This document shows, piece after piece, positions 1 to 64,000 of a DNA stretch of 64,000 nt. The translations under genes were made by a program, and so were the position numbers. The notes below the pieces were generated by a model. It saw nothing but the letters and a program-made list of their open reading frames with translations. It was not told the origin of the DNA and did no database searches. Each line of letters begins with the position of its first letter. Position 1 is the first letter of the stretch. Source of the DNA: Podarcis muralis. Lineage: Eukaryota. Location of the stretch: NCBI RefSeq assembly GCF_964188315.1, contig NC_135661.1, positions 45,198,001-45,262,000 of the forward strand. The letters run 5' to 3'.

Positions 1-760
1 CAAGCAAATCTCTTTAATACGTTTTCTGCTGAATTTCTGATAATCACTTTCAACTACAAACTGCTCTCCTCTTAGATATTTCAAGGGAGGAGGGAACCCT
101 TCACTAAGAATTGAGATGGGTTGCAGTTAGTTTACCTACATTCCATGTACAGTACATATCCTAACAAATACTGTATGGACTTTGAAAGGACATCAACCCA
201 CCTGTTGTGATCCTTTCCCTGATTATTACTGTGCCTTTCAAATAAGACAAATAAGATTTGAAAAGCAAACATCCCCATGACTTTTAAAGATTGTAGATCT
301 TTAAAATTTTAAGATTGTAGATCCCACCACGGCTCCACTCTTTTGGGTATCAGGGCTTTAATGGCTGTGCATCAAATTAAAAAGGACAGCAGTGTTTCTC
401 ACCACAGATATACACTGAGAGGTGGCAGCTTTGCCTGTTGAATTTCTGCCTACTAAGGGATTGTTAAAGGTTTAATTCTAATATAAAAATAAGTAGCATG
501 TCTATTTTGAGGCAAAGGTGTGCAATCAAAACTGCCTCTGAAAAGCTGCAGTTAACTTACATATCCAAGCTCGTCTATTTTGCTTCTGGACACGTTTGCA
601 CCAATTTGCTCCTGATTATACCCGTTGACAGAGGTTTTCCTTTCCCGGCAGGTGGCAACAGGGCCAACGTCACCTCAAGAGGGCGCCACACCGCGGAACC
701 AATCCCTTTGCCCGCGCTTGCAACGTGCAAGTGCTCTGCACCCTCGGCCCAGGCCGCGCG

Positions 761-768
761 TGACGTCA
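761..768. promoter_or_regulatory. Palindromic CRE (TGACGTCA)
   Basis: Exact CREB/ATF consensus about 180 bp upstream of the probable TSS. Confidence 0.6.
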
Positions 769-919
769 CAGCGCCACCCGCCCTCACGTCCGCCGCGGCC
801 CTTCTAGGTCCTCTATTTGAAGTTGGCGCCCAGCGGCTCCTCCCATGGTGCTCCGCGCGGCCGCTTCTCCCGCTCCCTCCTCCCTTCGCTCGGCTTCGGC
901 GGCCGCGGCTGCCGGGCTG

Positions 920-954
920 GCGCAGGCGCACTGTTCCTCTCGGCCGCCATTTTG
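920..954 (+). promoter_or_regulatory. NRF1-type (GCGCAGGCGCA, 920-930) and YY1 (GCCGCCATTTTG, 943-954) motifs at the probable CTCF TSS
   Basis: Consensus matches. A YY1/Inr-type element at the start of CTCF exon 1 is known from mammalian and avian CTCF promoters. Confidence 0.65.
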
Positions 955-1109
955 TGTCCGAGGCGACTGTGGAACGATTAAACCGCGAGCTGGTGCTGGG
1001 CGCTGGCGGCGGCCGCTAGCGGCGGGGCAGCGGCAGTAGGAGCTCCGCAGGGCCCGAGCGGGGCGGGGCCCGGGGCAGCAGGGGCGGCCCGGAGGCGCCT
1101 CCGGGACAG
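945..1109 (+). other. CTCF: CTCF non-coding exon 1 (5' end approximate)
   Basis: Begins GCCATTTTGTGTCCGAG...CGATTAAACCG, resembling the recalled mammalian CTCF 5'UTR start; strong donor CAG|GTAAGC at 1109/1110. Confidence 0.7.
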
Positions 1110-3493
1110 GTAAGCAGCGCGGGGGGTTTGCAGTCGCTTTCTCCGGCCTCTAGGTGTCACGATGGGGCTCGGGCTGGGACCCGCCGCGGCGCCGCCGATG
1201 GGGAGCGGGGCTTTGTCTCCCTCTACCGTCCCCATCGCCCTGATGCCGGCCTGGTACTGCCGCCCATCGGCCTCCCAGCGCAGCGCCTCTGCCGGAACCA
1301 GGCCGGGCCTGGATAAATAGACAGAGGCGCGGCTGCTTAGCTCGGCCTTGCCCAACCCGCCGCCGCCTCACCCTCTCCGCCGCCGCCAACCACGGCCTGC
1401 TGGAGTGACTCGCTTTTTATTTAACTCGTCCGCCATTATGGAAACGACTAACCCCGGGCGTTCCTGTCCCCGCCAAAAAGCTCTGTTCAAAACACCCACC
1501 CGCCCGCCTTGATCCTGGCCGAGTCGATTGGGTTTCCTCCCCTCCCCCCCGTTTCCCAGCTCCTCCCGAGCCGCCCCCCATTAACCCGCGGCCTAATCCT
1601 GCCACCTCCCGCCTCTTCTGGCTCGCTTCTCGTTCCGCCCGGTCGCCTCCGCCCCGCGTCGATTCCCGCCCGTCTCTGCTTCTGCTTTCCTCTCCCTCCT
1701 CCCCATGCCCGGACGTCCTCGTCCCGTCCCAGCTGACCGTCCCCGGCCTGCTCCGTCCGCGTCCTTTCCCCCCGATGGTCCTGCGTGTCCGCGCTGCCCG
1801 CCTGCTCCCGCCGGCCGCCGCCTCGCTGTGCGCGCTGCGGAGTGAGAGGCGCTGCGAGCTCAAGATCGGGACTCGAGCTCCCTCTTGCAAGGCAGGCTGA
1901 GCTGCAGCGCCATGCAGCGCGGGAGAGCGCCAGGCGGGGACGCCCGAGCTCGCCCGCCCGGCCTGGAACCGGGAAGGAGCTCACGCGGGGCTCCCCTTTT
2001 CACCTTTACCGGGGAAGGTCCTTTCGCAAAGTTAGGATGGTGTGAGTGAAGGGGGGGGAGACTTCACGATCTCACTCATACCCCCAGTCATGACTTTGGC
2101 TTCGACGCTACCACCTAGTCACTATTATCTTTGTGCAGATACTATTCTTAAAGGGGGGGAAAAAGTAATACTTTAAGGGAAAGCCCTCTAAAATTGCCAG
2201 AAAATAGGGCCACTCAATTCCGGAGGTTGTAGAGATCTTCCTTTATACATCCTCATGTATAATCCAAGAAGGTTTGGGGGAGGGGGATCTCCCAGCCCTG
2301 AAGAAGAGAAGTCTATTACTACTTTGACTCTATAGCTTCCTGAAGGTTCTCCTGCGGTTTTATTTTAAGAAAAGAACTCTTTCACAAAGGGAATATACCA
2401 GAAATTTGCATATTACTTTATATGCCTTGTTTTGAAATATATTGCTCTGAATATATGCTGTCAATTTAATCTGAGCAGTTGAGAACATGCTTGAGGTTGC
2501 TAGTGTGAAATTTGTGGGCCTGTTAGATGTATTTATCCAAAGTAGGTTAGGGTGAGTGATAGCAAATTGCCCAAGCCATCCTGGGTAATCTTGATGGATA
2601 AGTCATAATTGCATCACACTAGTGAACTGCCTTCTAAAATAAAATGGGGAGAGGAGGGGTATTGGTCATAGCTAACCAGCTTTGATTCTGACCATTTATT
2701 TACAGTTACATGTTTTTTACAGAATGAGGTGGTCCCTGAGGGGAGATTTAAGTAAAATAATAGACCCATGCTACCATAATTATATTATGCTAGCCCATAG
2801 TTGGTGCAGCATCTTGATGTAGCTAATGCTTCTGTGTTGTCAGTGGCCATCATTGCTGTTTTGCTGTAATAGCTAGAATTCTGCTTGATTTCTAAAAAAA
2901 TATTCTTTTGGGCTTCCAGTATTGTAGTGATTGTCTGAATAGTCATTTAAACCTAAAAGTGTATTCCAAACTAGTATCCCTCACCCACATATATTTTAAA
3001 ACACAGTTCTAAAGTCTTGCCCATTTGTCATTTGTCTGTCACTTTCCAATGCAAATGAGTCATCTCTAAATAACCACAGTAAGCTGTTTTATGGGTTACA
3101 TTCTGTTTCTTATTTTACTTTCAAACTTTCCTACCATGAAAACAGGTGGACCTTGTGTGCTCCTTAATCTTTTGCAGGCTTTGGGCAAGTAGTGTACTGT
3201 ACAAAGTGGTGCAAGGGAACAAATGAATTTGAGAGGCGGGGAGTAACTTAATCAAGGCTACTCTTACATATTCATGCTAATCTGATGGTGTTAGAGTTGG
3301 CTGATACTGGCGGCAGTAGACTCTATTGAGCAAAAGTTAACCTGTTGGGACTAGGCTGCACTGACATTTGAAAGACATGCCTATGTAACAGTGCACTGTA
3401 GTTCCATTTATTTCATTGGGGATTCCAGGACAGATAAAAGAAAGTACTTATTCACATATCACATAGTTAAACTATGGAGCTGTCTCCCATAGG

Positions 3494-3774
3494 AGGAAGT
3501 GATGGCCACCAACTTGGTTGGCTTTAAAAAAGGATTAAACAAATACATGGAGGTCAAGACTATCATCAACAACTACTAGCCATAATTGCTATGTTCTACC
3601 TCCACTGTCAGAGGTAGTATACCAGTTCCTGGGAATTACAGGTAGGCAAAGAGCTGTTGCGCTCATGTCCTACTTGCAAGTTCCCCACAGGCACCTGGTT
3701 ACTCATTGTGAGAACAGGATGGTGGACTAGATGAGCCATTGGCCTGATCAGCAGCAGCATCTTATGTTCTTATG
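3494..3774 (+). mobile_element. CR1 LINE 3' end fragment
   Basis: GTGATGGCCACCAACTTGG...GGATTAAACAAATACATGGAGG...GGACTAGATGAGCCATTGGCCTGATC, ending in TTATGTTCTTATG; a similar 3' end lies at ~51335-51510. Confidence 0.7.
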
Positions 3775-4115
3775 ATTAAATCTTAGCAAATTTCCGCCAG
3801 TATCAGATACATTCTTCCTTTAATAGCCTGGTCTTCTGAGCTATAGTTCAGACTTGCCTGTTGTTATGCTCCACCTCCATCTACACTATGCCAACAAACT
3901 GCTTCTACTTATCTTTTTATCTCCACCTGTGTTGAACTCTCATATATCTGTAAAACTTCCAGAAACCTCCTGGCATATTGAGGCATTCACCTTGGTTTTA
4001 GATCTGAATGTCTCAATTGATTCTAATGTTGCAGTTGTTGAATTCTCAGCAGTACTGCTAAGGATTAAATGTACCCTTGCTACTTCCGTCAAAACTTGGT
4101 GTGTTTTATGAAATA

Positions 4116-4349
4116 CAGTGGTACCTCGGGTTACATACGCTTCAGGTTACTTACGCTTCAGGTTACAGACTCCACTAACCCAGAAATAGTACCCCGGGTT
4201 AAGAACTTTGCTTCAGGATGAGAACAGAAATCGTGCAGCAGCGGCAGCAGGAGGCCCCATTAGCTAAAGTGGTGATTCAGGTTAAGAACAGTTTTAGGTT
4301 AAGAACAGACCTCCAGAACGAATTAAGTTCTTAACCCGAGGTACCACTG
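4116..4349. mobile_element. Tc1/mariner-superfamily MITE
   Basis: TIR CAGTGGTACCTCGGGTTA / TAACCCGAGGTACCACTG flanked by TA on both sides. Confidence 0.88.
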
Positions 4350-5309
4350 TATTCTGAATGGTTGAGCCAATGGGCAGCAGTTTGGGAATCTGCTTCATAG
4401 TTAGGGAACCTATTTTCAAAACTTAAGGTCACATTTAATGTGAATTCTTGTACCTGGTGGAATTCATTTATTTTTGTAAATTTCACTTTCCCTACTGTGC
4501 CATTACATATAAGTAACTTCCAGTTTGTACATTCAGAGGTGATATTGGACCCAGATAAATATGTAAAATAAGAACCCTAGAGTAGCTTCAACCAGCCTAT
4601 TTTATTAGCATAGCTGTAATTACAAAATGTGGTGGCCTTTGTAACATGCAGTATAGAACTCAGGATTTTTAGAGTTTGCTCCACCTTTGTAAAATAAATT
4701 TCAAGCCCTGTTGATTTAATCCTATAACCACTTAGCTGGGGGTTAACTGCTTTGAACTCAGTGGAACTTAGTTCTGAACTGACATGCATAGAGTTTGTTG
4801 TTAAGAACATGGAAAGTTGCCTTATATAAAGTCAGATTAGCCTAGTATTGTCTTCTCAGATTGGCAGCAGTTCTTTAGGGTCTCAGGCAGGGGTCTGTCT
4901 CATCACTTGCCACCTGATTCCTCTTAACTAGAGATGCCATACTTCAGTGAAAATGGTTCCACATAAACAAGGGAACCTCTTTGAATCTCACTGTGGTGGA
5001 ATAGCTTTCCCTCTGGGTACAGTCTTGGAAACTTCTTACTTAACAAGAAAGAGGAAATTTATCTCTGTGTTATCCAAATAGACCTTCTCCATTGTTTGCT
5101 GTCAAATGGCTTAAATAGCATCTCATGCACAGCATTTTATGCTTTTATTCATACCTGCAGCTTCTGAGCTCCTGGAGGAAAGCTAGGTAAGGAAAGTGTG
5201 ATGTTTCTGGACTACAATTTTTTCCATGCCTGGCCATTGGCCATGCTTGTTGGGGCTGATGGGAGTTGTAGTCCAGCAACATCCGGAGGGCCAGAGATTC
5301 CCCATACCT

Positions 5310-5311
<2 letters not shown>

Positions 5312-5340
<29 letters not shown>

Positions 5341-5368
5341 CTGTCTGTCTGTCTGTGTCTGTGTGTGT
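5312..5368. repeat. (TG)n/(TCTG)n microsatellite
   Basis: Direct observation. Confidence 0.95.
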
Positions 5369-7560
5369 ACTCTATCATTGAGTCTGGGGCAACCTCCAGT
5401 TGCTTTCAAGCTCCCTGGAACTTAACAATTTTGTTCAGAGTTCATAGATCTTTGTGTTGGTTTCTTGCAAGCAGACGATCTTGCACACTGAAGCCAAAGG
5501 GATTTTTTTTGCATTGGCTAGAAAGTGAAACAAGGCATCAGCCAGAAGAGTCCAGTTTAAAGAGGCAAGTGTTGAGGGATTGAGATCTTTTCCCTCTCCA
5601 CTTAACCCAGAAGATGGATTCATAAGCTAGTGTTGGAAAATATGTTTTTCCTGCATATTCTCTGATTAATCCCAATGGTGGGTCACCTTGATACCTTGTT
5701 GATTCCCCAGTGTCAAGAAGGAGCATTCATATCAAAAGGGTTGCTCCTAATGGCACCTGATGTATTCTCCAGCTCTTGACAGAAAGATCGTGAGAGAGAA
5801 ACACTGGTTTTGCCCTTGGCCATGGTTGACTGCTACTGCAAGATCCTTTTCAAAACTCTCTTTAAAATAGAGGAGGAGTGGGTGTGCGATTGGAGGAGGC
5901 ATAGCTGGGTAGAGCTGCTATTTGAAAGCACTCCAGTACTCCCTGCTTCTTTGGAAGCAAAGAAACCACATTAGTGAAAGCTTCTAGGGCAGGGTTTTTA
6001 TGGAAGAGGAGCTCTCTGACATTCCTGATCAGTTGGAATAAGACTTTGGGGACAATTTACTGCAAGCTAAGCTAAACAAGGGCTAGTGGGGAAATATACA
6101 TGCTGGATACTCAGAAATTTTCCAACTCTGGTCTACAGTATGTTGAGTTCTTACATGTGTGTAAAATGACTTAAACATCAACTGAAAGCTCACACATTTG
6201 CATACTTTGTTTTAAAGCTTTCATACAAGCTTGGGATCTTGGTCACTTACTGGAATATTTCATTAAGACAACAACTTTGCACAATTGAGAGTAACCTCTT
6301 TTAACATTGAGTCTTCTGATGGCAGTGTCAAAATGATGGGTGCTCACCAGCTTTGTGTGAGTAAGAATCATAAATGTTCATACATTTATCATTGAAAACC
6401 AGGGACAGTTCATATGTACAGCTGTGGAATAACATGAAGATATATGACACAGATCTAAATTGACTGAAATTCTGAATATATCTGCAGCATGTGACTAAGA
6501 AAAAATATGTATAAATTCTTAATTAGTTGAGAATCTTGTAAGCTTCAGTGGGCATGTCTGCTATTAGTTAGGCACTGTTTTTCCTGGTGAACTAAATTTA
6601 CTGCCCTTTAAAAGATTATTGTACACTTCAAAAGCCAAGAGAACAGATGTTCTAGGTACTCAATTCTTGGGTTTGAGTAACTGACTCCCAGGTTTTTCTG
6701 AAGCTGTCTCTGGAGTGAAATGAGTTACTCATAAGCATTTCTAAAATAGCCTTGGCAGAATCCTTAAAATCAGCATTTAACCTAGCAAAGGTCAAAAAAT
6801 GCCTTATTCACCTTTGCGATGCTTAACTTGTAAGCCTTCCTGGATCCAACTAATTGTCTATCTAGTCCAGCATCTTATTTACAAAAGTTTTCAACTAAAA
6901 TTGAAGCCTGAAAACAGGATTCAAGGCAACAGCTCTCCCCTGTAGCAATTGGTGTTTAGAGATATACTGCCCCTGAATAAGATGATTTGACGTAGCTTTC
7001 ATGATAGGTGTTTCCATGAATTTGGCTAACTTTACTTAAAACCACTTAGGCGGCTATTGTACAATAGTGAATCATTGTGTTCAAGTTGAATCTTTTAAAA
7101 AGGTAAAAGAACTTTTTGGAGAAGTATCTTCCATTGATGCGGAATATTTCCCTGGCCCGTACGGGCAGGGGTACCTTTACCTTTTTACTTGGAAATAAAT
7201 GTTGGAAATTTAGCTCAAGACAGAGGGTGCTGCTTTTAGTAAAAAACAGTATGAACATTTTTGGGGTAACTATAACCTGAGTTTTATTTGTGTGGGTTTT
7301 TTTTGTATTTAGGGAACGGCTTTTGTAATAATATGCTCTATCTAACATTCCCTTTGTTGTTATAGTTGTTAGTAAAGTCTCGTTACCGTCTGCCTCTTTG
7401 TTTGCTTGTTTATAATAATCTACATGTAGTGGAGCAAAAACATGTTTGTTGTGAACCTTTAGGTTAACCACTTAATGTCATGCATGATAGCATAATTTTA
7501 AAACAGCAGGGTAACATACAAAACTTTCCCTTGAACATGGCTGTTCAGGCATAGAAACTA

Positions 7561-7819
7561 CCATATTTTTCGCTCTATAAGACGCACCAGACCACAAGAC
7601 GCACCTAGCTTTTGGAGGAGGAAAACAAGAAAAAAAATATTCTGAATCTCAGAAGCCAGAACAGCAAGAGGGATCGCTACGCAGTGAAAGCAGCAATCCC
7701 TCTTGCTGTTCTGGCTTCTGGGATAGCTGCGCAGCCTGCATTTGCTCCATAAGACGCACACACATTTCCCCTTACTTTTTAGGAGGGAAAAAGTGAGTCT
7801 TATAGAGCAAAAAATACAG
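7561..7819. mobile_element. TcMar (pogo/Tc2-like) MITE
   Basis: TA|CCATATTTTTCGCTCTATAAGACGC ... GTCTTATAGAGCAAAAAATACAG|TA; internal inverted repeat. Confidence 0.75.
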
Positions 7820-10800
7820 TAAGCAAGTAGCATTTTCTTTCTTTACTATGTTAAGGAAAATACAGGCTGAGGCAGATTTGGATGCCAGTTAAGTTGTAGT
7901 CAACAGATAGGAGTGATCGCAATTGCATTTTGATTAAATAAATTGCTTTCTCTAAAAGGTGGTACTGTCTTAGCTTTCTGGACCATTGTGTAGCATCAAG
8001 GACTTGAGTATATTCTGTGGATCCAGAGCCTTGTTTGAACTCCCCCCACCGTGATGCAACCGTCCCATTGAGGGTTTTTTTTTAATTGAAGCTGTCAAGT
8101 TCCTTAAATAAATGTTAAGATTGGTGTGTGTGTTTTTTTAACATTTGTATACTAGTAAGAACAATAGCTCTGAAGAAAAATACTACACTTTTCAAAATAT
8201 CATGCCCTATATTTTTGCAGGCATATTTTAGTAGAGCCAATCCCTCATATTTCAGGCATCTGAAGGCAGCCCTGTTTCAGGAAGCTTTTAATGTGTTCCT
8301 TTATTTTGTTGGAAGCTGCCCAGGGTGGCAGGTGGACTAATTGAAATATTATTTCAAGATAGTGCTTGTTGTCACCTATTATTTTTATAATTTATAATAA
8401 TGTTTTTCATGAAATTTATATACCACTATTGCTTTAAAAACCAACCAACCAACCTGAAAGCAGTATGTAAGTGCTTTAAAAACAGCAATCTTTTTTTTTT
8501 GGGGGGGGGGGGATATGCAGACTTTTTAAAATAGGAAGTACCAGTTTAGTTATTCAAATAGTTTTTAATCAATTAATCTAACCTGTTAATTGGTTCAGTG
8601 TTCCAACCCAACTTCTCAAGTTGTAAAAGACAGTTAAACCTTACAGGTTTAAATTCTTAGCAACTTGCCGTGACTCCACTGTAAATATTAATCGGAGATG
8701 CAGAGCATAACTTGAGTGGGTGTGTTCTGCAATGGCCAAGGCTGGAAACATGGGCTTCTGCTGCAGGTGCACAGGGCGAGCCAATCCAAATGAACTCTAA
8801 AATTCACAGAGACAAATTAAAAACTGACAGCATGCACTGCAGGCATTCAGACTTTTCTCTTCTGCCATGGTTTTAAAAACAGAAAAATGTTTCAGAATGT
8901 CTCCAAAACGGTTGATGGCATCTTTTTTTTAAAGTGCTTAAAATTATGCTAAGTGCTATGCAAAAATTATTAAGACAGACAAGTCGGAGGGTAAGGAAAG
9001 GAAGAACATTTAGAAAGATGCATAATAATTCACTAATTTTGGATAAAAAGGGTAAAAGCTATTTTATGGTTCATAAATGTAATTACTACACTAAAGTGGC
9101 AATATGCCTTTATGCAAATTCTAAGTGGGCTGGTTCTCCTATAAAGCCTCACAACTGTAGAAGCCCAAATTGCACATGCTTCCACTTACTGATGCTCAAA
9201 TTAAATGCTGTGGTGCTTGTTGAAGAACAGTATGTTGTGGCCTTTCCATCAATGCTACTATTCCTTTTGTTTTTTTTGGGGGGGGGGGGTGCGCGCGCAA
9301 CAGGCCTGATGTAGTTGACCAGAAAGTGAGTCATTGGGTTGTCTCAAAACTTAGTCCTATAGAGGTGACTTTTAGAGCATCAAGCTAACCAAATACTCCC
9401 CCCCCCCCCGCTTTCCTCCTATGCAGACACATTAGCTGGCCTGCTAGGATATGGAATGATTTATTTTGTGGGGAAGTTTAGGCAAGAAATGTGAGGCTGC
9501 CTCAGTGTTGACAAGCAAAGCAACCCACCCACACTGCAAATCATGTGGTCAGCTTCTGGGCAGGGAGACAGGAGAGCTCATTAAGCGCATGCGTTGAATC
9601 TCACTGTTAACTGTCATGCAGGCGGATGTAATACTGAGATACTCAGACAGCTGCTGGCAGAAAACAGGAAACTAACTTAAAACTAGTGGAATTCATTGCA
9701 TGTCAATTTGTTTTGCATTGCTTTGTTAATTTTCCGTTTCTTAGTTATACTGACACTGAAATCATTATTTTTGCAAAATTTTGGGTGCTGCTGCAGTATC
9801 AACAATCACATGGGTCTCTAAAAGTATCTATTATGTTGGAGGAAATGTGAAGTGCATGGACAAGAGCAGTGTTTTCCAAAGGTTAAGTGTGAAGAAGGTA
9901 GAAAACATTCCTTATACCTTGTATACTCATCAGGACAATCCTCATCCTACGTCAGCCTCACTTTTGTTACTTTCAAAGAGATGGAATAGATCCCAGGGCC
10001 TATTGTAATCCTGTGCAGGATAGTGATGCCTTGCATGTGAGCTAAACACCTAAGCAAGTTAACATATTTAAAGCAAAACAGAAGTTAAGTCATAATCCCT
10101 TCTTCAACACCAGCTACCAAATAGTGGTTCAAAATAGCAGGTTTTTACTCTGCTTCCAAGAAGATACTTACTTGCCTTTCAGTGAATGCAGTTGTTTTCT
10201 CTCCAAGCTAATCAACATAGGATTTTTTTTAGCCTCACCTGCTGTGCAGGATAAAATGGAGAGAAGAGTCATATATACAACCTTGAGCTCCATGGAGGGA
10301 TAGAAATGTAGTAGCAATAGTAAGTGTTTTAGGTGTGGTTTTCTATTCCAATACATTCCAATATATTGTGGGGAACTGGAATGGCTTAAAATGAAACAAA
10401 GTGTTGCTAGAAGTTGGCTTCCCTGGATCATTTGGTTTGAAAAGACCATGCAACATTTTCATCCCAATACATTACTGTACTACCAGTGGGACAATAAAGC
10501 ACCCCATTAGCATATCAGTACAATTTGTGGGTGTCCCCCACCTTTTGTATACAGAAAGAAAACACGCTGGTGACATGTTGAACTTGGGGAGCATTGTGTA
10601 CTACCATGCAGACAAAAATGTCCCGGAAGGACAATCCTGTGTTAATTCTGTAACAAAAAGTACACAGGTGTAATTTAATCCCTAAAGTTTGCATCTGGAT
10701 TAATTTCAAGTGCTCAACTCTGGGATTTTTTCATGGCACCACCAGAGTTGTGCTTTTTTAATGAAAGAGGTTGGTTCATTCCTTTAATTTTAATGTTATC

Positions 10801-11853
10801 ATTATGCAACAAATTGCTAGTGTGGGTAGATGAGTGAATGCTGTGCATAGATTTATTTGCAGGATTACTGTAGTCTTATTAAAAATAACTTTAAAGGTTG
10901 ACTTCCAAATTTCCAGTTCAGATAAAGACTTTTCTTTCCCTCTCTTTTTAAAGAAATAACATTCAATGTTCTTAGGTACTCCAACCCTCTGGGGTTAGAA
11001 TAAGCTAAGATTTTAAAATATTGTTTTAATTTTAACAGATCTCAGATGGGCCTTTCCCCACATGTCAACTGTCTTTTGTTTGCTTTTGCTGTGGCACTGA
11101 ACCACCCACATTACGTTGTCAGCCTTTTTGCTGTTCTCTTCCTGTGAACTATTGACACTTCCACAGCAGCAATTTACTTTGTATTGGCAGTGTCCCAGGC
11201 ACTCAGTTTTAGGTGTGTATCCACGCAACATTCTGAACATGTTCCAGTTTCCCTTCCACTTAGTTGATTTTTCCTGCTTGGGGAAAAGCAACATAAGCAC
11301 AGTAAAGAAGGGTATGGTTGCAAAAGCTGGCTGATCCAAAACAAAGTATTTGGAGGTTGTGCTTTTCTGACATCTTATTTTGGGGTTGCTGCCTCGCCTG
11401 TGCCATTTTGGTACATCACATCACACCTAGACCATTTATTTCCAGGAGCAGCCAGAGCAACTTGCCTTTTTCTTTCACTTTTGACTAATGGCTACTGCTG
11501 AAAGTAATGGTGGAGGGATTTCATGGTGTCCCCAGAGACTCAATCTTTTTGACACTTTTTGGGAGGGACAAAAAATTCAGAAGCAGCTTTGCATTAGCCC
11601 AAAAATACTGTATCTGACTCATGGGATGCAGGAGGAAGAAAGAAGTGTAAAATGCATGTATCCTTGTAGCCTGATCTTGTCCCCCAAATCCTGAGTTAGA
11701 ATTAGAATTCTTTCTCTTTTTTCACATTACAGACCTATATCAAGAGTGTGTAAGGAGTTGTATCCATAATATTTGTGAGCAGGGTTCTTTGTTCTGAGCA
11801 TTTCTTTTTTCAGCAAATGCAATGTGTCATTCATGTCTGATCAGATTTCTTAA

Positions 11854-21117
<9,264 letters not shown>

Positions 21118-22640
21118 TGGAGGAAGAGTTATGCTCTTGACTGAACTGGCCTGGGCTCTTTTGAAGCGGCTCGATCCCTTTTATTTTTATTTTCCTTTTT
21201 ACCTTATTTTTGGCTTTGGGAAATGCATCATTTTTAGACCATTTTACCAAACAACTCGGGAAACAAAACTTCAAATGATGTTAGAAAGTGATTTGCCTAG
21301 AACTCTCTCTGTTTAATGTTAGCCTATAACCGGATCATGGAACGTGGGGATATTTTTGAGTCCCCAGGGGTCTCCTGCAGGTCGCTGGATCCAGTTAACT
21401 CTGGACTGCATTGTAGTGACAGGCCACGGACAGCCTTTGCACGTAACGTGGAAAACATGGAAGCCCGGACTCGAGCCCACACTAACTGCTCTGGATCTGC
21501 TTTCGCGTTCCTTGAAGCCCTCTGGCCTCATTTTGCTCTATAGAGGTTTTTAAATGTAAATGCAGAACTCAGGAGGGTTGTAAAACTTTTATTGCATTTT
21601 AGTTTTTGCTTTCCCCCCTCACCCACCCACCAACTCCACCCTTCCACTGACTGGCTCTGCGTCAGCAATGTAGGTTTGGCATGCTCCAGCTGGTGTCTTT
21701 CCTCCCAGATGCTTTGCTTTCTGCAGGGCATCTCTGTAATGATCAAGCTTGTAAATAACTTTTTTTTTACATTTTAATCTTTTTTTCCATTTAATTAAGA
21801 GGTCTGTGGGGGGATGCAGTTTAAAGAAGAGAACCCTGTTATTTTAAACCAGTGGTAGCTAACATGGTGCCCTCTAGATGTTGCTCGATTACGGTTCCCC
21901 TCATCTCTGACCATTGTCTCTGGCACTGATGGGAGTTGGAGTCAGACAGCATTTGGAGGACTGCAAGTTCCCCACCCCTGTTTTAAAACTCTTACAAAAA
22001 TGAATTATGCAGGAATTGGTCCCGAATTAAATATTGGAACCTATCAAATTAGTGGAAGAGTGCTAGCCAAGTGTAATGATAGAACTACACACCCCATTTC
22101 TGTTTCTAAATATATAGACTTGGTCTTGAAACGTGTCACTTAAACTCCCTTTTGAGTTTCAGGTTTTCACAACTCAATTTTCTTTGCTCACTTTTTTGTG
22201 TTTATGAATTCTGTGTTGAAAGCCAAGGTGTTAATTTGTATAGGGCTTCCCAGCCCTTGAAACCTAGGGCAAGAAATCATACTAGGTCATTAATTAAAAG
22301 ATTTGGGGTTTTTAATTAAAAAGAAGAATAATGTGAAAATACAAAATGATGCCTGTATATGAACCATCACATGTTAAAACTACGTAAGCTTTTTATAGAG
22401 CCTCAGTCTTGCTGATTTCAAAACGAATTTTCTTCTATGTATCGCTTTTAAGAGAGCTATCAGGTTAGCTATCTGATTCTAGGTTGATGCATTTTTGTAC
22501 TTAGCTGTACTGTGTGATATTTTTCATTATTTTAGGAAACCAACATGAGATAAAATGTTATAAAAATACATAATGGGGTTTGGACTCTGGGAAGGAGAAT
22601 ATACTGCTGTACAGCTAATAAATAATAATGATGAACCTGT
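21118..22640 (+). other. CTCF: CTCF 3'UTR (3' end approximate)
   Basis: U-rich sequence after the stop; Pumilio element TGTAAATA at 21750-21757; variant TATAAA near 22560 and canonical AATAAA at 22617-22622. Confidence 0.6.
21850..21980. mobile_element. hAT MITE inside the CTCF 3'UTR
   Basis: Same internally palindromic family as 57390-57525; near-perfect 8-bp TSD TTTTAAAC/TTTTAAAA. Confidence 0.7.
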
Positions 22641-23475
22641 GTGCATGCTTTCTGCCTCCTTGGAGCCTCAATAAGTTGTGTGAAAAATAGGATGGAGACA
22701 AGTTTATAATCACTTTTAAGTGAAGGGGGAAGTGAATACATGTTGCCTTTTTGAGCTGTTTGCATTCAGTGGGGAGATTTCCCCATTAAAGAAGAATGGG
22801 CTTTCCCATATATCATAACTATTATTTACTACATATGCATTTTAATCACACAGCACCTTTGGCTTTTTCATGCATTGTATTAATGGGCCATGCACATCAC
22901 TTCTACAAAAGATGCTTAAAATGTACTTGCAAATTGGAATCCATGCACAAGATTCTGAGTTCTTCTCTTCCATTTTCTTTGAAGCATAGTCAACCTAACA
23001 ATATCAAATGTAAGACCTATTTTCAACCAAACTTGGCCTGCTGACTTTCTCCTCAAGGGGCAGGGGGATGGCACACTGGCTCCCAGTTTGCTATGGCAGG
23101 AGGAATATTGCTTTCCGCAATGGGGATTGGTGGAGGCTGTGCACTGCCAAAGAACAAAGGGGTGGGGAAGTAGTGAAAAAGCTTTATGGAATGGCAGGAT
23201 ATAGCTGAAGCAGAAGTAATAAACAGCATAGCTGTTATACTGGACTTTGGCGTTTCCAGAGTGCTTTTCCCAGTTGCTGAAGTGCTTCTCATGCATTCTC
23301 AGAAATGTTTGTGGCAATATGGTGACGGCCAATATCAGAGCTGAGCTATATTACTAACAGCACTTTCTGGATTGTACCAATTATAAGATAAGTGCATTTT
23401 TAATTCATCTGTTCTAAAAAAGTGTAGGCTCCAGCACATAGAAAATCAGCTTATCAAGGGCTGAGGTTCTAGGTA

Positions 23476-23706
23476 CAGTGGTACCTCGCAAGACGAATGC
23501 CTCGCAAGACAAAAAACTCGCTAGACGAAAGGTTTTTCCATTTTCGAGTTGCCTCGCAAGACGAATTTCCCTATGGGCTTGCTTCGCAAGACGAAAACGT
23601 CTCGCGACTTTGTTTCCTTTGTCTAAATAATAATTTGCAAGACGAAAAATTCGCTAGACGACAAAACTTGCGGAACGAATTAATTTCGTCTTGCGGGGCA
23701 CCACTG
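23476..23706. mobile_element. TcMar MITE (CGCAAGACGAA-repeat family)
   Basis: TA|CAGTGGTACCTCGCAAGACGAA ... TTCGTCTTGCGGGGCACCACTG|TA. Confidence 0.85.
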
Positions 23707-23821
23707 TAGTACTTTTCATGAATAGCTATTAACATGGCAAAGAAAGATGTGCTGTGGACAGCCAGTCTTATCTCGTAGTGGGTACATGTAAAATTTTTCT
23801 CTTGCACAAGGGTACACAAAT

Positions 23822-24174
23822 GGGATGCGGGTGGCGTTGTGGGTTAAACCACAGAGCCTAGGACTTGCCGATCAGAAGGTCGGCGGTTTGAATCCCTGTG
23901 ACAGGGTGAGCTCCCGTTGCTCGACCCCTGCTCCTGCCAACCTAGCAGTTCGAAAGGACATCAAAGTGCGAGTAGATAAATAGGTACCACTCCGGTGGGA
24001 AGGTAAACGACGTTTCCGTGCGCTGCTCTGGTTCGCCAGAAGCGGCTTAGTCATGCTGGCCACATGACCCAGAAGCTGTACGCCAGCTCCCTTGGCCAAT
24101 AAAGCGAGATGAGTGCCGCAACCCCAGAATCTGCCACGACTGGACCTAATTGTCAGGGGTCCCTTTACCTTTAA
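23822..24174 (+). mobile_element. Full-length Sauria SINE
   Basis: tRNA-like head GGGATGCGGGTGGCGTTGTGGGTTAAACCACAGAGCCTAGG, central AGTCATGCTGGCCACATGACC, tail GGGGTCCCTTTACCTTT. Confidence 0.88.
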
Positions 24175-24620
24175 CTTGTGGCACACACGCTCACACTATG
24201 ATGTAGGGCTTGATAAACCTGTTTTTGCTTCCTAGAAACTTCAAAAATGGATGGCGTAGTCTTGTGTTCAGTTTAGGAACATAAAATTTTGCTGGAGCAG
24301 ACTAGCCTAATATCCCATTTCCCATCATAGACAACCATTGGTTGTTGGTTTTATTCTATTTTATAGCCCCTGGGTTAGCTGCCTTGGACTGTATAATAGA
24401 AGTTGGAATAGAAATATTTTAAATTTAGAAATAAAACATGCTACTGGGAAGTTCATGAGGATATGAAGGGCTCTTGCAGTTTTGATTCCCAGGTATTCAG
24501 TATTCAAAGGCCATTCAACCAGGAGGGCTCCATTTAGCCATCATTACTTCTAATAGTGAACTTGGGTGAGTGCCAGCAGGTATGAGGCCATGGAGAAGCG
24601 GGATTATCAACTGCTTAGAG

Positions 24621-24860
24621 CAGGGGTAGGCAACCTAAGGCCCGGGGGCCGGATGCAGCCCAATCGCTTTCTCAATCTGGCCTGCAGATGGCCTGGGAAT
24701 CGGCATGTTTTTATGTGAGTAGAATGTGCCCTTTTATTTAAAATGCATCTATGGGTTATTTGTGGGGCATAGGAATTCTTTCATTTATTTATTTTTTTCA
24801 AAATATAGTCCAGCCCACCACATGGTCTAAGGGACGGCTGAAGAAGGTTGCTGACCCCTG
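24621..24860. mobile_element. hAT (Charlie-type) MITE
   Basis: TIR CAGGGGTAGGCAACCT / AGGTTGCTGACCCCTG; perfect 8-bp TSD GCTTAGAG. Confidence 0.88.
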
Positions 24861-24980
24861 GCTTAGAGGAAGCTAGAAATACGCTGATTTAAAATAACAG
24901 TAACCAGGGGACTAAAAACTAGCCCAACGGGTTGAGCATGCTTAGTAGAAACAACATTTAGTGTTGGAAAGGAAAAATGA

Positions 24981-25137
24981 GGGCCCAGCTCAATGGATAG
25001 CTCAGTTGGCATGGTGCTGATAACACTCAAGGTTGCAGGTTCAATCCCTGTATGGACCAGCTGCATATTCCTGCATTGCAGGGGGTTGGACTAGATGATC
25101 CTCAGGGTCCCTTCCAACTCTACAGTTCTATGATTCT
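24981..25137 (+). mobile_element. tRNA-headed SINE with CR1-type 3' tail
   Basis: A-box-like TAGCTCAGTTGG, B-box-like GGTTCAATCCC, then CCTGCATTGCAGGGGGTTGGACTAGATGA...CTATGATTCT. Confidence 0.75.
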
Positions 25138-25525
25138 GAGAGGAATGCCCTGCCTGAATCCCTTCTAATGTAAAACATCCTCAAGAAGCATGTGGTTCAC
25201 TGCATTTTTTGAACACGAAGAGTACTACAGCTAGAAGTTGATAACACATTTTGTTGCAGGTTCAGTTAGTCACTACTATTGATCAGGGATTGGAAACCTG
25301 TTGCCCTCTATATATTATTGAATTCTCAACAACCAAGGCCAGCAGCTAGGAATAGTAAGATAGTAAATCGAACAACAACTGGAGGGCTACTGCTTTCCCT
25401 TTTGTGATATAGAAGCACTTACATATAATGAATTTGTCTAATCAGTTTGTTGGCTCACTGTTTTTGCTGGTCCAACAGTAAATAGTGGCAGCCTTCAGTT
25501 TGCCCTCAGGCTGTTAAAACTAGAG

Positions 25526-25575
25526 AATAATCTTTAGTGCTTATTGCCCAAATAATCTTTAGTGCTTATTGCCCA
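25526..25575. repeat. Perfect 25-bp tandem duplication upstream of the CARMIL2 ATG
   Basis: AATAATCTTTAGTGCTTATTGCCCA x2. Confidence 0.9.
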
Positions 25576-25912
25576 AATTCTGCAGGACTTTTCTTCAGCT
25601 GGGCCAGTTTCACACAATGCTGTTTGCTCCTTGGATACATTATAGAATAAGCAAGAGCTCACCCTGGTACTCAGTGCTGTGCTCAACTAATTTGCTTTTT
25701 TTACTTTTGCCTGTTGCCTGCTGCCTGTTTTCTTATTCAGTATGTTTTGAGGTGGGTGGGAGACAGGAAGAGGCACCCTGAGGTGAAGAGGAGGAGGTAG
25801 GAAGCACGGCAGCTGCTGCCTTGTTAGTAACCTGCTTAAACTTGACGGAAACAAGTGTTCATTCTGATGCTTTTGCAGAAGGCCAGGCTTCTGCTCGAGC
25901 AGGATCCAGAAG

Positions 25913-25952
25913 ATGGCTGCCTCTTTCAAGGAGATTCCTGCAGAACTGCATG
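25913..25952 (+). CDS. CARMIL2: CARMIL2 exon 1 coding part
   Basis: aagATGG context; [13 protein letters not shown]; donor G|GTACGT; phase 1 matches exon 2. Confidence 0.8.
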
Positions 25953-28900
25953 GTACGTAAAGGGTTTGTCATGCAAGGAAAGGCCAATAGATCTTTATGG
26001 TCACCTTGGTTCTGGATGTCATTTTTGATAGTGGGGTGCTTTTGTGTAAAACCTGCCTCCATTTCCTCAATGTCTCTCTGTTTACAGATTAAATTCTAGG
26101 CCAGAGATTTGAGCTCTAATTCTGGCTTTGGGACTGAGATGTTAGTTTTGATAATGTTTTATGGTGATGGAGGGAAAGGGGGAGCAACCAAACAGAGGTG
26201 CTTTAATCTCGTAATTTTCAGAAATATGACAAGCTTCAGATGCATTAGGTGTACTTGGCTAGCACCAATTTTTCTACACTCATGAGGGCTGGAGCTGCAC
26301 CTTAAAAATAAAATAAGTTGGGACACCAAAAATTATAATAGAGCTGGGCCTTGTAGCCTGTCATCTAGCACTTTCCCTCCAACTGCTTCCATATATAGAT
26401 GCTCAAACAGTAAGAATCTAGAAGGCCTAACAGAAGGCCCACAAGAGCTACTGTACTTTGAAATCTCAGAGCAATCTTGCCTGAACAGAAACTCTTGTGC
26501 TGCAGTTTAATAAGCAGTAGCTGACAAGCTTCACAAGCCTGAGAGTTTAATTAACGGCCCAGTGTATCAACTCCCTTTGACTGGCAATGCTTAGCACTGC
26601 CTTTAAAAGCAAAAATGGGATACTCTGGTTTCTCTCCAGATCATATAAATCTTTCACCTTTTAGAAACAAAAATTGCCACGAGCTAAAACAGAATTACAT
26701 TTTTCAGCACTCAGTGTTTTTTCCTCAGGTGCCTACGTACGTAGAGGTTGGTTAGGTTGGCCCCCACCAAAATTGTGAAGAAAGATGGAGAGAGCTGGCG
26801 ATTGCCAAGGTAGCAAGAGACAATTTGTGTGTGTGCCGATACAGCTCCTTGCCTAGGGCACAAGGGAGCCTATGTACGTCTCTGATTTTACTATTTTACA
26901 CACACTGATGGTGACTCCAGAAAGTTTAGAAACTCCTGATAATGAAGACATGATAATACCAACTACGCAAAAGTCAGTAGGTCAAACAAAAGTAGACTTC
27001 CAGCTTCTGTGGTCACCTTTCCTCACATTTATACTTATTCCTACCCATGGATTAAAAAGGCTACGCTACAAATGTTGTATCCCAATATAAAAACTGAGGA
27101 AGTAGTGTTTTTTTTAAAAGAAATGTTTTATCATATTATGCATTTTTGCATTAAAGGTGTATGGGTGGTTGTTTTTAATGAAAACAGATGGGCACTGATA
27201 GGATTGCAGCAGGCATGGAAGGTAAATGTAACCCTTCCCCCCCCCCCCCCCCTGCTTCTGTCCTGAGAGAAATCACTCCTTTGTAGCTGCTAATGGAAGG
27301 AAATCCCCTGTTGGCCTGCTACAATGCCAACAATTATCAGCCCCATGTAGCCCTGGTGATGCCATTTGATTCCCCCCCCCCCCCAAATGAGCATAATACA
27401 AAAAAATACTTAGATAACATAAGCCCTTTAGAGGACTTCCCCCGCCCCAAGGCAGAAAGTGAGCTATCTTATTTTAGCACAACTTTTAGCCAATTGCCAA
27501 AGCCTCTGGTCCTGGTTCTGTGCCCAGCCTCACCTTAACATTCATATTCCTTGCTATTATTTTGGCAGCTAAGACTGCAATCCTATTTATTTTCATTTAT
27601 CTGGGAGTAAGCCCTATTGAACTTGGGACTGCTTCTGAATAGACACATGCTGCTAGAATGCAAAATTTTGTGACCCTGACCCATGTACATTTATGCATTA
27701 TAAAAATTTAACGTATTTTTATACTGCTTAATTACCAAAGTTTCTAAGCAGGGATTTGGCAACTTGGCTTAATTTTATTCAAGCACATTTAAAATAAAAA
27801 ATAATAATAATACAATCTTCTATAGACTTCCCACGTTCCCATTCTGCTCGAGAAAAGTTTTATGAAAGCTCAAGACCGGTTTAGAGATTGTGGCAAGGAT
27901 TTCCTCCCCTCTTTTAGGGGCTTCTGTAAAAGAAAGAGTCTGCCACATGTCTGCAGGCCATTTATTTATCCCGTCTTGTCTCTTTTTCAGAAAGCATCAC
28001 CAATTTATTAGGGACACATGACATCATCCTGCTGGATGCTCAACTCCACATCAAATCCAAAGTTGAAAATATTGTCCTGGTATGTATAGATAGCTCAATT
28101 TTGGTTTGTGTATGTTTCCCAGGTCTCTACACCATGCAGCTGAATGTCATGGCCTGTAAAGATTTCCTAGGTCACATGCATCCCAACATGCTGCAGCACT
28201 TATATGGATCTTTCTTGATAAAGAGTAACTACAAATATCCATCAATACAGAAATAATGAATTAGGGTAGCATTCTGTATACCATTCTAATTACTGTAATC
28301 TGGTACTGCTGAGTACTTGCTTCTGCACCTCTGTAATATCTACTCAAGTTGTATGTTTGCAAGTAAACATTCCTGCATTGCAGGGGGTTGGACTAAATGA
28401 CCCTTGGGACCCCTTCCAACGCCACAATTCTATGATTACCAAGTTTACTATTCCTAAGCATATTTACATGGATGTACATTCCACATATTTTAGTGTTACT
28501 GTAAATTATTCCTAAGTAACTAAGCTTTGCAATCAGAAGCAAAGAGACTCTTATTTTATAATGGCAAAAATTTTGATTATGGGAGAAATATAGGTATAGC
28601 TGCAGTCTCATCCTTTATGAAACATTCAATTGGACTAACAAGAAAAAGAAAAGGCATAACTAAGTCTGCAGTCCTGTACACACTTACCTATTTGAACTTG
28701 TGGAAGGAAGGTTCATTAAAACTCAATTGAGCAATACCTCTGAGCAGAACCCATAATCTTTAGATTTCTTACCCACCTTTCATCATAAGGGCCCGGGTTG
28801 GATGGCAACAATATGAAAATCAATTAAATATTTTTAATTCTTAAGGATTCTGCTGTTAGCTTTACAAACAGTGGAGACAATAGATACAAAAGTGTAAAAA

Positions 28901-31900
28901 TTTAATATAAGATTAGGCAGTATACTGCAGAGTAGATCCTGTAATGTAGGTGCAACCTGTTCTGACCAAAATAAAATAAAATTGAGGTTCTTTAAAGAAT
29001 TGCAGCTTATTTATTTATTTATTTATTTCCTTTCCTCCAATTGGCTCAGGCTAGCAAAAGCATATACGGTTTGTCTTACCACCCCATTTTGTTATTGGGG
29101 TGTGTGTGTGTTTAAATCTACTGTATAATGTTTTATTTATTAAATTTGTATTCTACCCTGACGATGATCACAGGGTGGTTCACAACACACACAGTTATTA
29201 TATTGTTGGAAATCACCTTGAGACTTTTGCTTTGAAATGCAGCTTATAAATAGTCTTAATAAGTCACAAACTACTTTGCAAAGGACAGCCCTCTATTTGA
29301 AGGATTGCCTGATCCAAATACAGAGATGAGGAACCCTAAGAAAAGATAGCAGGTGCCTTGAAGCTGGCAATCCACAATTATGACACCTGAGCAGCAGGCT
29401 GATCAGGCACACAGAGAACCTGATCAGTCTTCCCCCTTCACGGTGAGATGCAGGGCTTTTTTCAGCCGGAAATCACTGGAACTGAGCTCCAGCACCTCTC
29501 AGGTGGGCTGCCATTGCCATTATAAGAGAACCAGAGTTCACAGTGAGTTCCAGCACCTCATTTTCCAGGAAAATAACACAGATGAGGTATATTGCATTTC
29601 TTATTTAAATGACAGCAATACTTTGAAAATTTGCACCTGTAGCTATAAACTAGCACATGTACATTTTATGCAATTCTGTGTCCTTGTTCTTGATCATGCA
29701 GTTTTAAGTGGCCACCTTCGATTCAATACTTTATTTTGGGGACTGAGGCCTTAAGTTTCTCTCAGCCTTCTCAAAATTGGCCCTCTGGCAAAATTATGCC
29801 CCCCCCCCCCCCGGTTACTGATAAAAATTGCAAAAGTAAGTCCTTAAGCCCCTTGTAGACGTTGTTCACCATTTTCTCTCATAAATCCCTGTATGTGAAA
29901 ATGCAATTAGGCCTCCTCCTCCTCCTCCTCCTGATCTCTGCTCTCTTTGGCCTTGCCTTGCTATCCAGGTTTTGATGCCCTGGCGAGCTCTGGTGGTGCT
30001 GGCGAAACTCCCGGTCAAGGTAAGACCTGCCCTAACCATGGTTTCTCTTAGGACTTTTTTTGTATTGGATCAGCTTGTTCTTTGTTGCAGATTGTTTCTT
30101 CAGCTTGTAAACAGCCTTGTGTGTTGTAATATAGGAAGGTCGCGTATAAATTAAATGAAATGTGTATAAATAGGAAGGTGGCGTATAAATGAAATGAAAT
30201 GAAATGAACTTGAACCCCAGAGCAGGCCCTCCTGGCTCTCTTCTCAGAGCAGTTAGCCGTTCTAGTCAGGTTTGCACTCCTTCCTAAAATACCACATTTT
30301 CAATTGGTCTCTGGAGGCCCAAGAAGCCTTGGTGGCTTCATATTATTACCCATCCCCAACAGTGTAATTCTAGCATTATGTGGGATTTGGTTTTTTTCTT
30401 TCCTGTTTGCAATAGTTTTTATTTGATTTTACAAATATAAATTTATAACATTACCAACTACATATCCATATAAGGAGATTTCTCTGAATCTCGAGACATC
30501 CCGCCCCCCATCCTCTCCATGGGTCCTATTGTCAACATTTTAAACTGCATATTATTTTATAATCTATATTTTGTATCTGTCCATATTGTCCATAGTGTTT
30601 GTTACATTACAAGTGAGATTAATATCCTGCTATCCTGCTAATGTTTTCATCTGCTTACAGTGGTCACCTAAATAAAATTTTCCCATTCTTTCTTGAAGTT
30701 TTTGTGTTCTTGGTTCCTGAGCTTTCCGGTCAGTTTTGTCATTTCAGCGTAGTCTAACAGCTTGGTTTGTTCATTGTACAGGATTTCTTTATTAGTTAGG
30801 AATTCTCCCCAAACTAAAATCCCCTCATACTGTTACATAATATGCTATTTCATTACCACAGGAGTCCCAGGCAAACCCTAGGCACAAACTGAATGACAAA
30901 CCAGTGAAATTTCTCAGTTGTTTTTTTTTTTAAAATTATAATTCTACTACTTTTTGCTTTAATGCAGTTCATGTTTCTTTTTTGAGGCTCAGCTTTCAGG
31001 CCTTTCTTGACTGGGGAAGTGGGAGGGGTACATCCTTACTTATTTATACCACAGGCCTTGTATACTGTTTAATAATAATAATAAATCTCTAAGCTGTTTC
31101 CATAAAATATTCATTACAAAATAGCAAAAAAATAAGACTTTTAAAAACAGGAGACAAAATAATATCAAAATATAGACAAAATAATATCAAAATATAGATA
31201 AAAGAAAAACATTTTTAAAAACAAATGTTTTTACATGTATGTATGTTTTTACATGTTCATTTAGGCTTGCCTAAATGAAACAGTTTTTGACAGGGTCCGA
31301 AAACAGTATAATGATGGCACCTGACTAATATCAATAGGTAGGGAGTTCCATATAACTTTCTGGTTTAAAATGCTAAAGTATAAACTATTGTGCAACTCTC
31401 CCCTTCCGAAAACACATATTATTTCATAGAATTGTAGAGTTGGAAGGGACCTTAACCTGCAGGAGAGCTGTGCTCACAGCTTATGCAAGACAAGATGATA
31501 TGAAAGCATTTTCTGTGTTGGTAAATATCTGAAGAATAAAATATTGTTATTGCATCAGTTACAAAGGACACACACATACAGGTGTACATTTTAGGTTTCC
31601 CTTTAAAATGCATTGGCTACCTGATCCCTCTGCACTTACCTACCTTTGCATGTTTCCACCTGCAGGTACAAGTAAGCTTCAGCTTCTTAGCTGTGCAGAT
31701 CATCACGATAGGAGGAGATAACTGGGTGAGTGCAAAATTTTTGGGATCAGGCTGTTGTGATTCTCTCCCTGTGCCATACAGACATTAAGCACACTTTTCC
31801 TCCCCTCCCTATGGGGCAAGGGTCTAGTGTTGGGGGGGGGCAGATGCCAGATAATCTTTCCCCACAGTAAATGCTACAAAGCTGTCATGTGTGCACATAG

Positions 31901-32518
31901 ACCAAGATTTTGTATATAACTGGTCCCAAATATTCATTTTAATCATGTCCTTAAACCAACAAGACCATCCTTAATGTTGCCATTTTATTTTATTCCATTC
32001 CATTTTATTTACTATGTCTACTTCTGTACCTTCTGTAACAAAACTGATGTACAGAAATGAAGGTGATGTTTTCTTGGCACTGGAAATAAAATGACAGGGA
32101 AGCTTTCAGCTGCTTGATTTATGTGTGTCAGACCACTGTAAAGGCACAGAAGTGGGACCAGTAAATTTTTTGATTGCTCTGACATTAAACAGCCAGTCGA
32201 TTGTCATTAAAATTACTCATGTCCAGCAGTTAAAGGGCAGTAGACGACATTCTCTCTTGGTAAAAAAAATAATCCCGTTTCTGATGCTTACTGAAGAATC
32301 AAAGGGCACTCCCCAAATTGAAGAGGGGGGAAAAAGAATTACACCACATTCTATTGTTGATTGGTTTAATAAAGTGCGGACAAATGCCTTAATGAGCCAA
32401 CTGACCCATTATAAAAATATGGAAGAAATAAGTGTATACCATCAGTCTTCAAATGGTGGGTCTGGACTCACTCCTGGGTCATGGACTGATCTACCACCCT
32501 ACAAATATATAGCAAGTA

Positions 32519-32551
<33 letters not shown>

Positions 32552-35500
32552 TTATTATTTATACCCCGCCCATCTGGCTGGGCCTCCCCAGCCACTCTGG
32601 GCGGCTTCCATAAAAACCAAAAATACAATAAAATATCACATGTTAAAAACTTCCCTGAACAATTTCAATTAAGAAATTGGTCCCTAGGTGTATGGTTGGG
32701 TTAAAGGTGTCTGAAAATGTTGACTACTGCCTTAGACAGTAGACATTTGGGCAGCACTAGCAAGTGGATGTTTGTATTCTGACTATATTTTTCACATTTT
32801 TATGTATTTATTATTATTGTATTTTTACTCTTTGTTGTAAATCACCTCAGGATTCTTTGAAGAGAAAAGTAAACTATAAATTTAATGAACCCCAAAACTT
32901 ATCTATACACATTTGTTGAACACTGGATTTATCAACTACTGAAGCGTTAAGTTTCAAGATAATACGCATCCATACGCATTACAGTGGTGCCTCGCAAGAC
33001 GAAATTAATCCGTTCCGCGAGTCTCTTTGTCTTGCGGTTTTTTAGTCTTGCGAAGCACGGCTATTAGCGGCTTAGCGGCTTAGCGGCTATTAACGGCTTA
33101 GCGGATTTAAGAAAAAGGAAACAAACTCGCAAGAACTTGCAAGACGTTTCGTCTTGCGAAGCAAGCCCATAGGGAAATTCGTCTTGCGGAACGACTCAAA
33201 AAACGGAAAACCCTTTCGTCTAGCGAGTTTTTCGTCTTGCGAGGCATTCGTCTTGCGGGGCACCACTGTATTCTCACTTTTATTATGTATTGTTTATTTT
33301 GTGCCTAATATTTTTGTATTCAGCAGTGATTCATTCTGTGCTTGTTGCTATTGTATGTAATGCACTTAAGTGTTAAGTACATTAACACCTATTTCTAGTT
33401 ATATTTAATTTATTTATATTAATAATTCATGTTATAGTCTTATCCTTATATTTAATAAAACAAAAAGCAAACAAACGAGGAATTGCAATTCAGCAGCTAA
33501 AATCCCAATTGTTTCTCTTTTCTGCTAACAATTCTTAGAAATTTATTACCCCTATTTTGCACCAATTTTTGCTTTTTATGTGTTCATTATGTGTTCGTTT
33601 TCACATGTGAAATATTGGAGGCTATGGAGCAGGTCTAATTTTTCACTGCAGGGACCATAAGAACTCAAATTTAGAAGGAATGTTTTCTTTCCTTTCCAAT
33701 GTTTCTTACAGAGAAGATGATGCATATAAGCAAACATAATTATTAGATCCCAACTCTACGAACAATCAAAAAGGAGATATTAAACTGCTTTGTTTGACGA
33801 TTGAGTCAGACTTTGAAATTAGCCTAGATTTGAATTGTTTGCCAGTAGTATTAGCAACCTATTAATGTAAAGGTACCCCTGACCGTTAGGTCCAGTCACA
33901 GCCGACTCGGGGGTTGCGGTGCTCATCTCGCTTTACAGGCCAAGGGAGCTGGCGTTTGTCCGCAGACAGCTTCCGGGTCATGTGGCTAGCATGACTAAGC
34001 TGCTTCTGGTGAAATAGAGCAGCGCACGGAAACACCGTTTACCTTCCCTCCGGAGCAGTACCAACGAAGACAACAGTTTGGGACCTATGAAAGAAGAGTT
34101 GCTTCGCACATGGTTACAGGGCCATAAGCATCATTTGGCTTATTTTGTGTCAGATTTTGCTTTCAGATTCTTTTTATACACTTTTTTCCCCTACATGGTA
34201 TTTTGTTGTTCTGTGCTTGAGGTTCTTCTGCCTTTCTGTGTGTGTGTGTTTTTAAAGCACAGGTGTATTTGTTATCAAGTGTTCTTACACCATATTCTTC
34301 CTTAAGCTCAAAGCTCTTTTGAGGACCTTGGACATTGCTGAGGTCCACATCTATTTAACTTCAGCAGTGATATAACAAAAGGCACTTTCTCATAATACAT
34401 CATGTAATTCTCCCTCTTTCAAAAAGTTCCCTGAGGATATAGATCATCTCAGTGGGTGGGCAGGGAATAAAATGTTTTAAAATCAACTCAGTCTTGTATG
34501 GAGAAAGACACATTTGGAGCCTGGGGAGTGAAAATATTTACAAATGTTCAATATTTTAGTCATTTTGCTGGAAGATTTTTCTTTAGATAGAAAGTATGGG
34601 ATTTTTTTATATACCCTTTCTACTTGCTTTCCATTATTTTCTTTTATTTATTTTATTTTATTATTTTATGATATTAGCATCTTCTGTGTAGCTCGTCCTC
34701 TTTTCCAGAGGAGATTTGGGGTTATTACATCTCCTTTTTTTGCTTGTGATAATTTCATAATACCTCCCTTCTCTAAAGAAAATTATTCATTTTAATTTAA
34801 TAGTAATAGTGAGAATAAAAAGCTCATGTATGTTGGACAACAAAATGAGTATTAATGTTTTGTTATAAATTATTTATCACATTACAAATATTATTTTAGT
34901 ACCCTTGTTTAAAATAGTGTGTATTATGAGATAATAACTATTGTTTAAATACTGAAACTTTTAAATAGAAAATATCTCCCCTCTTATGTCTTCTCTTCTA
35001 CTTAACTAAAGGTTGTCGTGGAGACAGAAAAATCTTCTTTTGAATTTGAGTTCTTGTCATTGGATGATTTGGAGCACATGGTCATCCACATAGTCACATC
35101 TCTGAAGAAGATCTTTCCAATTTCTTCACCTGGGTAAGGGGGTTATGTAGTTTACCAAAGCCCAAGATTGTACATATATTGGAGACTTTTGAACAGGTTG
35201 GGGAACCTGTGGCCCTGTATATATTGTTGGACTAAAATTTTCACCATCTCTGACCATTAACTATGTTGGCTGGAGCTGATGGAAGTTAGAGCCGAACAAA
35301 ATCTGGTGGGACACAGGTTCGCCAGCCTACATTAGAAGATATGGGCTGAACACTGGTGACCAGGGCCAAACTAGTTAGATGGGTTTGGAGTGGTTATTAT
35401 TATATAGCACATTAGCATGCTCAAATCAGGTACAATATCTTAAATAAAACATATAACAGGGCTAGCCACCATGGTACTGTCCAGATATTTTGGGCTACAG

Positions 35501-38500
35501 CTTCCATCATCCTTGGCTATTCTAGCTGGGTTTGATGGGAGTTGTAGTACACAACATCTGGAGGGTGTCACATTGGTTATCCTTGCCTCACAACAACCCT
35601 TTAAATCAGGGCAGTGTTATTATGCTTCACATTGCAGGTATGAAGATGTGGGGTGAAACAGTAGAGAATGTAAGAGATAGTGGTATGCCTAAGGCTTTCC
35701 TATAGACTCATTACGTGATTTGAACAAGAGATTTATTGGCTAACAGTTCAGTCTTATATCCACTATCCTATACTAGCATCTGTTTCCCAAAAGCATCTTG
35801 TCTGAAGCATCTGTTACGCTTGAAAGGTATAGTGGAAGCTCACTGACACAGCCCATTAGGGAAAGGGACTATAGCTTTATGATAAAGCACATTTTTAGCT
35901 CATGTTTCATACCCAGATAATGCAAGAAGTGATAATGCAGTGGGCAGCCAACACTTCTTGGTCTTCATATTTTTTAAAGACTCAAGCCGATAACAGTTCT
36001 GATGAGAGGACAATAAAGTACTTGGTTGTGGATAACTACACAACATTGATCTATCTAGCTTAGTATCATCACCACTGAGAGGCAGTGGCTCTCCAGATAA
36101 TAAGCTTTGAGTCTTTCTTGGCCCTGGCTGCAAATACCAGGGGTTGAACCTGGGACTGGTTGCAGGCAAAGCTTGTGCTTTACCATCTTCATCTTACAAA
36201 GCCATGGCAGACCTCAGTTAATGTATAAGCGGGGGGCAGGAATAGAGCACAGATGATATGTTGTTGAAACCAGATAGAAGCCTACAATACCTTCTTATTT
36301 CTGAGAAGGTACAATGGTCACATTTACAAGTAGTATTTGGAAACTGATTTACTGAGACTGTGCCAGGGCAATATTGTAAGAATGACAGGGTGTTACAGAT
36401 CAGCACATGTTCTGGTTGAAGTTTCCAGAAGCATTTTTGGTTTAGAGATGCGTAACTGATTACCTTAAGCACCAGATGTTTCAACAGTACCAATTTATTT
36501 GTTTCTTTTAAACAAAAGAAAGGTAGGGGGGGTACGTGAGTGGACAGTGTTGTTATATGAGTCCACTAGATGGCTGTGGACTTAATTAGGTGGAATCAGG
36601 AGCTTCCTGTGTCTGTCCCGATAATAATGTTTTTGTCCAACTTCCTGACCGGTGCGTCCTCTAAGCCTTCAGTGAAAAAAATGTAATTGGTTTTTCCCTT
36701 TGTTTTGAAGAAACCTACTCCAAAATGCCTCCCCCATCTTGGTCGACAGAATAAAAGCGATAACAGATTCCTTGGAAGAATTACTAAAGGAAAATCAAGG
36801 CCCATGTGGTAATCTTTATATATGAAAATTATTGGAGGAAAATATGTTGGAAGTAATTGTTGAGCCAAGCTATAGTTGTGAAGAATTGTAAACTAGGGAT
36901 AAGGAAATATATCAATTCTGGTTTCTCATTTTTCTCTACATTTTCACAGCTGTTTGCAATTATTGTTTTTAAAAATAATCCTCATGAAAATTCACCAGCA
37001 TTTGTGTGAATTTCTCCTAATATACACATTTGTTTATGCAGTTTCTCCTGATATAATAAATTTAATGTTATCTTCATTAACATATTCAATTATATGCACA
37101 TTTTGTCCTAGTATATGTATTTTGTTATCCATTCCCTGGCTGGATAAGTGTACTGCAAAATTTGGAGAATGCAAATTTTGAAGGATGGTTATGTTTCTCT
37201 AATGTTTCTGAAAGTTTGAGTTAGGTAGGCTCCTCTCTGCAAAGTGAATCAAATTTCTCCCCTATACCTAGTCTAAACTAGCCTTTAAAATATGCTTACA
37301 AAAGTTTTTAGCCTTTTTAAAAAAGTGAGCTACTGGGGGTCGTAGGGAAGGGACGTATGGCTCCATCCTCAGACAGCCCACTGTTTCCTATATTGGGCGC
37401 AGAGGAAGCACAGAACTTGTTTATCCACCTGCATGCAGTTTCTTGTTGTGTGTGGCAACTAGGTGAGTGCTTAAATACAAGGCTAGTTGTTTATTATTAT
37501 TATTATTTTATTATTTATTTATTTATTTATTTATTTAATACCCCGCCCTTCTGGCTGGGTTTCCCCAGCCACTTTGGGTGGCTTCCAACAAAACATTAAA
37601 ATACAACAATTCATCAAATATTAAAAGCTTCCCTAAACATACAATTTAAACTAAAAGTTTAAACTAAACTAAAAGTTTAAACATATTATTAAACTGGTGG
37701 TAAAACTAAAGCTTACTTCCCTTAGAGTGTTCTAGCCTTTAAAAAATCTGACAATTCTGAATTCATATGAATTTAGCATAAGCACAGATTGGAAAATAGG
37801 GCTGCAGGGTGTGTGTGTGTGTTTTTGACCTTGGCTTCAGAAGCACAGAGTTGCTAGTAGCTGCCACTCTGGCACCCTTTCTAGGAATCATTTTATGTAG
37901 AACTTGCCCTGGACTGCAGATGCTTATGCAGCCATCTCCCCATGTGCACATATGGTCAGTTTTTCCCTTGATTAAGACTGCCATCCTCTATTGGTTTACC
38001 TGGGAGTAAGCTTCACCGAACACAATAGTTATTTCCAAGTAACCTTTCATAGGATTGGTCCATAGAATATTTATATCCTGCCTTAACAATTATTGATTAT
38101 CTTCATAGCTGTTCACAAAATGATAAAATATGAACCAATTTTAAACAACATCTTAAAAATGAAACACTAGAAGCAGAAGCAGCCAGACAGTAAAATGGGA
38201 GATGAAATTGCCGATAAAGCTAAGCAGCAGCATCCAATTAAGCATTATAAACCATTAAAGGTCTGGGCAAGTAGGCTGCTTTGTGCATCAGCTGTATATA
38301 TGAGATGATGGTTTCTATGGTTGTGCAGCTGTCAAGTGGCCAGATGCCAAGGAGGACAGCAGGGCTCCTGTGCTATTTAAATAGTTGTAAATAAGAGAGA
38401 ATTTTAGCATTGACATCTTTTTGTGACATGGTGTGGTCGTTAGGAGGGTTGAATTAGGGCTGGGGAAGCCCTGGTTTAAATCCCAACTCAGCTGTGAAAC

Positions 38501-41500
38501 TCACTGAGAGACTTTTGGTCATTCATTCTTTCTGATGCTGCCTAACCAACCTCACGGGATTATTGTGTGGATAAACTTGACAGGGGAAAAACCATGTGCC
38601 CTGCTCTGAGCTCCTTCCAAAAAAAAGGGCAGTATAAAAATATAAGAAATACAAGATTGATATACAGTCAAAGCACTCATAGTTCAAACATGTCCAAACT
38701 TTTCAGTAGCTACATTTGCTGTTGTAACAAATTAGGTCTGTTGAGATATTTACAAATTGGAGGAATGAAGCTGGTGGCAACTGACATCTCTTCTCCACTA
38801 CTGCTTTACTTTATCTCAAATGTACTCCTTTTTATAGTTTTTTCTTAATAGTTTTTTTTAAAATAGATCTACAGCTGTATTTTCTATTTTTGTATCCAGA
38901 AGGATTGTTGGCAGGGTTGAGGAGTGAGGAATGGGAGTGATATTACTAATGGCCCAAATATTTGATTTGGGCAAAGTATCTTCTTGGCTCAGAATATCTA
39001 TATCTTGTGATTTTCCTGCATTATATAAATGTTTAAAAGTAATCACTTTTATATGGCCTGTCTTATAATTTTTGGAGTCTTCAAATACCATAATCTCTGA
39101 AATCTCTTTATCACCCATGCAAGATAGGTGTGTATTAATTGAGCTTGAGAGATAGTGGTTTACCTAAGACCAGCTACTAAGTTTCTGGCAAAGGAGAGTT
39201 TGGATCTAGAACTTGGATCAGCCTGTAAAATCTGTTCTGCAACATGTTCTGCTAATATCCTCTCACATTTACAGGTGGGTTTTCAGAGACATATGCTGCT
39301 CTCTGTGATTACATTGGCCTCCCTTTCCAAGAGGAGATCCAGTGGGTAAGACACAAATTAGTCATTCATACCAAAACAACATGCTTAAGAATAACACACA
39401 ACTCTGTGGCAGAAAAAAAGTAATGGCCAGAAAATGCTACCGTTTCCTTGTCTCCCACTGCATCAAGGAGTTTAATGTGTGCATGCACTTTTTCCAGATG
39501 GTGATTTGGCAACTCATTTGTGTCCGTATTCCCCCAGTTCCATCCTGCATGACCTGTGTACAATTATTATTTTTTGTAAAGTACAGTGGTACCTTGGTTT
39601 AAGAACAGCTTAGTTATGAACAACTTGGATTAAGAACGCTGCAAACTCAGAAGTAGGTGTTTTGGTTTGTGAACTTTGCCTTGGAAGCAGAATATGTTCT
39701 GCTTCCTGTTGAGTGTGTCTCATTTGTAAATTGAGTCCCCTGCTGCTATGGGAAAGCACGCCTTGGTTTAAGAACGCTTTGGTTTAAGAACGGACTTCTG
39801 GAACCGATTAAGTTCGTAAACCAAGGTACTACTGCAGTTCTTAAGACACAGGTATGCCAAGTCTGGCTCAGCATACTGATATTAAGCTCATCATTACTCT
39901 TGAGTGGAACTCTTCTGCTTAGAGATGGCTAGGTAGTACTGTTAGCATCTTCAACATTATGTGAATTTGCCAAACGGTCTCTTACCTCCCTGCAATGTGC
40001 TAATGTATTTTATTTTTATTTTTATTTTTCAAGGATGTGGATAATATTTATCACAGCCAGGAATGCAGGGAGTTCAACCTGCTGGATTTCAACCACCTCC
40101 ACAGCCAGTGAGTCCATATAAAAAAAATTGGGTGGGGAGTGAGAAGGGTGAAATCCATGAGGTGGTATTGAAAGCTATGCAGATTAGACCCATTGTAGGT
40201 AATAAACATGACTAATTTAAATTCATTCATTTCAATGAGTAGGACTTCATTGAATATCACCTGATATGCAGTCATACCATACAGTGTTAAAATAGCATGA
40301 AATCAGCAGTATTCTAATAAATCCAGGAATTCAGTCTCCCAGCTCAAGCCATGTTTATGTGTCAGTGCAAAGCTTGGCTGAGCAATGCTGTGTGCATTTG
40401 AGTTTCAAGATACTCAATGAAGCAATTGTGTGATTCCCTTCAATTCCCCTCATCTTCCCTGCATTGGCCCCAAGTGTGTCTGTCTAGAATGTAGCTGAAG
40501 ACCTCCATAAGTAGGCAGGCCTTTTTTGAATCTAGATCAAATGGGGAGTTGCTGTGTTAGACCATTTTAAAATAATCTTTATTGGGTTTTTTTAAAAAAT
40601 AAACTGTTCTTAAAAAAAAAATCAGGTGAATTGTGCCTTTTAGAGTCTAGATTTTAACTGTTTAAATTCTAAACTAATTACTTTGTTGAACTGAATAAGC
40701 TACATCTCTTGTTGGGTGCATAGTGGATTAGGATAGGTGGATGGGGCCAATGGATAACCTACTTCGTATGCAGAAGGTCCCATTCCTGGTTCAATTACTG
40801 GCATCTGTAGGTAGGGCTTGGATATTTCCCTGCCTGAAACCCTGAAAAGATGCTGCCATTGAGTGTCTGCAATACTGAGCTAGATGGATTAATGGTACAA
40901 CTTGACAGAATACATTTTCTATGTAATATTGCTTTTTCCTGTTGCAGAGATGTGGCTGTTAGTGTGACTAGCCTGTCATTGAATCAGTGGTTCACAAGGC
41001 TGTGCTGCAAGGACTTCAAACTGGTGAGTGCAGTGTGCTAGGCTTTTTGGCAAGGACCTCCCTGAGATGGACAGAAGCATAAGAACACAGGATGCAGCCT
41101 CCTTGCTGAAGCCAAGCTGGTTTGGGTCTGGTCATTGCCTGGATGGGAGACTGCATGCAAATTCCATGTATAACACCTTGAGTTCTGTGATGGAAGAAAG
41201 GCGGGATATAAATAAAACAAATAAATGTAAATTTGAGAGGGATCACCAGAGAACATGATTCACATGCAGAAGGGCCTGGGTTCAATCCCTGACACCCCCA
41301 ATTGAAAGCATCAGGTAGTATGTGATGTGAAAAGCGCCTGGAGTGGTGATGCCAGATAGAGTAGATAGTACTAGGCTAGATGGACCTGGTTTAAAAAGCA
41401 TCCTTCTTAATTCTTATGATGATGACAACAACAGCGATGGTTGGCATTTGTGTGGGCAGCTCACAAAAATTAATAAAATACAATATTAGAAATACAATAC

Positions 41501-44500
41501 AAAACAATAAAAAGAATAAAAATGTGCTTCTTGCAGATTTACAGCAAAATATAAACTATAAAACTGAGACGCTCAGATTAAAAGCACTAGTTGTTTAAAA
41601 ACTCTGCCTGAATAAGGAGGTATGTGCCAGCCATCAAAAAGAGCATAAGGATGATGCCAGGCAAGCCTCTCTTGGGAGGCTATTCCATAAACATGGTGCT
41701 GTTACCAAGGAGGCCCTATCCTGGTAGCCACTGAATTTAGCAGGGGCACTTGGAACACAACCTCTGTAGGAGAAGGTGAGTTTTCAGAGTAGGGCGGGGA
41801 GAAAATCAGAATATAGAAAAGAGAATTTTACATTTTTTGTCCCATAATTTTCTGCTAGTTGTTAATATGTTATAGGGGTTAGTGATTAATATAATGTCTG
41901 TTATTTCCCCCCCAATAATTATTTACAAGTTCTTTGATAATAACTGCCTCTGCCTCTTTCATAAGTCAGAAGTAAAATGTCTTCCTGAACCTTCCCTAGC
42001 AGGGCTTCACAGTATATTTTATTCTGCCCTAGAATTTGGATATCCTGGATCAGATTCTCCATGTTCTCAGCAAATCAGTGACTCTGGAAGAGCTGGTGTT
42101 GGAAAACTGTGGCTTGAAGTTGTAAGCAGAAAAAGTCTGGAGGTTTCATTATTAATATATAGTGAATTCATAATAAATGGTGGTTGCTGTTGGGAGTGGG
42201 ACACTGCATGACAACAGGTACACTTTTTTTAACACCATGCAACAAACAGCTTCATAATATATCAGCATGCTGTGGCAATGATCAGACCAGTTATTTAGGA
42301 TTGAGCAAAATGTCCAGCAAAAGAATTAGGGATGTTATGGAATCTTAGTTAATTAATGAAATGAGTTTAAATGCATGTCGTAAACCAGTCTTCACCAACC
42401 AGGTGCCCTCCATATGTTTTGGACTGCAACTCCAGCCAGCATGGTCATACATGGTTGTGATTTAAAAGATCCAGAAGGCGCTGCAAAATCCCGCGGAAGA
42501 TGGACAGCATTGTGCCAGTCACACACAAAGTGGCAGATAAACACCAGTTTAAGATACAAGTGCAGCACGCACCAACAAGCTTGAACAGTATACAGATTGG
42601 AAAAACGAATACTTAAAGCTATGAATAGGAATGTGTCGGGAGTAGAGCATGAGTTCTAAGCTCTGCCACTTAATTGTCTCCATGCCTCCTGCTGTGGTAA
42701 CCAGAACTATTTCTGATCTTCTCTGACCTTCTGTTTCTTCCAAGAGAAGAACTCAAGAAGACTTGAGTAGGAGTTTGTGCTGCACACATGTGGGTTTAAA
42801 AAGATCCTCATGGGCATCCCACCAGAACATTTTCAGTCAGATTGACTTTGACCTTCAGTATGGGCTAAATTTGCAAACCATGCACCAGTCAGTAGGCAGG
42901 TCCGGAAGTTCATATTTTGGTCATAATGTTGAGTGTTCCCCCAACCTCTGGCAAGTTTAGGATGCTACCAGGTTGCCCCCTAATCTTGGAACTGGAGTGG
43001 GCATCATGGATCATCCCCACCATTGTGCTCCACTTAACATATCTAAAGGGAAGGTTCCCCTTCCCAGTCTCAAAGGTCAGGAGGAGACCTTAGCAACACA
43101 GAACCAAAATAGAGCTGGGACTTGCTTCAGGCTGGGACTTGCTTCCATGCAATGTGTTTCCAGTGATGAGTTCTCCATCTCATGCTCCGTGGCTGGAGTT
43201 GAGAGGAGAATAAGGAATTGTTCCTGATCTTGCACTGTGCAGCACAAAATCGGGAACAAGGTATCAACCCTTGGGAGAGGAGCAAGTTCTTAGTGACCAC
43301 AGATGTTTGGTTGGCACGAAGGGAAGTCAAAATGTGTGAGGTACTATTATTTTCATCTGTGGGCTTGTTACTGTGTGAAATCTTTTTCCCTTGCAGTGAT
43401 TTTGCTCAACGGATGGCCCAGGTGCTTCACAATAATCCAAGCAATACCTTAAACATGCTTAATCTTTCTGGAAACCTGCTTGAGGACCGAGGTAGTGCAA
43501 TTTCTGATCTCTTGGCCAATATTGCATAGTAGTGACTTGTGTGTTCTGGCCATAATAATAAACTTGGTTCACTGTCTTCACTGGTGGAGGAAGAGGAGTG
43601 CGGGGGGAGTGCACCGCCCCCGGCAGCGCGATTCCAGTAAGGTGCCATTGCGGCTGCCCCCAGCCTGCACTAGGCACCACGCCCCTACAGGTGGCATGCC
43701 CTGCCCCCAGGACGTGCGGACAGCGCACCCCACCCCCGGGATGTGCGCCAGCCCCACCCCTGCCTGCTCAATGCCCCCCGGTGCTGGAGCATGAAGCTCC
43801 GCCACTGACTGTCTTAACTATTTACTTGGTTGCTCTATTTTTTGGCTAAATCCTCCTGCTGCAGTTACCTAGGTATAGAGAATCTCATTTGTTTCCGCCT
43901 TTAGAACTTTCAATTACTAAAGTTGCATTCTCTGCCCTGATAGAAAAGAGACCTTTCCAAGTCTTCAATTAGTTTGAGTGCTTCAGCTATTATAAATATG
44001 GACTTTTAATTTGTTAAGTGATTCACCATCTTTACTATGTGTGTTTGACCTTACAGTAGCCCTATGAGGTAGGTGACATCAGTCTCCCTATACCAATGGG
44101 GAGCTAAGGCTGAGAAATTTGTTTTAAATCCCTACACTGAAGAAGAAGAAGAGGTTGGATTTGAATGTTGGTCCAAGATTAGCTCTGGCCCACACTGGCT
44201 TAAGCAGTAAGATTAACTTGGGGAACAGGAGTGAATTTGTTAAACAAATAGCATTTAGTGTGTAATTGCTGCGTGTCATTCATTCACCTTGGGGGAAATT
44301 TGCATCACGATATCACCCAATCATTATATAGTCCTGTGTTTTCCTAGTGCTGCTTCCATCTTTTGTAGAATTTCTCCAAGTCTAGATTACTTTTGTGCTT
44401 CTTTTTCAGTATTTCCAAGTGGCATAGTTGCAAAATGTGTATTGATACATTGGGCAGGTAGACTTTTCCCCCACTTGGCAAACTTTGACTATTACTTTTC

Positions 44501-47146
44501 AAGTGGTCATCATATTATCACTGTTCCTCTTTATTTATAATTGTTCTTTTAGTTAGCACTAAAATGCTGCTATCCTATTTTTATATATAACTAAAACTCC
44601 CATCAGCCCCAGCCAGCATGGCCAACGGTAAGGGATAACAGGAGTTGTAGGCTGACAGTATCCTGAGGGTCCAAGCTGAGGAAGCAATCTTAAATAAAAG
44701 AGTATTTTTCTAAAACTCCCCACTGCCTTACTAGTTGCCACCATTTTATCAATGTGCTGCCCCGCCCCCCAATTTAAAATACTTCTGATCTAAAAACTTA
44801 GTCTAAGAGCCATCTGGAACATCTGTAAATCAAAACCTTTTTTTAAAACAAATCATGACATCTCACAGGTAATTACTCTTAAATGAACGAATACCATGGT
44901 TCAAATTAAATTATTGATCAGGAAAAAAATTTGATGGGTTATTTTCTGGCCCATCTATGTGGATGAAGCATAGTAGGATGTATACAGAAAAATTACAATA
45001 CCCCCACCGCCACCCAAGTTGTGTGGAAAGTTGATTGTTGCAATGCCACTTGTAGTTTACTATGGTAGAAGAATTCTTGGGTGGTACTAGGAACTGCCTG
45101 CCTAGAAGCACCACTGAAGTACTGGTACATGGCAGTACAATTGCATTCTATGTCTACTCAAGGGTTCTGTTCTCTCTTTAGGTATAATTGCTCTGAGCCA
45201 GAACTTAGAGCAAAGCATCAAGGGCTTCCAAAGCTTGAACTTTGCTAGGACCTCCTTGACTCCAAAAGGTACAGGGGGAAACAGTTAGTCCATGGTTGAA
45301 GGGTTTGGGGTAGTGGTACTGTTTCAGGATGCTGTATTAGGATGGCATTAGCACAGCAGAGAGAACTGAAATCTAAATCTTCATCTGTGGTATCTATTTA
45401 TAGTATCTTTATTGTAGTGTCATTATTAATGTTATCTTGCTGTGAGATTTATTGCAGTGATTAGATTTTTTGCCTTCATTCTTCCATATTAATGTTTTAT
45501 TAGTTCTATTAAATACTGGTTCATATTCCTTTTTTAATAAAATAAATATACATTGCCTGTTTTCTTCACTGCATGGATCCAGGGCTGGCCAAAGCAAAAT
45601 GTAAATTAAAAAATCCAGCACGACACCTCCAAAGCCTTGATATAGTTAAACAAGCTGATAAATAAAAAAAACCAACCAGACAATTTCTGTTCTTTAATGG
45701 CACTGGGACCAGCTCAAGAACTTTTTTACCTGAGAGGGAACAAAAACAGCATGCCCCATGGGTACAGCCAAGTAAAAGTGTATAGGAGCCAAGACTGACT
45801 ACTTGTGACAGAAAATCCCTTAAATGCCTCTTACCGGGAGGGAAAATACAATAATTCCAACTTAAAGTAAGAAGTTGCTGACCTTTCATGACATCAAAAA
45901 TCAGTTGACTGAGGTGAGGTAGTCACCTCACTCTACCTAATGGTAGAGCCAGCCCTTTAACAGGGTCACTGGATGGAAGACCTGCATGTACCAGTTGTTG
46001 ATATTTAACAAATCTATTAATTGCATTGGAGCATATCATGCAACTGTGCTTATCTAGCTGAAGGAATGCTTTCTCACTTCAGGTAAAGATGTAGTTCTCT
46101 GTACATACCTAATTTCACCAGTCAATGTCAGAATCTGAGCTAAGCAAGGCCAACCTTGCAAATGAAACAGTTGCCCTCCACCTTCCTCTATGTAACTTGG
46201 CACTTGCACCCTTAACACCTCTTTGTGATTTCTCTTGCCTGCCAGGAATGTTGGCCCTTTGCCAATCTCTAGGCTCCAATAGACTATACGGAACTACTCT
46301 GTACCACTTGGACCTTTCTGGGAACCCAGGGAGCCTGGCCACTGAAGGTGCAGACGTGAGTATTCATGGCCCCTGGAAACTGTGTAGCAGATGTGTTTTG
46401 CCTTCTGTTTCAGACACAGACAGGGACTCAAAGTTTGCTCCTCAGCCCCAATGTTGCTGTTTTGGAATTACAGTCTTTAAAAATCAATGCATCTAGGTTT
46501 CATTTGCTTTTGCATTTCTGCAGAAGCTAATGAAATAACAGAGTCAACAATGCTGTTCTGGAGCAGTTGTCTCTTTGCAGGAAGAGTTTTCTGGGCCTTT
46601 CACCTTCTCTTCCCAAAACTTAACTTATCTTGCTGTCTAGTCCCACAAGACCTGTCGCTGCTAAAATATTCTGTGTTAGTTCACAAGCTTTAAGTTGTCT
46701 CATCACCAGGCAAAGTCATTGGATAGTTTAAGTGGCTCAAGGGGTCACTTTTGCTGGTGATTCAGGGCTTTAAAGGTGAACAGCTCAGAAGCATAGAGGT
46801 AAACAATGAAGATATTTTTGTTCTATTCACTTTTATACACTTTCATTTGTTTTTTTACATTGAAGTTTTATTGGGTTTAGTTTTAATGATACAGTATATT
46901 GTTTGTTAGATTATACACCATTTAGATTTTTCTGAAATATTAAGCAGCTTATAAATGCTTTTAAATAAGGAACTGAGTCATGTTCTATCTAGAAAGCTCC
47001 AGATATTAGTTTAGCAGTGGCATTTAGGCCTGTTGGAGCTTCTGGATAGTTTTCAAAGGCAGCTCTAGAGTACATTAAAGAAATGCTTGCGGTGGACCTT
47101 GCTGTCTTACAACAGCCGCATTGCAATTTTCTCTCTCAACAAGTAA

Positions 47147-47213
<67 letters not shown>

Positions 47214-50200
47214 CCCTTTCAGGGCTTGTTTTCTTTCCTGAGTCAGCCAAATGCTTTAGGTCACCTTGATCTCTCTGGGACAGCCTGCGCTTTGGATGTG
47301 GTGAGCACCTGACAGCTGCTGCTATTTCTTGCTCTTAAGCATGTTGTACCATGTCATTTTCCCGGAATGAGGACCCTGTATTATTGTGCTGTCACGAGTG
47401 AAGTTCCTTTAAAATGAGTCAGACCCTTAGTCCACTTAACCAAGTACTGACTACTCTCACTGGCAGTGGCTGTTTCTATTTGAAAATGGAGTTTGCTAGT
47501 TATTTTGTTTGTTAAAACATTGAGATCCTGCCCTTCTCTTGCAAAAATAAACAAAATCGATACTATCACTCTGGACAGCTTACAACATTCAAAACTTACA
47601 ATTTCATAAAACAGCAATATAAAACCCTCAGCCAAAATGACTGAGACTACATACATAATATATTTTTAAAGCACATTCATACCACATTTCCCAGTTCAAA
47701 GAATTCTAGGCACTGTAGTTTGTTAAGGGTTGTTGAGAATTGTAACTATGTGAGAGGTAAACCACCGTGCCAATAATTATTTGAGGGGAAGAATGTGCTT
47801 CAAATGTGCTTTAAAGGTATAGCATGTGACCATAGCCTGAGTCAGCAGTTAAATCCAAAATATAAAACTTTTTATGGAACCCAGTGGCACTCTCAGAAAT
47901 CCACAGGTGACCATGAGCTTCTTTTGTTTTGTTTTCCGCAGTTGTCTATGACCTTTTCCTCCTCTGTCCCCAGCTTTTCGATGCCTTGGGTGCTGGTTAC
48001 TGTGAAAACCTAATCCACCTGAACTTATCCAAGAACGTTTATACACACAAGTAAGAGCTTGGTGTGCTTTCTCTGCACCTTTCTGGCAGGCTACTTGGGA
48101 GCAGTAGCATATTATGCCAGCCTGCAGTTTTATTTTATTTATTTCACTAGATTTATGTACCATAAAACCTCAAATTGGTGTACAAATTGGTGTACAAGAA
48201 GACAACATGGTATAAAAGTTGGTAGAGCTTTTAAATTGAGCTTTTAAAAAAATCCATAAACCATTGTGATTTTGGGCAAGAGCCTGAAAATATGCATGTG
48301 AAGCTCTTTTGTTCAGTGGGTTTCTAGGGTAATGACTTACGGTACTTCCTGATAGCCTAGTCCAGATGTCTAAACCTGACTTGGCTCCTGCTTCACATAA
48401 AGAATCTGCATTGCTCCTGAATTCAAGTTTAGGTGCTGTTCTTGTGTTGAGTGCCAATCGTGTACGTTCTTATGACTTTGGTTGCAAGATCTTGGCAGAG
48501 GATTACATTTCCAAATCAAGCTTTTGACTATGAAGATTTCGTGGTGGAGTGGGTTCAGCCTCCCCTAAGGTCTTGGGACAGTCTACCCAAGTCTCCTCTG
48601 ACAATCACCTACTTTTAAGGGGATGCCTTGTGATTAGGGAAGCTAGTTGACTCATTTCAGCTGTCTGAGCCAGGCAGGGGATCTGTCCAGTCAGTCAGAG
48701 GACCTAGTCCTGAGCCAGGGAAAACAGCTGAGCAGAATACTGCTTTGCTATGAACAGGTCTTCCAGCTAGCAGCAGAGGGTTTAATTACTCAGCCTGCTT
48801 GTCCCACCCTTCCTGGGGTGCTAATGGGATCATGTCCCTGACTGTTTTTCCTCTTTTGACATGGGATGCCTTGTTCAGCCAAGTGAGCATAGTAGCATCA
48901 GGACTAAGCTTCATTTTGGACTTTCTGCTTTTACTGTTCCTTAGGACCCCATGGAGGGTCCAGAGTTAAGGGATGAGTCCAGTTAGGCCATATCAGGTCT
49001 CACAAGTCTGCAGTTACCCTGGATGGAATATTGTGGAGGTGGTATGAGTGTTAGTGTTCCTTTTGGGTTCCTTGTCTCCCTTGGTCCTGGGATTCATGGT
49101 GACATCATAGGAACATAGGAAGCTGCTTTATACAGAGTCAGACCATTGGTTTAGCTAGTTCAGTATTGTCTATGCTGTTTTCTCCAGGTTATCAGACAGG
49201 GAACCTTTTCAGCCCTACCTGGCAATGCTGAGGATTGAATACAGGGCCTTCTGCATGCAAAGCAGATGTTCTGCCACTGAGCTATGGCCCTTCCCTTCAT
49301 CCTCCTCTAGTGAGGAGGTATTTTCTGATCCAGTTCCAGGGGTCTGTGCGTCCTGATACCTGCCCATAGAACTTAAGTTACTGCACTTCTTTTCAGAAAG
49401 AACAGTGATGTTCCTGTTGGAATCAGCAATTTCTTCAGCAAAGCCTCTGCTCTCCAACATGTTTCATTGGCTGGAACCAAGTTACCAACAGAGGCTTTGA
49501 GGTGAGGGGTAAATCGTTGTTTTTAGCTGGCTCCCATTAGGGAGGGGGAGAGAGAGACAATATTGAATGTGATCTGGATTCAAGTCCCATATCTGCCATA
49601 GGTTGTTGTAGTCTTGTGTAATTCATTGTTCTTCCAGCTTTGGTTCCTCGTTTGTAAATAAGTGATCTATATTGAAGAACTACTATAAGGATGAAAATAA
49701 CCTTTGGATGTCGTGATGAACAGCAAATTATTGTGATGGGAATACACCAAGTCATTCTCCAGGCTTACACTCTCTTCCCTTCTCATTCTTTGGTGTAGCT
49801 GCAAGGAATTCAGAAGCTTTCACTTCCATTTTTGATGACACATCACTTGTCATGCCATCTAAATCAAACTAACTGTGGCTAATCTTTTTTTGCTTGTTTG
49901 GGGGGGGGGGGGAACCAACTTCACACCAACCATAGCTTATGAAGCTGGCCTGTTTCAATCAACCATAGTTAAAATTAACCACAGTTTAGGGTTCTGAAGT
50001 AATTGGAAATAAAACTTCCTTACAGCTGCACTGCAAGAGGAGAGAAGAGGAGGGGGAGAGAAGTACACAAGCTCTGGAGGATGTTAGGCTCATTCTCATA
50101 ACACTAAACTGTGGGTTAGTGTTTCATCTGAATGCAGCCAATATGAGCAAGTAAATATGAGAAGGTAACTAATAATAATATCAAAAGAAGAAAAAATTGC

Positions 50201-53200
50201 TGGACAGGCACAGAAAGGTATACTTGACTATTTCTTAGCTGAGTGGGCATGAAGGAATGAGGCATAATCAAGATGAATTCTGTAACACACACATTAATTT
50301 ATGGATTTGCCACAGAATGCATAAAGGGGGGGGGGGTTGACAAATCCATTGAGAAGGAAACAAATCCATGGTGTTTGTTTGGAATCTCCATGGTTAGAGG
50401 CAGCCTATCACTGAATACCAGCTTGCTGGAAGGCAACAGCAGAGGGTGGCTGTTGTACAGTGCTGGACTAGCTGAACTTTTGATCTGATCCAACACAAAG
50501 CAATTCTTGCCCTTTTGGGGTTCAAAGAAGCAAAGTGGTGAGCTATTAGGGATTAAATGAAGCATTTTGGGATGGAGTCAAATCTATAGTAGAGGGGGAG
50601 AAGATGCAGAACCAGATTCCCCCCATGACAACCTGTCAGTTAGAGCTGCTCCCTACAGTGGCGAAGCTTCATACTCCGGCACTGGGGGGCAGAGAGCAGG
50701 CAGGGGCAGGGCTGGCACATGTCCTGGGGGTGTGGCACCCAGTGCAGGCGGGGGGGCAGCCATGATGGCACCCTACCAGGATCGCGCTGCCAGGGGCAGT
50801 GCGCTCTCCCCGCATTCCTCTTCCTCCGCCAGTGGCTCCCTACCCTTGTTTCCTTTCTGGTTTGTTACAGAGCTTTGCTGCAGGCCTTGGCATATAACCA
50901 CCGATTGAGTGGTCTGCACCTGGACCTCAGTAGCTGTGAGGTAAGAAGGGACACCCCTCCCCAAAACAGTGTACCTAATAAAATTTGCTAGAGAGGTTTG
51001 AAGAACATGTAGGCAAAGGGGCAGATGATATGAAGTTTGTGTTACAGTTATCTGAGACATGGTTCATTTCTTATGAATCAGATTTAATATTAACCAAGGT
51101 GAAAATACCATTTTAGGTGATGCACTAGGTAAAAATTCAGTAGCAGCCAAAGTGAGTGGCTTTACCTAGCAGCTGAAAGGACTATTTCCTCGGATAATAA
51201 ATCACTAGATTCATGTGGTTTAAGGTTCTCTTTTTCTAGCTTAGGTTTCCACTGCTGAATGGCTAAATCCAGTATTTTCCAAGTCATACAAAAAGTAAAT
51301 GTAGCCGTTTTGGCTTACTAGACTTGATGACTATATCAGAGGTGGCATGAATACCAGTTGCTGGGAATCAACAGTGGAAGAGGGCTATTGCCCTGTTGCC
51401 CTGCTTGTGGGCTTCTCAGAGGCATGCATATGGTTGACCACCGTGAGAAATGGGATGTTGGACTATTTAGGTATTTGGTCTAATTCAGCAGGGCTCTATT
51501 TAATGTTCTTAATAAATATTGCCAATTAAAATTGACACCTCAGCATATCAAAACCAAGAAATCAAAATAGCTCTGATCTGACAGAGTTGTTCTTATTTTT
51601 TATGTTCTTACTATTTTTGAATATGTATGAATTGTCTTCATATTAAAGCTGAAATCAGCAGGTGCCCAGGTGATCCAGGATCTTGTTTCAGATGCCAGCT
51701 CAATCAAGGAGTTGAATTTATCCGACAATGGTAAGTCTATCAGTTCCTTAGACGGCCTCTGTCCCTAAGACTGAGGGAGACTGTGTGCTCTCTAGCTCTT
51801 TGTGTCCCCTTCCTTGCCAATCTAGGCTTATCTGAATAATACATACTCTGTATTAGATTAGGATCTGTGGGTGGTCTTTTCTTTGTGGTATGTTAAAAGT
51901 TCTCAGCCACGTTTAACATCCCATAAAGGGGCCTGATGCATATCCCACCAAAAGAGCAAACACACCAAAAGAGCACACCAATTAGAATCAAGGTCTTTGC
52001 TGGTTTACTGGAATCTAAAGCAAAAGTAGGTAACCTTTGGCCCTCCAGATGTTGGACTACAACTCCCATCACTCCTGACCCTTGGCCATGCTGGCTGGAG
52101 TTGGTGGAAGTCCAACAGTATCTGGAGGGCCACAGATTAGCCCCCTGATCTAAGTGCTGTTTCTTATAAGGTTTCACAAGCCTGCCTCACCTTCCTGTGT
52201 CTGAATTATATCAAATCTAGTGTTTAATAATCTGTTTTGGTGGAGGGCCTTGCTTGCTTGTGACCAATCAGCCTGGCAGGACCCCTACCTGCACCCGTGA
52301 GGTACCCATGCATACACAGCTACTCTTTCTGCAGGCTTTGATTCTGACATGGTGACACTGGTGCTGGCCATTGGTAGAAGCAGATCCATCAAGCATGTTG
52401 CACTAGGAAAAAACTTTAATATCCGGTCCAGGTAAGCATTTAACACTCTGTTGGTAATTTTAAAAAAGTTAAATGCTAGTATTAATACATACATGTGAGA
52501 GTTGAAAGAATTTTTTTACATACCTAGGCTATTTTTTTTATTTATTTGCTTGCTTTTAATAGTTTTGAGCCTGCATTTCCATACCTAGAGGCAAACCCAA
52601 AGCAACTCATAAGCTGAAAGCAATAAAGACATGATAGAAGTACCACGCATTGCAAAATACAGAAGAACAGACTAATAAAAATAACAGCAGGGATAGCAAA
52701 AAAACACCACCACCAAAAACCTGCACACAACATAACTGGTTGCCATACAGAACAGCACTACAAAAACTCAGGTTAATATTCTGAAAGCAGTGCCAAATTA
52801 ACCAAATGCCTAGAGCATGTGGGGGGATTGCAACCCTTCAGCGTACAACTCCCATCATCATCACTTGCCATGGGACATTCTGGGTGGGGCTGACAAAGTT
52901 TGAATCAAACAACATCTGGAGGGTCACAGGTTCCTCACTGCTGGTCTAGAGTATAGCGGCCCAATGAACCTCTTTGGGAAGGATATTCCATAAAATTGTC
53001 ACCACCATTGATTAGACCCTATGCCTAGTGGATGCCAGTCAAGCTTCATTCATCAATGGCATCTAGATCAATGCCACAGATATTGAACAGAGCTTATGTG
53101 GAGGCACATATGGAAGAAGGTAGTCCTTGATAGTGCAGCGTCTTAAGCCATTCAGGGGTTTAAAGTTCAAAAGTAACACCTGAAATTGAGCTGACTGAAG

Positions 53201-56200
53201 ATCACAGGCAGCCAATGCAGATTACATAAGATCTAAGTATTATTCCAGTCCCAGTCAAGAACATTGTGGCAATGTTTTGCTCCTGTTGAAGTTTCTCGAT
53301 AAAGTATTCTCGCTGCTCTGGTTTTGCCAGAAGTGGCTTAGTCATGCTGGCCACATGACCCAGAAAAAACTGTCTGCAGACAAACGCCGGTTCCCTCAGC
53401 CAGTAAAGCAAGATGAGCGCCACGACCCCAGAGTCATTCGCGACTGGACTTAACTGTCAGGGGTCCCTTTACCTTTTTATGAATCTAGTAAACCAATGTG
53501 ACACAACAGGAACCCACTAATCGCCTATAAATCAGATTCAGACCAGGAAAATTAGTGGGCTTTCTACTTCTTTCTCCTAGGGAGACCCTAGCTGATGCTT
53601 TGCACCGAATTGTTCAGCTAACTCAAGATGATGACTGTGTAAGTATGGAGTTCTAAGTTCAATACCTGTGTATTAGCATGCTTTGGTCAAACTTTGAAAT
53701 CCTTAATTATTTCTGGTAAGTACATGCTCTCACAACTCAGTGGAGCTTCCTGTTGTCTGCCTAATTTCCACTTATTTTAACCTTACCACATAGGGATGGA
53801 CTATTTGTCCATAGTCACTATTGTCCATTGAATGATCTTTGTCATAGACTTGGCACTGTGTGTTTGTGTGTTCCATGCCTTCTGCAAACAAGCAACATAG
53901 TTATTAGTGTCTTGGCGTCTCTGCTACGTTCTTCCCTGATTTTATTTCAGTCTGTCGAATCCCTATCAGTGGCAGAATCTCGCCTGAAACTGGGAACCAG
54001 TGTTATCCTAGATGGTTTGAGAAGCAGGAGCAGTTGTCTTGTCATGCTGGATATCAGTGGTAATGCTATGGGAGACGTGGGTGCCAAAATACTGGCAAAA
54101 GCTTTGTCAGTGAACACAACACTCAGGTGCGTTCACTTAATTTCTTTCACTTGCATAGGTGTGTGTAGGTGGATATGTGAATTGAAGTTGGGGATAGGGG
54201 AGAAATTTGATTCAGTTCACACTTAAAGGGGAACTTACCTAATTTTCACTTTTGAATCAAGATGCAAACCAACATACAATCATCCTTTGAAATTCACACT
54301 TTTCTGAATTTTGCAATGCAGTTCTCCAGCCAAGTAATGTGTAAAAAAGTGGATATAATGCGGTAAAGTGTGCACACAGATGTATATATTATTGGAAATC
54401 ACATACAAAAATGCATTCTACTAGGAGGAAATTGCTTTGCAAAAAATGTGTATATTTGGCAAAATTGTGTGGCAAAAATGTGTATATTATTAGAAATAAA
54501 CGCTTAAAATGCTGGTGGGTTTTGATGAAGATTTTTTTAAAATTAGGGAACATGTGGAAATGTGAAAAACTGAATTTAAGATTGGGAAAAATGAGTAATA
54601 GAAATGGAAACATTTCCTTATCCGTAATTGGAGAGGGATTATTGTAAGTCTGTATACATGCTATCCCAGATGCTATCCTTGGTTTCTTCAGTTAAAATGG
54701 ATCAGGTGATGGGAAAACTTCTCTCTGAGACCTTAGAAAGACTGTGTAAGTCCAAGAAGACCAAATGTTGCCCACATATTATTTGTCAGCATGGCCAATG
54801 GCCAGGGAGAATAGGGATTATATTTCCAGCAACATCTGGGGACCCAAGGTTGGGAAGGCTGAATAGGCTGGCAAATAATCTGGCCATCTATAAAGCAGGC
54901 TAAAGAGGGCTCATGCTGCCTGCTTGGGACTGCAAAAATGCATTTTGAGGGAGGCTTGTGTTTTCAAGCACCTGACATGTCACAGTACATACCTTGTGAA
55001 CTCAAGGGCTTGCTGTGCTCTCCTTTGTGACTGGAAAGTAACATGCCTCTGTCAAGTCTAGTGTCTCCTGTGCAACTTGGTTCTATGCTGCAAAGCCAGG
55101 ATGCCCACATAGATCTATGTATGGCTTCCTTTGGAAGAAGGCCCCTTCCATGTGCATGCCTTTCTAGTAGCTGTTCATTTGCAGGCTGCTCTGGGGAGTC
55201 TAGTAAATTTGGTCCCTAGCAGTTTTGCAGTATCAAACAAAACCAGTAGTTTAATACAGTGGTACCTCGGGTTAAGAACTTAATTCATTCCAGAGGTCCG
55301 CTCTTAACCTGAAACTGTTCTTAACCTGAGGTACCACTTTAGCTAATGGGGCCTCGCGCGGCTGCCGCACAATTTCTGTTCTCATCCTGAAGCAAAGCTC
55401 TTAACCCAAGGTACTATTTCTGGGTTAGTGGAGTCTGTAACCTGAAGCGTCTGTAACCCAAGGTACCACTTTATTCTATTCTGAAGGTGATTAACCAGGT
55501 GCCTTTCGAAGCTCAAATGGACATGTGAACCTGCCATACATTACTGTTTCTATTCTAGCCCAGTATTGTTCACTCCAGCCTATCCCAGCCTGATGCCCTC
55601 CAGAAAATTTGGACTACAACTCCCATCAGCCCCATGTTGTGCTGACTGGGGCTGATGGGAGTTGAAGTTGAAAACATCTGGAGGACACCAGGTTGGAGAA
55701 GGCTGGGCTTCTCTGACTGGAAGTGGCTATCCAGCATCTCAGGCAAAGTAGAATCTTTCCCATCACTTGCCACCTGAAATCCTTTAAATGGAGATTCCAG
55801 AGATTCAGCTTGTAACATACTCCATGCAAAACACATGCTCTTCCACTGAGCTATGTTTTCTCCTCAGACAGGATAGCTATTTCCTGTGTTTTCCCTCACC
55901 ATCTGGTAATTGAAGAAATAACTGCTTCTGAACACAGAGACTTCATTTGGCTATTGCAGCCGTGAGAACCTTTCCCTTTTAGGAAAGTGTCTAATTCTTT
56001 TTTTAAAGGGGGAACAAGTCTGAGTCATAACCATATCTGTCATGTGAAGGTATAGTTCCTTTTGTTTAAAAAATCTACACTCCTTGGTCTGAGCAGGAGT
56101 TGTCATAGAGTGGGGCTTCTGTTTCTAAGTTTTTGCACCCTGCCCCCAACTAGTGCCCTCCATGTTTTGGATTACAGATTCCATCAGCCCCAGCCAATAT

Positions 56201-59200
56201 ATGCTGTAGTCCAAAACATGCAGAGGGCATCACGTTGGGGAAGGTGAAATAAACGCACACGGTTGTATTTTGCATACTTGGTAGGAACAAATTAGATGTT
56301 ACTAGGGAAACACAGGGTTCCCGGCTGACTCTTCTCTTCATAATGTTCATGTGAGTGTTGGTGGGTGCTATTTGCAGGAGAATTAGTTAGAAAGAGGGAA
56401 GATTGATCCTTCTCCCTCTGGTGATAATTCTCCCCTGTAAGTGCGTCCGCTCTGGGTCATATTTAAAGGTTCTGCCCTGTTGGGCCCTTAAACTTGAAGT
56501 AGAACCAGCTGTAGGGGAAATAGCTGTGGAAAGGAATTTGCAGGGAGTGTCAGCAAGCATGGAAAGGGTTTCCCTTCTTAATTTCCATGTCACTAAATTT
56601 CCTGTTACATTGGCAAATATGGGGCTGAGGCCATAGGTTTGCTAACATAATGTGTTGCTTGGATCATGGAATGCAGCTTTCCTGAGTTCAGAACTTTTTG
56701 GATACCTTAACACAAAGGTTTTTTTAAATAAACTTTTGATGCTTTTAAAAAAAATAAGTTTTAATTTCTATTATGTCTCTGAAATTTAGAGCTGGGTACA
56801 CATGCTTTAAATAAAAAAGGAAAGCAACGATTCTACTTAGAAATGCTTCTATTGTCTATATATTGGAGCTTGGTGTGCTTCAACTGAACCGTCTTCCCTT
56901 CTCATCTGCTTTTAGGACGTTAATTTGGGACAGGAACAACACAACATTGTGTGGATTCCTTGATGTTACTCGTGCCTTGCTAAGGTAGGTACCTCATCGC
57001 TGTGCTTTGTTGATGCCATCCTGGAGGCTCTGCAGACAAATTCTGTTCTTCTTTGGAATAAGAGAATCCCAGTCCAAGTGCCAATTCTTTCCCCATAAAT
57101 AACTTTGGCAATGCCATTTTAGGACCCAATAATGTCAGACAAAACATCAAGGGTTTATTCACTCACTCGTCTTCCTATATGATATATGCCACCAGTGCTA
57201 TTTTTCTAGAAAAAGAGGTGTCGGAACTCTCCATGAATTTGTAATGACAATAGTGCCCACCTGAGTGGTGCCAGAACTGCATTCTGGTGAGTTCTGGCTG
57301 AAAAAAGCCCCATATGCTACCATTGGTTAGCATACCCTTCTGCATTCTACATAGGACAAGCAGGCCAGTCTTGTCACAAAATAATAAATCAGGCTTCCTC
57401 AACCTTGGCCCTCCAGATGTTTTGAGACTACAATTCCCATCATCCCTGACCACTGGTCCTGCTAGCTAGGGGTCATGGGAGTTGTAGGCCAAAAACATCT
57501 GGAGGGCCGAGTTTGAGGACGCCTGTAATAAATGAATGCAAATCAGACATCAGAAATGATATTTTAAAAACCAGAAAAATAACATTTCAGCTGCTCGGGA
57601 TGTTCTGGAAGTGGCCATTCTCAAATAAAGGAACTTCAAAGGGAGGTTCCAGTGAGAAACAACTGAATTATATCTTATGAAGAAGTTCAGATCACCTGTG
57701 ACCTGAATCAAAATGAACATAAGAGGAGCACTCCACTGCAAAGTTTTGTTACAGCATCTACTTGTTTCACTTTAATTGGGAAATAGCCTGACTACTGTGC
57801 ATGCACAATTGTGAATTGTTTTGGGAGCCCTTAGTAGCCTAGGGCAGTGTTTCCCAACCGGTGTTCCGCGGCACACTAGTGTGCCGCAAGACGTTGCCTG
57901 GTGTGCCGTGGGAGGGAGGCGGGCGAGTCGGGCGGCGAGAGGCGGGACGGCGGCGGCGAGGATCCGCGTCGAGCCGGGGGCGGCTCCGCGGTGATGGTGC
58001 CGAGGTTTCTCTCTCCATTCTCCCCCCCCACACACACACAGGAAATAACACAGGATCAGCTGACAGGACCCGGCCAATGGGGCGGCGGCGGGGCAGCGCA
58101 CACAAAAGGGAGGAGCGCGAAACGGCGGCGGCGCAGGGCGGGAGGGCGGCGCATTGCGCGTGCTCAAACCCGCCCTCCGAGGCGCAGAGGGGAGCTGGGC
58201 AAGCGCCTTCTTCAACCACGCGCTCGTTTAAAAGTTTCCCTTTCAAAAAGGAAACGTGGGTTTCTTCCACCCCATTGGCTGCGACTCCGCCCACTCCGTC
58301 CTCCTCCCCCTCGCCCGCCCGCGGCGCCTCGCTCCTCAGCCTCCGCCATGTACCGCTCGCTCCGCTCCCTCCAGCGCCTGAGTTGCGCCAGGGGCGCCGC
58401 CGTCCACGCGCGCCAGAGGGGCCCGCCGACCTGCAGCCGCCACGCGCAGCCACGGAGGATGGTGAGCGACGCCCCCCCGCTGCGCGCGCAATGGAGGGAG
58501 GGAGGGAGGCGCAAGGGCGTCAGAGGTGACCTTTGCCGGCCTCTTGCGGGACAGGCGCCTCCTGCGCGGCTGAGGGGCCCCTTCCCGCCTTTGTGGGCCT
58601 GACGCGGCCTCAGGGTTCCCTCCCTCTCTCCACATATATAAATTGGCTTTTATTATTAGTGCTTTCGCATTCCTTTTTCTCCCTCCCAGGAGCTCCGGTG
58701 GGGGGGGGGCGGGCGGGGCTCCCCACCATTTACCCCCCACAACAACCCTGTGAGGGAGGCCGGGCTGAGAGGATTCCAACCCGCGTCCGCCCCCGCTGCT
58801 TCCTTCAAGTGGCGTCCTGGGCGAGAACAACATTTGACGGCCCCTCCCTCAAATATCCCTCATTTTCGCAATAATTCATTTTGGTACAGCTGCTTTTTCC
58901 AACGGATCGGTTCAGTGTTGTTATTTGCGCCCCTCTGCCGCCAGCAGCGTCCCAAATCCAGCGCTGCTCCCCTCCTTAGGATGCCAAGCACTCTGAATTG
59001 GGAAGTGGCCCCCTTGGGAAGAGGGAGGCTTGCCTCCAAGTAAAGATGAATATGAAAGTACCTTGTTTTTAAGGGCCTGCGGTGGTGGTGGCTGTTTAAC
59101 ATCCAAGGCTCACAACACAAAAACACAAAACTACATTACATGGGACAGTGGTACCTCGGGTAACTGAGGCTTCAGGTTACAGACTCCACTAACCCAGAAA

Positions 59201-62200
59201 TATTACCTTGGGTTAAGAACTTTGCTTCAGAATGAGAACAGAAATCGTGCTCCAGCATTCAATTTTTTTTATAATAATCTAAAAAAGTTAACTACAGCTT
59301 TGAAACTTCCCAGGAGAGGCCGCCCAGCGCGGGGCTCTCGCCGTCTGCCTGCCTGGCTGCCTGCGAGCTCGGCGGGCAGCGCCTCCGTCCGCAGCGCCCG
59401 CCTCGCGGCTCTCATTCCCTGCCCCTGCCAAAGCTCACCCAGCCAAGCCGCGCTCTCCTTCCTGCCTCGCTTTGCTGCCTCCTCCCCCCCCACCCCCAAA
59501 GCTTGGAGGTTCCCCGGCGCCGGCCCGCAGGTTTGACCCCCTTCTCACACCTGTTCGCGCTCCTTGCACGGAATGGGGCGGATGGGGAGGAACGGGGCTC
59601 GCCGCTGCCTCCGCTCGCCCTCCCCCCCTCCGCCGGCGGTCCCGCGATTCTTGGCTTTTTGGCGGTTGGCACAGAAGGAAGGCAAGGGGGGGGGGAATTG
59701 AAACTTACACTTTCGTGCGTCCCTCCCGGCGTGACGCTGCGCGCTGACGTCACGGGGCTGTGGTGTGCCTCGAGATTTTTTTCATGAAACAAGTGTGCCT
59801 TTGCCCAAAAAAGGTTGGGAAACAGTGGCCTAGGGACATCTAATGAAACAATGCTTGTTCCTCAGGAATTTTACTCTAAAAGCTATGCCCTTGCCCATAA
59901 CTGATGTGGCCCAGGCTCATCGAAGCCATCCAGAGAAAATGGAGGAAGTTGTGCACAAGGTAAAAAGCATAGGAATTGGGGTACTGATCTGAATGGGGGA
60001 GCACTCTAGATCTATCTTGAATTAGAACTCAACTGATAGGTATGTGCTGAATGAATGTTAGCATGTCGTATGTGCTCCAGTATGCTGATCATATGTTACT
60101 CAGTGCTGCTGAGTAAATGCAACTACTTATTTGGGAGGCCATAGAAGTGAGGGTCATGTGAGCCATGCCTCTTTTGCATGCTGCAGATACAGTCTTACCT
60201 CGCAAGGAATCAGATTCAAGAGACCTTGCCCAAGGAGAGATGCCGGTTACAGCCAGACAGTACAGCCAGCTCTTCTGCACAGGTGGGAAGCCTTGGATCT
60301 TCACCTACCTTCATAGCCTTACGTCTTGCATAGTCAGCTCTGTTCACATTTTAATAAGAAAACCTATTTGCACCACCCTGAAACAATGCACAAATGGAAA
60401 TGCAGCTAGCCTACAAAATTCACACTTCTCCAGATTTTGCAGTGCAATTCTCCTACCAAGTAATGTGCACAAAAAAATGCATATGGGGGTAGTGTGCATA
60501 AAAATGCATATCTTAATAAAAATAATATTAGAAATATAGCAGGGGAAATTGCTTGCAAAGATGTGTGCATTTGGCAAAGCTACATACAGAAATGTGCAAC
60601 TTAGGAGAAATGCACACTAAAATGCTGATAAAAAATTGTGAGGGTTGTTTTTTAAAAAGAAATTCCAAACTGTTTTGGAGAACTGAACTTAAAATTGGAA
60701 GAAAATAAGGGAACCTGAAATAAGGGAATATTGCATCCCAACCTCTTTAAAAGTCAAGTGCTGCAGAAGAGGGCCAAAGGGCAGAAAACATCTAAATGGG
60801 GCAAGAATGCTGGCATCTGCACTTTAGAACATTAAAGTGCATTGTATCCTGGTAAACTTTCTGACAAGAATTAGTGCTGTCACATTGCAGATGCAGGGAT
60901 TGGTGCTAAAAAGAGTTACAGCCAACTCCAGGCTTAAGGGGTATCTCGTAACTCACTGATCCTTCTGTTCCTCTTCCTTGCCATTGCTGTTGGTTCATCT
61001 GCCCTTTCCCAGTGTACAGGCCAACAAAAGCCAATAAGGAGGAGCAGCATCCTCCGCTTGCCTTTCCCTTTCTCTATGGGAGAGTGCTACAAATTGAGCC
61101 CAGAGGGACAGGACCAGTGAATGGGCAGCAGCAGCAACGATGAGAAGTTGGGGTTTTTCAGGGAGGGACCCTCTGAGGTCACCCTGACAAAGGGCCCCCA
61201 AAACCTGGAGCCAACACTGACTCAATTAAATGCAGCTAACAGAGACTGGAATTCTAGGGAGTGCTATACTTTTGTGTTGGTGGTACAGTGGTGCCCCATA
61301 TCTTGCTCTCTATTCTAGGCACTGAAGGATGCATCCCAGTCTGTGCATAAGTGCATTGAAATGCTGAGCTCTGTTCAAGATGTGGAAGTTAAAGCAGACA
61401 TCCTATGGGCAGAGGAGACCATCAAGGATGCAAGCCTTTCAATCAGTGTGAGCTCTCCTTCATGTGTGTTAAGGGTGCTTTCCAGGCAGGCGCTTAATCT
61501 GCAAACAGGTTGTTCACAACACTTTTTTAACATACCAGATTTTCTCCTAAAAGGGCACATCCAGATTAAATCAGCAGGAGGGCGGGATGCAGGCTGGCAT
61601 TTTTGATGCCAGTGATGTCATGTGCATGCTACAAAAACAGTTTACTTGCATGAGGAGTACTGATCCCACAATAAACACCTGTCTGCAAGCCTCCCCTTTG
61701 CTACTTTTCTTGTTTTGGAACTCAGTCATGAACCACTAAGAATTGATGGTGATGATTAATTGAATTTGTTATCACTTTATCTTGCTCAGGACAACCCAAA
61801 GCAACTTACAATCAAAAAGACAGATACATTAAAAAAACACCACCTGCCCTCTTCTAAAAAGGCCACAGATAGTTAAAGGCCAAAGACCTGGTTATAGAGG
61901 GAAGTTGCTGAGTACCTAAAGATATATAATGATCGCTCCATGTGAGCCTCCCTGGGGAGAACATTCCACTAATGGGGAGCCACTGCAGAAAAGGCCCATT
62001 CTTGTATTGTCACCCTCCAGACCTCTCATGGAGGGGGCACATGAAGAAGGGCCTCAGATCATGATTGTAAGTTAATTTTTAACCCGGATGTGTTTTCCTG
62101 TGGTAGTGTCACAAACCAAGCAACACTGGCAAAAGTCAGAATATCAGATGTGACTGAAGATGCCTTTTAAATTTTAATTACAAATTCAGGAAGAATGCAT

Positions 62201-63642
62201 CATTTTCATAGGACACAGGTAGGCAACCTGCAGTTTGGGGGCCACACACAGCCCTCAGCCTCATTCTATGTGGCCTAGACTGACAAAATCAATGTCCTCT
62301 GGACAGTTTACAAACATAAATAAAATACACAAATGCAATAAAACCGATACCACAATTTCTTTACAAGTATTAAATATATAGAAGGTAGCCAAGAACCTCC
62401 TCTAGCCCCCTTTGGCAACAACCTACTGGTGGCAACCTGCCTTCAGCAATGGCCTTTCAGATAAGCTACTGTGGCAAAGAAGGACTGAATAGCTATTCTT
62501 AATGAGAGCCTTTCTCTTCCTGCAGGTTTTGCCTATTTTGTATGAGGCAGGAAACCCTGTGCAGCAGAACAGCAAGCTTCAGCACAAGCTGGAGAGTTTC
62601 ATTGAAGAAGTCTCTCAGACTTGCAGCAGTGACATCCAGGTAAGTAGGTAGAGTTCCATAGTCACCTAGTAGTAGGAGATGGAAAATACTTTGGAGAGCT
62701 GCTGCCAGTTAGAGTAGACAATATTGAGCTTAGATGGACCAAGTCTGCAGTTTTGCACCACACAACTGTAGCTTTTGGTGTGTGCTACAGAAATCAGCCT
62801 CCTGAGAAATTCTGCTTCTGTTTTTTAAAAGAGTGTTTTAATCTATATGGTGACAGAATTAAGTCTATAATTGAACTGGTGACAAAGATGCTAACTGCTG
62901 CAGCAGCATATAAACTCTGTCTGCTAACAGGTAGTGTGAACATATCTTTGCACCTTTTATGGCCATCAGAAGATATGCAAATATGACAAAATCAAAATGT
63001 TGGACCTCTGGCCTATAAATCCGAGAAGTCAAATGAGATTTCTCCTCGCAGATCAGGACAAAGATATCACTGCCTTAGTAGCTTCCTTTTTTAGCCACAA
63101 TTTTACCAGAATGGGTTCCCAATGAACCATCCTTTCGGGGAATAGACAGGGTGAAGCAGAATATCTAAGTGCACACAATCACAATGTGACCTTACTACCT
63201 TCAACAGCTTCACCCTTGTCCTTTTAACTACCCTAGTGACTTGAAATATTTTATACTGTGATACCAATAAAGGTATTTCGATTTGATTTGCAAATGTGTG
63301 TAAATGCCTAATTTCCATTGTTTATTAATAGCACCAAAAATGTTGCAGATATATATAGCCTTCTAGAGGAAGGTGACCTGGAACCTCTTGCAGTGAATTG
63401 CTTCCCCACACATGCTCACAAGTAGAAAGTAATAAAACTTCAGGTTTTGACGACTCCTCATGCCACATTTATCTCTTGCTTGTACTTTCTTCATAGACCA
63501 TCATGCATGCCTCATTGGTTGCCACTCAGAGTTTGTGCCCCAAACTCATGCAGAAAAATGACTTTCAGGACCACCTGATCGCCAGCGTGCCAAAGAAGAT
63601 GCTCCTTGACCAGCTTTTGACTGAGATGTACAGCAGGCTCAC
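25913..63642 (+). CDS. CARMIL2: Capping protein regulator and myosin 1 linker 2 (RLTPR), coding exons 1-27, 3'-incomplete (2453 nt, 817 codons + 2 nt)
   Basis: 27 GT-AG exons join in one open frame (PH-like domain, LRRs, start of helical domain). CARMIL2-type peptides [39 protein letters not shown] and LPILYEAG; lies directly downstream of CTCF as in human. Confidence 0.95.
27991..28079 (+). CDS. CARMIL2: CARMIL2 exon 2
   Basis: tttcag|...CTG|gtatgt; [11 protein letters not shown]...VENIVL. Confidence 0.85.
29969..30019 (+). CDS. CARMIL2: CARMIL2 exon 3
   Basis: tccag|...AAG|gtaaga; [17 protein letters not shown]. Confidence 0.9.
30391..30770 (-). mobile_element. L1-clade LINE 3' fragment (ORF2 C-terminus and 3'UTR)
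   Basis: Minus strand translates to [32 protein letters not shown], typical of an L1 ORF2 end; A-rich tail. Confidence 0.7.
31666..31725 (+). CDS. CARMIL2: CARMIL2 exon 4
   Basis: tgcag|...TGG|gtgagt; [20 protein letters not shown]. Confidence 0.9.
32518..32662 (-). mobile_element. Non-LTR retroelement 3' end (probably L2 clade) with (TAA)n-type tail
   Basis: Reverse complement of GCCGCCCAGAGTGGCTGGGG...GGGCGGGGTATAAATAATAAA plus (AAT)n; second copy at ~37490-37635. Confidence 0.6.
32982..33268. mobile_element. TcMar MITE, same family as 23476-23706, opposite orientation
   Basis: TA-flanked TIR CAGTGGTGCCTCGCAAGACGAA; internal TTAGCGGC tandem repeats. Confidence 0.85.
33868..34062 (-). mobile_element. 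5'-truncated Sauria SINE
   Basis: Reverse-complement match to the 3' half of 23822-24174. Confidence 0.8.
35012..35133 (+). CDS. CARMIL2: CARMIL2 exon 5
   Basis: taaag|...TGG|gtaagg; VVVETEKSS...[12 protein letters not shown]. Confidence 0.9.
36711..36808 (+). CDS. CARMIL2: CARMIL2 exon 6
   Basis: ttgaag|...TGTG|gtaatc; NLLQNASP...ENQGPCG. Confidence 0.88.
39275..39345 (+). CDS. CARMIL2: CARMIL2 exon 7
   Basis: tacag|...TGG|gtaaga; [23 protein letters not shown]. Confidence 0.95.
39584..39834. mobile_element. TcMar MITE
   Basis: TA|CAGTGGTACCTTGGTTTA ... TAAACCAAGGTACTACTG. Confidence 0.8.
40034..40107 (+). CDS. CARMIL2: CARMIL2 exon 8
   Basis: tcaag|...CCA|gtgagt; [24 protein letters not shown]. 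Confidence 0.95.
40948..41023 (+). CDS. CARMIL2: CARMIL2 exon 9
   Basis: tgcag|...CTG|gtgagt; [25 protein letters not shown]. Confidence 0.95.
42033..42121 (+). CDS. CARMIL2: CARMIL2 exon 10
   Basis: cctag|...GTT|gtaagc; [29 protein letters not shown]. Confidence 0.93.
43397..43491 (+). CDS. CARMIL2: CARMIL2 exon 11
   Basis: tgcag|...GAG|gtagtg; DFAQRMAQ...[12 protein letters not shown]. Confidence 0.93.
43579..43807. mobile_element. GC-rich hAT (Tip100-like) MITE
   Basis: Ends CACTGGTGGAG / CTCCGCCACTG; perfect 8-bp TSD ACTGTCTT; same family as 50656-50834. Confidence 0.82.
45182..45268 (+). CDS. CARMIL2: CARMIL2 exon 12
   Basis: tttag|...AAG|gtacag; [10 protein letters not shown]...ARTSLTPKG. 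Confidence 0.93.
46246..46355 (+). CDS. CARMIL2: CARMIL2 exon 13
   Basis: gccag|...GAC|gtgagt; MLALCQSL...[17 protein letters not shown]. Confidence 0.95.
47151..47220 (+). repeat. (CT)n microsatellite forming the polypyrimidine tract of CARMIL2 exon 14
   Basis: 70 consecutive pyrimidines ending at the acceptor AG (47221-47222). Confidence 0.95.
47223..47300 (+). CDS. CARMIL2: CARMIL2 exon 14
   Basis: ttcag|...GTG|gtgagc; [26 protein letters not shown]. Confidence 0.95.
47974..48050 (+). CDS. CARMIL2: CARMIL2 exon 15
   Basis: cccag|...CAA|gtaaga; [26 protein letters not shown]. Confidence 0.93.
49106..49293 (-). mobile_element. tRNA-derived SINE
   Basis: Minus strand GGGCCATAGCTCAGTGGCAGAACATCTGCTTTGCATGCAGAAGG...TTCAATCC...GCAGCTTCCTATGTTCCTATG; degraded relatives at ~40770-40910, 41262-41400, 36000-36190 and 55740-55860. 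Confidence 0.72.
49397..49501 (+). CDS. CARMIL2: CARMIL2 exon 16
   Basis: ttcag|...GAG|gtgagg; KNSDVPVG...[15 protein letters not shown]. Confidence 0.93.
50656..50834. mobile_element. GC-rich hAT (Tip100-like) MITE just upstream of CARMIL2 exon 17
   Basis: CAGTGGCGAAG ... CTCCGCCAGTG; perfect 8-bp TSD GCTCCCTA. Confidence 0.82.
50871..50940 (+). CDS. CARMIL2: CARMIL2 exon 17
   Basis: tacag|...GAG|gtaaga; [23 protein letters not shown]. Confidence 0.95.
51649..51730 (+). CDS. CARMIL2: CARMIL2 exon 18
   Basis: taaag|...ATG|gtaagt; [16 protein letters not shown]...NLSDNG. Confidence 0.95.
52335..52431 (+). CDS. CARMIL2: CARMIL2 exon 19
   Basis: tgcag|...CAG|gtaagc; [32 protein letters not shown]. 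Confidence 0.97.
53311..53477 (+). mobile_element. 5'-truncated Sauria SINE
   Basis: AGTCATGCTGGCCACATGACC...GGGGTCCCTTTACCTTT. Confidence 0.8.
53581..53638 (+). CDS. CARMIL2: CARMIL2 exon 20
   Basis: cctag|...TGT|gtaagt; [19 protein letters not shown]. Confidence 0.97.
53951..54126 (+). CDS. CARMIL2: CARMIL2 exon 21
   Basis: ttcag|...CAG|gtgcgt; [15 protein letters not shown]...[20 protein letters not shown]. Confidence 0.97.
54175..54615 (+). repeat. AT-rich interspersed repeat family (unclassified, possibly TAGGG-type hAT)
   Basis: Shares AAATTCACACTT...TTTTGCA(A/G)TGCA(G/A)TTCTCC..CCAAGTAATGTG with ~60340-60740 (+) and ~36900-37270 (-). Confidence 0.55.
55257..55471. mobile_element. 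TcMar MITE, same family as 4116-4349, reverse orientation
   Basis: TA|CAGTGGTACCTCGGGTTAAGAAC ... AACCCAAGGTACCACT. Confidence 0.85.
56916..56984 (+). CDS. CARMIL2: CARMIL2 exon 22
   Basis: tttag|...AAG|gtaggt; [22 protein letters not shown]. Confidence 0.95.
57390..57525. mobile_element. hAT MITE, representative of the most abundant family here (>10 copies, e.g. ~5197, 17490, 35200, 35470, 52025, 52825, 55580, 56140)
   Basis: TIR CAGGCTTCCTCAAC / GTTTGAGGACGCCTG; perfect 8-bp TSD TAATAAAT; internal palindrome CCCTCCAGATGTT...ACTACA..TCCCA / TGGGAGTTGTAG...AACATCTGGAGGG. Confidence 0.85.
58348..58461 (+). pseudogene. FH: Captured copy of fumarate hydratase exon 1 (mitochondrial presequence), gene fragment inside the hAT element
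   Basis: GCCTCCGCCATG; [38 protein letters not shown] (9 Arg, no Asp/Glu) ending on ATG|GTGAGC. Matches recalled FH N-termini (human MYRALRLLARS...NAARM|ASQ), whose exon 1 ends on the second Met. No FH exon 2 downstream in the window. Confidence 0.75.
59146..59250 (+). mobile_element. Left half of a TcMar MITE (4116 family) nested within the Pack-hAT
   Basis: CAGTGGTACCTCGGG...GGTTACAGACTCCACTAACCCAGAAAT...GAGAACAGAAATCGTG, then stops; no right TIR. Confidence 0.8.
59866..59959 (+). CDS. CARMIL2: CARMIL2 exon 23
   Basis: ctcag|...AAG|gtaaaa; [23 protein letters not shown]. Confidence 0.95.
60187..60282 (+). CDS. CARMIL2: CARMIL2 exon 24
   Basis: tgcag|...CAG|gtggga; IQSYLARNQ...[13 protein letters not shown]. 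Confidence 0.9.
61319..61447 (+). CDS. CARMIL2: CARMIL2 exon 25
   Basis: tctag|...AGT|gtgagc; ALKDASQSV...[13 protein letters not shown]. Confidence 0.9.
61790..62065 (-). mobile_element. Degraded L2-like LINE fragment
   Basis: GGGAGAACATTCCACTAATGGGGAGCCACTGCAGAAAAGGCCC pattern; related degraded pieces at ~41590-41760 and ~52970-53300. Confidence 0.45.
62526..62639 (+). CDS. CARMIL2: CARMIL2 exon 26
   Basis: tgcag|...CAG|gtaagt; VLPILYEAG...CSSDIQ. Confidence 0.93.
63497..63642 (+). CDS. CARMIL2: CARMIL2 exon 27 (last exon seen in the window)
   Basis: catag|...CAC|gtgggt; [19 protein letters not shown]...EMYSRL. Confidence 0.85.
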
Positions 63643-64000
63643 GTGGGTGACAGGACTAACCTTTCTCTTCAAGCCACACCAGAGTGCCTGTTTGGGTTGG
63701 AAGCATCTACTCAATCTTCAGCATTAAACGCTGAAGTAGAAAGAGAAAGGTTTTGCCTGCTGGCTGTGTTTCTCCTTGAGATTCCTGCTTCCTGGCATAT
63801 AGCTTTTCAGTAGAGACACATTTGGGGTAGATGGGGGCCTCTTTGAACTGTCCTTTTTATTTTTCATACAAGTACTGTTCTCCTTCGGCAGCTTAACCTC
63901 ATATCTGTAAGAATCTTGAGCCTCTTGTTTGGTATATGGGTCTGCAGAACTGTTCCCATGGCTCAGGCAGAAGCCAGCATCTTATGTCCTCTACATGTCA

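What the first reader, a model, noticed from the sequence alone, without database searches (positions are those of the whole stretch)
58200..59145. Captured fumarate hydratase (FH) promoter, exon 1 and intron-1 start
Seen: inverted CCAAT (58274-58278), GC box (58285-58292), Kozak GCCTCCGCCATG at 58348, a 38-codon Arg-rich, acid-free peptide ending exactly ATG|GTGAGC, then GC content tapering like an intron leaving a CpG island. Known (recalled): FH begins MYRxLRxL, and its exon 1 ends on the second Met that starts the cytosolic isoform. FH is not a neighbour of CTCF/CARMIL2 in mammals, and no FH exon 2 follows. The intron signal excludes retrocopying, so this is a DNA-level transduplication of a housekeeping promoter and mitochondrial-targeting module with intact frame and donor.
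Basis: partly seen in the sequence, partly recalled or inferred. Interest (0 to 1): 0.9.

Follow-up and report, generated by a model that had tools for sequence, protein, structure and literature searches.

The report
Promoter-carrying hAT transposon in CARMIL2 intron
A 2-kb cut-and-paste (hAT) transposon inside a lizard CARMIL2 intron carries a foreign CpG-island promoter and an intact first exon. That exon looks like the mitochondrial-targeting exon 1 of fumarate hydratase, so this is a rare but already known kind of gene-fragment capture in a vertebrate.

Summary

**The vehicle.**
- It has 15-bp terminal inverted repeats with one mismatch and a perfect 8-bp target-site duplication, GCCTAGGG.
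- CpG observed/expected is about 1.0 inside the element and 0.1-0.2 outside. The step falls at the repeats.
- The element lies in the sense orientation in a CARMIL-family intron next to CTCF. It ends 30 bp upstream of the next CARMIL exon. No FH exon 2 follows.

**FH origin.** This is likely but unproven.
- The open reading frame starts MYRSLRSL (FH match from recall only).
- It is acid-free, with 9 Arg in 38 residues.
- GC3 is 0.95.
- It ends exactly on a second ATG followed by GTGAGC in phase 0, as human FH exon 1 does.
- That layout arose in 0.045% of composition-matched simulations.
- No tool could reach a lizard FH gene, so the parental locus was not compared.

**Splicing.** Joining to the nearest CARMIL exon is out of frame. 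Skipping that exon gives an in-frame fusion.

**Earlier notes.** The scan had already noted this element, other FH exon-1 copies and other Pack-hATs (SPR, PPAT) elsewhere in this genome.

**Verdict.** This is a new member of a known kind, the animal Pack-TIRs.

The parts
57837..57844 (.). Left copy of the 8-bp target-site duplication, GCCTAGGG
   Evidence: Identical to 59828-59835. Fits the nnnTAnnn target pattern that I recall for Buster-type hAT elements. It is the only TSD+TIR structure in the window and appeared in 0 of 30 simulated windows.
57845..57915 (+). Left hAT terminus: the 15-bp TIR CAGTGTTTCCCAACC plus subterminal GTGTGCC/GGCACAC motifs
   Evidence: The same terminus and palindromic subterminal motif occur in an unrelated eukaryote-like metagenome contig, L001.
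57916..58347 (+). Cargo: TATA-less CpG-island promoter-like region and 5' UTR
   Evidence: GC is 0.69 and CpG o/e is 1.01. It holds CCAAT at 58071-58075, inverted CCAAT at 58274-58278 and a GC box at 58285-58292. The motifs were read.
58348..58461 (+). Cargo: FH-exon-1-like ORF of 38 codons (a presequence-like peptide), ending on a second ATG
   Evidence: Translation is. GC3 is 0.95. The architecture is rare in simulations. It matches the layout of human FH exon 1 (PMC7400513, PMC7591281).
58462..59146 (+). Cargo: GTGAGC splice donor and intron-1-like sequence with declining GC
   Evidence: CpG o/e is 0.75 and then 0.54, still well above the flanks at 0.1-0.2.
59147..59258 (-). Truncated interspersed repeat inside the cargo
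   Evidence: 91% complementary to 55361-55470.
59271..59752 (.). Second CpG-rich cargo block of unknown source, with the CRE-like palindrome TGACGTCA at 59745-59752
   Evidence: GC is 0.67 and CpG o/e is 0.86. It has no Pfam match and no convincing exon. It may be more FH intron 1 or a second captured fragment.
59753..59827 (-). Right hAT terminus: the TIR CACTGTTTCCCAACC read on the minus strand, with subterminal GGCACAC
59828..59835 (.). Right copy of the target-site duplication, GCCTAGGG
56916..56984 (+). CARMIL exon upstream of the insertion ([22 protein letters not shown], ending in phase 2)
   Evidence: One search shows the native frame is continuous across the three exons. The next exon upstream, at 53.9-54.1 kb, matches CARMIL1 residues 549-609 with E 7e-12.
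59866..59959 (+). CARMIL exon whose acceptor lies 30 bp downstream of the transposon
   Evidence: Matches CARMIL1 (PDB 4k17) residues 630-664 with E 1.8e-5.
60187..60282 (+). Next CARMIL exon, preceded by a phase-0 intron and in frame with the FH-like exon if the 59866 exon is skipped

Best explanation
The interval 57845-59827 is a single non-autonomous hAT transposon, a 'Pack-hAT'. Its interior has been replaced by about 1.8 kb of host DNA.

The cargo holds:
- a CpG-island housekeeping-type promoter;
- a complete first coding exon with its splice donor;
- the start of the following intron;
- a repeat fragment;
- a second CpG-rich block.

The first exon is most likely a copy of exon 1 of the lizard fumarate hydratase gene, meaning the mitochondrial presequence up to the second Met. 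Capture probably happened by template switching or gap repair after a break in a hAT element. That step is inferred from the literature on animal Pack-TIRs.

The unit either arose at this site or transposed into it. The insertion duplicated GCCTAGGG in a CARMIL2 intron, in the sense orientation, 30 bp upstream of the next exon's acceptor. The branch-point-like CTAAT and the polypyrimidine tract were left untouched.

CpG content is undecayed, the TSD is perfect and the TIRs are nearly perfect. So the copy is either young or kept unmethylated.

If the promoter fires, its donor would most simply join the 59866 exon. That junction is out of frame, giving a 50-aa product and a probable NMD substrate. 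Only skipping that exon gives an in-frame fusion of the presequence to the CARMIL2 C-terminal half.

Shown: the element structure, the cargo composition, the exon architecture, the gene context and the frames. Inferred: the FH source, the capture mechanism and any transcription.
For: **Element structure**
- The 15-bp TIRs have one mismatch and the 8-bp TSD is perfect.
- This is the only such structure in 64 kb, and none appeared in 30 simulated windows.
- The termini share subterminal motifs with each other and with an independent hAT-like end in metagenome contig L001.
- The element has no transposase or other Pfam domain.

**Cargo**
- CpG o/e is 0.83 across the element and about 1.0 in the promoter and exon. 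The flanks are 0.20 and 0.11, and the step falls at the TIRs.

**Exon**
- The 38-codon ORF ends ATG|GTGAGC in phase 0.
- GC3 is 0.95, against 0.66 and 0.68 at positions 1 and 2.
- The architecture arose in 0.045% of simulations.
- Human FH exon 1 contains Met1 and Met44 (PMC7400513). Its intron 1 starts at c.132+1, directly after codon 44 (PMC7591281).
- An Arg sits two residues before the exon end.
- The MYRxLRxL start matches my recollection of mammalian FH. This is recall, not a tool result.

**Context**
- CARMIL exons lie on both sides, colinear with CARMIL1 residues 549-609 and 630-664.
- CTCF lies upstream.

**Known kind**
- A survey of 100 animal genomes found 370 Pack-TIRs, 208 of them hAT (PMC8277862).

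**Leads only**
- Earlier scan notes list other FH exon-1 copies and other Pack-hATs in this genome.
Against: - No lizard FH sequence could be obtained, so there is no alignment to a parental locus and no sharp capture boundary.
- The 38-aa peptide had no true match among 1.84 billion cluster representatives or in the PDB. Both negatives are uninformative. Vertebrate FH would be represented by a single sequence with a divergent presequence, and PDB constructs lack presequences.
- ORFs spanning the cargo found nothing in the 5.8-billion-protein collection.
- Similarity to mammalian FH, from recall, is confined to about 6 of the first 8 residues plus the terminal Arg-Met.
- The N-terminal hydrophobic moment is no better than that of shuffled peptides.
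- An earlier follow-up on a similar element in this genome judged its supposed first exon to be no better than chance.
- The second CpG-rich block is unexplained.
Confidence: 0.7

Rival explanations
1. This is a Pack-hAT, but the cargo comes from a different gene's CpG-island 5' end or from an unannotated locus. On this reading the FH resemblance is coincidental.
For: - The FH assignment rests on a few residues recalled from memory plus exon architecture.
- No homology search recovered FH.
- Arg-rich, acid-free peptides are fairly common in ORFs from sequence that is 76% GC.
- A sister element in this genome had no identifiable source.
Against: - An exon that ends exactly on a second in-frame ATG with a GTRAG donor is rare by chance (0.045%).
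- That layout is the known peculiarity of FH exon 1 (PMC7400513, PMC7591281).
- GC3 periodicity says the ORF is a real coding exon.
- From recall, the MYRxLRxL start agrees as well.
Confidence: 0.22
2. The CpG island is a native internal promoter of CARMIL2, and the flanking repeats are unrelated transposon remnants or chance.
For: Intragenic CpG islands and alternative promoters are common in vertebrate genes.
Against: - One left end and one right end lie in the correct inverted orientation and are flanked by an identical 8-bp duplication.
- The CpG o/e step coincides with the TIRs.
- Removing the element and one TSD copy leaves an ordinary 890-bp intron.
Confidence: 0.03
3. This is an assembly artefact, in which a contig from the true FH 5' end was misjoined into the CARMIL2 intron.
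For: GC-rich promoters are sometimes misplaced in assemblies.
Against: - The window contains no N.
- The junctions are precise transposon ends with a TSD, which a misjoin would not create.
- The CARMIL exons continue in order and in frame on both sides.
Confidence: 0.02

Closest known systems
Animal Pack-TIR / Pack-hAT elements (Tan et al. 2021, Nat Commun, PMC8277862)
   Same: A non-autonomous hAT with TIRs and an 8-bp TSD, whose interior is host DNA. hAT is the most frequent carrier in animals (208 of 370). That paper also describes 5' gene-end cargo, such as the CAPSL 5' UTR in hAT-N8_XT of Xenopus.
   Different: - The cargo here is a whole CpG-island promoter plus an intact coding first exon, donor and intron start, about 1.8 kb.
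- The host is a squamate, and a whole-word text search of that paper for lizard or Anolis found neither word.
- If the other FH-like copies noted in this genome belong to the same element, it would be multicopy. That paper found only 4 multicopy cases among 370.
Plant Pack-MULEs (Jiang et al. 2004, cited in PMC8616336)
   Same: A TIR transposon carrying gene fragments. From my own knowledge, they prefer GC-rich 5' ends of genes. They are flanked by a TSD, which proves a single mobile unit.
   Different: A different superfamily (Mutator, with a 9-11 bp TSD) and a different kingdom. Pack-MULEs are abundant, whereas animal cases are rare.
Helitron capture of the NUBPL promoter, first exon and intron start in vespertilionid bats (Pritham and Feschotte 2007; recalled, not checked here)
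   Same: The same kind of cargo in a vertebrate: promoter, 5' UTR, exon 1 and part of intron 1 of a housekeeping gene, spread by a DNA transposon.
   Different: Helitrons have no TIRs and make no TSD. This element has both, so it is not a Helitron.
Fumarate hydratase (FH) exon 1
   Same: The first Met opens an Arg-rich, acid-free presequence. The exon ends exactly on the second in-frame Met, in phase 0, with Arg two residues before the boundary (human: PMC7400513, PMC7591281).
   Different: It has 38 rather than 44 codons. The middle of the peptide is not recognisably similar to mammalian FH, as recalled. No FH exons 2-10 follow. The lizard FH was not available for comparison.

Membership tests
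hAT-superfamily non-autonomous transposon | Short terminal inverted repeats at both ends | tested here: met
   CAGTGTTTCCCAACC and CACTGTTTCCCAACC agree at 14 of 15 positions, with shared subterminal GGCACAC motifs.
hAT-superfamily non-autonomous transposon | 8-bp target-site duplication | tested here: met
   GCCTAGGG occurs on both sides. It was unique in the window and absent from 30 simulations. The central TA fits the Buster-type pattern nnnTAnnn, which I recall rather than tested.
hAT-superfamily non-autonomous transposon | Termini shared with an autonomous, transposase-encoding hAT family | tested here: inconclusive
   The same 30-nt terminus is present in one unrelated contig, L001. That contig ends before any transposase, and no repeat library was available.
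Pack-TIR (transduplicating element) | The interior is not transposon sequence and encodes no transposase | tested here: met
   The cargo ORFs have no Pfam domain. The interior has CpG-island composition and promoter, exon and intron features.
Pack-TIR (transduplicating element) | An identifiable parental locus elsewhere in the genome, with sharp boundaries of homology | not testable with these tools
   No vertebrate genome collection was reachable. Protein and exact look-ups found nothing.
FH exon 1 copy | Sequence homology to the FH presequence and 5' region of the same or a related species | not testable with these tools
   The lizard FH was not retrievable. The representative library gave only a spurious hit. 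The mammalian N-terminus is known to me only from recall.
FH exon 1 copy | The exon holds two in-frame Met codons and ends exactly on the second, in phase 0 | tested here: met
   The ORF runs 58348-58461 and ends ATG|GTGAGC. In human, Met1 and Met44 lie in exon 1 (PMC7400513) and the intron starts at c.132+1 (PMC7591281).
FH exon 1 copy | Composition of a mitochondrial presequence | tested here: inconclusive
   The peptide has 9 Arg, 2 His and no Asp or Glu. However, its hydrophobic moment is no better than that of shuffled peptides, and no dedicated predictor was available.
Processed retrocopy | Intronless, with a poly(A) tail, a variable-length TSD and no promoter | tested here: not met
   Promoter-like sequence, an intact donor and intron-like sequence are all present. 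There is no poly(A), and the ends are TIRs.
Helitron gene capture | 5'-TC...CTRR-3' ends, a 3' hairpin and no TIR or TSD | tested here: not met
   The element has TIRs and an 8-bp TSD.

The most novel reading that the evidence does not exclude
A recently active lizard hAT family repeatedly captures CpG-island promoters together with first exons. Earlier notes name FH here and SPR, PPAT and a RANBP9-like gene elsewhere. The family then scatters these cargoes as still-unmethylated, potentially live promoters. On this reading, this copy gives CARMIL2 an internal promoter and a phase-0 mitochondrial-presequence exon. When the 59866 exon is skipped, that exon fuses in frame to the CARMIL2 C-terminal half, which would be exon shuffling by a DNA transposon caught in progress.
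Probability: 0.07. Interest if true: 0.75.

Novelty: new member of a known kind. Interest (0 to 1): 0.45.

Why it matters
Gene-fragment capture by cut-and-paste transposons is routine in plants but rare and mostly single-copy in animals. This element carries a complete promoter, first exon and donor with undecayed CpGs, sitting sense-oriented just upstream of an exon of a host gene. That makes it a clean vertebrate example of how DNA transposons can move promoters and targeting peptides around a genome.

Together with the sister elements already noted in this lizard genome, it suggests a hAT family with a bias for the 5' ends of genes. That bias could be tested directly with the genome and RNA-seq data. 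On its own, this is one more member of a described class, and its source gene is still unverified.

Tried and rejected
**Searches that led nowhere**
1. Protein searches with the 233-aa and 84-aa ORFs through the exon gave no hits.
2. phmmer of the 38-aa peptide against 1.84 billion representatives returned one spurious repeat protein.
3. I built a composite alignment of the CTCF ORF plus the peptide, to lift the length filter so that roughly 500-aa FH proteins could be candidates. The 120 listed hits were all CTCF, so any FH hit stayed hidden.
4. Exact look-ups of 11 window ORFs were not in the collection, so no other copies or empty sites could be fetched.
5. A PDB search with the peptide found nothing.
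6. A text search for FH N-terminal strings found no papers.
7. A viral-contig scan for the exon found nothing.
8. The metagenome scan for the terminus found only an unrelated eukaryote-like contig.
9. Rfam found nothing inside the element.

**Readings rejected**
- A real FH gene at this site: CARMIL exons follow and no fumarase motifs are present.
- A retrocopy.
- A Helitron.
- Two independent MITEs flanking a native island: the single matched TSD argues against it.
- An in-frame fusion through the nearest acceptor: that junction is frameshifted, with a stop after 12 codons.

Full report
**1. The observation**

- inverted CCAAT (ATTGG) at 58274-58278;
- an inverted GC box (CTCCGCCC) at 58285-58292;
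- GCCTCCGCCATG with the ATG at 58348;
- a 38-codon [41 protein letters not shown], with 9 Arg, 2 His and no acidic residue;
- an end exactly on ATG followed by GTGAGC at 58462.

GC then declines from 0.78 to about 0.5 and reaches 0.30 near 59200.

Two tests show the ORF is more than a chance reading frame in GC-rich DNA.
- Third codon positions are 95% GC, against 66% and 68% at positions 1 and 2. Only 1.4% of 114-nt windows from the CpG islands of this window reach that gap.
- An ORF of the form ATG, 25-60 sense codons, ATG|GTRAG arose in 0.045% of 20,000 composition-matched simulations. The acid-free, basic version arose in 0.01%.

**2. The surroundings**

- The window has no N.
- CTCF lies on the + strand at about 11.8-20 kb. 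Its first coding exon finds named CTCF proteins at 87-92% identity, and zinc fingers are present.
- A CARMIL-family gene follows on the + strand to the end of the window.
- The exon at 53.9-54.1 kb matches CARMIL1 (PDB 4k17) residues 549-609 with E 7e-12.
- The exon at 59866-59959 matches residues 630-664 with E 1.8e-5.
- Exons 56916-56984, 59866-59959 and 60187-60282 read through in one frame.
- Being next to CTCF, the gene is CARMIL2. That assignment rests on synteny from general knowledge.

So the FH-like exon sits inside a CARMIL2 intron on the sense strand. What follows it is CARMIL2, not FH. No class-II fumarase signature occurs anywhere in the window apart from one chance pentapeptide on the other strand.

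**3. What the CpG island is**

- The repeat search found inverted repeats at 57838-57859 and 59813-59834.
- Read closely, these are 15-bp terminal inverted repeats, CAGTGTTTCCCAACC and CACTGTTTCCCAACC. They are flanked by a perfect 8-bp direct duplication, GCCTAGGG, at 57837-57844 and 59828-59835.
- This is the only TIR+TSD structure of its kind in the 64 kb, and none arose in 30 simulated windows.
- The two ends also share subterminal GGCACAC/GTGTGCC motifs.
- The same 30-nt terminus occurs in an unrelated eukaryote-like metagenome contig. It is therefore a genuine transposon end.
- An 8-bp TSD with central TA and a CAGTG-type TIR are hAT features. The Buster-type pattern is recalled knowledge.
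- The interior encodes no transposase or any Pfam domain.
- CpG observed/expected is about 1.0 in the promoter and exon part and 0.83 over the whole element. The flanks are 0.20 and 0.11, and the step falls at the TIRs. For comparison, the CTCF promoter island scores 0.93.

The CpG island was therefore imported as the cargo of one 1,983-bp non-autonomous hAT element. I reached it independently and tested it.

**4. Cargo anatomy**

| Coordinates | Content |
|---|---|
| 57916-58347 | TATA-less promoter-like sequence, with a forward CCAAT at 58071 and an inverted one at 58274 |
| 58348-58461 | the exon |
| 58462-59146 | donor and intron-like sequence |
| 59147-59258 | truncated interspersed repeat, 91% like 55361-55470 |
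| 59271-59752 | second CpG-rich block with a TGACGTCA palindrome and no convincing exon or domain |

The second block may be further FH intron 1 or a second captured fragment.

**5. Is the exon FH exon 1?**

Evidence from the literature:
- Human FH exon 1 contains the mitochondrial targeting sequence and two in-frame ATGs, Met1 and Met44. The cytosolic form starts at Met44 (PMC7400513).
- A human splice variant named c.132+1G>C shows that intron 1 begins directly after codon 44 (PMC7591281).
- An exon that runs from the initiator Met exactly to a second Met in phase 0 is what is seen here. Arg also sits two residues before the boundary.

From recall only, mammalian FH starts MYRALRLL. That would give 6 of the first 8 residues identical.

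I could not obtain any lizard FH sequence:
- Two ORF searches and the peptide search against 1.84 billion representatives gave nothing true.
- A composite-alignment trick was swamped by CTCF hits.
- Exact look-ups failed.
- PDB entries lack presequences.

These negatives say little. Vertebrate FH is collapsed to one representative with a divergent presequence, and this genome's ORFs are not in the collection. I put the FH source at about 0.75 and the Pack-hAT structure at about 0.93.

**6. Likely history and consequences**

- Animal Pack-TIRs are described. A survey found 370 in 100 genomes, 208 of them hAT, mostly single-copy. They were attributed to gap-filling repair as well as to transposition (PMC8277862).
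- By inference, a hAT element suffered a break, and repair copied the FH 5' region, and perhaps another fragment, between its ends.
- The unit either arose here or transposed here.
- Without the element and one TSD copy, the intron is 890 bp.
- The insertion is 30 bp upstream of the acceptor of exon 59866. It leaves the CTAAT branch-point-like motif and the polypyrimidine tract intact, so normal CARMIL2 splicing is probably preserved.
- The intact CpGs, perfect TSD and near-perfect TIRs indicate a young insertion or protection from germline methylation.

If the promoter is active:
- The donor at 58461 joined to the nearest acceptor at 59866 is out of frame and stops after 12 codons.
- Joined to 60187, skipping one exon, it is in frame with the CARMIL2 C-terminal half.

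This qualifies note s1-181856. An in-frame fusion needs exon skipping.

**7. Relation to earlier notes of this scan (leads, not evidence)**

- The notes name the genome as the wall lizard Podarcis muralis. I did not verify this. Weak sub-threshold matches of nearby MITEs to mir-5408, a family I recall as described from Anolis, fit a squamate.
- They list other Pack-hATs with SPR, PPAT and RANBP9-like cargo.
- They list two further FH exon-1 copies elsewhere. One has an in-frame stop, and one is followed by no FH exons.
- If those are copies of this element, it is multicopy, which is rare in animals.
- One sister element had a 'first exon' judged no better than chance. The tests show that this one is better than chance.

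**8. Verdict**

The transduplication is real and its mechanism is identified. The FH source is probable but untested.
- This is a new member of a known kind and is of moderate interest.

Noticed in passing
L001:464-579 (metagenome contig Ga0081606_1012876): An unrelated, AT-richer, eukaryote-like metagenome contig carries the same 30-nt hAT terminus, CAGTGTTTCCCAACC followed by the GTGTGCCGCGGCACAC palindrome. This hints that the hAT family is widespread or has been horizontally transferred. The contig ends before the other terminus.
   Followed up: partly
window 59271-59752: The second CpG-rich block in the cargo (GC 0.67, CpG o/e 0.86) has a TGACGTCA palindrome at 59745-59752 and a GTAAGT on the minus strand near 59706-59711. 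It could be a second captured 5' end in the opposite orientation, or more of the same intron.
   Followed up: partly
window 55575-55706 and 57390-57525: Palindromic MITE-like repeats with 58-60-nt arms give sub-threshold Rfam matches to the mir-5408 precursor (41 bits against a gathering score of 90). They are probably the repeat family from which that miRNA family derives.
   Followed up: no
window 55255-55473 and 59147-59258: An interspersed repeat with internal AGTGGTACCTCGGGTTAAGAAC inverted repeats. A truncated copy lies inside the transposon cargo, 91% like the full copy 3.7 kb upstream.
   Followed up: partly
window 501-2200: A large CpG island (GC 0.65, CpG o/e 0.93) lies about 10 kb upstream of the first coding exon of CTCF. 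It is presumably the CTCF promoter and 5' UTR exon.
   Followed up: no
window 54253-54348 and 60379-60474: A 96-nt direct repeat at 72% identity, with neighbouring AT-rich GTGCA-type motifs, occurs in two different CARMIL2 introns. It is another interspersed repeat family.
   Followed up: no
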